Shown piece by piece: positions 1 through 64,000 of a DNA stretch of 64,000 nt. The DNA is from Entomortierella parvispora E1425. Lineage: Eukaryota > Fungi > Mortierellomycota. The DNA is taken from NCBI GenBank assembly GCA_020891255.1, contig BQFW01000006.1, positions 248,001-312,000 on the forward strand. The letters run 5' to 3'. The notes beneath the pieces are model-generated. The model had not been told where the DNA came from and made no database searches. It saw nothing but the letters and a program-made list of their open reading frames with translations. The position numbers and the translations under genes are program-made. Position 1 is the first letter of the stretch. Each line of letters opens with the position of its first letter.

Positions 1-699
1 AATTAACATGAAGAATCAAGAAACGGTGCATGGTGGGCGCCAGAATGAATGAGCAGGGGAGGGATGCATTGTAAAAGGATATCCCGCTAGGCACCAAACA
101 GGATGCCCGCATAGGCTACTCTACCTTGAGCCGTCTGCACAGTTGCAACAACGACCCTATGATTGAACTGCTACACAATCACAATTGAGAGTGCACGAAG
201 GTGCAGGACCTTTCTTCAATCATAATTAACATGAAGAATCAAGAAACGGTGGATGTAGAAAAATATGAGGGGTGGAAATGAAATCAAAGTTGACCATTGG
301 TGTGATTACCTTAAACGTAAAGAACAGAGACGCGATTCAGTCTGCATGCGAGGTGACGGAGTGGGCGCACGGCAGCAGTTCAAGCAACGACGGATGAGGA
401 TGGAGGTGACATGCATCGTGCATGCACTCGCGGTCGTTTTTTTCATGTCTCGTGCCACGTGACCCACGTGATGGAAATGAAAGCGCGCTGCGCGACTTGG
501 CAGCGCTTGGATCGCCTTGTGTCATTCCCGCCTTTCACGCCGTCATTGACTTGCCTTCTTGATAATCAGTTCTCATAATCAGGGAACCACCAAATTACAC
601 ACGAAGGACTTAGAAGTCATTTCCCCTCTCTTCTATGGTGGTGTACTAAGCGGCAATTGATTTGTATTTTGATGATGACCGTCTTTTCTAATGAAAAAC

Positions 700-1485
700 T
701 CCTCATATCATCTTTAGACTGTTGATATCCAAACCAACAAACCGGCTTGGCTGAACGTACATGCTACATATTGGCGGTCCTACGTTCTGCTCCGACAGTA
801 AATAGCTGCAGATACCAAATCTCATTGCCGCAGGACGCTTTGGCAAAGCTGCTTTGCATCGTTTTGGTCTTTGCCTTGAGGATGTCCGCCTCGCAGTCCA
901 GGACTTGGTGACATCTAGCGATATCAGAGAGGTGTTTGCATTGTATGGAGAAGCCAAGACCTCGGGGTGCTGGCCATGAAGGGAATGTATCACCGTAACT
1001 CCTTCTGTTATGCATTTTTCGGCAACCCACATCAGTCTCTGCGGAAATGGGGGTTGGAAGTCAAAATCACCAAGGTAAGCGAGGCGCTAATACCCAACTG
1101 AGATTCGTGTTCAAATACCTATTATGGTGACCTGTTATATTCTATTACTACCATTGCTCGTAGCCACTGCAGGACGATCTTGAACGAGTTGATATGGAGA
1201 TCCTCATTCCAAGTTGCGCCCTAGCGCTCTGGAGTGGAAAGTGATCGAACTAGAATACTTGGATCTGGGCGCCGTGAGCTCAAGGGAAGAAAAAGTGGAG
1301 GTTCTGAGGGGAATTTGGGCGAAACGAACGAAAGGAGAGAACGACTGACCATCAAAGAATGGGTCTTACATGGTCCCTGGATGGATAACGGTCTGCTCTC
1401 TCTGCAAAGTTCCTCTTTGCACAAAGAACGATCGAAACTGTTTTGAGGAGTGCCATACGCCTCTCGAGTTTTAGAATAAACCATC
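700..1485 (+). pseudogene. Possible decayed coding fragment of unknown family
   Basis: Short protein-like stretches broken by stops (e.g. GLCLEDVRLAVQDLVTSSDIREVFALYGEAK), ending in an AATAAA-containing motif also found after the NLR genes. Confidence 0.2.
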
Positions 1486-1761
1486 GTGAAAAGATATCGT
1501 CTCTTGGTCTTCTCCCGACCATGTGATCGTAGAGCATGAAAGGAGATAGCGACAAGTGTGTTTCCTACTGAGCTGGATGTGTTATGGGTTGTGTTTTCAG
1601 AGGACGGGCCACTGGGTTCCATCAGTTGAACCACGCGCAAGGAACTGATAAAAAGAGGATAGACTATGGGAAAAGCAGCACTTTGGTCATTCGTACGCCT
1701 TCACTTTCCATTCTTTGGATCCTCCTTTCAAATCATCAACAGCTCCAGCTCCTCCAACCCA

Positions 1762-1765
<4 letters not shown>

Positions 1766-1792
<27 letters not shown>
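1766..1792. repeat. (CA)n microsatellite
   Basis: Run of cacaca read directly from the sequence. Confidence 0.9.
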
Positions 1793-1959
1793 CATTAGTC
1801 TTCATTCTCCTTGTTTACTGCACCGTCATTCACCCTTTCGTGGACAAAGCCTGTATGCTTTTCGTTGCATTTCGCTACCATCTGGACCCCGCCAGAGCTA
1901 GACAAGCAAAAAGTAATGACACCAACTTTCTTCTAAACACAAAAATGCCATAGATTACC

Positions 1960-4900
1960 ATGGGAATCCAGGGCCTTGCAGCTAGGATCAAATCGACCGA
2001 TGGAGTTGAGGAGGACCTTCGAGGATTCACCTGTCATGTGGACTGCGCCTCCATGTTTTTTGGAATAGTTCACAGTCATGGTTTCCACCTGGATGTGGCG
2101 TTCGCAGCCAAAAATGCTCGGCGACAGGTAGCTTCGCCCGATATCCCAACGAGCGCGTCTACACCACCGTCAACAACCATTCCGAAGCGACCAGGAACAG
2201 ATGAGGCCAGTCTGCATCGAAAACGCGCCCGGGTGGATCCTTCAAGCCAAAGCACCCCTTATGGCATTGTAGCAGCGATGCAGGATATGTTGGCAGAACG
2301 ACCATCCCAAATTCGTTTCAATCAAGACGGGTCACTGGAAGCAAACGATGCTGAGGAAAGGAGCGTTGTACGTATATCTGTATATCTACTCTACATTTAA
2401 AGAGAGTCTGATCATTACAACAAGAGTCATGCCTTTTCGATTAGAATACTTACCGTCTCAATCGCGCTGCTTCTTAGGATTATCGATCCTTGGGGAAGAC
2501 AATCGATCGAATCCTTGTGTCCTACTTGAGCAAGGATCATACAACACTTCATTTCGACGGTTCCCGGTCCCTGGAGAAGGAACTTGCTCACAGAAAGCGC
2601 GACCAAACCTTGGAGACGCGAGTCGGCAAGCTAGAGAAAGACTATGACGGGGGCAGGATCAGGAATACTACCCAACTATACAAGAGGGTGAAGGCTTCGT
2701 ACCGAGTTCCCGCGAGCGCAATCAGGGATGTCATCACACAACTTCATGAAAGCGGATGGAAAATATGCCAGTGTACCCACCAGAGTGACACATGCATTGC
2801 AAACCGCGTGACGAATGCCCATTCACCAGATAATGTCAGGATCATTACCAAAGATTCAGACTTTATGGCATACGAGTCGGTGACCACAATCACAATGCCC
2901 GTTGGTCGGCCCTTGACTTGGACCACTTTCAGTAAGCAGGCACTTTTGGACGAACTCGAGCTCCAAACTCCGGCGCATCTCGTACTCGTTTCTGTCTTGA
3001 CGACCAATGACTATACCGCAGGCATGCCACTCTACCAACTGGCATCGAACATGGCCAAGGTTAGACAGCTTGTGACGGGGAGCTCTAACGTTGCCAGCAA
3101 AGATGACCAGGCAAAATGGATTTACCAGCAAATCGAAGAGTATGTCCGTGCCATACATCAGACTGCGGAGGAGTCAAAGGCTGCAGCCATCGCGAGTTGC
3201 GAAAAACGTCTGAGGAGGATCGCCGACCCTTCCTCTGTAAAGGCCCACCAGAAGGATCTTCGACGAATAGTCACTGCCAACAAGCAGCTCAGCGTGTTAG
3301 CCAACAGCTATGACAATGCAGTGAAGGCATTTGTTCATTGTGAGGAGACAGCTCTAAATGCAGCTGGAAACATTCCAACGCTGGACATTCACCGGCGACT
3401 TTTGTCCATAGTCAACAAGGTGGAACTCAAGAAAGCGAAGCGCAGTTGGGACCGTTTTACCCTAGGCCCTGCAAAACCACCACACACGGAGCCGCCATTG
3501 GCACCACCAGCACCAATAGCCGAATCGGACCACAAAGCACCCTCCACAGATGCGGCAGACTCTTCGACCTCCGTCCAGCCTGTCCCTGACCCAAGCCGTG
3601 CACAGAAAAGGGAGCAGAAGCGACAAAGGAAGAAGGCCAAGAGGAAGCAGGAAAGAAGAAAGAAGAAGTGGGAGAAATCAAGGTTCGTATCCTTTTGGGA
3701 ACTAAAAGACAAAGTTGCATCAACTCCAACGTTCTCACATATCGTTCATGTACCTCTTTAGATTTCGATCCCGGACCGACCTGAACGATCGATATCTTCC
3801 CCAAACAGTTGCGCTGGAGACTGCAAGTCCCATAGACGATGTTGAGCTTGCACACTTGACGCCTTCGACTCCCAAAAAACCAAAACCGCGTAAACCAACT
3901 ACCAAGTCCGATCGGCCACCAATTTCCCCAGTGAAAAAGACACGCAAGAAGGAGCTTCCTATTCCCACATCACCGACAGCGGGTCCCAAGGCTCTTAAAA
4001 AATCCTTCAAATCTGCTTTTGCAACCGTTACTCTGACCATGGGTTCTCTGCGAGGATGTCTCCTGCGTGCCACAGATCTCTCCAAAGAAGAGAGCACGCT
4101 GGTAGTCCAGCGTCTGGATGAAGCTGTCTCCGTCACCAGCAGTGCCAAGCATTACGTATTGAAGATGATGGAGATGAGGATTTTGCGGCACTTGATCGAC
4201 AGCACTGGGGACGAGTTTCTGGAAAATGTCCTGGACTCAAAGTCAGACTGGCTAGAAAGATTCGTGCAGAATCTTTTATCGTTTGTCTTGCGAGGCTCCT
4301 CTGACATGAAAGGTGGACGCCGTCCTGTTAAGGACCAATCCAAGGATGCCGTGGTGGAAGCACAAAGTACCTTTGACGAATTCAAGGCGTTCCACCCGGA
4401 GTTCGAGGCATTAAACCCGTCCAACCTCCCCCTGAGCAATGTCATTGCTGAACTGACACCAAAAATCTGTCTAGCAATCAAGCAGCATTATCGCAAATTG
4501 CCGACCACTCTCTGCAACAAGGTACTGAACGAAGTGGTTTTTGAAATTGGATCACTGCATTCTAAAAAAATTGATTCTAATCGAAGAATACCTTTGCGTG
4601 CTGCAGTTGACAAAGTTATCTTTAGACTGCACCGAGCTTATGGGGGTAGTGGATGACGAGAAGACATCAGATGCTGCCATCAACGACGCCATCAACGAAG
4701 CCGAACTGTCTGCAGATGACGAAGACTCAGACGACGACCCAAGGAAAGCATCGCAAAAGATGACGTTTAAGAAGGGTCACTTGAGACTTTGCTGGCGTCA
4801 TTTGCTGCAGATACCGACAGCCGTAAAACAGCCAAAGTTTTGTGTCCAGGCAGGGATGACAGATTCTTTCATTGACCTGAATGAAGAGGCTCTGGTGGCA

Positions 4901-6413
4901 TTACTATGGGGCATAACAGCCGGACGAGTGGGCGACATCTTGATGACCTCCGTCTGCAATCGGCAACGTGCCAATCATCTCCGGAAAAACTCCTACGGAA
5001 ATGTCATTAAACAGTTGTTTGTCGGAGACCGGTCCACCATCAAGGCAGCCAAGAAAAGACAGACACCGTACGGGAAGAAAATAACCTCAATGGACGAGCG
5101 GAGCAACACCTTGCCGGACGTGTACGGCCAACTGGTGCTAGAGCAATACAACAAGAGACGTATTAATCACTACCGGAGACTGCACAACAACTCCCTCACA
5201 GCCCAGCAACCATTGCCCTCCTCCTCGGCACCATCGACAATGGATCCTGAACCACCTCGACTTCCCATGCCGCCCCAGGTTTCCGGACAATACCGATATG
5301 CCCTGAACAACATAATCCGAACAGATGGGCATGAGCTGCAAATCCTTGGGTATGATCTTTTCAAGCCACGGAAATCGACAAGATACAAAGAGTTCATGAG
5401 GAGGATCGAGACCTTGTATCCCGACAAGGACAGTTTGGTTGCTGAATTCGGTCAAGATCTTGAATCAGTTGTTGTTATCGGAATAGATCCAGGAGAGGTG
5501 GTCAGTGGCGCCTTTTGTGTGACCTTGCCGGGAGAAAGGGTTGTCAACCTGACGGTGAAAAGGTCATCGCTTTATCAGCCGACGCTTGCATTCCGAGAAT
5601 GGGCGGAGCATTGCAAACGGGCCCAACCAACAGCAGGATCAAACGACAGCGTAGGACCTTCCTTGTGGGCTTGTACTCAGCGTACTCAGCAGGGTCAGGA
5701 CCAAGACAACCCAACTTTGTTGCCGTCGCTGCACGACCTGCAAAACGCCCTACATCCGCTCAACTACCACGACATTACAGCCATTGAAAACAGACACCGG
5801 CAGTACTTCCAACTTGAACCTTTGATACACGGGTTTTATTCATCAGCAACCTGGAAGAAAGCGGCTCACGACCACAAGAAATCCAAACTCGCAGAAATGG
5901 ACCTTGCGGTCAACGGTGTTTTAAAGTTGGTGGAATTGGCATGCGAGGGAGTTCCTGTTGAAGCAAGGAGGGTTATATTTGTGCTCGGGAATGGCAAATT
6001 TAAAACAGGCATCAACCTGACGTCCGTGCACACCACTTTCCTGAGGCGTCTTTTCGGAAAGGTAAAAACACACACGATCTTGGTAGTGTCCGCGCTCTCT
6101 CTCTTGTGGGCATGCAGATTGATTATATCTTTTCCCTCGCTTATGATAGATACAAACAATGGGATACAAGGCCGTCATTGGCGATGAATACCTATCATCG
6201 ACAATGTGTCCCACGTGCATAGGAAAGAACGTCGCGACACGCCTTGCAAAACCCTCTATGAGGACGTGTGCATGCACGCAGTGTGGTCGATGGATCCACA
6301 GAGACTGCGTGGGAGCGCACAACATTGCGACAATCGGAGAGCGGTATGTCCAGCAGCAAGACCGACCGCGCCAGCTCGCGCGGCCCCCACCTTCTTCCCT
6401 CCAACCTCTATAA
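1960..6413 (+). CDS. FEN1/XPG-like PIN nuclease fused to Fanzor/TnpB-like RuvC + Zn-ribbon nuclease (5 exons, ~1363 aa)
   Basis: Exons 1960-2367, 2478-3682, 3762-4521, 4607-6061, 6150-6413 join through phase-matched GT-AG introns (4092 nt). FEN1-like motifs: MGIQGLA, HVDCASM, LHFDGSRSLEKELAHRKR, HQSDTCIA, TKDSDF, NDY. RuvC motifs: GIDPG, VLGNGKF, GDEYLSS, CPTC..CTQC, HRDCVGAHNI. The intron 1 acceptor is ambiguous (see findings). Confidence 0.85.
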
Positions 6414-6464
6414 TTTGAAGTTATAGTTATTTTTATCTCGTCTGGCTACGGACAAAGAGATAGG
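6398..6464 (+). ncRNA. Candidate Fanzor omegaRNA scaffold / element right end (putative guide from 6465)
   Basis: Overlaps the stop codon. Hairpins ctataa/ttatag and tttatctc-gtctg(gcta)cggac-aaa-gagatagg. A homologous copy at 44175-44240 shares the same 3' boundary. Confidence 0.65.
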
Positions 6465-6650
6465 CGATATCCCCTTGCTCTACCGATGCAACCAGCAAAG
6501 ACATCAAATCGAATTAAAAATCGCACCATTACTTTGGCTGATGCGAATATCTATTTATTTTTCTTCAGTTCAATCCGGTCCGTGGATGTTCTAGCTAGGA
6601 GCAGTTTCAACCGACATCCGTAATGGTGGGGTGATCCCTCTGATCCCTCT

Positions 6651-8517
6651 TTACTTGAGTCCAGTCATGTAGAATCCAAACTGAACCAGTCCCATTATCA
6701 CTGGCTGCCAGACAATCATATATCTAAACGATAAAAAGAAGTACCCTGTGAGTATTACTAGAGAACATAACGTCATTTCAACTCTGCCTCTGTGTTTTCG
6801 CCCTACCTTAATGCGTCCAAGAGGTTCAGATACAACTGTTGAGTAGTGTCCCATGGGTTGGTCTTGAAGGCGCGCAAGTCAACCTTCTCCTTGCAGTAAG
6901 GGCACATGTCCTTCTTGCCGATCAAACACCATCCACGGATACATTCCTCATGAAACTCGTGGCCACAGTTGAGCTTGATGCTTGGCTCGACAGGTGCTCC
7001 ATTGGGTGAAGGTTGAAGAACCACGGGAGCCTGCAAGTGTCCATGGGCATCAATGGTGCTGATGGCGTTCGACACATGGATACCGCAAATAGCACACACA
7101 CCGAGGCGAAGATGTTTCCGTGGGAATCCTTCCTTGGTGTAGTATCCCAAGGTTGACGCCATGGACTCTGTGCAAAACTCTACGAAATCACGACCCAAAA
7201 TTCTACCACATGCAAAAAAAAAAAAAAAAAAAAAAAAAAATTAGAACTATTGTGCCCAATGTGTCCCTTTTCCTGTGATACATTCCAGTGGTCGTTCGTC
7301 ACATACCCAAAGTAGACTCCATAGGACAAGAATGTCAGTCCCCAGGAAACCAATCCGGAAGTGGTGGGATCCTCGTCATTAGGATCGGGAGCACCAAAGC
7401 CCATGAAGGTCAAAAACATCATACCGTAGCCGATGATGCCAGTGACATAGGAGATTTGGTAGATCACCCAGTACCACTTGTAAACGACCCTATTAGCGCC
7501 AAAACAAGAACGATTGTTGATCAGCAATCATGTCCACCCACCGTTCGATACAATCCATAAGAGCTGCAAAGAACGCAGCAGACAATTACTTTGGTGTCAT
7601 ATGGTGGAGGGGCTTCCTGGTTGCTTTGTAGATGATCCACGAGTTGAGGATTGTGAAGATGCCCCAAACGATCGAAAATTGATGCCATCTTCCATGAAGT
7701 GCATAAAGAAATGGGATAAGCCTACAGAGCAAAATAATAAATGAGGATTATGCGGAGTAGGTCAGTCATCGTCCAGATTCCAGTAATGAAGCTATCCAGA
7801 CAAAATGACTCTTACCAAAGACCGATCGTCGTCGTGGCTTGGTATGACCGATAGTGCTGCTTCTTCCACCAAAGGAGGACAAACTGGAAAGCGACCAAGG
7901 CCACAATGATGATCAATGCCATCTTGCTGTGGGTCTCCTCATGTCCTGCATGCTCGTGAAAGTACTCTGCTTGCTTCTCGAGACTAGTTGAAGAGAGTGG
8001 ACAAAAGAAAAGTCGTCAGCAAGTTGTTTTTGAATGGTTCAGCGTCTCCAAGACATATCTCCAATATTCGCCAAGACAAATGGTCGATATGATCTATCAA
8101 GACCGCGCAGGCAAGAGTTGAGCCTGAGCTTCCGAGATGACTCTTTCCTTTGATGGTCATCTCTAATGACTCTCAAGGACACTAGTCAGATGGCTTCCTC
8201 TGATGACCCCTCTCTTTCTAATCGCCGCTCTCCCTCTTGACTCCTATACTTTTTCACACCGCTCCTCTTTGACTCCTCGACAGGAAATGCAGCTTGGATC
8301 TTCTTAATGACTCCCTAAAAGATGCACTCAGATGCCCATTAATGGCTCTTCTACGGAGCACCCTGTGAAGGTCGCATGGATGACTCTTCCTGTTGCTTTG
8401 GTGATAGAGACGCGGGGATTTAGAGACTCACTTGTGGATCGTGTTGTTGGACAAATGGATTTTGCCTTCTTGAGCTTCATGGATGATGTGCTCAATCTTT
8501 TGGGCTTCCTGCTCCAT
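6651..8517 (-). CDS. RNF121/RNF175-like membrane RING-H2 E3 ubiquitin ligase (multi-exon)
   Basis: First exon MEQEAQKIEH (8517-8432), then HEHAGHEETH-TM, YKWYWVIYQISY, CAICG...CGHEFHEECIRGWCLIGKKDMCPYCKEKVDL, last exon WQPVIMGLVQ. Confidence 0.88.
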
Positions 8518-10026
8518 AGTGTGAATAGGAGGGTGGTTGGAGGAAGGATGGAGTGAGCTGGTGCTGGAAGGTCAGTCCAGGTTGTCGGTTGATGGGTCGG
8601 ATGTTCGAAGGATGAGCCACGAGAGAAGGTTCTTTCTCTCCCCACCTTGTTCTCAGTTTTGTGGTCACAGCCACTCCAACTCTCTGAACTGGAATCACTC
8701 TCCTATAATTTCTCCAAATGTTCAAATAAAAGATGTCGGATTGGGCCCACCAGACACAAAGATCAACGTCACACAACTCCGCACTTACAGAGGACTATAA
8801 AAGGGACAGGGAACTTGTCAGTCTTACTTCTTTATCGCACTCCTGTGGTTATAACTATAACGGATAAACATCATGCCTTTTACCTGACGTTTTCGAGTTG
8901 CAGCCACATCAAGGGAGTTGATCCTTATTTTTGGTGCCGCCCCTCCGTGGGCGGACTCTCTTATTTCATTCTTCAAAAAAAAAAAAAGGTGTACAATTTG
9001 TATGTGTTCTTTCTGTTCCTGCGTTTGTTGCCCAGCGCGCTTCAATTCCCTGCTCGATCGCCCTGTCCCTGCTTCAATTGCCCCTGGTACCCTGGAAAAC
9101 AACAATAAATGGTCTAATTTGAGCTCTCATGTTCGGAGCTCTGTTCTCATAGTTTGCTCCTTGAGTGCCTCCCTCGCGGCCAATTTGCTCTTTCTTTCTC
9201 GTCTGTTGTCCGCCAGACTCTGCAGCATTTCGAGCAAGCCAAGCCCACACACCAGCGCACCTACCATTCAATCCCTCCATCCCTTTTCTCTTTCTCCAAA
9301 CTCCACATCATCGTCGTCCTCCTCCTGCCCCACTCCATTCAACATCCGTGTAAGTTGCAGTGTTGCACTGAAACAGAATGCGTCCCGTTCAGGGTCACAC
9401 TGACATGTGTTTGCCACTGCACCCTCAGCCCTCGTTCGTTGTTGGTGCGCATTCCCAATCCTAACAAAGGGTCCAGGCACCGACGGCAGGCATTGGGAAT
9501 CAGAACCGTCAGAGACTGTTCCGCCTGCCTGCCTGCCCGCCTGTCTGCCTGTCTGCATGCCTGCCATCGCCTGGCTTCTGTCTGGTGTCGCGCCCTCTCC
9601 CTTCATTTGATTCTGTCGCGCTCACTATATCCTTGTCTCCTCCCTCTCGCTCTCCTGTTCTCGTTCTGCAGTCTGTTCCAACTGCTCCCTCTTGCCATCC
9701 ATTTCCGCCGTTCCATTGCCCTCTCTCCCTCTCCCTCTCCATTAATCATTAACATCCACCACCTACATCTGCATCAGGCGACCACTCTTCCTTGTTCCGT
9801 ATGGCTCATCGTGCGCAACGAGCCTTGTTTAGCATTCTAAATGATCATGATGTCACTGTTTGGATACTAACATCTCTTTCTCTCCTCATTCACTTCCCCA
9901 TCCTGCTTAAACATCTCTTGACGTCGCGTGCTTTTATCGTCCACAGGTCACCCCATTCTATCCTGCTCCACGCTCAGTTAACGACTTTCCCCTGAGCGAC
10001 CATTTTTGCAAGGACCAGGACTCATC

Positions 10027-11736
10027 ATGTCGGCCACACCCAATCTCGACTTTGCCTTTGGCAGTTTCAACAAAATATGTTCGACCGTCTCGCTGACCCT
10101 CTGCCCTCTGGTCGGTGATGCTGACGGCATCGAGCCTATTTGCTACTCCAGAAACGTTCGTCTGGCCGATACCTTGATCTTCCAGCCTTGTAAGTTGGAA
10201 CGCAACCCATCAAGTAACAAGGGAGGGCATCCTCATTATGATAATGACTCCTAACCTTTTGTTCAAACGTCGTGTTTCTATGTATCTCCTAGCTACGCTG
10301 ATCATTCACATCATTGCTCTGGTCATGACTGCCATCATGATTTATCACATTCGGTCAAAATACACAGCCGTCGGTAGGTTACTGGAAACACTGGCGATAT
10401 ATTTTTAAACTTGATGACTGGGCTTAGAACATGAAAAAACAGACCAGGATTTAAGTTCTTGCAGGCAGGCAAAGGACCGGTGCGATATGTTAATGCCCAG
10501 CATGGAACCAGAGCTGCAGCATGCTCGCAACGAATTTGGAAAGATATATATACAAGGAGAGGCACAATCGCACATATCCTCAGCAAGGCAGCAAAGCGAA
10601 TGAAAAAAAAAAAAAAAAAAAAATCAGGAGTGGAAAAAGAGACACATGGGCTCCCTGAACCGACAGCAGGAACAGTCGGTCGCGTGGCTATGGCTGAAAA
10701 AAAAACAACGGATTCCCAACGGACTAGGCGCGGAAGAGATGGCCATCTTTATTACTCCACTAATCGTATCTGCGTTCTTCTCAACTCTGCTAGGTCGCAA
10801 GGAAATTATCATGTTCTTTTACTTGTATATGCTTGTCACCATCATGGATCTCTTGCTCATTTCTGGAATCATCCCCACCGCCAGCAACTTGTACCCTGTA
10901 AGTTGATGTGATTCAGGATAAACTCTATGGTTCTCACTCTCCCTGCAAAGCATGCTAACCCTACGTCCTATTTTCAATTGCGATAGTACTTTACGGGAGT
11001 ACATCTTGGATTAATCTCGGCAACATTCTGGTGTCTACTATTGAACGGATTTGTCGGATTCCAGTTTGCTGAGGATGGAACCCCATTGTCGCTCTGGGTA
11101 AGTTGCCTGGACTATTTGCCTTGCGATATGACCGGCAATTGATCGGAGATATTAATGTTTTTATTTTTTTCCATCCAGTCGATTCGCATCTCGTCTTTTG
11201 TTGTGTTTGCCGCAGTTGCGTTCTTGTCGATCGCCACCTTCAACAAGCTTGGGCCATTTGATCCATTTCACCCTGTTGCCTTGTGGGTCGTGTTCTTCAT
11301 CTTCAACGGCGCAGCCCTTCTCATCTACGTGATCTTGCAGATTGTGCTGGTGGTCAACACGTTGGATGACCGTTGGCCCTTGGGAGATATCGTCTTTGGC
11401 ATTGCGTTCTTTGCCGTGGGTCAGGTGATCCTTTATGTGTTCTCGCTCGACATTTGCGTGTTTGCGAAGCACTACATTGATGGATTGTTCTTTGGCACGA
11501 TCGCGACTCTGTTGAGTGTGATGATGGTGTACAAGTACTGGGACTCGATCACCAAGGAGGATCTCGAGTTCTCTGTCGGATCCAAGCAGAACGTGTGGGA
11601 GGTCAAGGAATTGTTGGGTGAGGACGAGATGGCCAGCGGTGGCCTCTATGGTCAGCAGCAGCAACAGCACTTTAACGGCAACTCGCCCGCGTCGGGACCA
11701 TATGGTCGCGCAAACTACTATGAAGAGCGGTACTAG
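10027..11736 (+). CDS. CHS7: Chitin synthase export chaperone (multi-exon)
   Basis: FGSFNKIC...[73 protein letters not shown]. Confidence 0.92.
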
Positions 11737-12816
11737 ATGGCTTTTCTTAGGAAATCAAGTGTTTTTTTCAGTCTTTTTGTGTTTTTGAAGAAGGGTGACC
11801 CAGTCAATAAAGTACATTAATAGTATACTAGTATACGAGTAGGGCAAGGGGCAAGCGACGCGAGAGAGAGGAGACAAGAGAGAAGAGAGAGAAAGAAAAA
11901 AAAAAGATACACGAAACACGTGACGTAAAACGAAAACGAAAAAAAAGAACCCCCCAAAGTCGCGTCCAGCCGGCCTGTTGGTCGCACAGAGAGCGTCGAA
12001 GCGCAGATTCGATGATCCAATCCCATGCAATCACAATCAATAAATTTCCATGTTTCTCACCCGCTGCATTCCCCCCTTGCGTTCGTGAACAGCCTGTGCC
12101 AACAACACACACAGACTGGTGCACTCACGGACGGAGCGGACGAATTTTTTTTTTTTATTTTTCGTTCTGTTTTCCTTTATGCCCTTCGCCTGCGTTGCGT
12201 GTGCATCCTTCCTCTCTTCTCTTCTTCTCCTCTCTCCTCGTCACTCCCCCCCATCATCCCATCTGTCCATCCATCCATCCCTTCTTCCCCCCGCAGACCC
12301 TCGCTCTGATTCGACCTGGACCCGGCCTGATTCGTCTGTGCTCTGATCTGATCACCCCTTCACACCACACAGCCCCATCGTCGCTCTTCTCCCGGGACTT
12401 GCTTCCTTTAATTCACACATTTAATTAGCCCAGCTGGCCAATCGGGGATCATCCCATCATCCCATCATCCTCTTGATTTCAACGCCCATTCTCACTGGAC
12501 CCCCACCTTCCTTCCCACCGCTCCCGCACAAGCCCCGTTGCCGCCAACCGCAGGGCAGACCCAACAGTCAAAGAAACGCCACCACTTTTTAGCTGGCTCT
12601 TCCTGCGCTGCACTGCATCCAAGCTGCTGGCTCGGTCGAAAGGTTCGCCCAGTCAACCCAGAGAGATTGCACGCACCCTTCGTCTCTTTTGCTGCACCCC
12701 TGTTCCTTCTCTCTCACCCTTGGCCCATTCTCACTCAAGAGTGTGGTAGCGCGTCAGAAAGCTCGCTTGCTTCTCCACTCAACCATCCATTAAAGGCCGT
12801 ACGGTAATAAGCAAGC

Positions 12817-15800
12817 ATGCAGCCACACCAACGATCCGCCTATTATGGCGCATCACCGCCCGACCAACCTTCTGGCCCACCTTCTTCAGCCCCCCACCCC
12901 CAGCGGCAACAACACCACTATAGACGGCCATCCTCGCCTGGTCCCTATGGTAATCCGCCCCAGGGATATTCTTCCGCGCCACCACCACCATCTTCGTCGT
13001 CCTCGTCGTCTGCTGCTGCTGGTGCGCACTACAGTCAGAGCCAGGCCTATGGACGTCATGACTACAAAGATGAATACTACGGCCAGGATCACCGTCGGGA
13101 GTACGAGCCCGTGGATCCAAGCCATGGACGCGATTATGCTGCACCTATTGCTAGGGATCTCTATCAGTCCCCATCCTCAGCATCGCCGTCGCGGCTTCAT
13201 CGTCCTCCCAGAGAGGCTCCTCCTGGACCCTCCGCTGCCCGCCATGGACCATCCTCGGCTAGCCCTGGCGGATATGCTCCTCACCATGCCCCCTACCCAG
13301 CTGCCAGCTCCACGCGCGATCAGGACCATCTCCCTTCACGCTCACCGCCCGTCCATCGTCCTAGCGGTCATCCTTACAGCGGTAGCAGCACTGGTAATGT
13401 CGGTCGGTACTCTGCGAGATCGCCCTCGCCTGCACCCTATGGATCCCCTCCTGGAGGATTGACCTATCGCCAATACTATGAGCAGCAGCAGCAGCAGCAC
13501 AACCGTCCTATATATCGCCAGGAATACTACGCATCAGACGGTGAAGGCGAGGCAGCACCGATGGGTCAGCATTCAGCCTACCATCATTCGCATCCTCCTC
13601 CACATGGCCATCCATCGTCCAGAATGCCAGCATTCAGATCATACGATGGCCCCGCGCACGACTATCCCCCAGGTGGATCGCATCCGGTATGATATAATTC
13701 TGTTCCTCCCTCCTTCTCTTTCATATCCACCCATCCCTCTCTCCCTCTCTCCTTTTCTGTGTGGTCGTTTCGTTGCCAATGTTTTTAAATTACCGCCCTC
13801 TAATTGTTCTTTTTTTTTCTCCACTAGTCATCGTTCTATCCGCCACAACGGCGCTCGATGCAATCGGATCGGTACGAAAGTTCGGGGCCCGTGTCTGCAC
13901 CTCCCCGTGCTACTTCTCCATTCCAGCCTTATGCGGCTCGCCATCCAACACACTCGGGCCACCCCGCTCCAGGGGGCTGGTCGGCGACCCGCTCTCCTGA
14001 ACTGGAGACTCGATCCGCCATTGCTTATCGCCGTCGGTCTGCCAGCGTGGACGAAGGCATGGAGAGGGACAAGGTACTGTGGCCAAATTCTACTTTTGAT
14101 GATTCCGGTGTGTATTATTTTTACGCCTGGGGACCCATTTATTAACCGTTTGTATTCTGTTCGTCTTTTTGCTTAGCTCTACTACGCACATCCGTACCAT
14201 CACCCTGCGGCGAGACACCCCTCGAGGAGTCCCCCTCCACCGCGTGGCCGTTCGCCCGCAAGATATCAGGTGAGAGCGCAATCCGTTGGCGGAATGTGCG
14301 CATGGAACAGGCTCTTCTCATACCTGACAACGCCACAGGACACAGCACAAGAGCACTCGTGGAACCTTGGTATTAACAATTCTATATATTCCACACTGAT
14401 AGTACAACTCAAGCCCATATGGAGGAGCACCTTCAGGGTATAATGAGGCTACCTACATTCCCTCTAGATCGCCATCTCCTGTCAGACTTGCTCCTCTTCC
14501 ACCACAGCGGGCAGGGGATAGAAAGGCACAGGTTACCTCTATTGCACAGCTGTTGATTGAAAAGTCATCTCGAGAGGCCAGTCCTGACTATAATGTGGAG
14601 AATGGATCGATGGCTCCGAGCCCAAGGCAGTCATCTGGATATCGTCACAACAATGTACATGACCGTCAGCGCCCAGATCTTTCGCCCACACCACCACCAG
14701 CTACCGCTCATGCTATGCGCTACCGGGACCGATCTCCAGGTCAAGAGTCAACTGGATCGCAGCGTCAGGGTGAGGCTAGGCGGGTGCCTGGACAGCTCGC
14801 AGAAAGAGCAAGGATGCTTCCTATCCACGGCAAGATGGAGTCGTCGTCATCCAGCCCCTCGCAACAAGCAGTTCGAAATGATGATGCGGCTCAAGTAAGC
14901 AAGCAGATGGACAATGGCACCTCACGTAGGGATGAGCAGTCCTTCCCTGAGAGTAGCCAGGCCACTACTGCTGGAGCAGAGTCTTGGCCAGAAGATCAAG
15001 GCGAGGCATCGCTGGGCTCTCTAGAGGCTAAGGAGTCATCTCTTACATCAGCGGCGCAGGTTAAACGGAAACCGAAAGCAGAGCTGGACAAACGCTCGAT
15101 CAAAGTCAAAGCCGACGAGGCAGAGGTTCCTGTGGAAGCTGCTAAAGTCAAGGGCAAGCGAGGCAGGAAGCCTAAAGTAAAGGAGAATCCATTAGAGTCA
15201 CCTGCTCCCTCGGGAGCTGCCAGTGCATCGCTTACAAAGGCGCGAGCAGTGCCACAGGCTGGCGTTAAGCGTCAGCGCGCTGTAGATATTGCTTCAGAAG
15301 GAGGCAAGCCTCAAGGAGCCAACGGCGCGGAACAGCTTCTTGCAGGCCCTGGAGCATATGGATCGGACTCGGACCTAGAGGACTTTTCTCAGCACAAGGA
15401 CATGATGGCTTATCGTCTGGAGGTGCACAAGCGGGGCCAAAAGGTGCAAAAGGCATATGAAGCGCAGACAACTGTAAGAGCGAAACAAGTATTAAGCTAT
15501 TTTATTTTTTTATATTTTGTAATTGCTTCTAACTTTTGATCTTTTTTGGTATACAGCGCAAGCGGAGAAAACTCCACGACAAGTTCTTGGAAAAGCAGGA
15601 AAAGAGACTTGAAGCAAAGGCACCTGTCGATCTTCAGGACGATGAGGGCTATCTCGGAACTGGAAACATGTCACTCCAAGCATCACCCCAGCCAGTTGTC
15701 GCCAAGGGACGAGGTCGTGGACGCAAAAAGCTTTTGGCAGATGGAATCAAAACTGAAGCGGACGGTACCCCGATCAAGGAGACCAAGGCTGAGATGAAGA

Positions 15801-18800
15801 GACGAGAGCGCAAGGAAGCAGCTGAAGCTGCGGCCATGGCTCAGGTTCAGGCGATCAAAGCTAAGGCTCGCGCCCAGGAGAACGAACTCAACGGCATTGA
15901 AGAGCTCGAGGACGAAGACGCTGATGCGCACGTCCCACGGTCCAACATGTACGACGATGAAAGCGACGAACAGGACTTTGACGACGATCATCGCAATGGC
16001 ACTCAAATCTCGGATGATGAAGTTGAGCAAGAAGAGTCTAATGTTGTTCCAGACGAAGAAACCTTGGCGCGTCGACAGGAGAGAGAATATGAGGCCAAGA
16101 GAAGAGCCATCTGGGACCTGATTGCTCACCGCCAAATCCGCGAGATTACAAAGATTGTCGCCACCACCACCTCCATCAAAATGCAAAATTGCAAGAAGGT
16201 GGCACAGCTTTGCCAGCGTGAATCGAGAAAGGCAGCCGCTCGATCCGTGAAGCCCAGCAAGGATGTGCACTCTAGAGCTCGCAAAGCCAACCGCGAGATG
16301 CTCTTCTTCTGGAAGAGAAACGAACGTGAGGAGCGCGAGTTGCGCAAGAAGGCCGAGAAGGAGGCAATCGAGAAGCTCAGGATCGAGGAAGAGATGCGTG
16401 AAGCTAGACGACAGGCCCGCAAGCTCAACTTCTTGATCACTCAGACCGAGCTGTACTCTCATTTCATTGGCAAGAAGATTGGAAGTAAGTATCCTGTATC
16501 GTTTGAGAGTGACTGGGTTTAATGTTGAGATAGGAACTAACGGGCTGGATTTTGTATTTCTGATAATATAGCCGAAGCTGCTGAAGCTGACGACGATGCG
16601 ACACCAGTCAGGATGCAACCTGCCAAGGACCCCTCGGAAATGGCCATTTTGCAAGATCCCAACCACACTCCTGTCGAAGGCGATCTTGATTTCGAAAAGG
16701 ATTCAGATGAGACTTTGGAGGCTCAGGCCAAATGGGGCGCTCAGCAGGCCTTGTTGGCTGCCCAGGAAAGAACAAAGGCCTTTGACGAAGAGGCCAAGGA
16801 GCACCAGGAACGCAAGTCCAATATGGCTCTTAACCAGGCAGATCGTAAGTTGTCGTTTGATAGATGTTTCCGAGACCCAATTTGGGTCGACTGTTGCTAA
16901 GCATGAAGTCTTTGCCTTGCCTTAATTAGTGGACGAGATGAATTTCCAGAATCCATCCAGTATGCCTACGGTCACGGAGATTGAACAGCCAAAGATGCTT
17001 ATGTGCCAGCTCAAGGGCTATCAGATCAAGGGTCTCAACTGGTTGGCCAACCTGTATGAGCAGGGTATCAACGGTATCTTGGCCGATGAGATGGGTCTGG
17101 GTAAGACTGTGCAGTCCATCTCTTTGATGGCACATTTGGCAGAGTCTCAAAACATCTGGGGTCCTTTCCTGGTCATCGCGCCTGCCTCGACCTTGCACAA
17201 CTGGCAACAAGAATTTACAAAATTCACTCCGGATCTCAAGGCTCTCCCTTACTGGGGTAACATGAAGGATCGTAAGACGCTGCGCAAGTTCTGGAACAAA
17301 AAGCAGGTCTACAGCAAGGATGCTCCCTTCCACGTCTTGATCACGTCCTACCAGCTGGTCGTGTCTGATGAGAAGTACTTTCAGCGTGTGAAATGGCAGT
17401 ACATGGTTCTGGATGAGGCTCAAGCGATCAAGAGTTCATCCAGTGCACGTTGGAAGACCCTTTTGGGCTTCAACTGCCGTAACCGTTTGCTCTTGACCGG
17501 TACTCCGATTCAAAACAGTATGCAGGAACTGTGGGCTTTGCTGCATTTCATCATGCCCAGTTTGTTCGATTCGCACGAGGAGTTCAGTGAGTGGTTCTCC
17601 AAGGATATCGAGTCGCATGCCGAGAACAAAGGTACTTTGAACGAGCATCAGTTGAAGCGTCTTCACATGATTCTGAAGCCGTTCATGTTGCGTCGTATCA
17701 AGAAGAATGTCCAGAACGAGCTTGGCGACAAGGTAACGATTTTTTTTTTTTTTTTTTTTTTGCACTGGTCAATTTTAAAGATTATTTGCTGCGCCTATGT
17801 TTCAAGATATGTGCTGACATTTTATTTATTGTTATCATTAGATTGAACTGGAAGTTAGCTGTGAGCTGACAGCAAGACAGCGTGCTCTTTACCGTGGCTT
17901 GAAGCAGAAGATTTCCATTTCGGAACTCTTGGAGAAGGCATCATCGCTGAACGACAACGACTCTGTTGACAGCTTGATGAACTTGGTGATGCAGTTCCGT
18001 AAGGTCTGCAACCATCCCGAGCTTTTTGAGCGTGCTGATGTGGTTTCGCCCTTGGCTCTTTGCGCTTTCAGTCAGACTCCATCGATCGCTCGTGAAGGCG
18101 ATGACCTCTTTGTGGCGTACACGACTCGCAGTCATATCACTTACTCGGTTCCCAAGCGTGTTTACCGCGAGGGTGGATTCTTGAGCGTGCCATCCAGTCA
18201 GTCACGTGCAGGAAGCGACACCAAGTATCTGGATCAGTTGCTCAATATCTGGACTCCAGATCATATCGCCCAGTCCATGTATGAGGAGCAAGGCGCGTTT
18301 TCTTTCCTTCGATTTGCGGATTACTCGCCCAGTCAAGCCAGCAAGGTTTTCAAAGGTCATCTCATGGAACGGTTTGCACAGCATTTGGAGATGGCGGAGA
18401 CTCGATCCCGTCGAGGCTATGGTCTTCACGACGATGGACTTCATAACGACAGCGACTCGAGCTCGAACCCAGGAAGCACGTATGCCAAGTTTGTGATTAC
18501 GGAAACCCGGGACCCCTTCTCGATCGGCAACCAGTCCCTTTTGGGCTATACTCAGCAATTGGGCCATGCTCTTGAAAAGTCCGAGCTGGGTGAATACCTG
18601 CCTATGATGGAGCCTGCGTACAGACCCAAGGCAGTGGCACCCCCTATCGAAATGGTCTGCTCTGACCGCAGCTTCTTGGTCGATCAACAGGAGCAGCTCT
18701 TTGACAGCCGCATGAGGCAGATGCTACTCGGCGTACCCTCTTTCAGAACCGAGGCATCCTCGGATCCCGAGAACGCACCCATGATGGATCTCTGGCGCGT

Positions 18801-19923
18801 CAATGGCGGTCGTGGTCTGTTGGGCGAGCCATCTTTGAGTTCGATGGGATACTCGACAATCGAAGTGCCGCAGATGAAGCAGTTGGTCATGGACTCGGGC
18901 AAGCTTGCAGTCTTGGACAAGTTGCTGGTGGAGCTCAAGGCTGGTGGTCATCGTGTGCTCGTGTACTTCCAGATGACAAAGATGATCGATCTCATGGAAG
19001 AGTATTTGACTTACCGACAGTACAAGTACTTGCGTCTGGATGGATCCTCGAAGATTTCGGATCGTCGCGATATGGTTACAGACTGGCAGACGAGACCCGA
19101 GATCTTTATCTTCTTGCTAAGTACACGTGCTGGTGGATTGGGTATTAACTTGACAGCCGCCGACACAGTCATCTTCTACGACAGTGATTGGAACCCTACA
19201 GTGGATCAGCAGGCCATGGATCGTGCCCATCGTTTGGGTCAGACCCGACAGGTCACCGTGTACCGACTCATCACCCGTGGCACCATTGAGGAGCGTATCT
19301 TGCAGCGTGCCAAGCAAAAGGACGAGATCCAAAAGGTGGTCATTTCCGGAGGAGAATTCAAGCAGAGTGTCGAGTTCAAACCTCGCGAGATTGTTTCATT
19401 GCTGTTGGACGACGACGAGTTGGCGTCCAAGTTGCAGGAGCAGCAATTGAAGCGAAAGGTCGAGGAAGAAGAGGCCAAGAACTCGAGAAAGGGTGGAAAG
19501 GATTCTCCAGCCGGTCGACCCAGCAAGCGCGCCAAGAAGGACACTGGCAGCAACAAGGATTCACCTTCTGCAACCACCCCTGCTTCTTCAGGATCAGCTG
19601 CCGTTACTCCTGGTCCTCGGTCCTTGGACGATATGTGGGCCGAGATGGAGAACAGGGAGAATGGTGAGGGCGAAGCTGGAAGCTCGACACCGACTGCAAA
19701 ACCCAAGCGAGGCAGAGTGCCCAAGGAGAAAGCACCCAAGGAGCCCAAGCCCAAGAAGGAGAAGGAGCCCAAGGCCAAAAAGCCCCCCAAGCTTAGCAAG
19801 AAGGCTCAGGCGGCCGCAGACGCAGCAGCGGCGGCAGCAGGATCGTCATCGTCATCGGCCTTTGGAAGTGCTGGCAACGGGGACGTGGATGATGACATTG
19901 ATATCGATCAATCAGACATGTAA
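12817..19923 (+). CDS. INO80: INO80 chromatin-remodelling ATPase (8 exons, ~2121 aa)
   Basis: DBINO region ([19 protein letters not shown]), [19 protein letters not shown], split helicase with [12 protein letters not shown] and [11 protein letters not shown]. Exons 12817-13686, 13828-14073, 14177-14269, 14403-15473, 15557-16484, 16572-16844, 16930-17732, 17842-19923 are phase-consistent. Confidence 0.93.
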
Positions 19924-20645
19924 ACAGAAAGAGTCGTCTTTCTTTTCTTTTTTCTTTTTCTTTTTTTCTTTTATTTTCTTGCAGTCGTTTTTTTTTCTTT
20001 CTTTCTATTACTCTTTTAGTTTCTTTTTTTCATTCTCGGACAATATCCTTTGCGAGCTACCCCTTCCCTACCTTGTAATTTATCCTCACCATTCATCCAT
20101 TGAAGGAGAGGGGAGAAGGAGAGAGGGGATCCTCGTTCCCTTTCTCTTTGCCTCCCATCTTTGCTCGCTCTACTCACTAATAGTTGCAATAAACCCGTCT
20201 TATTGATCGAGAACACTCTTCAATATCCAACGCTGGCTGCATTTCATCGAGATCAAAAAGCATCTGTCCACCACCATAGGTCCACTGGTGGTCTGGTTGC
20301 AATGCTATCTGTGCAACCACAGCAGAGCCCAGCAGAGAGCAGAGCAGACTTGGCGCAGCGCAGGGCGCAGGATCGAAAAACACAGTCCATCAATTTTGTC
20401 TAGCGTTGCCGAATGAAATGAAGGCTAAAGCAACATTTATTCGACACCGACAAGGGACTCTAGATGTGTGTATCTTTCTTTATTGATCTCACGTGACTCC
20501 AAAGAAAAAATTGCTCTGCAATAAAGGGATCTCTCGATGCATCTCTCAGATCTCCATCTACTCGCAAAGATATGCCTAGGGCGGGCCGGGTGGGACATCT
20601 AGAGTCCCTTGTCGGTGTCGAATAAATGTTGCTTTAGCCTTCATT

Positions 20646-23520
20646 TCATTCGGCAACGCTAGACATTATTCTTCCCCCTCCAAGGGACTCTATCTGTGAA
20701 TCCAGATGTCGGGGAAGAAGAGTGTTGGTGAAGTTGCTAACGAGGGTCCTTGAAATTCGATAGTAGTTCTCCACCATGGTAGGCGATGACCAGTTCCCTT
20801 GAACGGTCACTTCCTCCAACGGAACCCCTTTCTTGAGGGCGTTCGTAGCTCCCAGCGCCCTGACCTTTGGGCGGGGTTGCCCCTTCTCTCTGGGCATCAG
20901 ATCCAGGAGGACGGCAAGGTACTTGGAGATTCTCTCTGCTCCCAGAGGCGATTTGCCATAGCTGATCTCCCTGATTAGGGGTATTATTTCAACCTCCAAC
21001 AACTCCTTGTCCAGCTTGGGGTGTTGCTGCCTTGCATGTTCGTCGTGTTTCTCAGTACGCCTACGGTACTCCTGATACACTTCTACCGGGCAAAAGATTG
21101 GATCTGTGTGCGGATGTATCAAGACGGTCTTGATAATGCGTTGTCCATCTCGACGTTCCTTGGGAGAGACGATGGTCAATTCCAGCACTCCATCTCGAAT
21201 TCGGCACTGCTTTGTGTCTATACAAGCCAAGTCGTCCGGTCGAAGGAGTCCTACCAGTCCCAGCAAGAAGCATGTCTTCGATGTCAAGTGCCTAATGTTT
21301 AGGCCCTTGTTCTCACCCTTCTTGAGGATCTCGATGAAGATAGGTGTCGTATCCGCGTCGTCGTGACGTAGCCGCTTGAGTGTGTGTGCACCAATGACCT
21401 TTAGAAAATCTGACAGATTTTCATCCGCTCGCCACTCTTCCTGACGGTCCCTCGGGAAGAGTTTGAGTACTGATGACAAGTAGGCTCGGGCCGTTTGCGG
21501 CTTCCAAGCCCTAATCTCCACTCCATAGTTCAGGAAGTTCATCAAGTCCGTAGGTGAGGTATCCTCTAGTGGTCGACCTCTCTCCTGCATCCATTGCGTG
21601 AATGTTCGTTGACTCGATGTGCTCTTGTTCCTTTCCTGAGCGGATTTGGAGTCAAACAATCGGCGAATGACTCCTGCGTCGGCCCCTGTGGTCACAGCTT
21701 GCTGCCGTCGACGCTCCACGCTGTTAACTGCCACATGGGGTTCCGCTCCAGTGGCTGTGGGCTGTTTCCTGGTGCGGGTTGTACCATTGTCCTCGGTACT
21801 GGGATTGGGCTGTGTGTTGACATGGCCTGGATTGTAGGGTACCAAATCATAGCAGGCCACTGTGGTGTGATCACTGTCGCCTGCACCTTGTCCGTTCTGA
21901 TCTTCTCCAGGACTCGGTTGAGGAGTGACCACGGTGGGCAGATGTAGACTCGGCCCAGGTCCTTCCAACTGAAGCTGAACGCATCCTGTCTCCACGCTGT
22001 CTCCTCGTGCATCCAGGAGACGTAGCGTTGAGTCTTCGCGTTCTTTGCCGTGGCGAATAGATCGACTGAGTGATGCCCCCAGGTCGAGTCTAGCTGTCGA
22101 TAGAACGAGTTGTTGATCGACCACTCCAACTGTGCTGTCATGCGTCTCGATGGTGAGTCGGCTGGATTGAACTGAGACGGTACGTACGTTGTCATGAGTC
22201 GGGTTCCCGTCTTGATGCAATAGTCCCAAATTTGTGTTGCTAGGTCCAGCAATCGCTTTGATTTGGTCCCTCCAAACTTGTTTATCTGCGCAATTGCCGT
22301 CGTATTGTCGCAGATTACCTGGATTGTCCTGCCGCGCATGTCCGGCAGGTGTATCAGATGCCATATCACCTTCAATTCCTTGTAATTGATGTGATACGGT
22401 TGCTCCTCCTGTGTCCATGTCTTCGAGATCTCCTCGTCCTCGTAGACTATCCCCCATGCGTCCTGAGATGCATCCGTGAATACATCGATCTCTGACCTCT
22501 GGGGGAGGAATCCCTGACCATTCCATGTCGACAGGTTTTTGCACCACCATTGAAGATCCTCTTTCGATTGGTGGTCCAGTGTGACAGACTCCGTCCATGG
22601 GCAGTTCCTTGCTAATGCTGAGTTCTGAGCTTGGATGAGTCGGCGCGTCTTTAGTCGTGCTGGAAAGATGGCCACTGTCATGGACATCGCTCTCCCTATG
22701 AAGGACGCCAATCTCTTCAGCGGGACTGCTGCTGCCTGCAGCATCTTGTTGGCTTCTCTCCTCAGGTCTCGGATCTTGTTCCCCGGGACTGACAGTGACA
22801 TTTGGACGGTGTCTATGTGAAATCCCAGGTGATTGATCTGTTGCAAAGGCGTAAGCATTGATTTCTCGTTCTGAATGAGGAATCCCAGTCGTTCCAGCTT
22901 CTGACGTACCATGAGAGTGTGTCTTTCTGACTCTTCTCTGCTGGTTGCGGCAACTAATATGTCGTCTAAATATGCTGAAATGCGGATCCCCTGTTTGCGT
23001 GCCCACTGCAGGATGGGTCGTATGATCTTGGTGAAGACGTAAGGGGACAGTGAGAGACCGAATGGAAGGGTCCTGAACTGATATGTCTTCCCGTGCCATC
23101 GGAAGCGTAGGTAGCGTCGACTTTTCGGCTGTACGGCGACGTGGAGGAAGGCGTCGCTTAAGTCGATTGATGTCAACCAATCCTTCGGCCGCAACATTTG
23201 GCAGATGTGAGTGAGCGTCTCCATCTTGAAATGTGGGGCCTTCAGGTGTTGGTTGAGAGGTCGAAGGTTGAGGACAGGGCGGAGGCCCCCTGTCTTCTTG
23301 GGTATTGTGAATAGACGGCTGTAATATCCCCAGCCTGAGCATTCTTCTATGGCCCTTTTTTGTAATAAAGAAACGATCTCTTTGTTTATTTCCTCCTTCT
23401 CCGCTGGTGTGGTGTAGGGATCGTGGATTGGTGGGAGGCGCATTGGCGGTGGTTTGCTGAAGACGATCGAGTACCCCTTGCTGACAATGTTGTTGACCCA
23501 AGTTGAATCTGTCATCTCCT
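20646..23520 (-). CDS. DIRS tyrosine recombinase ORF, overlapping the RT ORF in another frame
   Basis: GLLRPDDL, PKVRALG and QGNWSS..ENYYR motifs lie in the last ~340 aa. The frame is open across the whole RT ORF; the true start is uncertain. Confidence 0.85.
21692..23515 (-). CDS. DIRS reverse transcriptase-RNase H-methyltransferase-like ORF
   Basis: DLSDAFLHV, LPFGLSLSP, YLDD; RNase H TDAS..KEL..CDN..NPADSPSR; C-terminal VDLFAT..YICPPW. Confidence 0.93.
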   Translation of the reverse strand: MTDSTWVNNIVSKGYSIVFSKPPPMRLPPIHDPYTTPAEKEEINKEIVSLLQKRAIEECSGWGYYSRLFTIPKKTGGLRPVLNLRPLNQHLKAPHFKMETLTHICQMLRPKDWLTSIDLSDAFLHVAVQPKSRRYLRFRWHGKTYQFRTLPFGLSLSPYVFTKIIRPILQWARKQGIRISAYLDDILVAATSREESERHTLMVRQKLERLGFLIQNEKSMLTPLQQINHLGFHIDTVQMSLSVPGNKIRDLRREANKMLQAAAVPLKRLASFIGRAMSMTVAIFPARLKTRRLIQAQNSALARNCPWTESVTLDHQSKEDLQWWCKNLSTWNGQGFLPQRSEIDVFTDASQDAWGIVYEDEEISKTWTQEEQPYHINYKELKVIWHLIHLPDMRGRTIQVICDNTTAIAQINKFGGTKSKRLLDLATQIWDYCIKTGTRLMTTYVPSQFNPADSPSRRMTAQLEWSINNSFYRQLDSTWGHHSVDLFATAKNAKTQRYVSWMHEETAWRQDAFSFSWKDLGRVYICPPWSLLNRVLEKIRTDKVQATVITPQWPAMIWYPTIQAMSTHSPIPVPRTMVQPAPGNSPQPLERNPMWQLTAWSVDGSKL

Positions 23521-23553
23521 CCCATTCCCGTTTGAATTGGAGAAGGCGTGCTC

Positions 23554-24461
23554 CTACTGGCGCTCCTTCTCTGATCCGTTTCCCTTGTCTCCTGCAGACT
23601 TGTTGTCGTCGTAGTTGCTCGACTTTCTGGCCTTGTAAGGGCGGTTGTTCCTGCCGCCACCGTCACGGCTATTTGTTGACTCCTTTGACTTCTCGTGGGT
23701 AGATTTCTTGTCTGAGTCCTCGGGTTGCTTCTTCTTGAACCCGGGTTTCTTATGCAAGGGTCTCTTGCTTTCCTTGACGCTTGGCTTGGTGTAAGTCTTG
23801 CTGACGAGGTCCACAGTCGTTCTACGTTTGGCGAGGTCTTCCAGAGTGAGGATAGCATTCTCCTGGGGCTCTGAAGTTGGGAGTTCCAGATGGCGGAGAT
23901 AGATGTCCTTCCGCATGAGGCTGATCTTGGAGGCGTCGTTAGATACCAAGATGCGGGCAGTGTTGACAAATGAAATGACGTGCTTGGCGAGCTCGTCTGC
24001 GTCCATTCATATGTGAGAATTTCGTCGACGAGTGTGTCGAACAATCTCGTGGAGTTGGCCATGTGTCCCTGAATCTTGGCCAGGTCCTGCTCATGTTTGC
24101 GAGCCAACTCTGGGAGGGTGACGCCCTGATGTTCCAAGACTGGTGGTGCTTTGTAGACCATACCATCGGTGTAGTGATAGTCGTTCCAGTCAAAGAGGTT
24201 ATGTCCTGCAGGGAGGACAGTGTTGAAGAAGTGTTTTTGTGTGATTGCTGGGTACTGATTCTGAAGTTCCGGGTATTGTAAGAGAGTGGTTGCTCGGTCA
24301 CTCTTGTAGACCACTTGTCCAGGACGAATGTCGCTCTCAGTGGCTTGGTCCTGTAGCTCCTTGAGGAGTCGATCTTGGTCAGATAGTTTCTGGGTAAGAG
24401 ATAGGACCGCAGCTGCCAAGGTGGCAATGTCGGGGGAAGATTGGGTGGTGGCATCGGACAT
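23554..24461 (-). CDS. DIRS Gag-like ORF1, split by a 1-nt frameshift near 24006
   Basis: MSDATT...EILTYE continues in another frame as MDADELAKHV...basic tail. One added base would restore YEMDADEL. Confidence 0.7.
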
Positions 24462-24895
24462 TAGATCAGGATCAGTCGAGTTTCGGGGGATGATTAATGT
24501 CCGGCCGCGTGAAAAAGAAAGATGGAGATCTGAGAGATGCATCGAGAGATCCCTTTATTGCAGAGCAATTTTTTCTTTGGAGTCACGTGAGATCAATAAA
24601 GAAAGATACACACAGATAGAGTCCCTTGGAGGGGGAAGAATAATGGCTCTGAGCGTGGGCCCTTTTTTCTTGATCGTTGTCGACTTTCACTCTCTGATCC
24701 CCTTTCTCGTCCAGCAGAGTACAAAAGGCTGGCCCCCTTTGCTCCATCCTCTGCTGTCCCCACTTGTCGACAACCAGGACTACCATCCCCTCCATTGTAC
24801 AGTACCGTTACCACAACCCCATGGCTGAAGAGGCTCTGTAGCTTGGAACAAATGACTCATGTGCACCTCTTGTTTATGCTTGAAATAGATTCACC

Positions 24896-27800
24896 ATGTC
24901 CTTTTCTGCACAGGACGCTTTGAAGCAAGCAAGGGCCAACATCGAAGCCGCTCGAACAGCGCGAGATCTCAGGAAAACAGTCATCAAGCACTATCGGGCG
25001 GCCAAGAGCACCCTGGATAAAGTCGACGACACAGAGACGGATACAGCAACGTTGAGGGAGATGATTTCCGCTTTCCAAGATCTCGACGTGATGCTGGATC
25101 ACTTGGGCGATCAGGACAGGGCTAAAAAATGCAAACAAAGAGCAAATGCTCTGAGGTAAGCCACCCATTTTGTTGTTTTCATATCATCGCACTGAACGGG
25201 TGGTTGGTGCATGCAGGGACTCTAACAGAACAACGATGACTACTCTAGACAAAAGATAGACGAAAGAACGAGGGCTTCTCGACAATTGACTCCTTCCCCA
25301 CCTTTGGCGGATATCTCGGACTCGGTGGCCAGTACGTCTCTGCCATTCTTTCGCAAGAATGTGGATCCAGTACCTTATATCTGCCCGCTGCCTAGCCCAG
25401 ACGAACCGTTACAAACGACCCGCCAACTCGCCTACTGCCTTGCATTGTTACAACCTTCAGTTCAGGAGGGCGATCTCCCTTCGGATGCGCTTGAGTGGCG
25501 ACACAGCGCTCTCAACAGCCCAGATACGAAGGGGCACCTGGAGACCCTGTCTGTTCAAATTATTCAGTCATTCGCCAAGGATACCATGAAGGATTCGGCC
25601 GTCATCCAAGAAGTGGTCCAGTTGGCGCCAGTGCTCGACAGCAATCATTCTCGATTCCTTCTCAAGTCATTGATCGACACTATCAACCAGTCCGAGATCC
25701 TACATTTGCATTCTGTGGAGGGGTTGGCCAATGTCATTCAAGGAGCAGCTCCAGGATCCATCGACTCGAGCGACCTTGTGGTGATTCTCCGGTGCCTGCA
25801 TAAGCGACTCGGAATCGCCCATTCAACACATCATCAACATCACCTTTTGATTGCAGTTTCACGGGTGCTGGACGCGATGGTGGATGCCCACATTGGAGAA
25901 GTCGACAGCATTAATCTTCATGAGCCATTGACGGATCTTCTTCGGGAATCAGAATCCAGTCAGGATCCATATTTGATCTTCCAAGATGCCTATGCCACAC
26001 AGGCGCTCTTGAACGTGTCGGACGATGAAAACATTTGGCGCACAGGACTGCGGCAAGGGTGGCTGGTGTTGAAAGCCGGCGCGGGGTTCGCCAGGATGCC
26101 AGATCCAAGAAAGATTAAGGACGTGCTGCAGGGTCTCGAGATACTTTATGAGGCTCGCGAAGGAGGCGCCAGGATCATCAGGGAAGCCTTGGAGGCGATC
26201 AAAAATGGTGAAACGCCTACTTTCACGGTCAAGGAGGGTATTAAGTTCAAGAGAGCTTGGTACCGTGCTGTTCGTACAGCAGAATCGTATCTGGACGCTG
26301 GAAAACTTGTCGAGTTCAAGGATCTGGTTGTTACTGCGCCATGTCGACATCAGCTCATGTTCCAGTGGGGAATCTGTCAACTGCTTGGGCAGTTTGCAGT
26401 GGACACTCAATGGGACTCAAAGACGCGGCAGGATGCGCTTGATTTCCTTGGAGCTCTCTATACGGACAGCACAATTTGGAATCGGCAGAAGGAGGCTGAT
26501 CAAGTCATTTTTGACATGGTGACCAATGTGGTACCCCACAATGCAGGTATGTTGATACTATCTCTGATGTCTCCAAGTGTAGCCGGTCTGCGAGTCTAGC
26601 TACTAATTTCCTTTATTTATCTCTATTTCGTACAGCTGCCAAGGCGATATTAGAGGATATGACACTACAGAGCCCGACGCTCAAACCGATTGCCCATCTA
26701 CAGTCACCACCTTGGAAGAACACTCAGTCTGGAGATACCGCCGAGGGTACTAGGCCAAATATTACACTGCTGAAAGCGGCTCAGGATAAGGATACTCGGC
26801 GTAAAAAGCAGGAAATTATGCCAGATCTCCCTGTCCAACCTGGTATTGACGACATTTGCTCCGCACTCAGGACATACCATGCGCCAGACCTCGTTATCCT
26901 CAGGGTTTCAGGGCAGCAACTCGATCTGGAGACGTGTTTTGTCAATCTCGCCATTGTGGAAGCGTCGACACATCGAGAAAAGGAAAAAGAGGATCTCAAG
27001 GAGCAGGCTGCTGCCTTTCTTCGGATCGCGAGTTCTGAAGAGGATAAAGAACAGCCGGATGTCTTTGATCGGTTCCCGAGCTTTGAAAACGTGATGCATG
27101 CAGATACCCAGTCGTTGATTCCGCTAGAGGAGCTTTTCAACGCGCGTACACTCCGTGATGGAAAGGAGGGCATCCCTAAACGCATCTTGGTTCAAGGACG
27201 AGCGGGAATCGGCAAAACAACTCTTTGCAAGAAGCTGGTCCATGCACATCAGAATGGACTATGGAAGGATATGTTCGATACCGTGGTGTGGATCCCATTG
27301 CGCCATCTCAGGGGATTCAAGAGCAGCACTCTGGAATCTCTATTTCGCGAGAAGGTCTTTATCGCGCAGAACCTTGACCAACGACAGGCAGCCTTGGCCA
27401 AAGCACTTGCAATCCGCGCTGAACAAGACAAAGTCCTCTTCATCTTGGACGGTCTGGACGAAATTCTAACTGATGTGGAGGGCGATGAAAGCAGGACATT
27501 CAGAACGTTCTTAAGGACCTTGCTTTCACAACAACACGTCGTCATCACCTCAAGACCCTCCGGTGTGGACAACGAATTATTGCCATCCATTGATCTGGAA
27601 CTCGAAACTATCGGATTCAGCCAGAAAAACGTCAAAGACTTTTTGACCAAGGTCCTCGAACCAGAAGCAGCAAGGACAGTTCGAAACTTTATTCAACAGA
27701 CGCCATTGATTCGAGGACTCGTCAACATTCCAGTGCAACTTGATGTGATCTGCTTCAGCTGGGACTCACTTCCCAGAGGCGGCACGGCGATCACCATGAC

Positions 27801-30800
27801 GGAACTGTACCAGCTGATGGTACGGAAACTATGGAGCAAGGATGCACTGCAGCTGAAAAAAACCGCAGGAGGAAAGATGCTGACAGAGCGGCAACTCGGC
27901 AAATCGAAACCCAAGGAGATAGCGACACTGATGGCTACCGAGCTCCAACACCTTGGGTATCTCGCGTTCAAAGGTTTGACCAACAATCACCAGATCGAGT
28001 TTAACGAAGACGACCTGCTCTGTGCCTTTGAGGACCTCCAAGACGAAACAGCAGAAACAAGCTGTCGTTTGCCTTCGCAACTCGTGGATGACATGAAGCG
28101 GACGTCGTTTTTGCATACAGCCGATGCGGATCTGGACTCTGGAAACGGTGATTCTCAGCAGGCCTGGCATTTTCTTCATCTGACATTTCAAGAGTATTTC
28201 GCGGCCACATGGATAGCCCGCCATTTCCACTTCAAGCAACCGACTTACGGAATGATGACTACAGAGCAATTGGTGTTTTTCCTACACCAACACAAGTACA
28301 ACCCTCAATATGAGATTGTATGGTCGATGGTGGCAGGACTGTTGGAGAGCAAGCCATTGCACGACTTTTTTGAGATTCTGCAGGGGGAGCCGCGTGATTT
28401 GATCGGAGGTCGCCATCAACAAATACTCGCGTCTTGCCTGAATGAAGCCCGAGCTCGACTTGACCCAGTTGTCGTGGCGGACTTGGATATGGAACTTGGT
28501 GACGGGCTGCGCTTTGAGATGAAAGCCGATCGATATAACAGCCTTCGTAAAAGCAGGCTGGGTAGTCATATTTCTTTCCCAGACTCTTGCCTGGTGGAGA
28601 CATTGAGCACAGTGGACTCTTGGAAGGTTGCCCTCATACAGACTTTAAAGGATCGCTCAGCGCTCTCGGCTTTGGCGATGCAGTTCCTCATGACTACACT
28701 CAAGGATGAAGACCGTTTCATCAGAGCGATCACAGCGGATGCATTGGGAAAGGAGTATATGCTGTCGGAATCAGCCATCCTGCCCCTCATCGCTGCACTC
28801 AAGGAGGACGATTGGAGCATCCGATCTTCTGCGGCCTCGGCGCTGGGCAGGCAGTCTGAATTGTCAGAGTCAGCGATCGATTCCCTTGTTGCAGCCCTCA
28901 AGGACGAAAATGCAGTTGTCAGGTCTTCAGCAGCATCCGCATTGGGCAAACAGCCACTGTTACCAGAACCAACCCTTCTATCCATCGTTGATGCAATGAA
29001 GGATGATGGAGGGAGAGCAAGAAATTCAGCAGCATCGGTGTTGAACAGCCAATCTACCTTGCCAGGATCAGTCATCAAGTCCCTCATTGCGACGCTGAAG
29101 GATAAGGACGAGGCTGTGCGGTGTTCTGCAGTATGGGCTTTGGGGAGTCAGCCAACGTTACCAGAATCGGCGATCCAATCCCTCATTGTTGCACTCATGG
29201 ACGAAAACAAGGATGTTAGGTCGTCTGCAGCATCAGCATTGGGTAAGCAGGCTCTGCTACCGGAAAGTGCCATCGAGCCTCTCATCGCAGCACTCATGGA
29301 CGATAATGGAAAGGTCAGGTCTTCGGCCGCATCAGCACTGGAACATCAGTCCATGTTGCCCGATTCGGCCATCCAGTCCCTTATTGTGTCGCTCGAAGAT
29401 GAGGCTATTGATGTCAGGTCTTCAGCAGCGCTGGCATTAGGTAAACAGGCCATGTTACCGGGAGTAGCGATCCAGTCCCTCGTTGTTGCGCTAGTGGATG
29501 GCAGGGCGAGGTTGAGGTCTTCAGCAGCATCAGTATTGGGCAACCAGTCTGCTTTGCCTGAGTCAGTCATCCAATCCCTCACTGCTGCATTCAATGATGA
29601 AGATAAGGGTGTTGTTTATTCAGCCGTAACAGCACTGAGCAAGCAGTCTTTGCCGGAATCAGCCATTCAGCTTCTCATTGCTGCGCTCAAGGACGATAAT
29701 TGGAGAGTTAGGACTTCAGCAGGATCGGTATTAGGCAAGCAGCCCAACTTGCCAGACTTGGCAGTTCAGTCCCTTGTCGACGCCCTCAAGGATAAGGATG
29801 ATGATGTTCGATCATCGGCAGCATTGGCGTTGGGCGGGCAGTCAGTGCTACCTGAATCTGCCATATCCGCGCTCATTGACGCGCTCAAGGATGGAGATGA
29901 AAGAGTGGGGTCCTCTGCTGCGTCGGCGCTGAGTAACCAGTCCGAATTGCCAGAATCCGCCATCTATCCCCTCATTGTTACACTCAGTGACTGCAATTGG
30001 GGGGCCAGGAGGTCAGCAGTATCAGTCCTAGGCAAGCAGTCCAATCTGCCTGAATCGGCCTTCCAAGCCCTCATTGCTACTCTCAAGGACGAAATGAAGG
30101 ACGTCAGATTGTGTGCAGAATCTGTTTTGGTCAAGCAGTCGACATGGACGGCGGCGACTACCCAGTCCCTCGTCACAGTGCTCCAGGACAAAAATGCAGC
30201 TGCTAGGTCTTTAGCGGCCTCGATACTAGGCAAGCAATCTAAATTGTCGGAATCAGCCATCCAGTCCCTTATCGTCGCACTTAGGGATGAAGATAAAAGT
30301 GTAAGGTACTCAGCTGCATCGACAATAGCTGGGCAAACTTCGTTGATGGAGTCAGTCATCCAACCTCTGATTGCCGTACTTGAGGATAGCGATTGGAATG
30401 TCCGGTCTCCAATAACAGTGTTGGCATTGGACCACCAGTGCAGGATGCTAGAATTGTCCATCCAGTCCCTCAAAGCCTCGCCCAAGGGTGTGGATGAAAA
30501 TGATCAGTCATCAGCGGCATCCGCATTGGAGAGACAGTCTACTTTGCTTGGAGCGGCCATCCAGTCCTTCACTGATGTACTCAAGGATGGCAACAAGAAT
30601 GTCAGGGCTTCAGCGGCAGTGGCCTTGGGTAAGCAGTCCACGTTACCGGAATCCGCCGTCCAAGTCCTCATTGCTTCACTCGCGGATAACGAAGGGAAGG
30701 TCAGGTCCTCAGCCGCGGTGGCACTGGGAAATCAGTCCACGGTGTCCAGATCCGCCATCCAATCCCTCATTGCCGCTCTCAAGATCAAGGTGGCAGCGCG

Positions 30801-31065
30801 TCATGCTTCCGAGGCGCTTCAGCATCAAACCCAGTGGCTTTGCCTCTCGCTTCCTGATCTGACGAAAGAAGAGTTGGTCTGTGTGTATGAGAACCATCTC
30901 TTTCCGAGTAGTTGCGGTGGCGTTTTGTCGTTGCAGGTGCGAGACGACCGATTGTGGTTCTACACTGAGCAAGGTGTGTTGAACTTGAAGCTTGCTAGTA
31001 AAGGCAGAGGGGACCCCATAGCATCGGTCTTCAGGGCTATTCAGCGCAAGGCTGGGTTGCTCTGA
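24896..31065 (+). CDS. NLR-like protein 1: ARM-like N-terminus, NACHT, ~22 HEAT repeats (3 exons, ~1995 aa)
   Basis: Exons 24896-25155, 25249-26546, 26636-31065. Walker A GRAGIGKTT, Walker B LFILDGLDE, 33-aa repeats LKDEDxxVRSSAASALG. Confidence 0.9.
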
Positions 31066-31491
31066 TCGAGTATAATACCTGCTATTGTAGACTATTTAGC
31101 ACTATTCTTCAGTTTTAGAATAAACCATCCAAAAAAAAAAAGAGCAATTTTTCCGCGCCATGCAACGCAACGGGAAATGATTTTTGTGCAACCCGAGGGG
31201 CAGCACGGGAACATGGCAAAGCAGATCACAGCCCTATTCTGACTTGACACTCTTTTCCGTTTTGTTGCTTCCTTTTGTTGCTTCCCTTTGTTGTTTCCCC
31301 CCATCGTTGCTTCCCGTCCTTTGTCCACCCTTCCTGTCCTCATCCTCCCTTCGCTGGCTTGAACCTCGTTGTCTTCGGTTGTGCTGGAGGTGAAAGTGTG
31401 AGTATCCACCAGCCTCCTATTGCTACCATGTTCTCAAGATGGAAAAATATATCTCACGCATTCCTTGCTTCTACTGTCGTAGCAGGTCAAC

Positions 31492-34400
31492 ATGCTGCCT
31501 TCCGCACAAGATGCTCTGGCGAGGGCGAGATCCGAAATTGCAGCTGCTCAAGAGGCCCAGATTTCCCAACGGTCCGTTCTTTCGCATTATCGGGCTGCCA
31601 AGAAGGCGCTTGAGAAAGCGGATACCAAAACGGATACTGCATCCTTGAGGGGAGTCATTGCTGCGTTCCACGATCTTGCCGTCATACTCGATCACTCGGG
31701 AGATCAAGAACGGGCCAACAGGTGCAAACAGAGAGCAGAGACTCTGAGGTAGGCTTCATTTCTATACCGGATTATGTGCTGAGTGAGGGATTCCATCTAA
31801 CAATCTTGCTGTACTAGGCAAACACTGGACAAGAGAGTGAGGGTCTCTGCAGCCACCATCTTTCCGTCTTTGATCGGACCTGGCTTCTCTCCGGAAATCG
31901 CTCAAGCAGGAGCGGCCTATTGGGGCACTTCAGCGTCGTCAAGCAGCATCGCCTCCACTGCAGCTGCACTCAGCTTTTCCGCCGTAACATCTGTCGTCAC
32001 TTCTCCACCTTCTCGAGAGCCGACTCCCCCTTCCCCTCCGACTGATACACCGACATCCGAACCAGTGGCAGGCATCTCTCCACAGCTCTTCAGCAAGAAT
32101 TTAGAACCTGTCCCTTATATCTGTCCACTGCCTGGTCCGGCCGAGCCATTACAAACCGCTCGCCAACTCGCCTATTGCCTTGCATTGTTACAGCCATCGG
32201 TTCAGAAGGACGACCTTTCTCAAGAAGCTCTCGAATGGCGACGCAAAACTTTAAACAACCAGGGTGAGAAGGAGCGCTTGGAGGGCATGCGAGATCAAAT
32301 TATCAAGGAGTTTGCCGCCGATGGCATGAAGAGTGCCGCTTCAGTCACGGAGGTCGTGTGTCTCGCGCCTGTGCTCGATAAAGACCATTCTCGATTCCTT
32401 TTCACAACCTTTGTAGACACTATCAACCACTCCGAAATTTTGCACTTGCATTCATTGGAGGGGCTGACAAAGGTGATTCAAGGAGCTGCGCCTGGATCCT
32501 TCGACTCGGACGATCTTGTGAGAGTTCTTGAATCCCTTCACCAAAAGCTTCGGTCCACTCACTCACAAAGCAATCGGCATCGATATCACCTGCTGCTCGC
32601 GGTTTCACGGGTTTTGGATGCGATGGCAGATGCCCATATCGAAGATGTCCACATTAACCTCCACGGACCATTGACGGAACTTCTTCGAGATTCAGAGTCA
32701 GAGTCAGACGACAATCCTTATCTCGCTTACCAGGCTGCGTATGCTACACAGGCAATGTTGAACGTGTCTGATAATGAGAATATATGGCGTGCAGGACTCA
32801 AACGAGGATGGCTAGTATTGAAAGGTGGTGCAGGATTCGCAAAGATGCCTAATCCGACGGAGGTAAAAGACTATCTTGAGGGTCTGGAGACACTCTACGA
32901 AGTCGGCAAAGGAGGCACTAGACTGCTCAAGGATGCTCTGCATGCGATCAGGAGCCACGAAAAACCCACATTCACAGTGAAGGAAGGTCTCAAGTTCAGG
33001 AGAGCCTGGTACCACGCCGTTCGGACAGCAGAATCGTATATTCAGGCTGGAAATCTTGTTCAGTTCAAAGATCTGGTCACAGCAGTGCCATGTCGACACC
33101 AACTCATGTTCAAGTGGGGAATTTGTCAGTTGCTTGGACAATTTGCCACTGACACCCAGTGGGATCAAGAGTCACGGAAGGATGCCATTGTCTTCCTCAC
33201 ATCAATTTACAAAGACGACGACGCAGCCCACAATGGGCAAAAGAAGCTTGGCCAAGTTGTCTTTGACGTGCTCACTGATTGGACTTTCAAAAATATCACG
33301 CAGGGTGAAGGTGTGTCAAACTCTGTGTTCAAGTCCTTCATTGATGCTACCGATAATGGCCTCAAAAATCTGATGCATTTTTTTTTCCACTCTTCATTCG
33401 TAAGACGTCAAGTCCTTGCTGGAGGAAATACGGGATCGAAACGCGACGCTAAAGCCAACAGCAGATCTGTCATGGATGAATAACCAATCTGAGGACCCAG
33501 CCCCAAAAGTAACATTGCTAAAGACCGTTCAGGATCGAAGTGATCGACATGCAAAGATCAGGAATATACCCGACAGTCCTGCACAGCTCAGTTTCGATGA
33601 CGTTCGCGCCGTACTCAAGATCTACCACGCACCAGACCTCTTCATTTTAAGAGTTTCAGGAAAGAAGCTGGATATGGAGACATGCTTTGTCAATTTAGCC
33701 ATTGTTGAAGCTCCGGAACATCGCCAGCAGGAAAAGAAAGATCTCAAAGAACAGGCAGAGATCTTTCATCGAATTCCAAGCTTTGAAAGAGTAAGGAACG
33801 CCGATATTCAGTCGCTGATCCCGCTGGAAGAGCTGTTTAACAAGCGCAAGCTTCACGATGAACAGGAAAGGGTTCCAAAAACAATCCTGGTGCAAGGCCG
33901 AGCGGGCATCGGCAAAACAACACTTTGCAAGAAGCTGGTCTACGCACATCAGAACGGACTATGGAGAGACTTGTTCGAGATCGTGTTGTGGATCCCATTG
34001 CGCCAACTCAGGGGGTCCAAAAGCCGTACATTGGAATCCCTCTTTCGCGAGAAAGTATTTGTGGCTCAGGACCTTGACCAAAGACAAGAGGTGCTGGCAA
34101 AAGCTCTTGCGGTCTGCGCTGAAAAGGGCAAGGTTCTCTTCATCCTGGACGGCCTGGATGAGATTACAACCGATGCGGAAGGCGATGAGGGCAAGACCTT
34201 CAGAACATTTTTGAAGAGGCTACTCTCGCAACATCACGTCGTCGTCACATCAAGGCCCTCCGGCGTGGACAGCAACTTATTACCACCTATTGATCTGGAG
34301 CTTGAAACCATTGGATTTAGTCCAAAAAACGTCAAGAATTTTCTGGCCAAGGCGCTAGAGCCACAGGCCGTGAGGAGAGTTGAAGACTTTATTCAGCGCA

Positions 34401-37400
34401 CACCACTGATCCAAGGACTCGTCAACATCCCGGTGCAGCTCGACGTGATCTGCTTCAGCTGGGATTCTCTTCCAACCGATGGCACGCCTGTCACCATGAC
34501 TGGACTGTATCAATTGATGGTTTGGAAACTATGGTGTAAGGATGCACTTCGTCTGAAAAAGGTTGCTGGAGTTATGACAGAACGACAGATCGGCCGGTCT
34601 AAAGTTAAGGAAATCAACGAACTGATGGCTACCGAACTTCAACATCTTGGGTATCTCGCGTTCCAAGGACTGGGCAACAACCACCAAATCGAATTCGACG
34701 AAGACGACCTTCTTAGCGCGTTTGGTGATCTTGAGTACTTTACAGCAGACAACCGACGACTGCTATCGCCTCAAGTCACTGAAATCCTAAAGCAGACATC
34801 ATTTTTGCATACGGCCGATGTGAGCTTGGATTCCAAAGATGTGGATTCTCCGCAGGCATGGCATTTCTTGCATCTGACTTTTCAGGAGTATTTTGCAGCA
34901 ACATGGATAGTGCGCCACTTTCAACTCAAACAGTCACGCTCAAATGCCGGAATGATGAGCAGAGAAGACATGGAAGAGTTTGTTCATCAACATAAATACA
35001 ACCCTCAGTATGAGATTGTATGGTCGATGGTAGCAGGCTTGCTAGAAGGCAAGCCATTGTGCGACTTTTTTGGGCTTTTACAAGGAGCACCGCGAGATTT
35101 GATTGGAGGCCGCCATCAGCAGGTCCTAGCGTCTTGCCTCAACGAGGCTCGAAATCAATTGGATCCTGCAGTGGCGGCAGTTCTAGACGCAGAACTTAAA
35201 AACTGGCTTCGCTTTGAGATGCAGACCAGCCGCCATGATGGCTATACCAAAAGCTTGTTAGGTAGTCGATTGCCCTTCCCAGACTCTTTTCTAGTCGAGA
35301 CGGTAGGCCCAGTGGACTCATGGAAATACACCCTCGCTCGAACCTTGAATGGTCGCTTGGTAGTTTCGGATCTAGCGATCCAATTCTTATTGAACGCCCT
35401 CAAGGATGCAGATATATTTGTCAGAGCTACAGTGGCGGACGCTTTAAGCAAACAACATTCACTACCGGAAGCAACTATCCAATCCATCGCCACTGCTCTC
35501 AAGGATAGTGATTGGAGCATCAGATCGTCAGCGGCGTCGATACTGGGCAGACAGTACGCTTTGACGGAATCGGCCATAGATTCCATCGTTGCGGCTCTGA
35601 AGGACGAAAATTCCGTAGTCAGATCCTCAGCAGCATCAACATTAGGCAAACAGTCTACGTTACCCGAATCAGCTCTCCGAGCCATCATCGATGCACTAAG
35701 AGACGACAATGGAAGTGTCAGACACTCAGCGGCGTCGATATTGAACAACCAGTCAACGCTGCCGGAATCAGCCATCCAGTCACTCATTGCTATATTGAAA
35801 AATGAGGCAGAAAGCGTTAGATCTTCTGCAGCATGGGTGTTGGGTAGCCAGCCCAAGTTATCGGTGACAGCGATCCAGTCCCTCGTTGCTGCACTTATGG
35901 ATGAGGCTATTGATGTCAGGTGTTCAGCAGCATCAGCATTGGGAAAGCAGACTACATTGTCGTGTGATGCCATTGACTCACTCATTGCTGCACTCATGGA
36001 CAACGATTGGAGATCCCGATCTTCAGCAGCGTCGGCATTGGGCAAGCAGTCCACTTTGCCCGAATCAGCGATCCAGTCCCTCATTACCACGCTCCACGAT
36101 GAGGTTAAAGATGTCAGGTCTTCTGCAGCATCGGCATTAAACGGGCAGTCTACCTTGCCAACATCCGCTATCCACTCCCTCCTCGCTATACTTAAGGAAG
36201 ACGACGCGAAATCAAGGTCCTTGGCAGCAATGGTATTGGGCAGCCAGTTAACATTGGGCGAATCAGCCATCCAGTCTCTCATTACCGCACTCAAGGACGA
36301 TGATACAGGCGTAATGTCTGAAGTGTCATGTGCATTGGGCAACCAGTCGATTCTGTCAGGGTCAGCAGTGCAGGCCCTGATTGCTACACTCACAGATGGC
36401 AACTGGAGAGTCAGATCATCTGCATTATTGGTGTTGAGCAAGCAATCCAAGTTGCCAGAATCGACCATTCAATCCCTGATCGACTATCTCAAGGATGACG
36501 ATGGAGATGTCCGGTCTCACGTAGTAGCGGCGGTAGGCAATCAGTACAAGTTACCAGAATCAGCCATACAAGCACTCATTGCTGCAGTCCAAGATGATAA
36601 TGCATCAGTCAAGTATTCTGCAATAGAGGCGTTAGACAATCAGTCTGCGTTTCTAGAATCCTCCTCTCAGCCCCTCATTGCTTCACTCAGCGATGAAGCT
36701 GAAGGTGCCAAGCCCTCGGCACTAGCGTTGAACAATCGGCATACATTGCGGGAGGAAGCTATCCGGGCCCTCACTGCTGCACTCAAGGATAAAGCAGAAA
36801 GTGTCAGGTCTTTAGCAGCGATAGCACTGTCTGGGCTATCTACGTTGCCAGAGTCAACCATAAGCACTCTCGTTACAGCACTCGAGGACGATGCAGAGAG
36901 AGTCCGGTCTTCAGTAATGTTGGCATTGTCCAAGCAGCCGGCGCTTTCCGAATCAGCCATCCTCTCCCTCATTGAAAAAATCAAGGATCAACATCCTGAT
37001 ATCGTCTCTTTGGCGGTATCGGCGTTGAGCAAGCAGTCTCCGATGTCGGAATCAGCCATCCAATCTCTCATGAATCTACTCGACCACAGCAATTCAGATA
37101 TCAGATCTTCAGCAAAAGCAGTGCTATGCCACCAGTCCACTCTGCCCGAATCACTGGTCCTGTCTCTCACTGATGCGCTCAAGGATAAGGCTGAAACTGT
37201 CAGGTCATCAGCGGCAATGGTATTGAGTGTGCAGTCCAAGTTGCCGGAATCATCCATTCTTTCTCTCATTGTTGCACTCAAGGACAACCATACTTCCAAG
37301 ACTTCAGCTATGGCAGCTTTGAACAATCAGTCTACGTTTCCAGAATCGGTCATCCAAGCCCTCATTGCTGCCCTCGAGAACAAAAGTTGGAAATTGCGGT

Positions 37401-37864
37401 TAGCGGTCATATCGACGTTGGGGAGTCAGTTGACATTACAGGAGGCTGTTGTCCAGACCCTCGTTGCCACCCTCAAGGACGATGACTGGGAAGTTCGGCT
37501 AAATGCAGCATCCATATTGCTCAAACACTCTATCTTTCCAGTATTGGCCATCCAGTACCTCATTACAACACTCGGGAGCGGCGAACGGCACATCAGGAAT
37601 TCAGGCTCATACACTCTTCAAACTGAATACAAGTCAGTGTGCAATGTTCTTCCGTATCTCACAGAGGACGAGCTGGCTTGTCTTTATGAGAACCATTTAT
37701 TTCGCTATAGCTGCGACCATGTTTTGTCTTTACAGCTCCGAGACAACAAGCTGTGTTTCTACACCGAACAGGGTCCGTTAAACGTGGGACTCGCTAGCAG
37801 CGACAGAGGGGAGGCCATAGCTTCGGTTTTCAGGGCTGTTCAGCGCAAAGCTGGGCTGCTCTAA
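31492..37864 (+). CDS. NLR-like protein 2, tandem paralogue (3 exons, ~2069 aa, ~23 HEAT repeats)
   Basis: Exons 31492-31748, 31818-33310, 33405-37864. Same domains and intron phases as NLR1. Confidence 0.9.
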
Positions 37865-37868
37865 CCAC

Positions 37869-37899
<31 letters not shown>

Positions 37900-39435
37900 A
37901 GTATTCTGTTTTAGAATAAACCAACTACGACCATTATCAGAGCCTTCAGGAAGTTCGTTGCATGAAGTACAAAAAAGGCGCGGATTTCAGCTGCGACGAA
38001 AGTGGATCGTTGCCCCTCACGTTCTCGCGGAAACAAATCGTCATCACTCTTTAGCGAGTCTAGATGATCTGGGAGGAGGTTGAATGTGTCCATGCAGGGA
38101 CAGCACCTGTTTGGCCATTCGTTGCGTGTCGCCTGTACATATTGCCTTCCCGTGACCTGTGCATGTTGCACTTGCTTGCGTGCATAGAAAATGAGAACTA
38201 GTTCAAACCAGAAGAGATCAAAAAAAAAAAAAAAAAAAAAAAAGAATTGAAACGATCTGCTTATGTGTCGATGTTCCAGTGACAATAGTCGGGACATGGC
38301 GAGCGCAAGAAGAGTCGCAAGGAAAGCGAAGAGGAGGATAGCACAGAGGCAGGGGGATAAAGACGAAAACAAGGATGACAACGATAATGATGTAGAGGAT
38401 CCAAGCGGGGACTAGTCAAGAAGGAGCAAAGGTTCATAGAGATCTCGGGGGACTGAGCAAGATGTATCTGGAGAAGAAGGTGAGGGATATCTCTGTGACG
38501 TCTGCTTCATCTATCTGCTGCGTCTGGCGAACGGGAAGAACTTGTCGATGATTGAAGGACGATTGAAGGAACAAACAGCTTGTCTGAGCTGGTGATCAAG
38601 CAGGAGGGATAAGTCGGGAAAGAAAGAGAACGGCAAGTTTCATATGAGGCGAAAAAAAAATCATAATCAAAATCAAAAACTCGCCTTGTACATGTACATT
38701 TAGTTTTGTTCTGGTCCTCTGTTTTCTCACCTTCAGGAGCCCTCACTGAGGGACCTTGGACCAAACTTTTCTGTTGAAGGTGTCACGTCATCTCCATTGT
38801 ACTCTAACCGTTGGATTATATGACGCAACAAACAATTGTCGGCTTCAGTTACACACATTGACAAAGAGCACGTGGAAATTAACATTGCTGTTCTGATCGC
38901 TCAGGAGGAGAGGAAGATGAAGACGGACCACCGACCCGAACCAGATCCAGAGCCCACCAGGTGAAGCTCAGCAAGGACAAAGCGTGGGTTCTTGCCAAGA
39001 CAATGGTTGAACGGCGGCTGATGGATCCATTGGTAGTCTCCGAACCGCCGATTTGTGCCGGATACAAACGTCGCCAGGTTGAGGTCAGCACAGACCACTC
39101 GTCAGCTCTTGTCAAATAAACCCCCCTGGGATAGCGGCTGGTGCATTAAGCGACAACCTCTGCTGAAGGCTGTTTGGGGCGAGGACAAGGGCAGGGACAA
39201 AAGCGCTGGTGTTTCCAAGCCCCTCTGCGTCTCCCCCAGAGCCATCTTCACTGCAGCCCATGCTAGGTGCACACCTGCAAGTACGGCACAATCCTTGAAT
39301 CTGGCCAGTGTGTCTCTCCTACACAAATGGAAGATGCCCATCATCTACGCACCCCTGCCAGCAGGACGCATGTAATGTAGTATATCCTCATCCGTTCTTT
39401 GTTGAAAAAAAGAAAACGAAAAACGGAAATACAGA

Positions 39436-40956
39436 TCAAAACAGCAGCGGGCTCCAATTGGGCGAAGCACGTTATTCCCCCTGGCGTCTCTCCCGCCTGC
39501 TCTCCTCTTCTCGTCTTCTCGTGTCTCCATCACTCAATGCCCTGCCTGCATCGCTCCATTCCACCATCATTTCTCCATTACCCCTCTCTCATCCATGCAC
39601 ATTAGCCTCCATCACTCCCTCTCTCAGTCGGTGACTCAATGCATCTCTACATTCTCGTGCCATGGCCCGTTTAACAGCACTTGTGCAGACCACTGAGGTC
39701 CAAAAGGGTTGATCTCCTTCACAATTGCCCCCTTGGCTGCCTTAACCCGCTTTCAAAGAAGATCATTCACGCATGAGGTCAACTTTCGTAGCGGGACAAA
39801 TGATATAATGTTTATTCACCACCAACTTTGTAAAGTAGTTCCCTTTTTTTTTTTTTTTCGAAGTCCATTTTTTTTTTTTTGGTCAGAATTAAAGAGAGAA
39901 AACAAGAATTTTAATAGAGTGCTTTAAAAGGGAGTACTATGGAAGTGGAGGAGAGTGCTTTGGAAGGGAAGAGAGTGCTTTGGAGGTGGACGAGAGTGCT
40001 TTGGAAGTGGACGAGAGTGCTTTGGAAGTGGAAAAGAAGATTAGAAAAGGTAAGTTTCGAAGAAAAAAAATGGTTTGTGGAAGGGATAAAGTGAGTTGGC
40101 GTACCAAGTCCCCCGATGTTTGTTATAGATGCTGACGACTGCGTGCCATCACCACATCCCATCGGGATCATGGATTTGTGGAAGAAACAAAGAGCAGTAC
40201 CAAGTCCCCGATGTTCGCTGACGACTCTGAGCCATCACCTCATCACATCGGCATCATGGATTACCGCCCACTATCCTAACTACACTAGGGCTAAGCTAAC
40301 TAGTCTAGAAGCGAAGGAAGGGGGAAGGAAGAAAAGGAAGTTTTCTCTCTTGATTCTTGATTCTTGTTTCTTTTTCTTGTTTCTTGTTTCTTGGATGGGG
40401 AGCCCAAGACCAAAGAGGGCAGGGAGGCAACTGCGTTGGAGAGGCAGGCCAGGTGGTCTTGAGGGCCAAGGTCAAGTCTGAAAACGTTAGACGACCTTGA
40501 GGCCGAGGGAGGCCGAGGCTTGGGCCGGAGCAGGCAGGCGGGCAGGCGGTCTTGTGGCCGAGGCAGGTCTTGAGGGCCAAGGTCAAGCCAAGAGAAGGCA
40601 CACAACTTTGTGGCCGAGGCTTGAACTTGCAAGGGTGGGCAGGTTTGCGGCCAAAGACTTGAAAGGACGGGCAGGTTTGCGGCCAGAGTCTTGGAAGGGT
40701 AGGCAGGTGTCTTGGAAGAGCAGGTGAGGTGGGCCGGGAAATCAAGACCATTGGGACCGGGGTCAAGGAGGGCAGGGCCGAGGCTGAAGAGCCGATGTCG
40801 TTGGACCGGAGACACTTGTTGCTGGCCGAGGGGAGGATGGCAGCATGGTGGTGTGTGCTTAGTATGCTTTGTGTGTGTGGAAGGGGAGTGAAGAAGAAAT
40901 GAAGGATGAGGAGCAAAAAAAGAAGGGGATTGTGAGGGGGTATTTGTATGAAAGTG
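39436..40956. repeat. Left arm of ~1.5-kb inverted repeat
   Basis: Reverse complement of 41356-42847. Inner part nearly identical, outer ~100 bp more diverged. Contains 4 tandem gagagtgctttggaagtgga-type units. Confidence 0.93.
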
Positions 40957-41355
40957 GATTGTTCGGATGGGCCGTTGTTTTGTTTTCATCCGCCAAGCCA
41001 TCATTGTTTTTCAGAATTTCACCAAATTTCAAAAAAAAAGCGAAAACGCGTCGCCATCTACCACCTTATTTTCATCCTCCGTGGCAAAAATGGCCCGTTC
41101 ACGCGTGGTCAGTTCCCTTATTTTCATTCTCCATGGCAAAATGGCACGTCTGATCTCGCGTCCACGGGCAGTCAGTTCCCTTATTTTCCACTCCTCGCCA
41201 AAAGTTAACGTCTGCTCGTTGGCCTATCTTTTCTTTCACATGTTTCGGCGGGCTAATCGCAACCCTTCCTTCGCTGTTGTCTTATCCTTGTGCCAATCGA
41301 TTTCCTCCCTCCCTCATGTCGCCATGTCGTGGGGGGCCGCAGTCGATAAGTTAAA

Positions 41356-42847
41356 CACTTTTCATACAAATACCCCCTCACAATCCCCTTCTTTTTTTGC
41401 TCCTCATCCTTCATTTCTTCTTCACTCCCCTTCCACACACACAAAGCATACTAAGCACACACCACCATGCTGCCATCCTCCCCTCGGCCAGCAACAAGTG
41501 TCTCCGGTCCAACGACATCGGCTCTTCAGCCTCGGCCCTGCCCTCCTTGACCCCGGTCCCAATGGTCTTGATTTCCCGGCCCACCTCACCTGCTCTTCCA
41601 AGACACCTGCCTACCCTTCCAAGACTCTGGCCGCAAACCTGCCCGTCCTTTCAAGTCTTTGGCCGCAAACCTGCCCACCCTTGCAAGTTCAAGCCTCGGC
41701 CACAAAGTTGTGTGCCTTCTCTTGGCTTGACCTTGGCCCTCAAGACCTGCCTCGGCCACAAGACCGCCTGCCCGCCTGCCTGCTCCGGCCCAAGCCTCGG
41801 CCTCCCTCGGCCTCAAGGTCGTCTAACGTTTTCAGACTTGACCTTGGCCCTCAAGACCACCTGGCCTGCCTCTCCAACGCAGTTGCCTCCCTGCCCTCTT
41901 TGGTCTTGGGCCCCCCATCCAAGAAACAAGAAACAAGAAAAAGAAACAAGAGTCAAGAATCAAGAGAGAAAACCTCCTTTTCTTCCTCCCCCCTTCCTTC
42001 GCTTCTAGACTAGTTAGCTTAGCCCTAGTGTAGTTAGGATAGTGGGCGGTAATCCATGATGCCGATGTGATGAGGTGATGGCTCAGAGTCGTCAGCGAAC
42101 ATCGGGGACTTGGTACTGCTCTTAGTTTCTTCCACAAATCCATGATCCCGATGGGATGTGGTGATGGCACGCAGTCGTCAGCATCTATAACAAACATCGG
42201 GGGACTTGGTACGCCTACTCACTTTATCCCTTCCACAAACCATTTTTTTTCTTCGAAACTTACCTTTTCTAATCTTCTTTTCCACTTCCAAAGCACTCTC
42301 GTCCACCTCCAAAGCACTCTCTTCCCTTCCAAAGCACTCTCTTCCACTTCCATAGTACTCCCTTTTAAAGCACTCTATTAAAATTCTTGTTTTCTCTCTT
42401 TAATTCTGACCAAAAAAAAAAAAATGGACTTCGAAAAAAAAAAAAAAAAGGGAACTACTTTACAAAGTTGGTGGTGAATAAACATTATATCATTTGTTCC
42501 GCTACGAAAGTTGACCTCATGCGTGAATGATCTTCTTTGAAAGCGGGTTAAGGCAGCCAAGGGGGCAATTGTGAAGGAGATCAACCCTTTTGGACCTCAG
42601 TGGTCTGCACAAGTGCTGTTAAACGGGCCATGGCACGAGAATGTAGAGATGCATTGAGTCACTGACTGAGAGAGGGAGTGATGGAGGCTAATGTGCATGG
42701 ATGAGAGAGGGGTGATGGAGAAATGATGGTGGAATGGAGCGATGCAGGCAGGTCATTGAGTGATGGAGACACAAGAAGAGGAGAGTAGGCGGGAGAGACG
42801 CCAGGGGAGAAAAACGCGCTTCGCCCATTTTGAGCCCGCTGTTGTTT
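41356..42847. repeat. Right arm of ~1.5-kb inverted repeat
   Basis: Mirror of 39436-40956, with 3 tandem units instead of 4 and scattered SNPs. Confidence 0.93.
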
Positions 42848-43049
42848 CGCTGATCTTTTTTTTTGTCCTCTTGTGCACGGTCCAAGTCCGATGTCCGATT
42901 CATTTTTAGAAATGAACGTGAGGCCCTAGGGGTTTCATAATGGCATGGGTCTGGGCGACATTGTGTGGTGTGGATTGTATCTATCAAGATTATACCTTTT
43001 TTTTATTTGACGACAATGACTGCCAGCAGTATTGTGCGCTCATTCTAAG

Positions 43050-43250
43050 TAATTGATTTTCTTAGAGCTCTCTCTCTCTCTCTTTCTCTCTCTACACCGA
43101 CAACAAAGTCTGGGATCGACAGAAGGAGGTAGATCAGGTTGTATTTGACACGCTCATCAAATGCGGTGCCCCATAATGCAGGCATGTTAATTCTACATCT
43201 ATGGTCACCAAGGACCCGGCCCCAAGAGTCCAGTACTAATTCAACTTCTT
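43050..43250 (+). pseudogene. NLR3 relic: end of ARM exon plus following intron
   Basis: LYTDNKVWDRQKEVDQVVFD matches NLR1 LYTDSTIWNRQKEADQVIFD. The intron resembles 26547-26635. A (TC)n expansion interrupts the exon. Confidence 0.8.
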
Positions 43251-44174
43251 TCCGATAGACCTTGCAACCTGGAAGTAGCAATTATCTGAAGAAACCATAA
43301 TGATAGCCCGTACTAGTAAGGAATCAAGCAAGAAAAACAAGTTAAACAGCAGGTTCTGTGGGAGATAGTGTACTGTTCATGACATTGTTCTCGACAAGAT
43401 GAATCGGTTAATCCTTACCTTGCTGCTTGTGTGAGTCATGTCACCATTTCACTTGCGTCGTGAAGTTGGACAAGGTGAAGAGCTGCGTTTGCGTGGCTGG
43501 CTCGACATCATCTCCTCCAAACTGATGATTTTTCTCTTTTTTGTTGGTGTCAGGACTACGACACACTCAAAGGGATCTTTCCCCTGTCAACTCTCTGTCC
43601 ATTGATCCTGATCTTCCACGAGGATATCGAAACCTCTCTTGCTCCAGCTGCCGTTACTCCTTTGCCTCTACAATTTCTTCACCTTGTTTCTCCAGATTCG
43701 ACTAAAGACAGACAGTTGTTAGGCCAAAATCATTGGTGATAGAACCAAGAGAGAGTTACTTGAAATATGAAATATAAATGAAATCCACCTACAATATAGT
43801 TGAATAGAATGGCCAGCGACCTGTCTTGAAGGAAGGGCATTAGCACCCCGCGCGACCGTAGGGGCTGCACGGTGCTGGTTGTTGTCGCTCATGCAATCGC
43901 AATTTCGCCCTGGTCAAGGTCGCCCATGTAGGTCACCCGATAAAATGACCCGATGAAGCCTGACAAACCAATGGAGGTCACAGCGCAGAGTGAACAATGT
44001 GAGAAACCTCCTTTTATACTTCAAGTCCTGTGCAATTCCCAAGGTTACGCGGGGCTCTTATCTCACTCATGCAAGACAAGTTACCTGCCATGCTGTTCAT
44101 GTTCAACTACGTTTTTCGTGGATCTTCGTGCTACTATAGATCCTACCATCTACTGGCACCTCTATGGTGACACT

Positions 44175-44240
44175 CCTATCTCTTTGTCCGCCACAGACGA
44201 GATAAAAGTAACTATAAGTTCAAATTGTAGAGGTGGGAGG
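44175..44240 (-). ncRNA. Orphan copy of the candidate omegaRNA scaffold / right end
   Basis: Minus strand reads cctcccacctctacaatttgaacttatagttacttttatctcgtctgtggcggacaaagagatagg. Versus 6398-6464 it has 4 substitutions outside the loop and a changed loop (gcta to tgg). Homology stops after gagatagg. Confidence 0.6.
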
Positions 44241-44659
44241 TGGTTGGAAGCTGCGGCGGTTGATTTTGGTGTTGTCACCATTATGCTATTATAGTAGAGC
44301 TTCGTCAACAACTCATAGATTTGGTGGCTAAACTCATGTTCCAGCTCACTACGCGGAGTGTTGAGGACCTTTTGTTCTGTCTAGTACTAGTTCTGTCGAT
44401 AGGGCTATGAGTGGTTGGCTTCTGGGGTGACCCAAGTCGAAGAAGCTAGGATTTGTCGCGATTACGATGGGTAAGGGATGCCTGCATAAAGACTGAGAAC
44501 ATAAAAGTTTGCTTGATGGGTGCTAGATCACGATCACGAAGGTTGTTTGATGAAGATTGATCTCTCAGGACAATCCGCGCCATGTACGTCACCGAATGCA
44601 ATTGTCGCCAGAATGTTGTGGGGCAGGCCACACATGGAATGCTTGTCTCGGCTATGATC

Positions 44660-45048
44660 ACTCCTTCAAGGACACAAATGCAGACGTCCGGTCTTCAGTG
44701 ATGTTGGCATTAAGCACGCGGCCCACATTGCATAGATCGGCCGTACAGTTTCTCATTGCTGTACTCAAAGAGAATACTGGACGTTACGCCTCAACGATTC
44801 TCCAGTCTCAATGCCACTCATTGTACACTTCGCTTCCATATCTGACGGGAAGTGAACTGGCTTGTCTTTATGAGAATCATCTATTTAGCTATGGCTGCAA
44901 TCATGTTTTGTCTTTACAAATACGAGATGGCAAATTGGTTCTCTACACAGAGAAAGGCATACTGCAAATAGAACTCATTGGCAACGACCAAGAGGAGACC
45001 ATATCATCGACTTTCAGAGCCGTCCAACACAAAGCTGGTCTAACCTGA
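44660..45048 (+). pseudogene. NLR3 relic: last HEAT repeats and C-terminus
   Basis: KDTNADVRSSVMLALS...ELACLYENHLF...FRAVQHKAGLT* matches the NLR1/2 C-termini. Confidence 0.88.
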
Positions 45049-45104
45049 AATAAACCGCGAAAGCACTCAATTTTTTTGGGCCCATTTTTTTTTTTTTACA
45101 TCGA

Positions 45105-46810
45105 TCAAGCATTCACCCAGTAACAGCTTGTCATATGCGGCCATATTCTCAATATCATTTGACCCACAACATGTTTTCGAATCTGGCTTGCATCATGGAA
45201 AGGACCTGTAAATTCCAAAAGTCCTCCCTTCAAGCCTAGACAAACTGTCGGATCCAGACCATAATCAGTTCTGAAGGATGACGATGAGCAAAGATAGAGT
45301 TCCTCGAGGCTCTCCAGTTGCATGAGTTGTGCAAACATTCGGTAGCGGTCAATAGTCCAAATATTAGCTCCGGTCTGAAGAGCGATATGGAGGACACGGA
45401 GTCGACGACATACCCAAGGAAACTGTGGACACGGCAAATCACACGACAATGAAGATGACGATGACAAAGTCGTGGAAGAAGCGTTGTTGCTGGCAACGAA
45501 ATCTCTGGAGAGGAGAAGAGCCTTGTAGTCTTCGAAATCGAGACTACTTTCCTGGACAAGATCCCTCAAATCCATCGGATACCAGTTGCAACGGAGTTCG
45601 ACCAGTAAGGGACACAAATTCAAGATTTGGTGAATCTCAAAGGGTCGACCTGGTGTCCTTCTAATTGTCCATCCCCCCAGAGACTTGCTTAAATTCAGGA
45701 CTTGCAGTGAGTCGAAATGTCGATGCATAGCCTGCCATGTCAAAAACCCGTGGTGGCATCCATGTTGCAGCTCGAGCCGTTGTAATGGGTTCGGGCATTT
45801 CTTCAGCGCCTGAGCGATATGCTCATCTCGAAAGAGACAATGGTGGTCAGCATCAATTTGTGATAGTCCGATGGCCTTGAGTCGAGGCCAGTTTCTACTA
45901 ATGAGCCATCTGCTTTGGTCCTTGGTAAGGTCTTCACCGTCAGAGTCGTTGTGATCAAGAATTGCGACAAGGGCCGCGAGGAAGCCAAGGCAGGTCTCCC
46001 CAAACTACTCTGAAGGGATGAAGATTGGTCCAGAGTCCAGGAGATCGATTCGAGGTTGGGGCATTGCTCAAATAGCAGTAGCTCATCGCTCCATGAGTGG
46101 TTGTTCAAGATACCTGTCACGCTCAGTTCTCGCAATTTTGGAAAGCAGGGTTGGTCCCTGCTACTGACGCCACCCCTGTTTCCTGTATCTCCCCCTTCCT
46201 CGCCGCCTGACGTGATCATCCATGGGCAAGTGCGCAAATCGGTCGGCTGGGTCTATGCCCATTCCAGCTTGGTCAGTCGTGGCATGAAGTGCCTCGAGAA
46301 TATGCGATAAAACTCCATTGCCGACGAGGACAGTACGGGCACATCAATGCTCAGATCCGTTATTCGAGGGCAAGATAGGGCCATTGATCTCAGCAGCATC
46401 ACCTCATCCGTCGCATCCCCGCCAGCGCCCGCAGTCTCAAACTCTGACACTGACAAAGATGCGCTCACGAGCTTGGGGTTTCTTTCCAGTAGCTGGACGA
46501 AAAACTTTGAGTCCTTGTCCGTAAAGCTGTGGATCTTGAGACGTCGCAGGTTCAGACATTGCTCCAGGATTTTGTTTTGTTCGTTGCAAGAGCTGACAGA
46601 GATGCCAACCAGACTGAGGTCGCGCACGTGGTGGAGGTTATCTTGAAAGTAGGGCCACTGCAGACGGTAGGCGGGAAGGCTGTTGTCAGCCTCATAATAG
46701 AGAAACGGGGTGAAAGACGCGCGCCAGAGCTTGCAGACGAGGATGCACGAGGTCAGGTCGTGGCTGTTGAGCAGCAAGCCGATTTGCAGATGAATTTCGG
46801 GAAGATTCAT
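45105..46810 (-). pseudogene. F-box/LRR-like gene with an in-frame stop and a frameshift
   Basis: N-terminal LPEIHLQIGLLL..DLTSCILVCKLW. TAG at 46255-46253 with the frame continuing beyond it. Frameshift near 45955 into NWPRLKAIGL..CPNPLQRL..PWVCRRLRVL. Confidence 0.75.
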
Positions 46811-47128
46811 GAGATGGAATGAAGAATCAATGGTGAAATGGCAAAGAGAAGGACATTTGCTGGCAGAAGAAAATGGGGGCACAAGACCCTCTCATTCTAC
46901 TTGGTGGCTGTTTGTTGGGCTAGATCAACAAAAGGGGGCTTTTCCCTTGGCAGTCGCGTCCACCACACGTCTGGTCTCTTTCCCTTGGAGAACGCTATTC
47001 CCCACCATGCCCCAAATATCCACTTGTGTGATCCTTCTTTAACTCCTTCCTCTCTGTGCAGTGAGCTGATTTACCAAGCGTTGTTGATGTATTATTAGTG
47101 TTTTTAAAGGGGTCTACCGCGACTTGGT

Positions 47129-48344
47129 CTAATGTTGCTCCTTGAAGGTTGGCCATTGTTGAGGGCCAGGGTATTCGATACGGCGATGGATACGCTGGTC
47201 AATTTCCAGATAATCAGGCTCGTTCTCTGGCGTCAGAACAGCATGACGGATCATAAAGTGCAGGCAGACACAGGCACAGTTAGGTTTGAACTCGCCTGCA
47301 CGAATAGCCTCCAGTACTTCCTCCATGGTCCATAGACGGAAGTTTTGAACCTCACTATCACAAGGTGTTGGTGTAAAGTCCTGAGGCAGCTCCAAGTCAT
47401 ATACGATCTGTCGTGTTTTGTTAGGAAAAAAAGGAGGGCGGTTAGAAAAAAAAAATAAAAAAAACGGGAGTCATCGTTTGTTGTTCATCACCTGAGTCTC
47501 TGGCTGGGTCTCACGGCGATCTCCAGACAGCTTTGTATATGAAATCGTTCCAACTGGCGTCGCTTTCCTTGCAATCTCTTCCGGGATCGTGGCCTCTTCC
47601 ATGGATTCTTTCAGAACTGTGTAGCTCGGTGAGTGGCCGAATCCCATGCCTCCTGCGACCATGTTATCGAGCATTCCTGGGTATGTAGGTTTCGTCAAGG
47701 ATCGACGGGCCACCCACATCTTTACATCCTGAGGACGACCTCCTGTTCGCACAAAGCCGTTCATGTGAATTCCATAGGCGTGTACACCAAAGATCCCGCA
47801 GGCAGACCGTTCAATCGCCAGAGCAGCGCCTCCCTTGGTCTTCGAAGGGTCTGTCTTGGAAGGGTGTGAGTAAACGCCATAGAGCTCATCTCTCCATCCC
47901 TTCAAACAGGGGAAAGTCTCAATATCATTGACTCTCCAGTGGTTCTAAGAAGGTGCATCGATCCAAAAAAAAAGATGAGTTTCTGTTCACCCGGAGCACA
48001 GATCGATAGTCAATCCTTCCAACGTAGCAAAATATGAGAAAACAAGAACTAGAACAGTGATAGAAACTAACCAGCATCTGAGCAATAGCATCGGAGCGCG
48101 AGTCATAGTCGTTGAGCCAGGGCATGAACGAGACCGTGTTTTCGGTCAGGTAGAAGACGGGGCGGTCGAGCTGGTTATACGCGGCGAGATGGGGGACGGC
48201 TGAGGCATGGATGCGGCCGATGGGCTGGGTGTCGACGACAAAGTCGAAAAATTCGAGCTCGGCCAGTCGGGGGTCCGAGGGGTGTGGGAATCCGTCGCAC
48301 CTGTCGACGATCTGGAGGAGGGAGAAGCGAGGAGGTGCAGCCAT
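47129..48344 (-). CDS. Nudix hydrolase, YJR142W / thiamine-pyrophosphokinase-related type (multi-exon)
   Basis: GWRDELYGVY, IERSACGIFGV, WVARRSLTKPTYPGMLDNMVAGG, ESMEEA, FKPNCA. Confidence 0.88.
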
Positions 48345-48644
48345 GGTTGGGTGAATGAAGATGCAGACAGAGAGCAGACAGAGAGCAGACTGTGCCAGGG
48401 CAGAGTCAGACCAAAAAGACAACGGCGCGTTCGTTCGTTCGTTCGTTCCGCTTGAAGCGGTCACAGTCACGTGCAGAATGGAGGCGCAAGTCCGCCTGGC
48501 TGGCGCAGACAGACAGACAGACAGACAGACGTGCATGCAAGCGCATGCGCGTGTGCCTGCCTCTCTTTCTCTGCTTTGCCTCTCCCATCCACTCATCCAT
48601 CCCCTCCTCTTCTTCCACCCTTTCGCTTGCACATCTACCCAACA
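48345..48644. promoter_or_regulatory. Likely bidirectional promoter (Nudix / CSN4)
   Basis: 300 bp between divergent ATGs. Confidence 0.55.
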
Positions 48645-50305
48645 ATGAGCTTTGAAGCACGCCTGGCTGCAGTGGGACAGGTTTCCAACCAAAAGGACAA
48701 GATCAAGGGCTACCAAGACCTGGTCGCATCCATTCTTCAGGAGCACAGCGGCAACGATGAAATCACCTGTCTACATCTCGAGCAGTTTGTCACTGCCGCC
48801 ACCGAAGACTCTATTGGTCTTGTCGTCTCCCGTCAGGTCCTCTCCGATTTTACAGCCGCAGTCGATGCTGCCGAAAACTTGAACCCAGAGAGCAAGAAAC
48901 GCGTGTACACCCATGCTCTTGACAAGGTCCAAGGTCGCGTCGTGTCTTTTGAGGACCAGGTACACACTCTCTTCTTCTTATCGGGATAATCTTCCCATAC
49001 TTGAGCAGAACATGCACCCAATTCTGATTAACAATGGAATAATGGATTAACACTCTCTGCAATCTGTGGAGAATAGGTGTCAACTATCCGAACAAATCTC
49101 GCCACCATTTACGAGAACGAGGAAGAGTGGGCGGAGGCGGCGCAGGTGCTTATGGGAATTCCCTTGGAGTCAGGACACAGGTACACTCCGCATGCGTTGG
49201 CGAGAAAAAAAATTGTTTATTCTCGAGAAGCCTTCGACTTGCTAACAGGCTGGCGCGCCATTTTTAATTTGCTGACAATATCTGTAGAATCATCTCAAGC
49301 GAGTACAAAGTGAGCGTGTATATCCGAATTGTGCGATTGCTGCTGGAAGACGATGAGGCCATCAGTGCAGAAGCCTATCTGAACCGTGCCTCGGTGTTGA
49401 TGCGTGATATTAAGGACATTGCAGTTCAGTTGACGTTCAAATTGTCGCAAGCCAGAATCTCGGATTTCAAAAACAAATTCTTGGAGGCGAGTTCCAGATA
49501 CCATGAGATCAGTTATATCCAGGATGTCGACTATGAAGAGCGCATGCACATCTTGTAAGTCACCAGGATGGCCTTAATCTCTTGGTACCCTATATACCTA
49601 TGAAAACTTACACATTTCGTTTTTGTTAGGTCTGCTGCGGTCGTGTGCGCAGTCTTGGCAGGAGCAGGACCCCAGCGTTCACGTATGCTGGCGACATTGT
49701 ACAAGGACGATCGGTCCCAACGTTTGCCTCACTTCTCAATTTTGGAAAAGATGTACCTGGACAGAGTTCTCCGAAGCAACGAGGTTTCAGAGTTCGCCAG
49801 CACACTGAAGCAGCATCAACTTGCATTGTTACCCGATAATACCACAGTCTTGGACAGAGCCGTCATTGAACACAACCTGCTCTCGGCCTCCAAGATTTAC
49901 AACAATATCTCGTTCGAGGAGTTGGGAGCGCTTCTAGGCGTTTCCCCCGAGCAGGCAGAAGCGCGCGCAAGCAAGATGATGGGCGAGGGACGGATGTCAG
50001 GAAGCATTGATCAGATCGAACGACTCATCTTTTTCGACCGCACTCACGGTGCCCAGTTGAGGATGGGAGGTGGAGCCGCCAAGGCAGGATCAGGTGCTGG
50101 AGGTTCTGGAGGCAATGGCGCTGGAAACACCGCATTGGGAGCAGTGGATGAGGATGACGACGCAGATATGAATGGGCATGAGGCGCCAATGCTCTCGACC
50201 CTTTGGGATGCCAGTATTCAGGATCTGTGCGGACACGTAGAAGAGCTCGTTGGCATCATTGGCGCAAAGTACCCAGACTACGTTGCCGCCAAGATTGCTT
50301 TGTAA
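48645..50305 (+). CDS. CSN4: COP9 signalosome subunit 4 (multi-exon)
   Basis: [55 protein letters not shown] (PCI domain). Confidence 0.93.
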
Positions 50306-50888
50306 ATGAAGAAAAAAAAAAAGCAGGACCAACTACAAACTCGATAACCCAGACTGGTCCAGGTAGACAAGTACCTCGAACTGTTCGCAAGCTGCCTCTT
50401 TAGGTCCAAATAGAAGTAGCATCGTTCACCAAATGAATAAAAGAACCTCCTTTGAGAAACTCGTCCCCGTTGGAATAACGAAAATTACATTTTGGTGGCG
50501 CACTTTCAAGATCGCGCCACCAACTTTTTTTTTGTTTGGTGGCGGTGGACCAAGTTCTCGTGCAGCGTTCCTTTCGCCATAATGTGAGCGTTCAGCAGTG
50601 CAAGAGGGTCATCCTCCACGCTAAGACAGCGGGGAACACTGTGAGCCCTCTACTCTCAACTCGTCGTTAGTGGGCATGGATATCATTTGTACTTTCCCCG
50701 TCTAGAATCTCCTTTGTGTGCATGTTCGGGAAGATTCTTTTATTTCATTATTTTGTTAGGTTTTTATATATTTCAAAGATAAAGGTAGATGATATATAGA
50801 TGAAGTGTTGAAGTAAGGGGGGTAAATTCGCGTCTTGGCTTACACCTTTAAAGGTGATATTCTCGACTCTCTGTCTCTCTCTCCAATT

Positions 50889-53473
50889 TTAAGCCATCCA
50901 GAGTCCAGCAAAAGTCATCAAAGCTGAGATACTAGCTGTGAATCCAATCTGAGCTGAAACAGATCCAGCGCCGTTGGCGCCCTTGCCGCCGGTTCCACCA
51001 TTGCTGCCATTGCTGCCATTGCTGCCATTGCTACCATTGGTGCCGTTGTTGTTGCCGTTGTTGTTGCCGTTTTCCATCTGCTTGATGTACTTCGAACCAG
51101 GCCAGGGCTCAGTCGAGTTGTCGGGGTTCAAAGGTGTGACCTTGACCCAGTCGACCAGCAACTGATACTCGCGTCTCTCATCAGGGGCGTAAGATGTATT
51201 CTCGCCTGCCCACTCGGCGGTACCTACGATGTGTATCAAAAATGAAAGGCATGCGTTAGTCTACTTTGCGTACTTTTAGAAGCTCTCGGGTTGTTCGAAG
51301 CAACAAAGGTATCTTTTGAACAAGGGACATGACAGAACTGGTGCGGAGAGACAGAGAAACATGTGGATCAACCTGTCCCCAGTCAGGCGCGAACGACTTG
51401 TTAACAGTTCAAAATAGAAACGGGGTGCAAACTCTCTGCAGGTAAAAATAATCAAAAACCATAGTTACGCCCAGCAAAACCCTGTTCCTGTGCTCTTGTC
51501 TTCTCCAGCCGCTGTGTCCATGTTCCCCATGAACGTCTTTCCATTGGTCAGCACCTCCCCTTCGTTCTTCTTTGAACTCGTGTGCGCCTTTTTTCCATTT
51601 TTTGTTCCCCGGGTTGAAAAATAGAGTGGACGTCGTGTGTACATATGTCTGTCGAGACTGCAGGGCGGCAGCGAGATCAAGCTTTTCTTGATTTTCTGTC
51701 CCCCCTCAAAAATAGAACGGGTCACAACTTCTTCCTCAAGAACCACTCTCGAGATTCTCTCTTGATACAATTCACTGGGGGCACACCAGCCCCTCACTCC
51801 TCTACCCCTTCTTTCGGTCTTGATCTCGAGCCCCACTTCCCCACTCCACCCCGAACCAAATAAAACAAAGGTGACGCGCCTGTTCTCTACTTTGTTTCGC
51901 GCAAGGAAAACAAGATAGATGGGTTCCGAAACATGGAAGACACTCGAGACTTCTATTGACTTCTATTTTTCTCATCAACTCTCCTCCACTTCATCGCGAG
52001 GATGGATTGTAGCACGCGCCTGCGTGCTGTTGTTCCCCTTTGTGCCTGAATGAAGCTTATTCAGGAATAGGACGGGGGCACTTTCCGGGTCGTTCAGAGC
52101 AGCTCCCCCGTTCATGTCTATCTCAGCGGCTCATTGTTGATCGAACCCTGTTTTTTCATGGCGCCAGGAACAAGTGAAGATAGACAAACCAGAGAGAACC
52201 CAACGATTCCATTCACAACAAGATCATCTAGAGAGCCTGACACACAGTGGAAGTATCCATCCACGGAATAATCTCACTCAACTTGTCCCTGCCCTTACTC
52301 TTTTTGCTTCTAGCCTGTTTTTCTCTCTCGCTCTCTACCCCCCCTTTCGGAAATGGTTTGAGAGAGAGAGAGCCATTGGGCTGTTGCGCGCCAGGTCGTT
52401 ACTGCGCGCCAGGTCGTTACTGCACGCCCCCTGTCTCTCCGCCCTTGGAATATCTCTTCCGAAAAAAATGGACCCTCGCCCTCAGGGATCACCAGAAAAA
52501 AAAAAGAAAAAAAAAAAAAAAAAGGAAAGAAACATTGAAGCAAGACAAAAAAACATAAAATAAAAAAAAGAAGTAACATACCTGGATTGCCGTAACCGCC
52601 ATCCCAGAGTCCAAAGGCAACACGCATGGGCGTGTCCGGGAAGGAACCCTTCACGTCTGCGGCCATGGTTGTTCGCTTGACCTCTCCATCAAAGGACCAG
52701 ACCATCTTCTCGGGCGTCCATTCAACCTTGTAGGTATGGAAATCCAAGCTCGTGTCATTGTTGACGTTGATATGCACACCATGAGCATAGTCGACAGGGT
52801 GGCCCGGTTGAACCTTGTAATAAAAGTTGGTTTGCACATCCGTCGCATCCTTGCCCACAATCTCGAAATCAATCTCGTCGCCCGAGATGGGCGAGATCAG
52901 GATAAAAGAACTGACAGGACCTGGCTGGTTCGAGGCCGTCTTCATACGCGCCTCAATAGTGCCATACAACATCCAGCGAGACGCATGGATCGTGGCGCCG
53001 ATACCACCCCCAGTCTCGGGGTGCTTTTGGATTCGGTTCAACTTCAACCGCAAGAATCCATCATCCGTAATATCGGCGTGGTTGGCCGTGGTGGGGGATC
53101 GGTCAATGACCCAATCCGCCGTGTCGGGGAACCCGTTGAATTGAGAAATGTCCACCAGGCGGGACTTGTTGCTGAAATCGTCCTCAAGGACCTTAGCCAT
53201 AGGCAAGGGCCAGCAGGAATCAGGCGCGTACGATCCGCCCGCATTGCAGGCCTCGGCGCAGAAGGAAGGGTCTGATCCACAGTAACCGGCACTACTGCAG
53301 CATGGCGCGCTCTGGGGGCAGTTGCCACCCATTGGTGCGTTCTTGCAGCCAGTTGCCGGGGCATCGGCTCTGAGGGCCAGGGCGAGCTTTGTTCGGACAG
53401 GAGAGTCGGTTCTCTGAGCCATGGCGACAGCTGTGGAGAGTACCAGGATCGCGAGTGCAGAGAAGCAACGCAT
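50889..53473 (-). CDS. Crh/Utr2-like GH16 transglycosylase with chitin-binding module and GPI-type tail (2 exons)
   Basis: Signal peptide, CCSSAGYCG, DEIDFE catalytic motif, GLWDGG..GTAEWAG across intron 52581-51224, Gly/Asn linker and hydrophobic C-terminus. Confidence 0.9.
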
Positions 53474-53820
53474 CTTGATGTGAATGTGTGTGTATGTATG
53501 GGGGTGTGAAAGAGGAAGGGGAGGAGCAGGTAAAGGAAAAAATAAGATGGAGGATGAAGCTCTTGTGGTTGTTGAAGAGTAATGCAAGGAAATGAAATCA
53601 GGAATAAAGAGAAGACCGTTGAACGTGGTCGATTGTTAAAAAGGAGAGTGTAGAGAAGAGAGAAAAGAGTTAAAAACAATCGGCGGGACATAAAAGCAGA
53701 CTGAGAATGTGTTCACGACTGAGGATGTCCTCGACTCCGACGGTTCCTCCTATTCCTGGGACTCTCCCCCTGCCAGCTTTTTTTTTCTCGGTATAACTGC
53801 CTTCCACTTTTCCGAGACTG

Positions 53821-53827
<7 letters not shown>

Positions 53828-53868
<41 letters not shown>
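53828..53868. repeat. (TC)n microsatellite upstream of the GH16 gene
   Basis: Run of ctctct read directly from the sequence. Confidence 0.9.
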
Positions 53869-53872
<4 letters not shown>

Positions 53873-54270
53873 CTCACCCCTTCACTCCCCACTTTTCTTC
53901 TCGCTTTGGCCTCATTGTGGTCGGCCGCTGTGGGTTCCAGGAAGCAAGGGGCTAGAGTGGCGTGTGTCTATTTTCATGTGTTTTGTAGTCGACCGCTATG
54001 GTTTGGCCTCGTCGATGGGGCGTGCCTGTCGATCTCAATTGTGGTTACACACTCGATTTTCAGGCACGAAGGAATCGCAACCGTCCTTTTTGGGCTACGC
54101 CCTAAAAAAATATCAATCATCGTTGTATTTATTAAATGTTCATCCATAAGCCCAACAAATAGCTGCTACGCCCGTCCAACGTCTTGTTCAGAATTCAGAA
54201 TAGCAACCAGTTTACGGCACATGGCACCGACTCTCCAATTTGCACCAAAAAATAGCAGCCATTTCAAAGT

Positions 54271-56052
54271 CTAGTTTCCTCCAGCCATCGTCTTCTCCTC
54301 CATCTCGCTAACGCACTCCCACTCGCCGCTCAGGTTCTCCTTCCAAAGAGTGATCTTGTTATCACCGCAAGAGACAGCGAGAATGTTTCCGCTGAGGGAC
54401 CAGCTCACGCGCCAAACAACATCTGCAAACTTTTCGTCCCGAAGGGCCTTCTTTTGCCAGGGTGAGCTGGGGGTATCTTGGGTCCAGATCAACACAGTCT
54501 TATCCTGGGAACAACTTGCAAGATAGCTCTTGGATGCTCCAATGTTGGGTGCAAAGGCAACGTCGCGAACCCAGTCGGTGTGACCCTCAAGAGTGTCCTC
54601 CTCCTTCCAGGTCTTGGTGTCCTCTCTGTAGGACCAGATCTTAACCAGGTTGTCACATCCTCCAGTGCAGAAGCGCTTTGATACTGGGGCCTTGCCACTG
54701 TTAGGTCCCTGCTGAGTCAAAGATCCGGGAACGGTCGCGGGTGCCCATCCAATAGAGTTGCATCCGATTGCGTGAGCATCCAGCATAGCGGTATCCCAGG
54801 ATCCGTCATCTATTGTGTGAGGCAAGATGCACATGTTAGATCATGATATTGTTCACCAATCATCCACAAAGACGTCACCACGGAAGGCATACCCTTGAAC
54901 GAGAGGATGGAGACACGGCCATCTGAGGAAGCACAGGCCAGAATAGGTCCAAGCTCATGAGGTGCCCAGGCAACAGAGTTGACTAATGCAATATAAAAAA
55001 TATAGAAACAGGTCAATACGACTACGTCTTGACAGCCTCCTGCTCCTTCATTGCTGTAGTCGGGTCAGGTTCAGCATGAGTGTACCTGAGGCGGTGTGAG
55101 AAGAGTGTTCCTTGATGCGTGACCACTGGCCGTTTTGCTCTCTCCAGACAAAGACTTTTCCGTCGTAAGAGCAAGAGGCAAGAATACATCCAAACTTGGG
55201 GTGGGCCCAAGAGATCTGCCAGACAGGTCCTTCATGACTATTCGTTCCAGGGATAAATATGAGTTATCAGAAGATCGACATTCGAGTCTCTCCCCACTAT
55301 GTGGGTCCTGTTCACTTACCCTGACAAGGTGTGTGCAAGTTGGTGGTTCTCTCCATCAACCTCAAAGATGCGGATGGATCGGTCGGACGAGCAGGTCGCA
55401 AGTCGTTTGCCTGTCGTTGTAATAAATCCAAGTCAGTCTACTACATAAGAACTCATTGATCTCCACATATCCATTCCATGCTGATGATCTCCTGTATGTA
55501 CCATAGTAGTCGTATTGAGCATCATGCTAAAATAAAAGAACAATAAAAAAGTCAATGATAACTCTCATATGTCGTGATAGCATAACAGTGTATGAGAAAG
55601 CGACTTACAATCATGTCCTCATGCTGGGTCTCCAGCGCGTGTTGGGTTGCAGCCTAGAATGAGGTAGTACGTGTAAACGTTAGCATTGAGACTAGTCATA
55701 TTTTCCTGCCGAGATGCAGATGCATTTCTTGCTCTAAAACTCTCCAGTCAAGTTGATCGCTTTGTATCCAACACAAGCTCATCTTTTCTGATTTCGCCCG
55801 TTGTTTGTTATCAAGGATCGCAAATGTCATCAATGCTTGGTTATATCCAAGATGAGACAAGTAAGTCTGCGTTGGTGGAAGACATTGTCCTTCCTCTGGC
55901 GGTGCATTCCATCATCACGTCTGTGACAACTCCAATCGCGCCAGATGAAGACAGTTGGTGACGAGAGTGCCAATCCGACGATGGCGCGTGCAAGTCGTTC
56001 TTTCCGGCGAGTGGTACTTTGTCGAGAGAGGTTCGGCGGTGGTCCTTACCAT
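54271..56052 (-). CDS. SEC13: COPII/nucleoporin WD40 protein Sec13 (multi-exon)
   Basis: [68 protein letters not shown]. Confidence 0.93.
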
Positions 56053-56541
56053 GGTTGCAGATGTGAGTGTTGTTGGGAGAGAGGGAGGGAGGGAGAGAAG
56101 GGGGGTGATGGAGAATAAGGGATGAGAAAGAAAGGCCGACAGGGTTCTTCTTCATGTGTGCCCGTGCCTCTGTGCTTCGAACCAGCGCTGTCTGTCTGTC
56201 TCTCTGCCTGTCCCTGTTTCCCCTTCCAGCTGCCACGTCGAATCAGTCAAAGGGCGAGTCTCGTATGTAGGAAGTGCGATCAGTGTCGTTTCGGTGACAA
56301 CCCGGTCGGCATGACGCACGTGATCAGTGCTGCCTCGCTTTGATTTTTACACGGCATTTGTGCGCCCTCCTTCTGTCGCACGCACACACAGGCACAGCAC
56401 GCAGCGCAGGAGTTGGTCGCCTCTGCGTTTCCTTCTTCGAGGTTCCTTGGGAGATCTCTTGCTTATTGCTGACCTGACTGCTGCATCCCATCCCTCTCTC
56501 TCATCCCTCCCTCTCCTCACCCTCCTATATCATCATCCACC
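56053..56541. promoter_or_regulatory. Likely bidirectional promoter (SEC13 / CCT8)
   Basis: ~490 bp between divergent ATGs. Confidence 0.55.
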
Positions 56542-58860
56542 ATGGCTCTCCGAATTCCCCAGGGAACACAAATGCTCAAGGATGGCTACAAGGTACCCAC
56601 CATACCTGGCTCCCTTCATCCCTGATCAGCTACCAGTGCTCACTCAGGACGAACCACCCTTTTTGTGCTTTTGTGGAAACGGTGGCGCGCTCATTTTCGA
56701 GATCTCGCTTCAACTTTGATGGGCCATGCTGACCCGTAGTCTTCACCTCTTATTTATAGCATCTCCAAGGTATCGATGAGGCCGTCCTTCGCAACATCAC
56801 CGCCGTCCATGACTTGTCCGAGATTACGCGTACTTCCTTCGGTCCCAACGGTAAACGCCTTCAACATTCATCATCCCAAACAACAAATATTTCAATCGCC
56901 CATGGACGACAATGTAATCTCTATACTGACTGATCACATCTTTTACTTGGTTCATAATAGGTCGCAACAAGATCATTATCAACCATATGGAGAAGTTGTT
57001 CGTGACCAACGATGCTGCCACCATTATTCGCGAGCTCGAGGTTGTTCACCCCGCTGCCAAGCTCTTGGTCATGGCCTCTCAGCAACAGGAAGCCGAGGTA
57101 CTGCAACGACCATGATCCCCTTTTGTGAGGGAGCAGGATATCCATGGATAGAGTTACAGTGAATCCAATGAGCGCATGGACACGATCTGACTCTTGCTTT
57201 CTCTGTTTTTTGTGTTATAGATGGGTGACGCTTCCAACTTGGTCAGCATCATTGCAGGAGAACTTTTGCAGAAGGCTGAAAACTTGCTCCGCATGGGTCT
57301 TCACCCCAGTGAGATTGTTCAGGGATACGAGGTCGCATCTACCAAAGCCTTGGAAATTCTTGAGGGTAGGATCTCGTTCGATCAGTAACCACCTGGTTCT
57401 GTTGTTGGACTCGAAAACGACACAGTCTGACAGGACTCTCCGTTGTTTATTTCATTTTGTAGAGCTTGCTGTGGATGAGATCAAGGATGTTCAGAGCAAG
57501 GCTGACTTGATCAAGGCCGTTCGTTCTTCCATCGCCGCCAAGCAATACGGAAACGAGGAGATGTTGTCTGAGCTCGTTTGCGATGCCGCTATTGCCGTTA
57601 TGCCCAAGAACGCCTCCAACTTCAACGTCGATAACATTCGTGTCGTCAAGATTATGGGAAGCAGTCTTTACGAGAGTCGTGTCATCAAGGGAATGGTCTT
57701 TGGTCGTTCGCCCGAGGGTAAGATTATTTTGCCTCGATACCGATCTCTATAATTGGTGCATTAATGATGATCATTGTGGCTGATATGATACTTTTTTTAT
57801 CTATTCATTACCATTAGGTGTCATCACCAATGCCAAGAAGGCCAAGGTCGCCATTTTCACTTGCCCCTTGGATGTGGCCCAGACGGAGACTAAGGGAACT
57901 GTCTTGATTCACAATGCCAACGAGATGTTGGACTTCACCAAGGGAGAGGAAAAGCACATGGAGCAGATGTTGAAGGGCATTGCTGATGCCGGTGTCAAGG
58001 TCGTTGTTACAGGAAACGGCGTTGGCGAGTTGGCTCTTCACTACCTTAACCGCTTCGGTATTATGGTCGTCAAGGTTTTGTCAAAGTTCGACTTGAGACG
58101 CTTGTGCCGTGTCACTGGTGCCACTGCCTTGGCTCGTGTCGGTGCCCCCATGGCCGAGGAGATGGGTTTCTGCGATATTGTTGAGAGTGTCGAAATTGGA
58201 GGTGACCGTGTCACCGTGTTCAGACAGGAGGAGGAAATCTCCAAGACTGCCACCATTGTCATTCGTGGTGCTACCCAGAACCACTTGGACGATGTTGAGC
58301 GTGCTTTGGATGATGGTATCAACGTTATCAAGGCTGTTGTCAAGGATCCCCGTCTTGTGGCTGGTGCCGGAGCCACCGAGATGGAGCTTCTTAAGCGTTT
58401 GTTGGCCGTTGGCGAGGTAACACATCTCTTTTATATCATCTTTGACACCAGGTTCAAGAAAAAAAGGAATCATCTAACCATTGGCATTACTTCTGATATT
58501 TAGAAAACTCCTGGCTTGAACCAGCATTCGATCAAGAAGTTCGCTGAGGCCTTCGAGGTTATTCCCCGCACCTTGGCTGAGAACGCCGGTATGGATGCCA
58601 CCGAGTTGCTTTCCAAGATGTATGCCTCTCACCACGCCGATGATACCGGTGTGATGGGTGTCGATATCGAGAGCGAGAACAACGGAGTTATGGATGCGCA
58701 GGGTGCTGGTATCTTTGATGTGCTCGCCGCCAAGTCGCACGCCATCCGCCTTGCAACAGAGACCGCCATGACGGTGCTTCGTGTAGACCAGTTGATCATG
58801 TCCAAGGCAGCAGGAGGACCTGTTGCACCCAAGCAGAAGCAGCACTGGGACGAGGATTAA
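56542..58860 (+). CDS. CCT8: T-complex protein 1 subunit theta (multi-exon)
   Basis: EKLFVTNDAATIIRELEVVHPAAK, FNVDNIRVVKIMGSS, DDVERALDDG, VDQLIMSKAAGGP, WDED*. Confidence 0.95.
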
Positions 58861-59274
58861 GTACGGAGATATTTTCATTATTATTGTAGCCATAAAACAC
58901 GCAAACGCCACTCGTGCGCCAACATAAGTCAAGTGTGGTTGGGGCTTGATGTCCTTCAGTGATCTTTTTGCGCCACGATCTCCGTTTGGTGGCGTATGAG
59001 GTCTCACGTACACGCCCGTCAGAGACAAACAGATCAACACACGTACAACGAAGGCTTCCCCGCAAAGTGGTGGTTTCCTTTTTTGGGTTGTTTTTCTGTC
59101 CGCTCGAGGGTTTTTTCTTCTCTCAATCGATTCGATCCGCTTTCTTTTGCTTACACTTCTCCCCTGATTGTCAATTCCCACCCTCCTTCATCCCTCCTCC
59201 TCTCCCGAGTTCAACCTCGATTACCCGACCTACCCTCCCTCTCGTTTCCTTTTTCCTGAACATACACTCTCAAC

Positions 59275-61687
59275 ATGTGTGGTATCACTGCTTTGCTTCT
59301 TGCTGATCATAACCTGATGGCCAGCGTCGAGCTCCATGAGGGTCTCGGAATGCTTCAACATCGTGGCCAGGCAAGTTCATCTTTGCATCCTTCTCGGGGC
59401 AATCTTTCGCTGCAGTGGTTCTCATCCGAAGAACTGCGCAAGTCATTCGTCTCTTTGTTTAGTGCTGTTCCTGACCCTTCCCCATACTTTCTTTTCTATG
59501 TATGAATCTACAGGATGCTGCCGGAATCGTTACCTGCGGAAACAAGGGTCGCTTGTACCAGATCAAGGGCAACGGCATGGTCCGTGATGTCTTTGACCAG
59601 CCCAAGCTCGAGCAGCTTGTTGGCAGCATGGGCGTTGGCCATGGTATGTATCTCAGAGTTCCCCCGCACTTTTTCACTTCTGAATTATTTTGGGCTGGCT
59701 TTGGTTCCCAGCCGGGGTTCCAAAATCTTGATAAAAAAGCAGCGGACTCAGTGGTTGGTTGTGGTTGGGTGGATCGAATCGATCACTGTCCTCAGCGACT
59801 CGATTGATATCGGACACAGACATAGTTGGAACAGTTGACTCCAGGACTTTGGTCGTTGATCGATGCAGCGAACAAGGATTGGGCGGCAAAGCAGAGGATG
59901 CAGCGTTGTTTCGATTTAGTGGCACGCATCTCTTTTCCGTGCAGTTCTCGGGTTCAAGGAAGAAAAAGGGACTTGCAGTGAACTTTGTATGACTAATGTT
60001 TTTATTTCCCGTTTGTCTCTAGTCCGTTATCCCACTGCCGGTTCCTCTTCTACTTCCGAGGCCCAGCCCTTGTACGTCAACTCGCCCTACGGAATCGTGT
60101 TTGCCCACGTAAGTTAGCGCCACGCTGGTTGGGAAATGACCTTGAACTCAATTTTGCAGCCTCATGAGCTTTCGTTTGATCGAAAGTTTGCCCTCTCTGC
60201 CGTGGGAGAATTGAATATTTGTGTTAATCACGCCCCATTTGCCCCACCCTTTGTTTTCCCGAACCGGATTGACAAACAATAGAACGGAAACTTGGTCAAC
60301 GCCGATGAGCTGCGCGAGTTCTTGGATCAGGATGCCCATCGTCACATCAACACCGATTCCGACTCGGAGCTTCTCCTCAACATCTTTGCCAACAACTTGC
60401 AAAAGACTGGCAAGTTCCGTATCAACGAGGAGGATATCTTCACCGCCATCAAGGGCATCTTTGATGTCTGCCACGGTGGTTACGCCTGTGTTGCTATGAT
60501 TGCTGGTAAGCCGAAAGAGAGGATTGCATACAATGAGAACAGCCTGTCAGGCAGTCGTGATCAAAGTACTTACAGGACACTCTTTGGACTGGATGTTTAG
60601 GATTTGGAATCATTGGTTTCCGTGACCCCCACGGCATTCGTCCCATTGGTTTTGCCAAGCGTCAGTCTCCCAAGGGCACGGACTACATGTTCGCCTCTGA
60701 GAGTGTTGTTTGCGACGGATGCAGCTTCAACGACTTTGAGGATCTCAAGCCCGGTGAGGCGGTCATTGTCAACAAGAACGGAAACGTGACCAGACGTGAG
60801 TTGGTTCCCAATGCCAGCTTCACTCCCTGTATCTTCGAATACGTCTACTTCTCTCGTCCCGATTCCATCATTGACGGTATCTCTGTCTACAAGTGCCGTC
60901 TTGCCATGGGTGAGGCTCTTGCCGACCAGGTCTTGAAGAAGCTTGGACCTGACCACGATGTCGATGTCATCATTCCCGTAAGTTTCATACAATAGCTTCT
61001 TGCTACGGTTCATGTGTGGAGGATTTGTAGACTGATAATATCCTACCAATCTTTTAGGTCCCTGACACGAGTCGTGTTGCTGCCCTTCAAACTGCCTATA
61101 AGCTCGATATCTTGTACCGTGAGGGATTCATCAAGAACAGATACATTGGACGCACCTTCATCATGCCTGGTCAGGCCATGCGCAAGAAGACCGTTCGTCG
61201 CAAGTTCAACGCCATGTCTCTCGAGTTTGCAGGCAAGAACGTCTTGATTGTTGATGACTCGATTGTCCGTGGAACGACCTCGAAGGAGATTGTACAGATG
61301 GCCCGTGATGCTGGTGCCAAGAAGGTTTACCTTGCATCCTGCGCGCCTGCTATCCGATACCCCAATGTCTATGGCATTGACATGCCCTCCCCTCATGAGT
61401 TGGTCGCTTACAACAAGACGGAAGACGATATCGCCGTTGCTTTGGGCGCTGACAAGGTCATCTTCCAGACTCTTGAAGGCTTGATCTCTTCCTGCCACAA
61501 GTTCAACCCTTCGATCACCAACTGGGATGCATCCGTCTTTGACGGCAAGTATGTGTCGGGCAAGGTCGATGCTGCTTACCTGAAGCACCTCGAGGATCTC
61601 CGTGCAGACAGCAAGAAGGGTAAATTTGAGGACATGCAGAGCCCTGAGACTCTTGGTCTCTACAACTTTAACTTACAGCTGAAGTAA
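59275..61687 (+). CDS. ADE4: Amidophosphoribosyltransferase (multi-exon)
   Basis: MCGI N-terminal nucleophile, [40 protein letters not shown]. Confidence 0.95.
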
Positions 61688-62295
61688 CGTCCAGTGGTTC
61701 AAGATCCTCATATGTCTGTACCTTCTCTTTGTCTCTTTCCCTCTCCCATTCCAATTTGTCTATAATTTTTAATCCAATGTCTTTTAGAGCTCATCCTCTA
61801 GAAAGCAAAAATCTACCCTTGGATGCACATTTGTCGACTCTCACTAGCAATTACCTTCGTTTCTTCGCTTTTTACTTTTTATGTGCCTTGCATTCACTAG
61901 ACCGTTCACATCACTCATCTATATTAAAACTTTGCGCACTTGTATCATACCAAAATGTTTCCTTGCTACTTGTATGCTTGGACAGTTTCCAAAATGGATG
62001 GATAATTTTCAAAATGGATGATGATCAAAAGACACAAGGTGATACGAGTCCATCTGCCATCTGTGTTGATCCAAATGTCGCTCATATGCATTGTCACGGC
62101 ACGCGTTCTCCTGAAGAACAATCTTTGACTAAGCACTGTGCGCGAATACATATCTGGGAAACGATTTTGATGGTATGGTCTTTATTGAGCAGAAAACGAA
62201 CCTATATCAGGAGCTCTGTATTTCCTGAGTGCAAGATGAAAGAAAACAGAAATAGATCCAGGAAAAGAAACCATACGGAAGGGTGGCGGAGAGGC

Positions 62296-62727
62296 CTACT
62301 GATCATCTGTGATGGTCAAAAGAGGCTGGAATGCCTTGTCTGTCTTTTTCAGGAAGAGGGCATGATCTTGCAGATCGTCTTCAAGTCTTGACAGTTCGTC
62401 CTCCATTTCCTCGCGCTCATTGTTCAGGCCCGTGTCTGCCTGCATCTGATCCTCGACCTTTTCCCTCAGCAGCTTGAAGGACCCCAGGCGGTCCTTGAGG
62501 GTCCTGGCGAGATCATCCGCGGCATCCAGCTGGGTCCGCTTGCGCTTCAGAATGACCTTGCGCTCCTGGATCTTTTTCTCGAGACGGACCGTGATCCCAT
62601 CGAGCTCCTGGGCCATCTTGTCGATCCGGACACGGAGACTGGCCAGGTATTCGTCGTCGATGAGCTCTTCGATCTTGGTCTTTGGCTCGCGCTTGTCGTC
62701 AGTGTTGACTTTCGTGTTCGTGGTCAT
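62296..62727 (-). CDS. Small coiled-coil protein of unknown function (143 aa)
   Basis: Uninterrupted ORF, heptad-like L/E/K/R composition, G/C-rich third codon positions. Confidence 0.55.
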   Translation of the reverse strand: MTTNTKVNTDDKREPKTKIEELIDDEYLASLRVRIDKMAQELDGITVRLEKKIQERKVILKRKRTQLDAADDLARTLKDRLGSFKLLREKVEDQMQADTGLNNEREEMEDELSRLEDDLQDHALFLKKTDKAFQPLLTITDDQ

Positions 62728-63789
62728 GATGGCGTGTTGTCGTTGAGACTGGGTAGGTGTTGGAAGCTCTGGGGATGGACCTCTGATAACGAAAAGGATC
62801 ATTCGGAGGCGGGAAGGAAGAGCAAGTATGTGCGTAGTTGCTGAAAGCAAGGTGGAAAAGCAGAAGAGAGAGTCTTTTTTTTTGTTTGGTTTTTCTTCTG
62901 GGAGCGTTCCGGGTGGGATGAGGCAAAAAGGACTGTTTCATCACTGCGTCGCTGATCAGTCGCAAGTGAGCTTGCAAGATGCCCAGCAGGCGAACCAAGT
63001 TAACCATCACTGCTACAACCAACAGCCTTCTTTCACCTGCACCTCATAACATATGGGCATGGGGCTGACTCGACCAGAAAAACCCTCAATGTCCACGCCA
63101 AGTACCTAAAATGGCAGCATCTGTCGGTGGGCAGATCACACTGGTCTTCCGGGCTGATTTTCATTGCACCGGGCACTTTCCCTCTTTCAGTGAGCCCCAA
63201 ACCACCTGAGATTTCATACCCCAGTATCAACTTGCTGCAATAGCTTTGCAAAAGGAGCAACGGAAGGACGACGCCACCAAATTAATCAACCCGACTGACG
63301 CCACCAAGCAAGTCGGGTAGGATCGCCAATCCACATCGGATTTGTCCCGGCGAAAACTCCTCGGTCGCCCAAAAAGGTAAGACCATTGGAGAGGCTGAGG
63401 CAAATGTTTGTCTGGCGACGAGACACAGGGCCGATAGTCCCTCCGTCCATATTGCGCCCGTCTGCATGCATCTCCTACGTTGTTTGTTTCGGCAAGCTCT
63501 TCTTTTGCAATCCTCTTTCCTCCGTCCACGTCAGCCCTGTGAGGCCCTTCCAGGATCATGTCCGACCGGGATGACGGCTGAATTGATGCCGTCCCTGTTG
63601 GGGCAGTGCAAGATCGGTCCGAACAACTTTTTTCTTTTTTTTTTCGGGAATGCTCATTCCTGATCCATGCCGTCAATCGAGGCTGAGTTCTAGATTATAT
63701 AAAGGGGGCTGTTCGCGTCCACCCACTTTATTTTTCACTCCAACATTGTACCCAAGCAAAACAAAATAAGCAAGCACGCGCACATAACA

Positions 63790-64000
63790 ATGCCAGACCC
63801 ATCCATACCGCCCAACGCTCACAAAACAGCTGAGGTCCCCGTCTTGATCTCTGGAGCAGGACCAACAGGCCTCTTTACCGCTTTACTCCTCACCAAGATG
63901 AATATCCCCTGTCGAATCCTTGAACGGGACCTTCACTTTTCGCCTCTCTCCAAGGCCTTGGCGATTCATTCAAGAACTCAAGAAATCCTTCAAATGACAG
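63790..64000 (+). CDS. FAD-dependent monooxygenase, N-terminus (truncated by the window edge)
   Basis: VLISGAGPTGLFTALLL...ILER..SKALAIHSRTQE (GxGxxG dinucleotide-binding fold). Confidence 0.85.
   Translation, partial: MPDPSIPPNAHKTAEVPVLISGAGPTGLFTALLLTKMNIPCRILERDLHFSPLSKALAIHSRTQEILQMT

Follow-up and report, generated by a model that had tools for sequence, protein, structure and literature searches.

Fanzors are eukaryotic RNA-guided nucleases that are being engineered as compact genome editors. Fanzor and TnpB proteins have been defined by the pattern D-X(125,275)-[TS]-[TS]-X-X-[C4 zinc finger]-X(5,50)-RD (Bao and Jurka 2013, PMC3627910), and in Fanzors the RuvC-II glutamate is replaced by glycine or proline and an alternative glutamate is conserved (PMC10530073). 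Fz1 proteins mostly comprise 600-700 amino acids and have a conserved domain organisation (PMC11423790), and 'ghost' omegaRNA loci have been described for SpuFz1 (PMC10432273). In engineered proteins, fusion to the T5 5'-exonuclease raised the editing of Cas12a and IscB (PMC11471210), but it lowered the editing of SpuFz1 (PMC13434818), so that tethering a 5' nuclease does not automatically bring a benefit.

The gene analyzed here departs from this organisation. In the window, i.e. the whole stretch of 64,000 nucleotides of Entomortierella parvispora E1425 that was analyzed, five ORF pieces on the plus strand can be spliced at four GT-AG introns into a coding sequence of 4092 nt for 1363 amino acids, with a single terminal stop codon:

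1960..2367, plus strand: exon 1, residues 1-136, from ORF and splice analysis
2368..2477, plus strand: intron 1, 110 nt, GTACGT..CTTCTTAG, TTAG acceptor, phase 0
2478..3682, plus strand: exon 2, residues 137-537 and two bases of the following codon, FEN/XPG catalytic core
3683..3761, plus strand: intron 2, 79 nt, GTTCGT..CTCTTTAG, TTAG acceptor, phase 2, joint between the nuclease and Fanzor modules
3762..4521, plus strand: exon 3, residues 538-791, collinear with homologues (tblastn, blastp)
4522..4606, plus strand: intron 3, 85 nt, GTACTG..TGCTGCAG, GCAG acceptor, phase 0
4607..6061, plus strand: exon 4, residues 792-1276, homologues to E 1e-153
6062..6149, plus strand: intron 4, 88 nt, GTAAAA..TATGATAG, ATAG acceptor, phase 0
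6150..6413, plus strand: exon 5, residues 1277-1363 and stop codon, Pfam PF07282, conserved in loci L001, L003, L004 and L005

In the initial annotation, five ORF pieces and four phase-matched introns had been proposed to yield about 1363 amino acids, with FEN1-like motifs at the N-terminus and RuvC motifs and a zinc ribbon at the C-terminus. This structure was recovered: the introns are canonical, the product has exactly 1363 residues, and the motifs are present at both ends. The motifs are not there by chance, since the homology of each half is significant and fold models agree with it. Three donors of intron 1 are possible in phase 0 (2365, 2368 and 2380); the choice among them alters a few residues at most, within a low-complexity stretch. 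In L004 and L005, a single ORF covers residues 543-1278, and intron 3 is missing.

Exon 1 encodes the start of the FEN/XPG-like domain, with MGIQGL at residues 1-6 and HVD at residues 26-28. The HVD aspartate (nt 2041-2043) is the counterpart of FEN1 D34, and the motifs MG[IV]xGL and HxD are kept in eight full-length homologues. Past HVD lies a stretch of low complexity that includes the basic motif HRKRARV. Exon 2 contains the motifs HFDG (161-164), QSD (238-240), DSD (262-264) and NDY (313-315), and the catalytic residues are D163 (nt 2556-2558), K170, R177, Q238/D240, D262/D264 (nt 2853-2861) and D314. The core is followed by a helical extension and then by a basic, NLS-like linker (residues 513-533).

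The N-terminal sequence of the window protein alone did not reach any Pfam XPG model. When single exon pieces were searched, Pfam recognized only exon 5 and left exons 1-4 without a match, and phmmer searches against the PDB yielded only noise. A profile of 116 family members matched Rad2 (6e-15), XPG (1.2e-13), FEN1 (4.7e-12) and EXO1 (2.8e-9), and 29 of the 116 members individually matched Pfam XPG_I, while XPG_I_2 was matched by 14. An AF2 model of exon 2, which leaves out the first strand encoded by exon 1, had a pLDDT of 90.6 and a pTM of 0.79. With this model, Foldseek placed FEN1, EXO1, Rad2, T5 exonuclease and XPG in the lead, each with a probability of 1.00, and the best 50 PDB matches were FEN-superfamily enzymes throughout. 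VIA-align superimposed it on EXO1 (Z 14.6) and FEN1 (Z 14.5) over 222-236 residues with an rmsd of 2.8-3.5.

The equivalents of FEN1 D86, K93, R100, E160, D179, D181 and D233 are 94-100% conserved in the 116 members at a mean identity of about 25%, and the spacing of the lysine and the arginine (+7 and +14) is exact. The FEN1 numbering is inferred from the HMM alignment and the known residues of FEN1. In the window protein, seven of the eight FEN1 catalytic positions are kept. Counted as active-site carboxylates, six of seven are present (E160 being represented by D), beside the gateway lysine and arginine. The exception is the E158 equivalent, which is Q in the window copy. Across the family, 50 of the 116 members have E at this position and 46 have Q, and the Q could weaken or change catalysis. 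A helical-gateway helix and a match to the H2TH region are also present. Further differences from Rad2, XPG, FEN1 and EXO1 are an identity of only about 16% to solved members, about 90 low-complexity residues between the first aspartate and the remaining core, and the lack of a PCNA-type tail, in place of which the Fanzor follows. The family profile and the predicted fold support the assignment of the N-terminus to the Rad2/XPG/FEN1 superfamily of nucleases, as had been proposed from the motifs alone; its activity is only inferred.

The Fanzor module begins behind a Lys/Pro-rich linker in exon 3 with an N-terminal helical part that is presumably REC/WED, although that part was poorly modelled. 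Exon 4 encodes an acidic stretch, REC/WED parts and the RuvC-I motif GIDPGE (1083-1088; D1085 at nt 5486-5488), whose aspartate is nearly invariant among homologues. At the canonical RuvC-II position a glycine is found (VLGNGKF), and a relocated glutamate lies upstream of the zinc ribbon in GDEY (1287-1290; E1289 at nt 6186-6188) in exon 5; as a motif, without residue-level superposition, GDEY is kept in L001 and L003-L005. Exon 5 also encodes the C4 zinc ribbon of the TNB domain (CPTC..CTQC, 1296-1321) and the RuvC-III motif HRD (1326-1328; D1328 at nt 6303-6305). It matched Pfam PF07282 (Cas12f1-like_TNB) with 1.3e-7 and 32.1 bits, above the gathering cut-off of 26.3. The definition of Bao and Jurka is met: D1085 is followed after 205 residues by S1291-S1292, T-M, C1296/C1299/C1318/C1321 and, after five further residues, R1327-D1328.

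The RuvC fold was modelled on the homologue P0005, which is 44% identical over residues 688-1356, and not on the window's own protein. The overall pLDDT was 61.9, and the REC/WED part was poor. Foldseek nevertheless led from this model to SpuFz (1.1e-6) and then to GtFz, PpFz, Cas12f and TnpB, and VIA-align gave a Z of 12.9 to PpFz over 226 residues and of 12.4 to SpuFz. As a profile of the C-terminal half did not match any Fanzor, TnpB or Cas12 among PDB sequences, the evidence for a RuvC is confined to the fold, the motif and the TNB domain. These three support a Fanzor1-type RuvC with a TNB zinc ribbon, with the fold seen through the homologue and cleavage merely inferred. The expectation of the initial annotation that the C-terminus would model as a RuvC was thus borne out on the structures of PpFz and SpuFz. 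Like SpuFz1, GtFz1 and PpFz1, the gene is eukaryotic and intron-bearing, and its product shares with them the TnpB-type split RuvC, a basic, NLS-like region and, judged by motif only, the glycine and alternative DE glutamate. It is longer, as it adds an entire nuclease of the FEN/XPG family (about 430 residues) and a long linker. The Fanzors described so far are single-nuclease proteins of ~600-700 amino acids, whereas this one carries another nuclease as well, which differs in fold and has a conserved active site.

The two halves occur together in at least 13 public Mortierellaceae proteins, from Entomortierella, Mortierella, Gryganskiella, Linnemannia, Benniella and one metagenome, and at least eight species of the family have homologues with this architecture. 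At the DNA level, the order of the modules is collinear in L001-L006, Lobosporangium included. A fusion kept by homologues, one of the checks proposed at the outset, was thereby found. Intron 2 lies in the same codon and the same phase and has canonical sites in four loci (the window, L001, L004 and L005); the protein flanking the joint is conserved (..KW.KS, R, FRSRTD..RY.PQT), whereas the intron sequences cannot be aligned. The divergence of the two halves is correlated (Spearman 0.85, 21 non-independent pairs). From the splice joint conserved in four loci, and in the absence of transcript data, we infer that one gene and one mRNA encode one polypeptide that would join both modules. The only contig found in a soil metatranscriptome (449 nt, about 88% alike) lies inside exon 4 and spans no joints.

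Many of the public gene models read into intron 4 and stop there, losing the last exon. Pfam yielded almost nothing for eight long homologues because their models miss this exon. As most public models of the family are cut at the last intron or split, surveys of protein databases miss the architecture. No description of a fusion of a FEN, XPG or PIN domain with a Fanzor was found in the literature searched, in line with the earlier statement that none was known; the supplement of PMC10530073 on extra Fanzor domains was outside this search.

The stop codon of the gene lies within a segment that is repeated elsewhere in the window:

6398..6464, plus strand: 67-nt segment over the stop codon, 88% identical to 44240-44175 (blastn)
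44175..44240, minus strand: second copy of the 3' segment, without a gene (blastn)

The two copies diverge immediately past ..GAGATAGG. A conserved segment at the gene end with a gene-less second copy is a further likeness to Fanzor1, and the copy at 44175-44240 can be likened to the ghost loci of SpuFz1. The segment is a candidate for the 3' end of an omegaRNA scaffold or for an element end, but neither is established. The RNA fold of 6290-6466 had a z-score of -1.0, and Rfam detected nothing in the gene and one U5 snRNA outside it. No convincing inverted repeats flank the gene, and no transposase ORF was found within 1-9000, but these negatives carry little weight because the ends of the element are undefined. 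Neither a TAM nor a target-site duplication could be demonstrated, and the flanks have no DNA similarity to the loci of other species. A host RING-finger gene is about 240 nt away.

The most likely explanation, in which we have considerable confidence, is that one protein combines a Fanzor1-type RuvC endonuclease (residues ~610-1363) with an N-terminal Rad2/XPG/FEN1 5' nuclease (~1-430), that the linker of about 180 residues between them is disordered, strongly basic and NLS-like, and that the family is specific to Mortierellaceae, with the window gene as an intact, spliced member. The analysis demonstrated the gene structure, the identities of both domains, the conservation of both active sites and that of the fusion across genera, with splicing itself computed and not seen in RNA.

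Alternatively, the joined model might be a prediction artefact and the locus might yield two products, namely a FEN-like nuclease from exons 1-2 and a separate Fanzor from exons 3-5. If intron 2 is retained, translation would indeed end at an in-frame stop at 3761 and give a nuclease-only product, and the loci of Mortierella sp. AD031 (311 and 618 amino acids) and Lobosporangium (429 and 455 amino acids) are annotated as two genes each. No transcript evidence for one mRNA exists, and the window has an in-frame ATG 14 nt upstream of the intron 2 acceptor. This ATG was considered as a start for the Fanzor alone and rejected: it is present in the window and in L001 but missing from L004 and L005, in which no start codon exists near the Fanzor half. 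Thirteen independent public models join the halves, the splice sites and the protein across the joint are conserved as described above, and a zero-length intergenic gap combined with a promoter of its own would be unusual for a eukaryote. We thus regard two products as very unlikely. It is equally hard to believe that the gene is a relic, i.e. a decaying or domesticated copy that is intact by chance or has been co-opted by the host for an unrelated function. The lack of terminal inverted repeats and of a target-site duplication as well as the nearby host gene would fit a relic, and motifs have been lost in relatives (N at the D314 position in P0019 and P0160, no DE motif in the Lobosporangium copy). 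However, the window copy retains 1363 codons in five exons without an internal stop, canonical splice sites throughout, and every catalytic position of RuvC and FEN but one, and the second copy of the 3' segment fits a mobile or recently mobile family with multiple copies.

A different question is whether the N-terminal module acts on RNA, trimming the 5' end of the omegaRNA or degrading transcripts, as is done by herpesvirus vhs, a member of the FEN superfamily. Among the protein-language-model neighbours of the module are clusters of poxvirus G5 and herpesvirus vhs, and the Q at the E158 equivalent in about half of the family suggests altered chemistry. In TnpB, however, the RuvC protein itself processes the omegaRNA. 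By profile and by fold, the module is closest to flap nucleases and exonucleases that act on DNA, namely Rad2, XPG, FEN1 and EXO1, and it retains gateway residues of the K93/R100 type and the match to the H2TH region. Although RNA nucleases are included in the FEN superfamily (PMC5499597), an activity on RNA seems unlikely to us. All roles of the PIN module, whether in resection, flap trimming or RNA processing, are inferences.

For the preferred reading, a Fanzor that carries its own 5' nuclease, the following course can be proposed. The Fanzor half would bind an RNA guide, supplied by the 3' end of the locus, and cut matching DNA with its RuvC site, and the tethered FEN-type nuclease would act on the 5' flap or 5' end exposed by the R-loop and the staggered cut. 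Because removal of the flap or the start of 5'-to-3' resection would prevent simple re-ligation, the break might be channelled into homology-directed repair, and the element would be copied or retained, to its selfish benefit. For bacterial TnpB, homology-directed repair of the break is known to favour copying or retention of the element. Possible, but doubtful, is a further step, in which the protein is a self-sufficient RNA-guided homing machine without a transposase: the Fanzor would cut empty or allelic sites chosen by the guide from the end of the element, the 5' nuclease would start resection, and homologous recombination of the host would copy the element into the break. If true, the protein would be the eukaryotic counterpart of a homing endonuclease, programmed by RNA and equipped with resection of its own, and it would offer a natural design for editors biased towards homology-directed repair.

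By analogy, the protein can be read as a Fanzor variant with a built-in 5' nuclease, a natural counterpart of the T5-exonuclease fusions. Both place a 5' nuclease of the FEN superfamily and an RNA-guided RuvC or HNH enzyme on one polypeptide, and T5 exonuclease itself is among the N-terminal fold matches. The fusions to Cas12a, IscB and SpuFz1 are laboratory constructs, in which the same idea was tried independently with mixed results, whereas the window protein is natural, conserved over deep divergence, and has a eukaryotic-type XPG/FEN1-like domain and a long linker. Its linker and the order of its domains have evolved naturally and could indicate how cutting can be coupled to resection or flap removal. 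The architecture has outlasted a divergence of the family to about 20-25% identity, and this persistence of the fusion argues that the two activities cooperate in the cell. What Fanzors do for eukaryotic elements, where the choice of the repair pathway depends on 5' resection, is a long-standing question that thus becomes testable.

The gene under study lies on the plus strand at 1960-6413, where five open reading frame pieces occupy frames 1, 0, 1, 2, and 0. To define its introns, GT..AG pairs that preserve the reading frame were sought, and one candidate with a good fungal consensus was found for each junction.

Introns of the FEN-Fanzor gene
2368-2477, plus strand: intron 1, GTACGT..CTTCTTAG, 110 nt, phase 0
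3683-3761, plus strand: intron 2, GTTCGT..CTCTTTAG, 79 nt, phase 2
4522-4606, plus strand: intron 3, GTACTG..TGCTGCAG, 85 nt, phase 0
6062-6149, plus strand: intron 4, GTAAAA..TATGATAG, 88 nt, phase 0

The spliced coding sequence comprises 4092 nt and encodes 1363 amino acids, with the sole stop codon at its end, and thereby reproduces the length of about 1363 amino acids that the initial annotation had obtained by joining five pieces via introns. The only uncertainty of the splice model is the donor of intron 1, because positions 2365, 2368, and 2380 are all in phase 0; depending on which one is used, a few residues of a low-complexity stretch change. About 200 nt 5' of the start codon, a (CA)n microsatellite (1720-1760, plus strand) appears as THTHTHTH in ORF translations.

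The N-terminal pieces of the window protein itself did not match any Pfam family. A full HMMER search with exon 2 over 1.84 billion representatives yielded 212 relatives, 116 of which were used to build a family profile (A4). Against solved structures, this profile matched yeast Rad2 (6e-15), human XPG (1.2e-13), FEN1 (about 5e-12), and EXO1 (about 3e-9), and single members matched the Pfam families XPG_I (29/116) and XPG_I_2 (14/116). With the A4 alignment as input, AlphaFold2 predicted the fold of exon 2 with a pLDDT of 90.6 and a pTM of 0.79. The best 50 Foldseek matches of this model in the PDB were all members of the FEN superfamily (FEN1, EXO1, Rad2, T5 exonuclease, and XPG; probability 1.00), and in VIA-align the model aligned with EXO1 (Z 14.6) and FEN1 (Z 14.5) across 222-236 residues (rmsd 2.8-3.5). 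Only FEN1 orthologues were retrieved from the reviewed AlphaFold DB entries, and the protein-language-model neighbours of the N-terminal half were poxvirus G5 and viral and eukaryotic XPG-type clusters. The catalytic positions were mapped by HMM alignment of the A4 profile, using the residue numbering of FEN1.

FEN1 catalytic residues and their equivalents in the window protein
FEN1 D34: D28 (HVD, exon 1)
FEN1 D86: D163
FEN1 K93: K170 (exactly +7 from D163)
FEN1 R100: R177 (exactly +14 from D163)
FEN1 E158: Q238
FEN1 E160: D240
FEN1 D179 and D181: D262 and D264
FEN1 D233: D314

With the exception of residue 238, these positions are 94-100% conserved across the 116 members, at a mean identity to the query of about 25%. 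Judged from sequence alone, this pattern marks an active site that has been maintained. The equivalent of FEN1 E158 (residue 238; window 2781-2783) is dimorphic, with E in 50 and Q in 46 of the 116 members; E-type and Q-type members alike retain all other catalytic positions, and both types are found among the fusion proteins. Q238 leaves room for altered chemistry, and the significance of the dimorphism is unknown.

At the C-terminus, exon 5 matched the Pfam family Cas12f1-like_TNB above the gathering threshold (1.3e-7; 32.1 versus 26.3 bits). Residues D1085, SS1291-1292, C1296/1299/1318/1321, and RD1327-1328 fulfil the motif that Bao and Jurka defined for Fanzor/TnpB proteins, D-X(125,275)-[TS][TS]-X-X-C4-X(5,50)-RD (PMC3627910). 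A glycine occupies the canonical RuvC-II strand (VLGNGKF), and a DE pair is found upstream of the zinc ribbon; as far as residues can indicate, both would fit the rearranged RuvC catalytic site described for Fanzors (PMC10530073). A sequence profile of the C-terminal half did not reach any Fanzor among the solved structures, and therefore structure comparison was used. The protein folded was not that of the window, but P0005, a homologue from Mortierella sp. AD031 that retains the last exon and shares 44% identity with residues 688-1356 of the window protein. Overall, the resulting model was mediocre (pLDDT 61.9); it reached 70-87 in the RuvC/TNB part and left the REC/WED region unresolved. 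Foldseek placed SpuFz on top (1.1e-6), followed by GtFz, PpFz, Cas12f, and TnpB, and in VIA-align about 226 residues aligned with PpFz (Z 12.9) and SpuFz (Z 12.4). The domain assignments of the initial annotation, a FEN1-like N-terminus and a RuvC with zinc ribbon at the C-terminus, were thus both borne out, the former by profile matches and predicted fold, the latter by the TNB match, the motif, and the Fanzor-like fold of the homologue.

The case for one gene is comparative, without RNA data from E. parvispora. A blastp comparison of the spliced model with all retrieved proteins revealed both halves in 13 public proteins, from Entomortierella parvispora, Mortierella alpina, Mortierella spp., Gryganskiella cystojenkinii, Linnemannia hyalina, L. 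gamsii, L. zychae, Benniella, and a metagenome. At the DNA level, five homologous loci (L001, L003, L004, L005, and L006) carry the parts in collinear order on a single strand, and so does Lobosporangium transversale (L002), which is about 25% identical and annotated as two genes. The intron joining the modules interrupts the same codon in the same phase in the window and in L001, L004, and L005, with canonical sites in 4/4; these introns (79-110 nt) cannot be aligned with one another, whereas the flanking protein is conserved (..KW.KS | R | FRSRTD..RY.PQT). Two separate products are not excluded: an in-frame ATG lies 14 nt 5' of the intron 2 acceptor in the window and L001. It is absent from L004 and L005, where no start codon lies close to the Fanzor half. 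Furthermore, the similarities of the N- and C-terminal domains co-vary (Spearman 0.85; 21 non-independent pairs of seven full-length members). Two products are thus less favoured, and a single fusion gene is probable. The observation of the initial annotation is confirmed, and its interpretation is supported as to architecture, which is shared with other Mortierellaceae; function remains an inference. All named relatives belong to this family, and none were found outside it at the search sensitivity used.

A 449-nt soil metatranscriptome contig is about 88% identical to window 5190-5638, lies wholly inside exon 4, and covers no joint. Soil RNA libraries thus contain a relative of the Fanzor half, unless the contig derives from carried-over DNA. 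Public models of these proteins are often wrong (loci L001 and L002; proteins P0001-P0004, P0024, and P0027). Many run into the last intron and stop at ..QKV, losing the zinc-ribbon/RuvC-III exon, and others split the locus in two, so that protein-database surveys under-detect the TNB domain and the fusion. The same arrangement exists in a compact and highly divergent form in Lobosporangium transversale (L002, 8001-11371) and Benniella (P0072, 643 amino acids), where RuvC and a zinc ribbon come after the FEN-like part, all in about 3.4 kb; the Lobosporangium copy has HG in place of the DE motif.

A 67-nt segment over the stop codon (6398-6464) recurs inverted at 44240-44175 with 88% identity and without a gene, and directly beyond it the two copies are flanked by unrelated sequence. 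This is the pattern expected of an omegaRNA scaffold end with a variable guide after it, but no other evidence points to one; RNA folding at the segment was unexceptional (z -1.0). The gene-less copy (44175-44240, minus strand) resembles the 'ghost' omegaRNA loci known for SpuFz1 (PMC10432273). Two further genes follow downstream.

6806-7198, minus strand: host RING-H2 gene (zf-RING_2, 6.5e-7), tail-to-tail, about 240 nt downstream of the Fanzor stop
8838-8955, plus strand: U5 spliceosomal snRNA gene (Rfam RF00020, 69.6 bits versus a gathering score of 40, full-length match)

A hydrophobic ORF (7183-7527, minus strand), upstream in the sense of the RING-H2 gene, may belong to the latter.

The FEN-Fanzor gene is present once in the window, and no terminal inverted repeats flank it; a relic or domesticated copy is not excluded. 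This explanation is less favoured, and the predicted protein combines a complete Fanzor1-type and a complete FEN-type module, both with conserved active sites, in one conserved reading frame with a basic disordered linker between them. We infer that the Fanzor half would perform RNA-guided recognition and RuvC cleavage, and that the tethered 5' nuclease would then work on a 5' flap or 5' end arising from the R-loop or a staggered cut. Flap removal or the start of resection would block accurate re-ligation and favour homology-directed repair. Copying or retention of a selfish element would thereby be promoted, as it is by bacterial TnpB. This specific cut-and-resect mechanism is advanced only tentatively, as a possibility about which doubt prevails, and an RNA-processing role of the FEN module, although less favoured, cannot be excluded.

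Fz1 proteins mostly comprise 600-700 amino acids with a conserved organisation, a notable exception being the 100-amino-acid RuvC insertion in PpFz1 (PMC11423790). In the literature searched, we found neither a Fanzor carrying a PIN, XPG, or FEN domain nor a Fanzor paper naming Mortierella. The automatic UniProt names 'PIN domain-like protein' and 'Cas12f1-like TNB domain-containing protein' indicate that automated annotation has already recognised each half on its own. T5 5'-exonuclease, which also belongs to the FEN superfamily, increases editing when fused to Cas12a and IscB (PMC11471210) and decreased it when fused to SpuFz1 (PMC13434818). Those fusions were made in the laboratory, whereas FEN-Fanzor is natural and long-maintained. 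A natural fusion of this kind is of genuine interest to both Fanzor biology and the design of editors.
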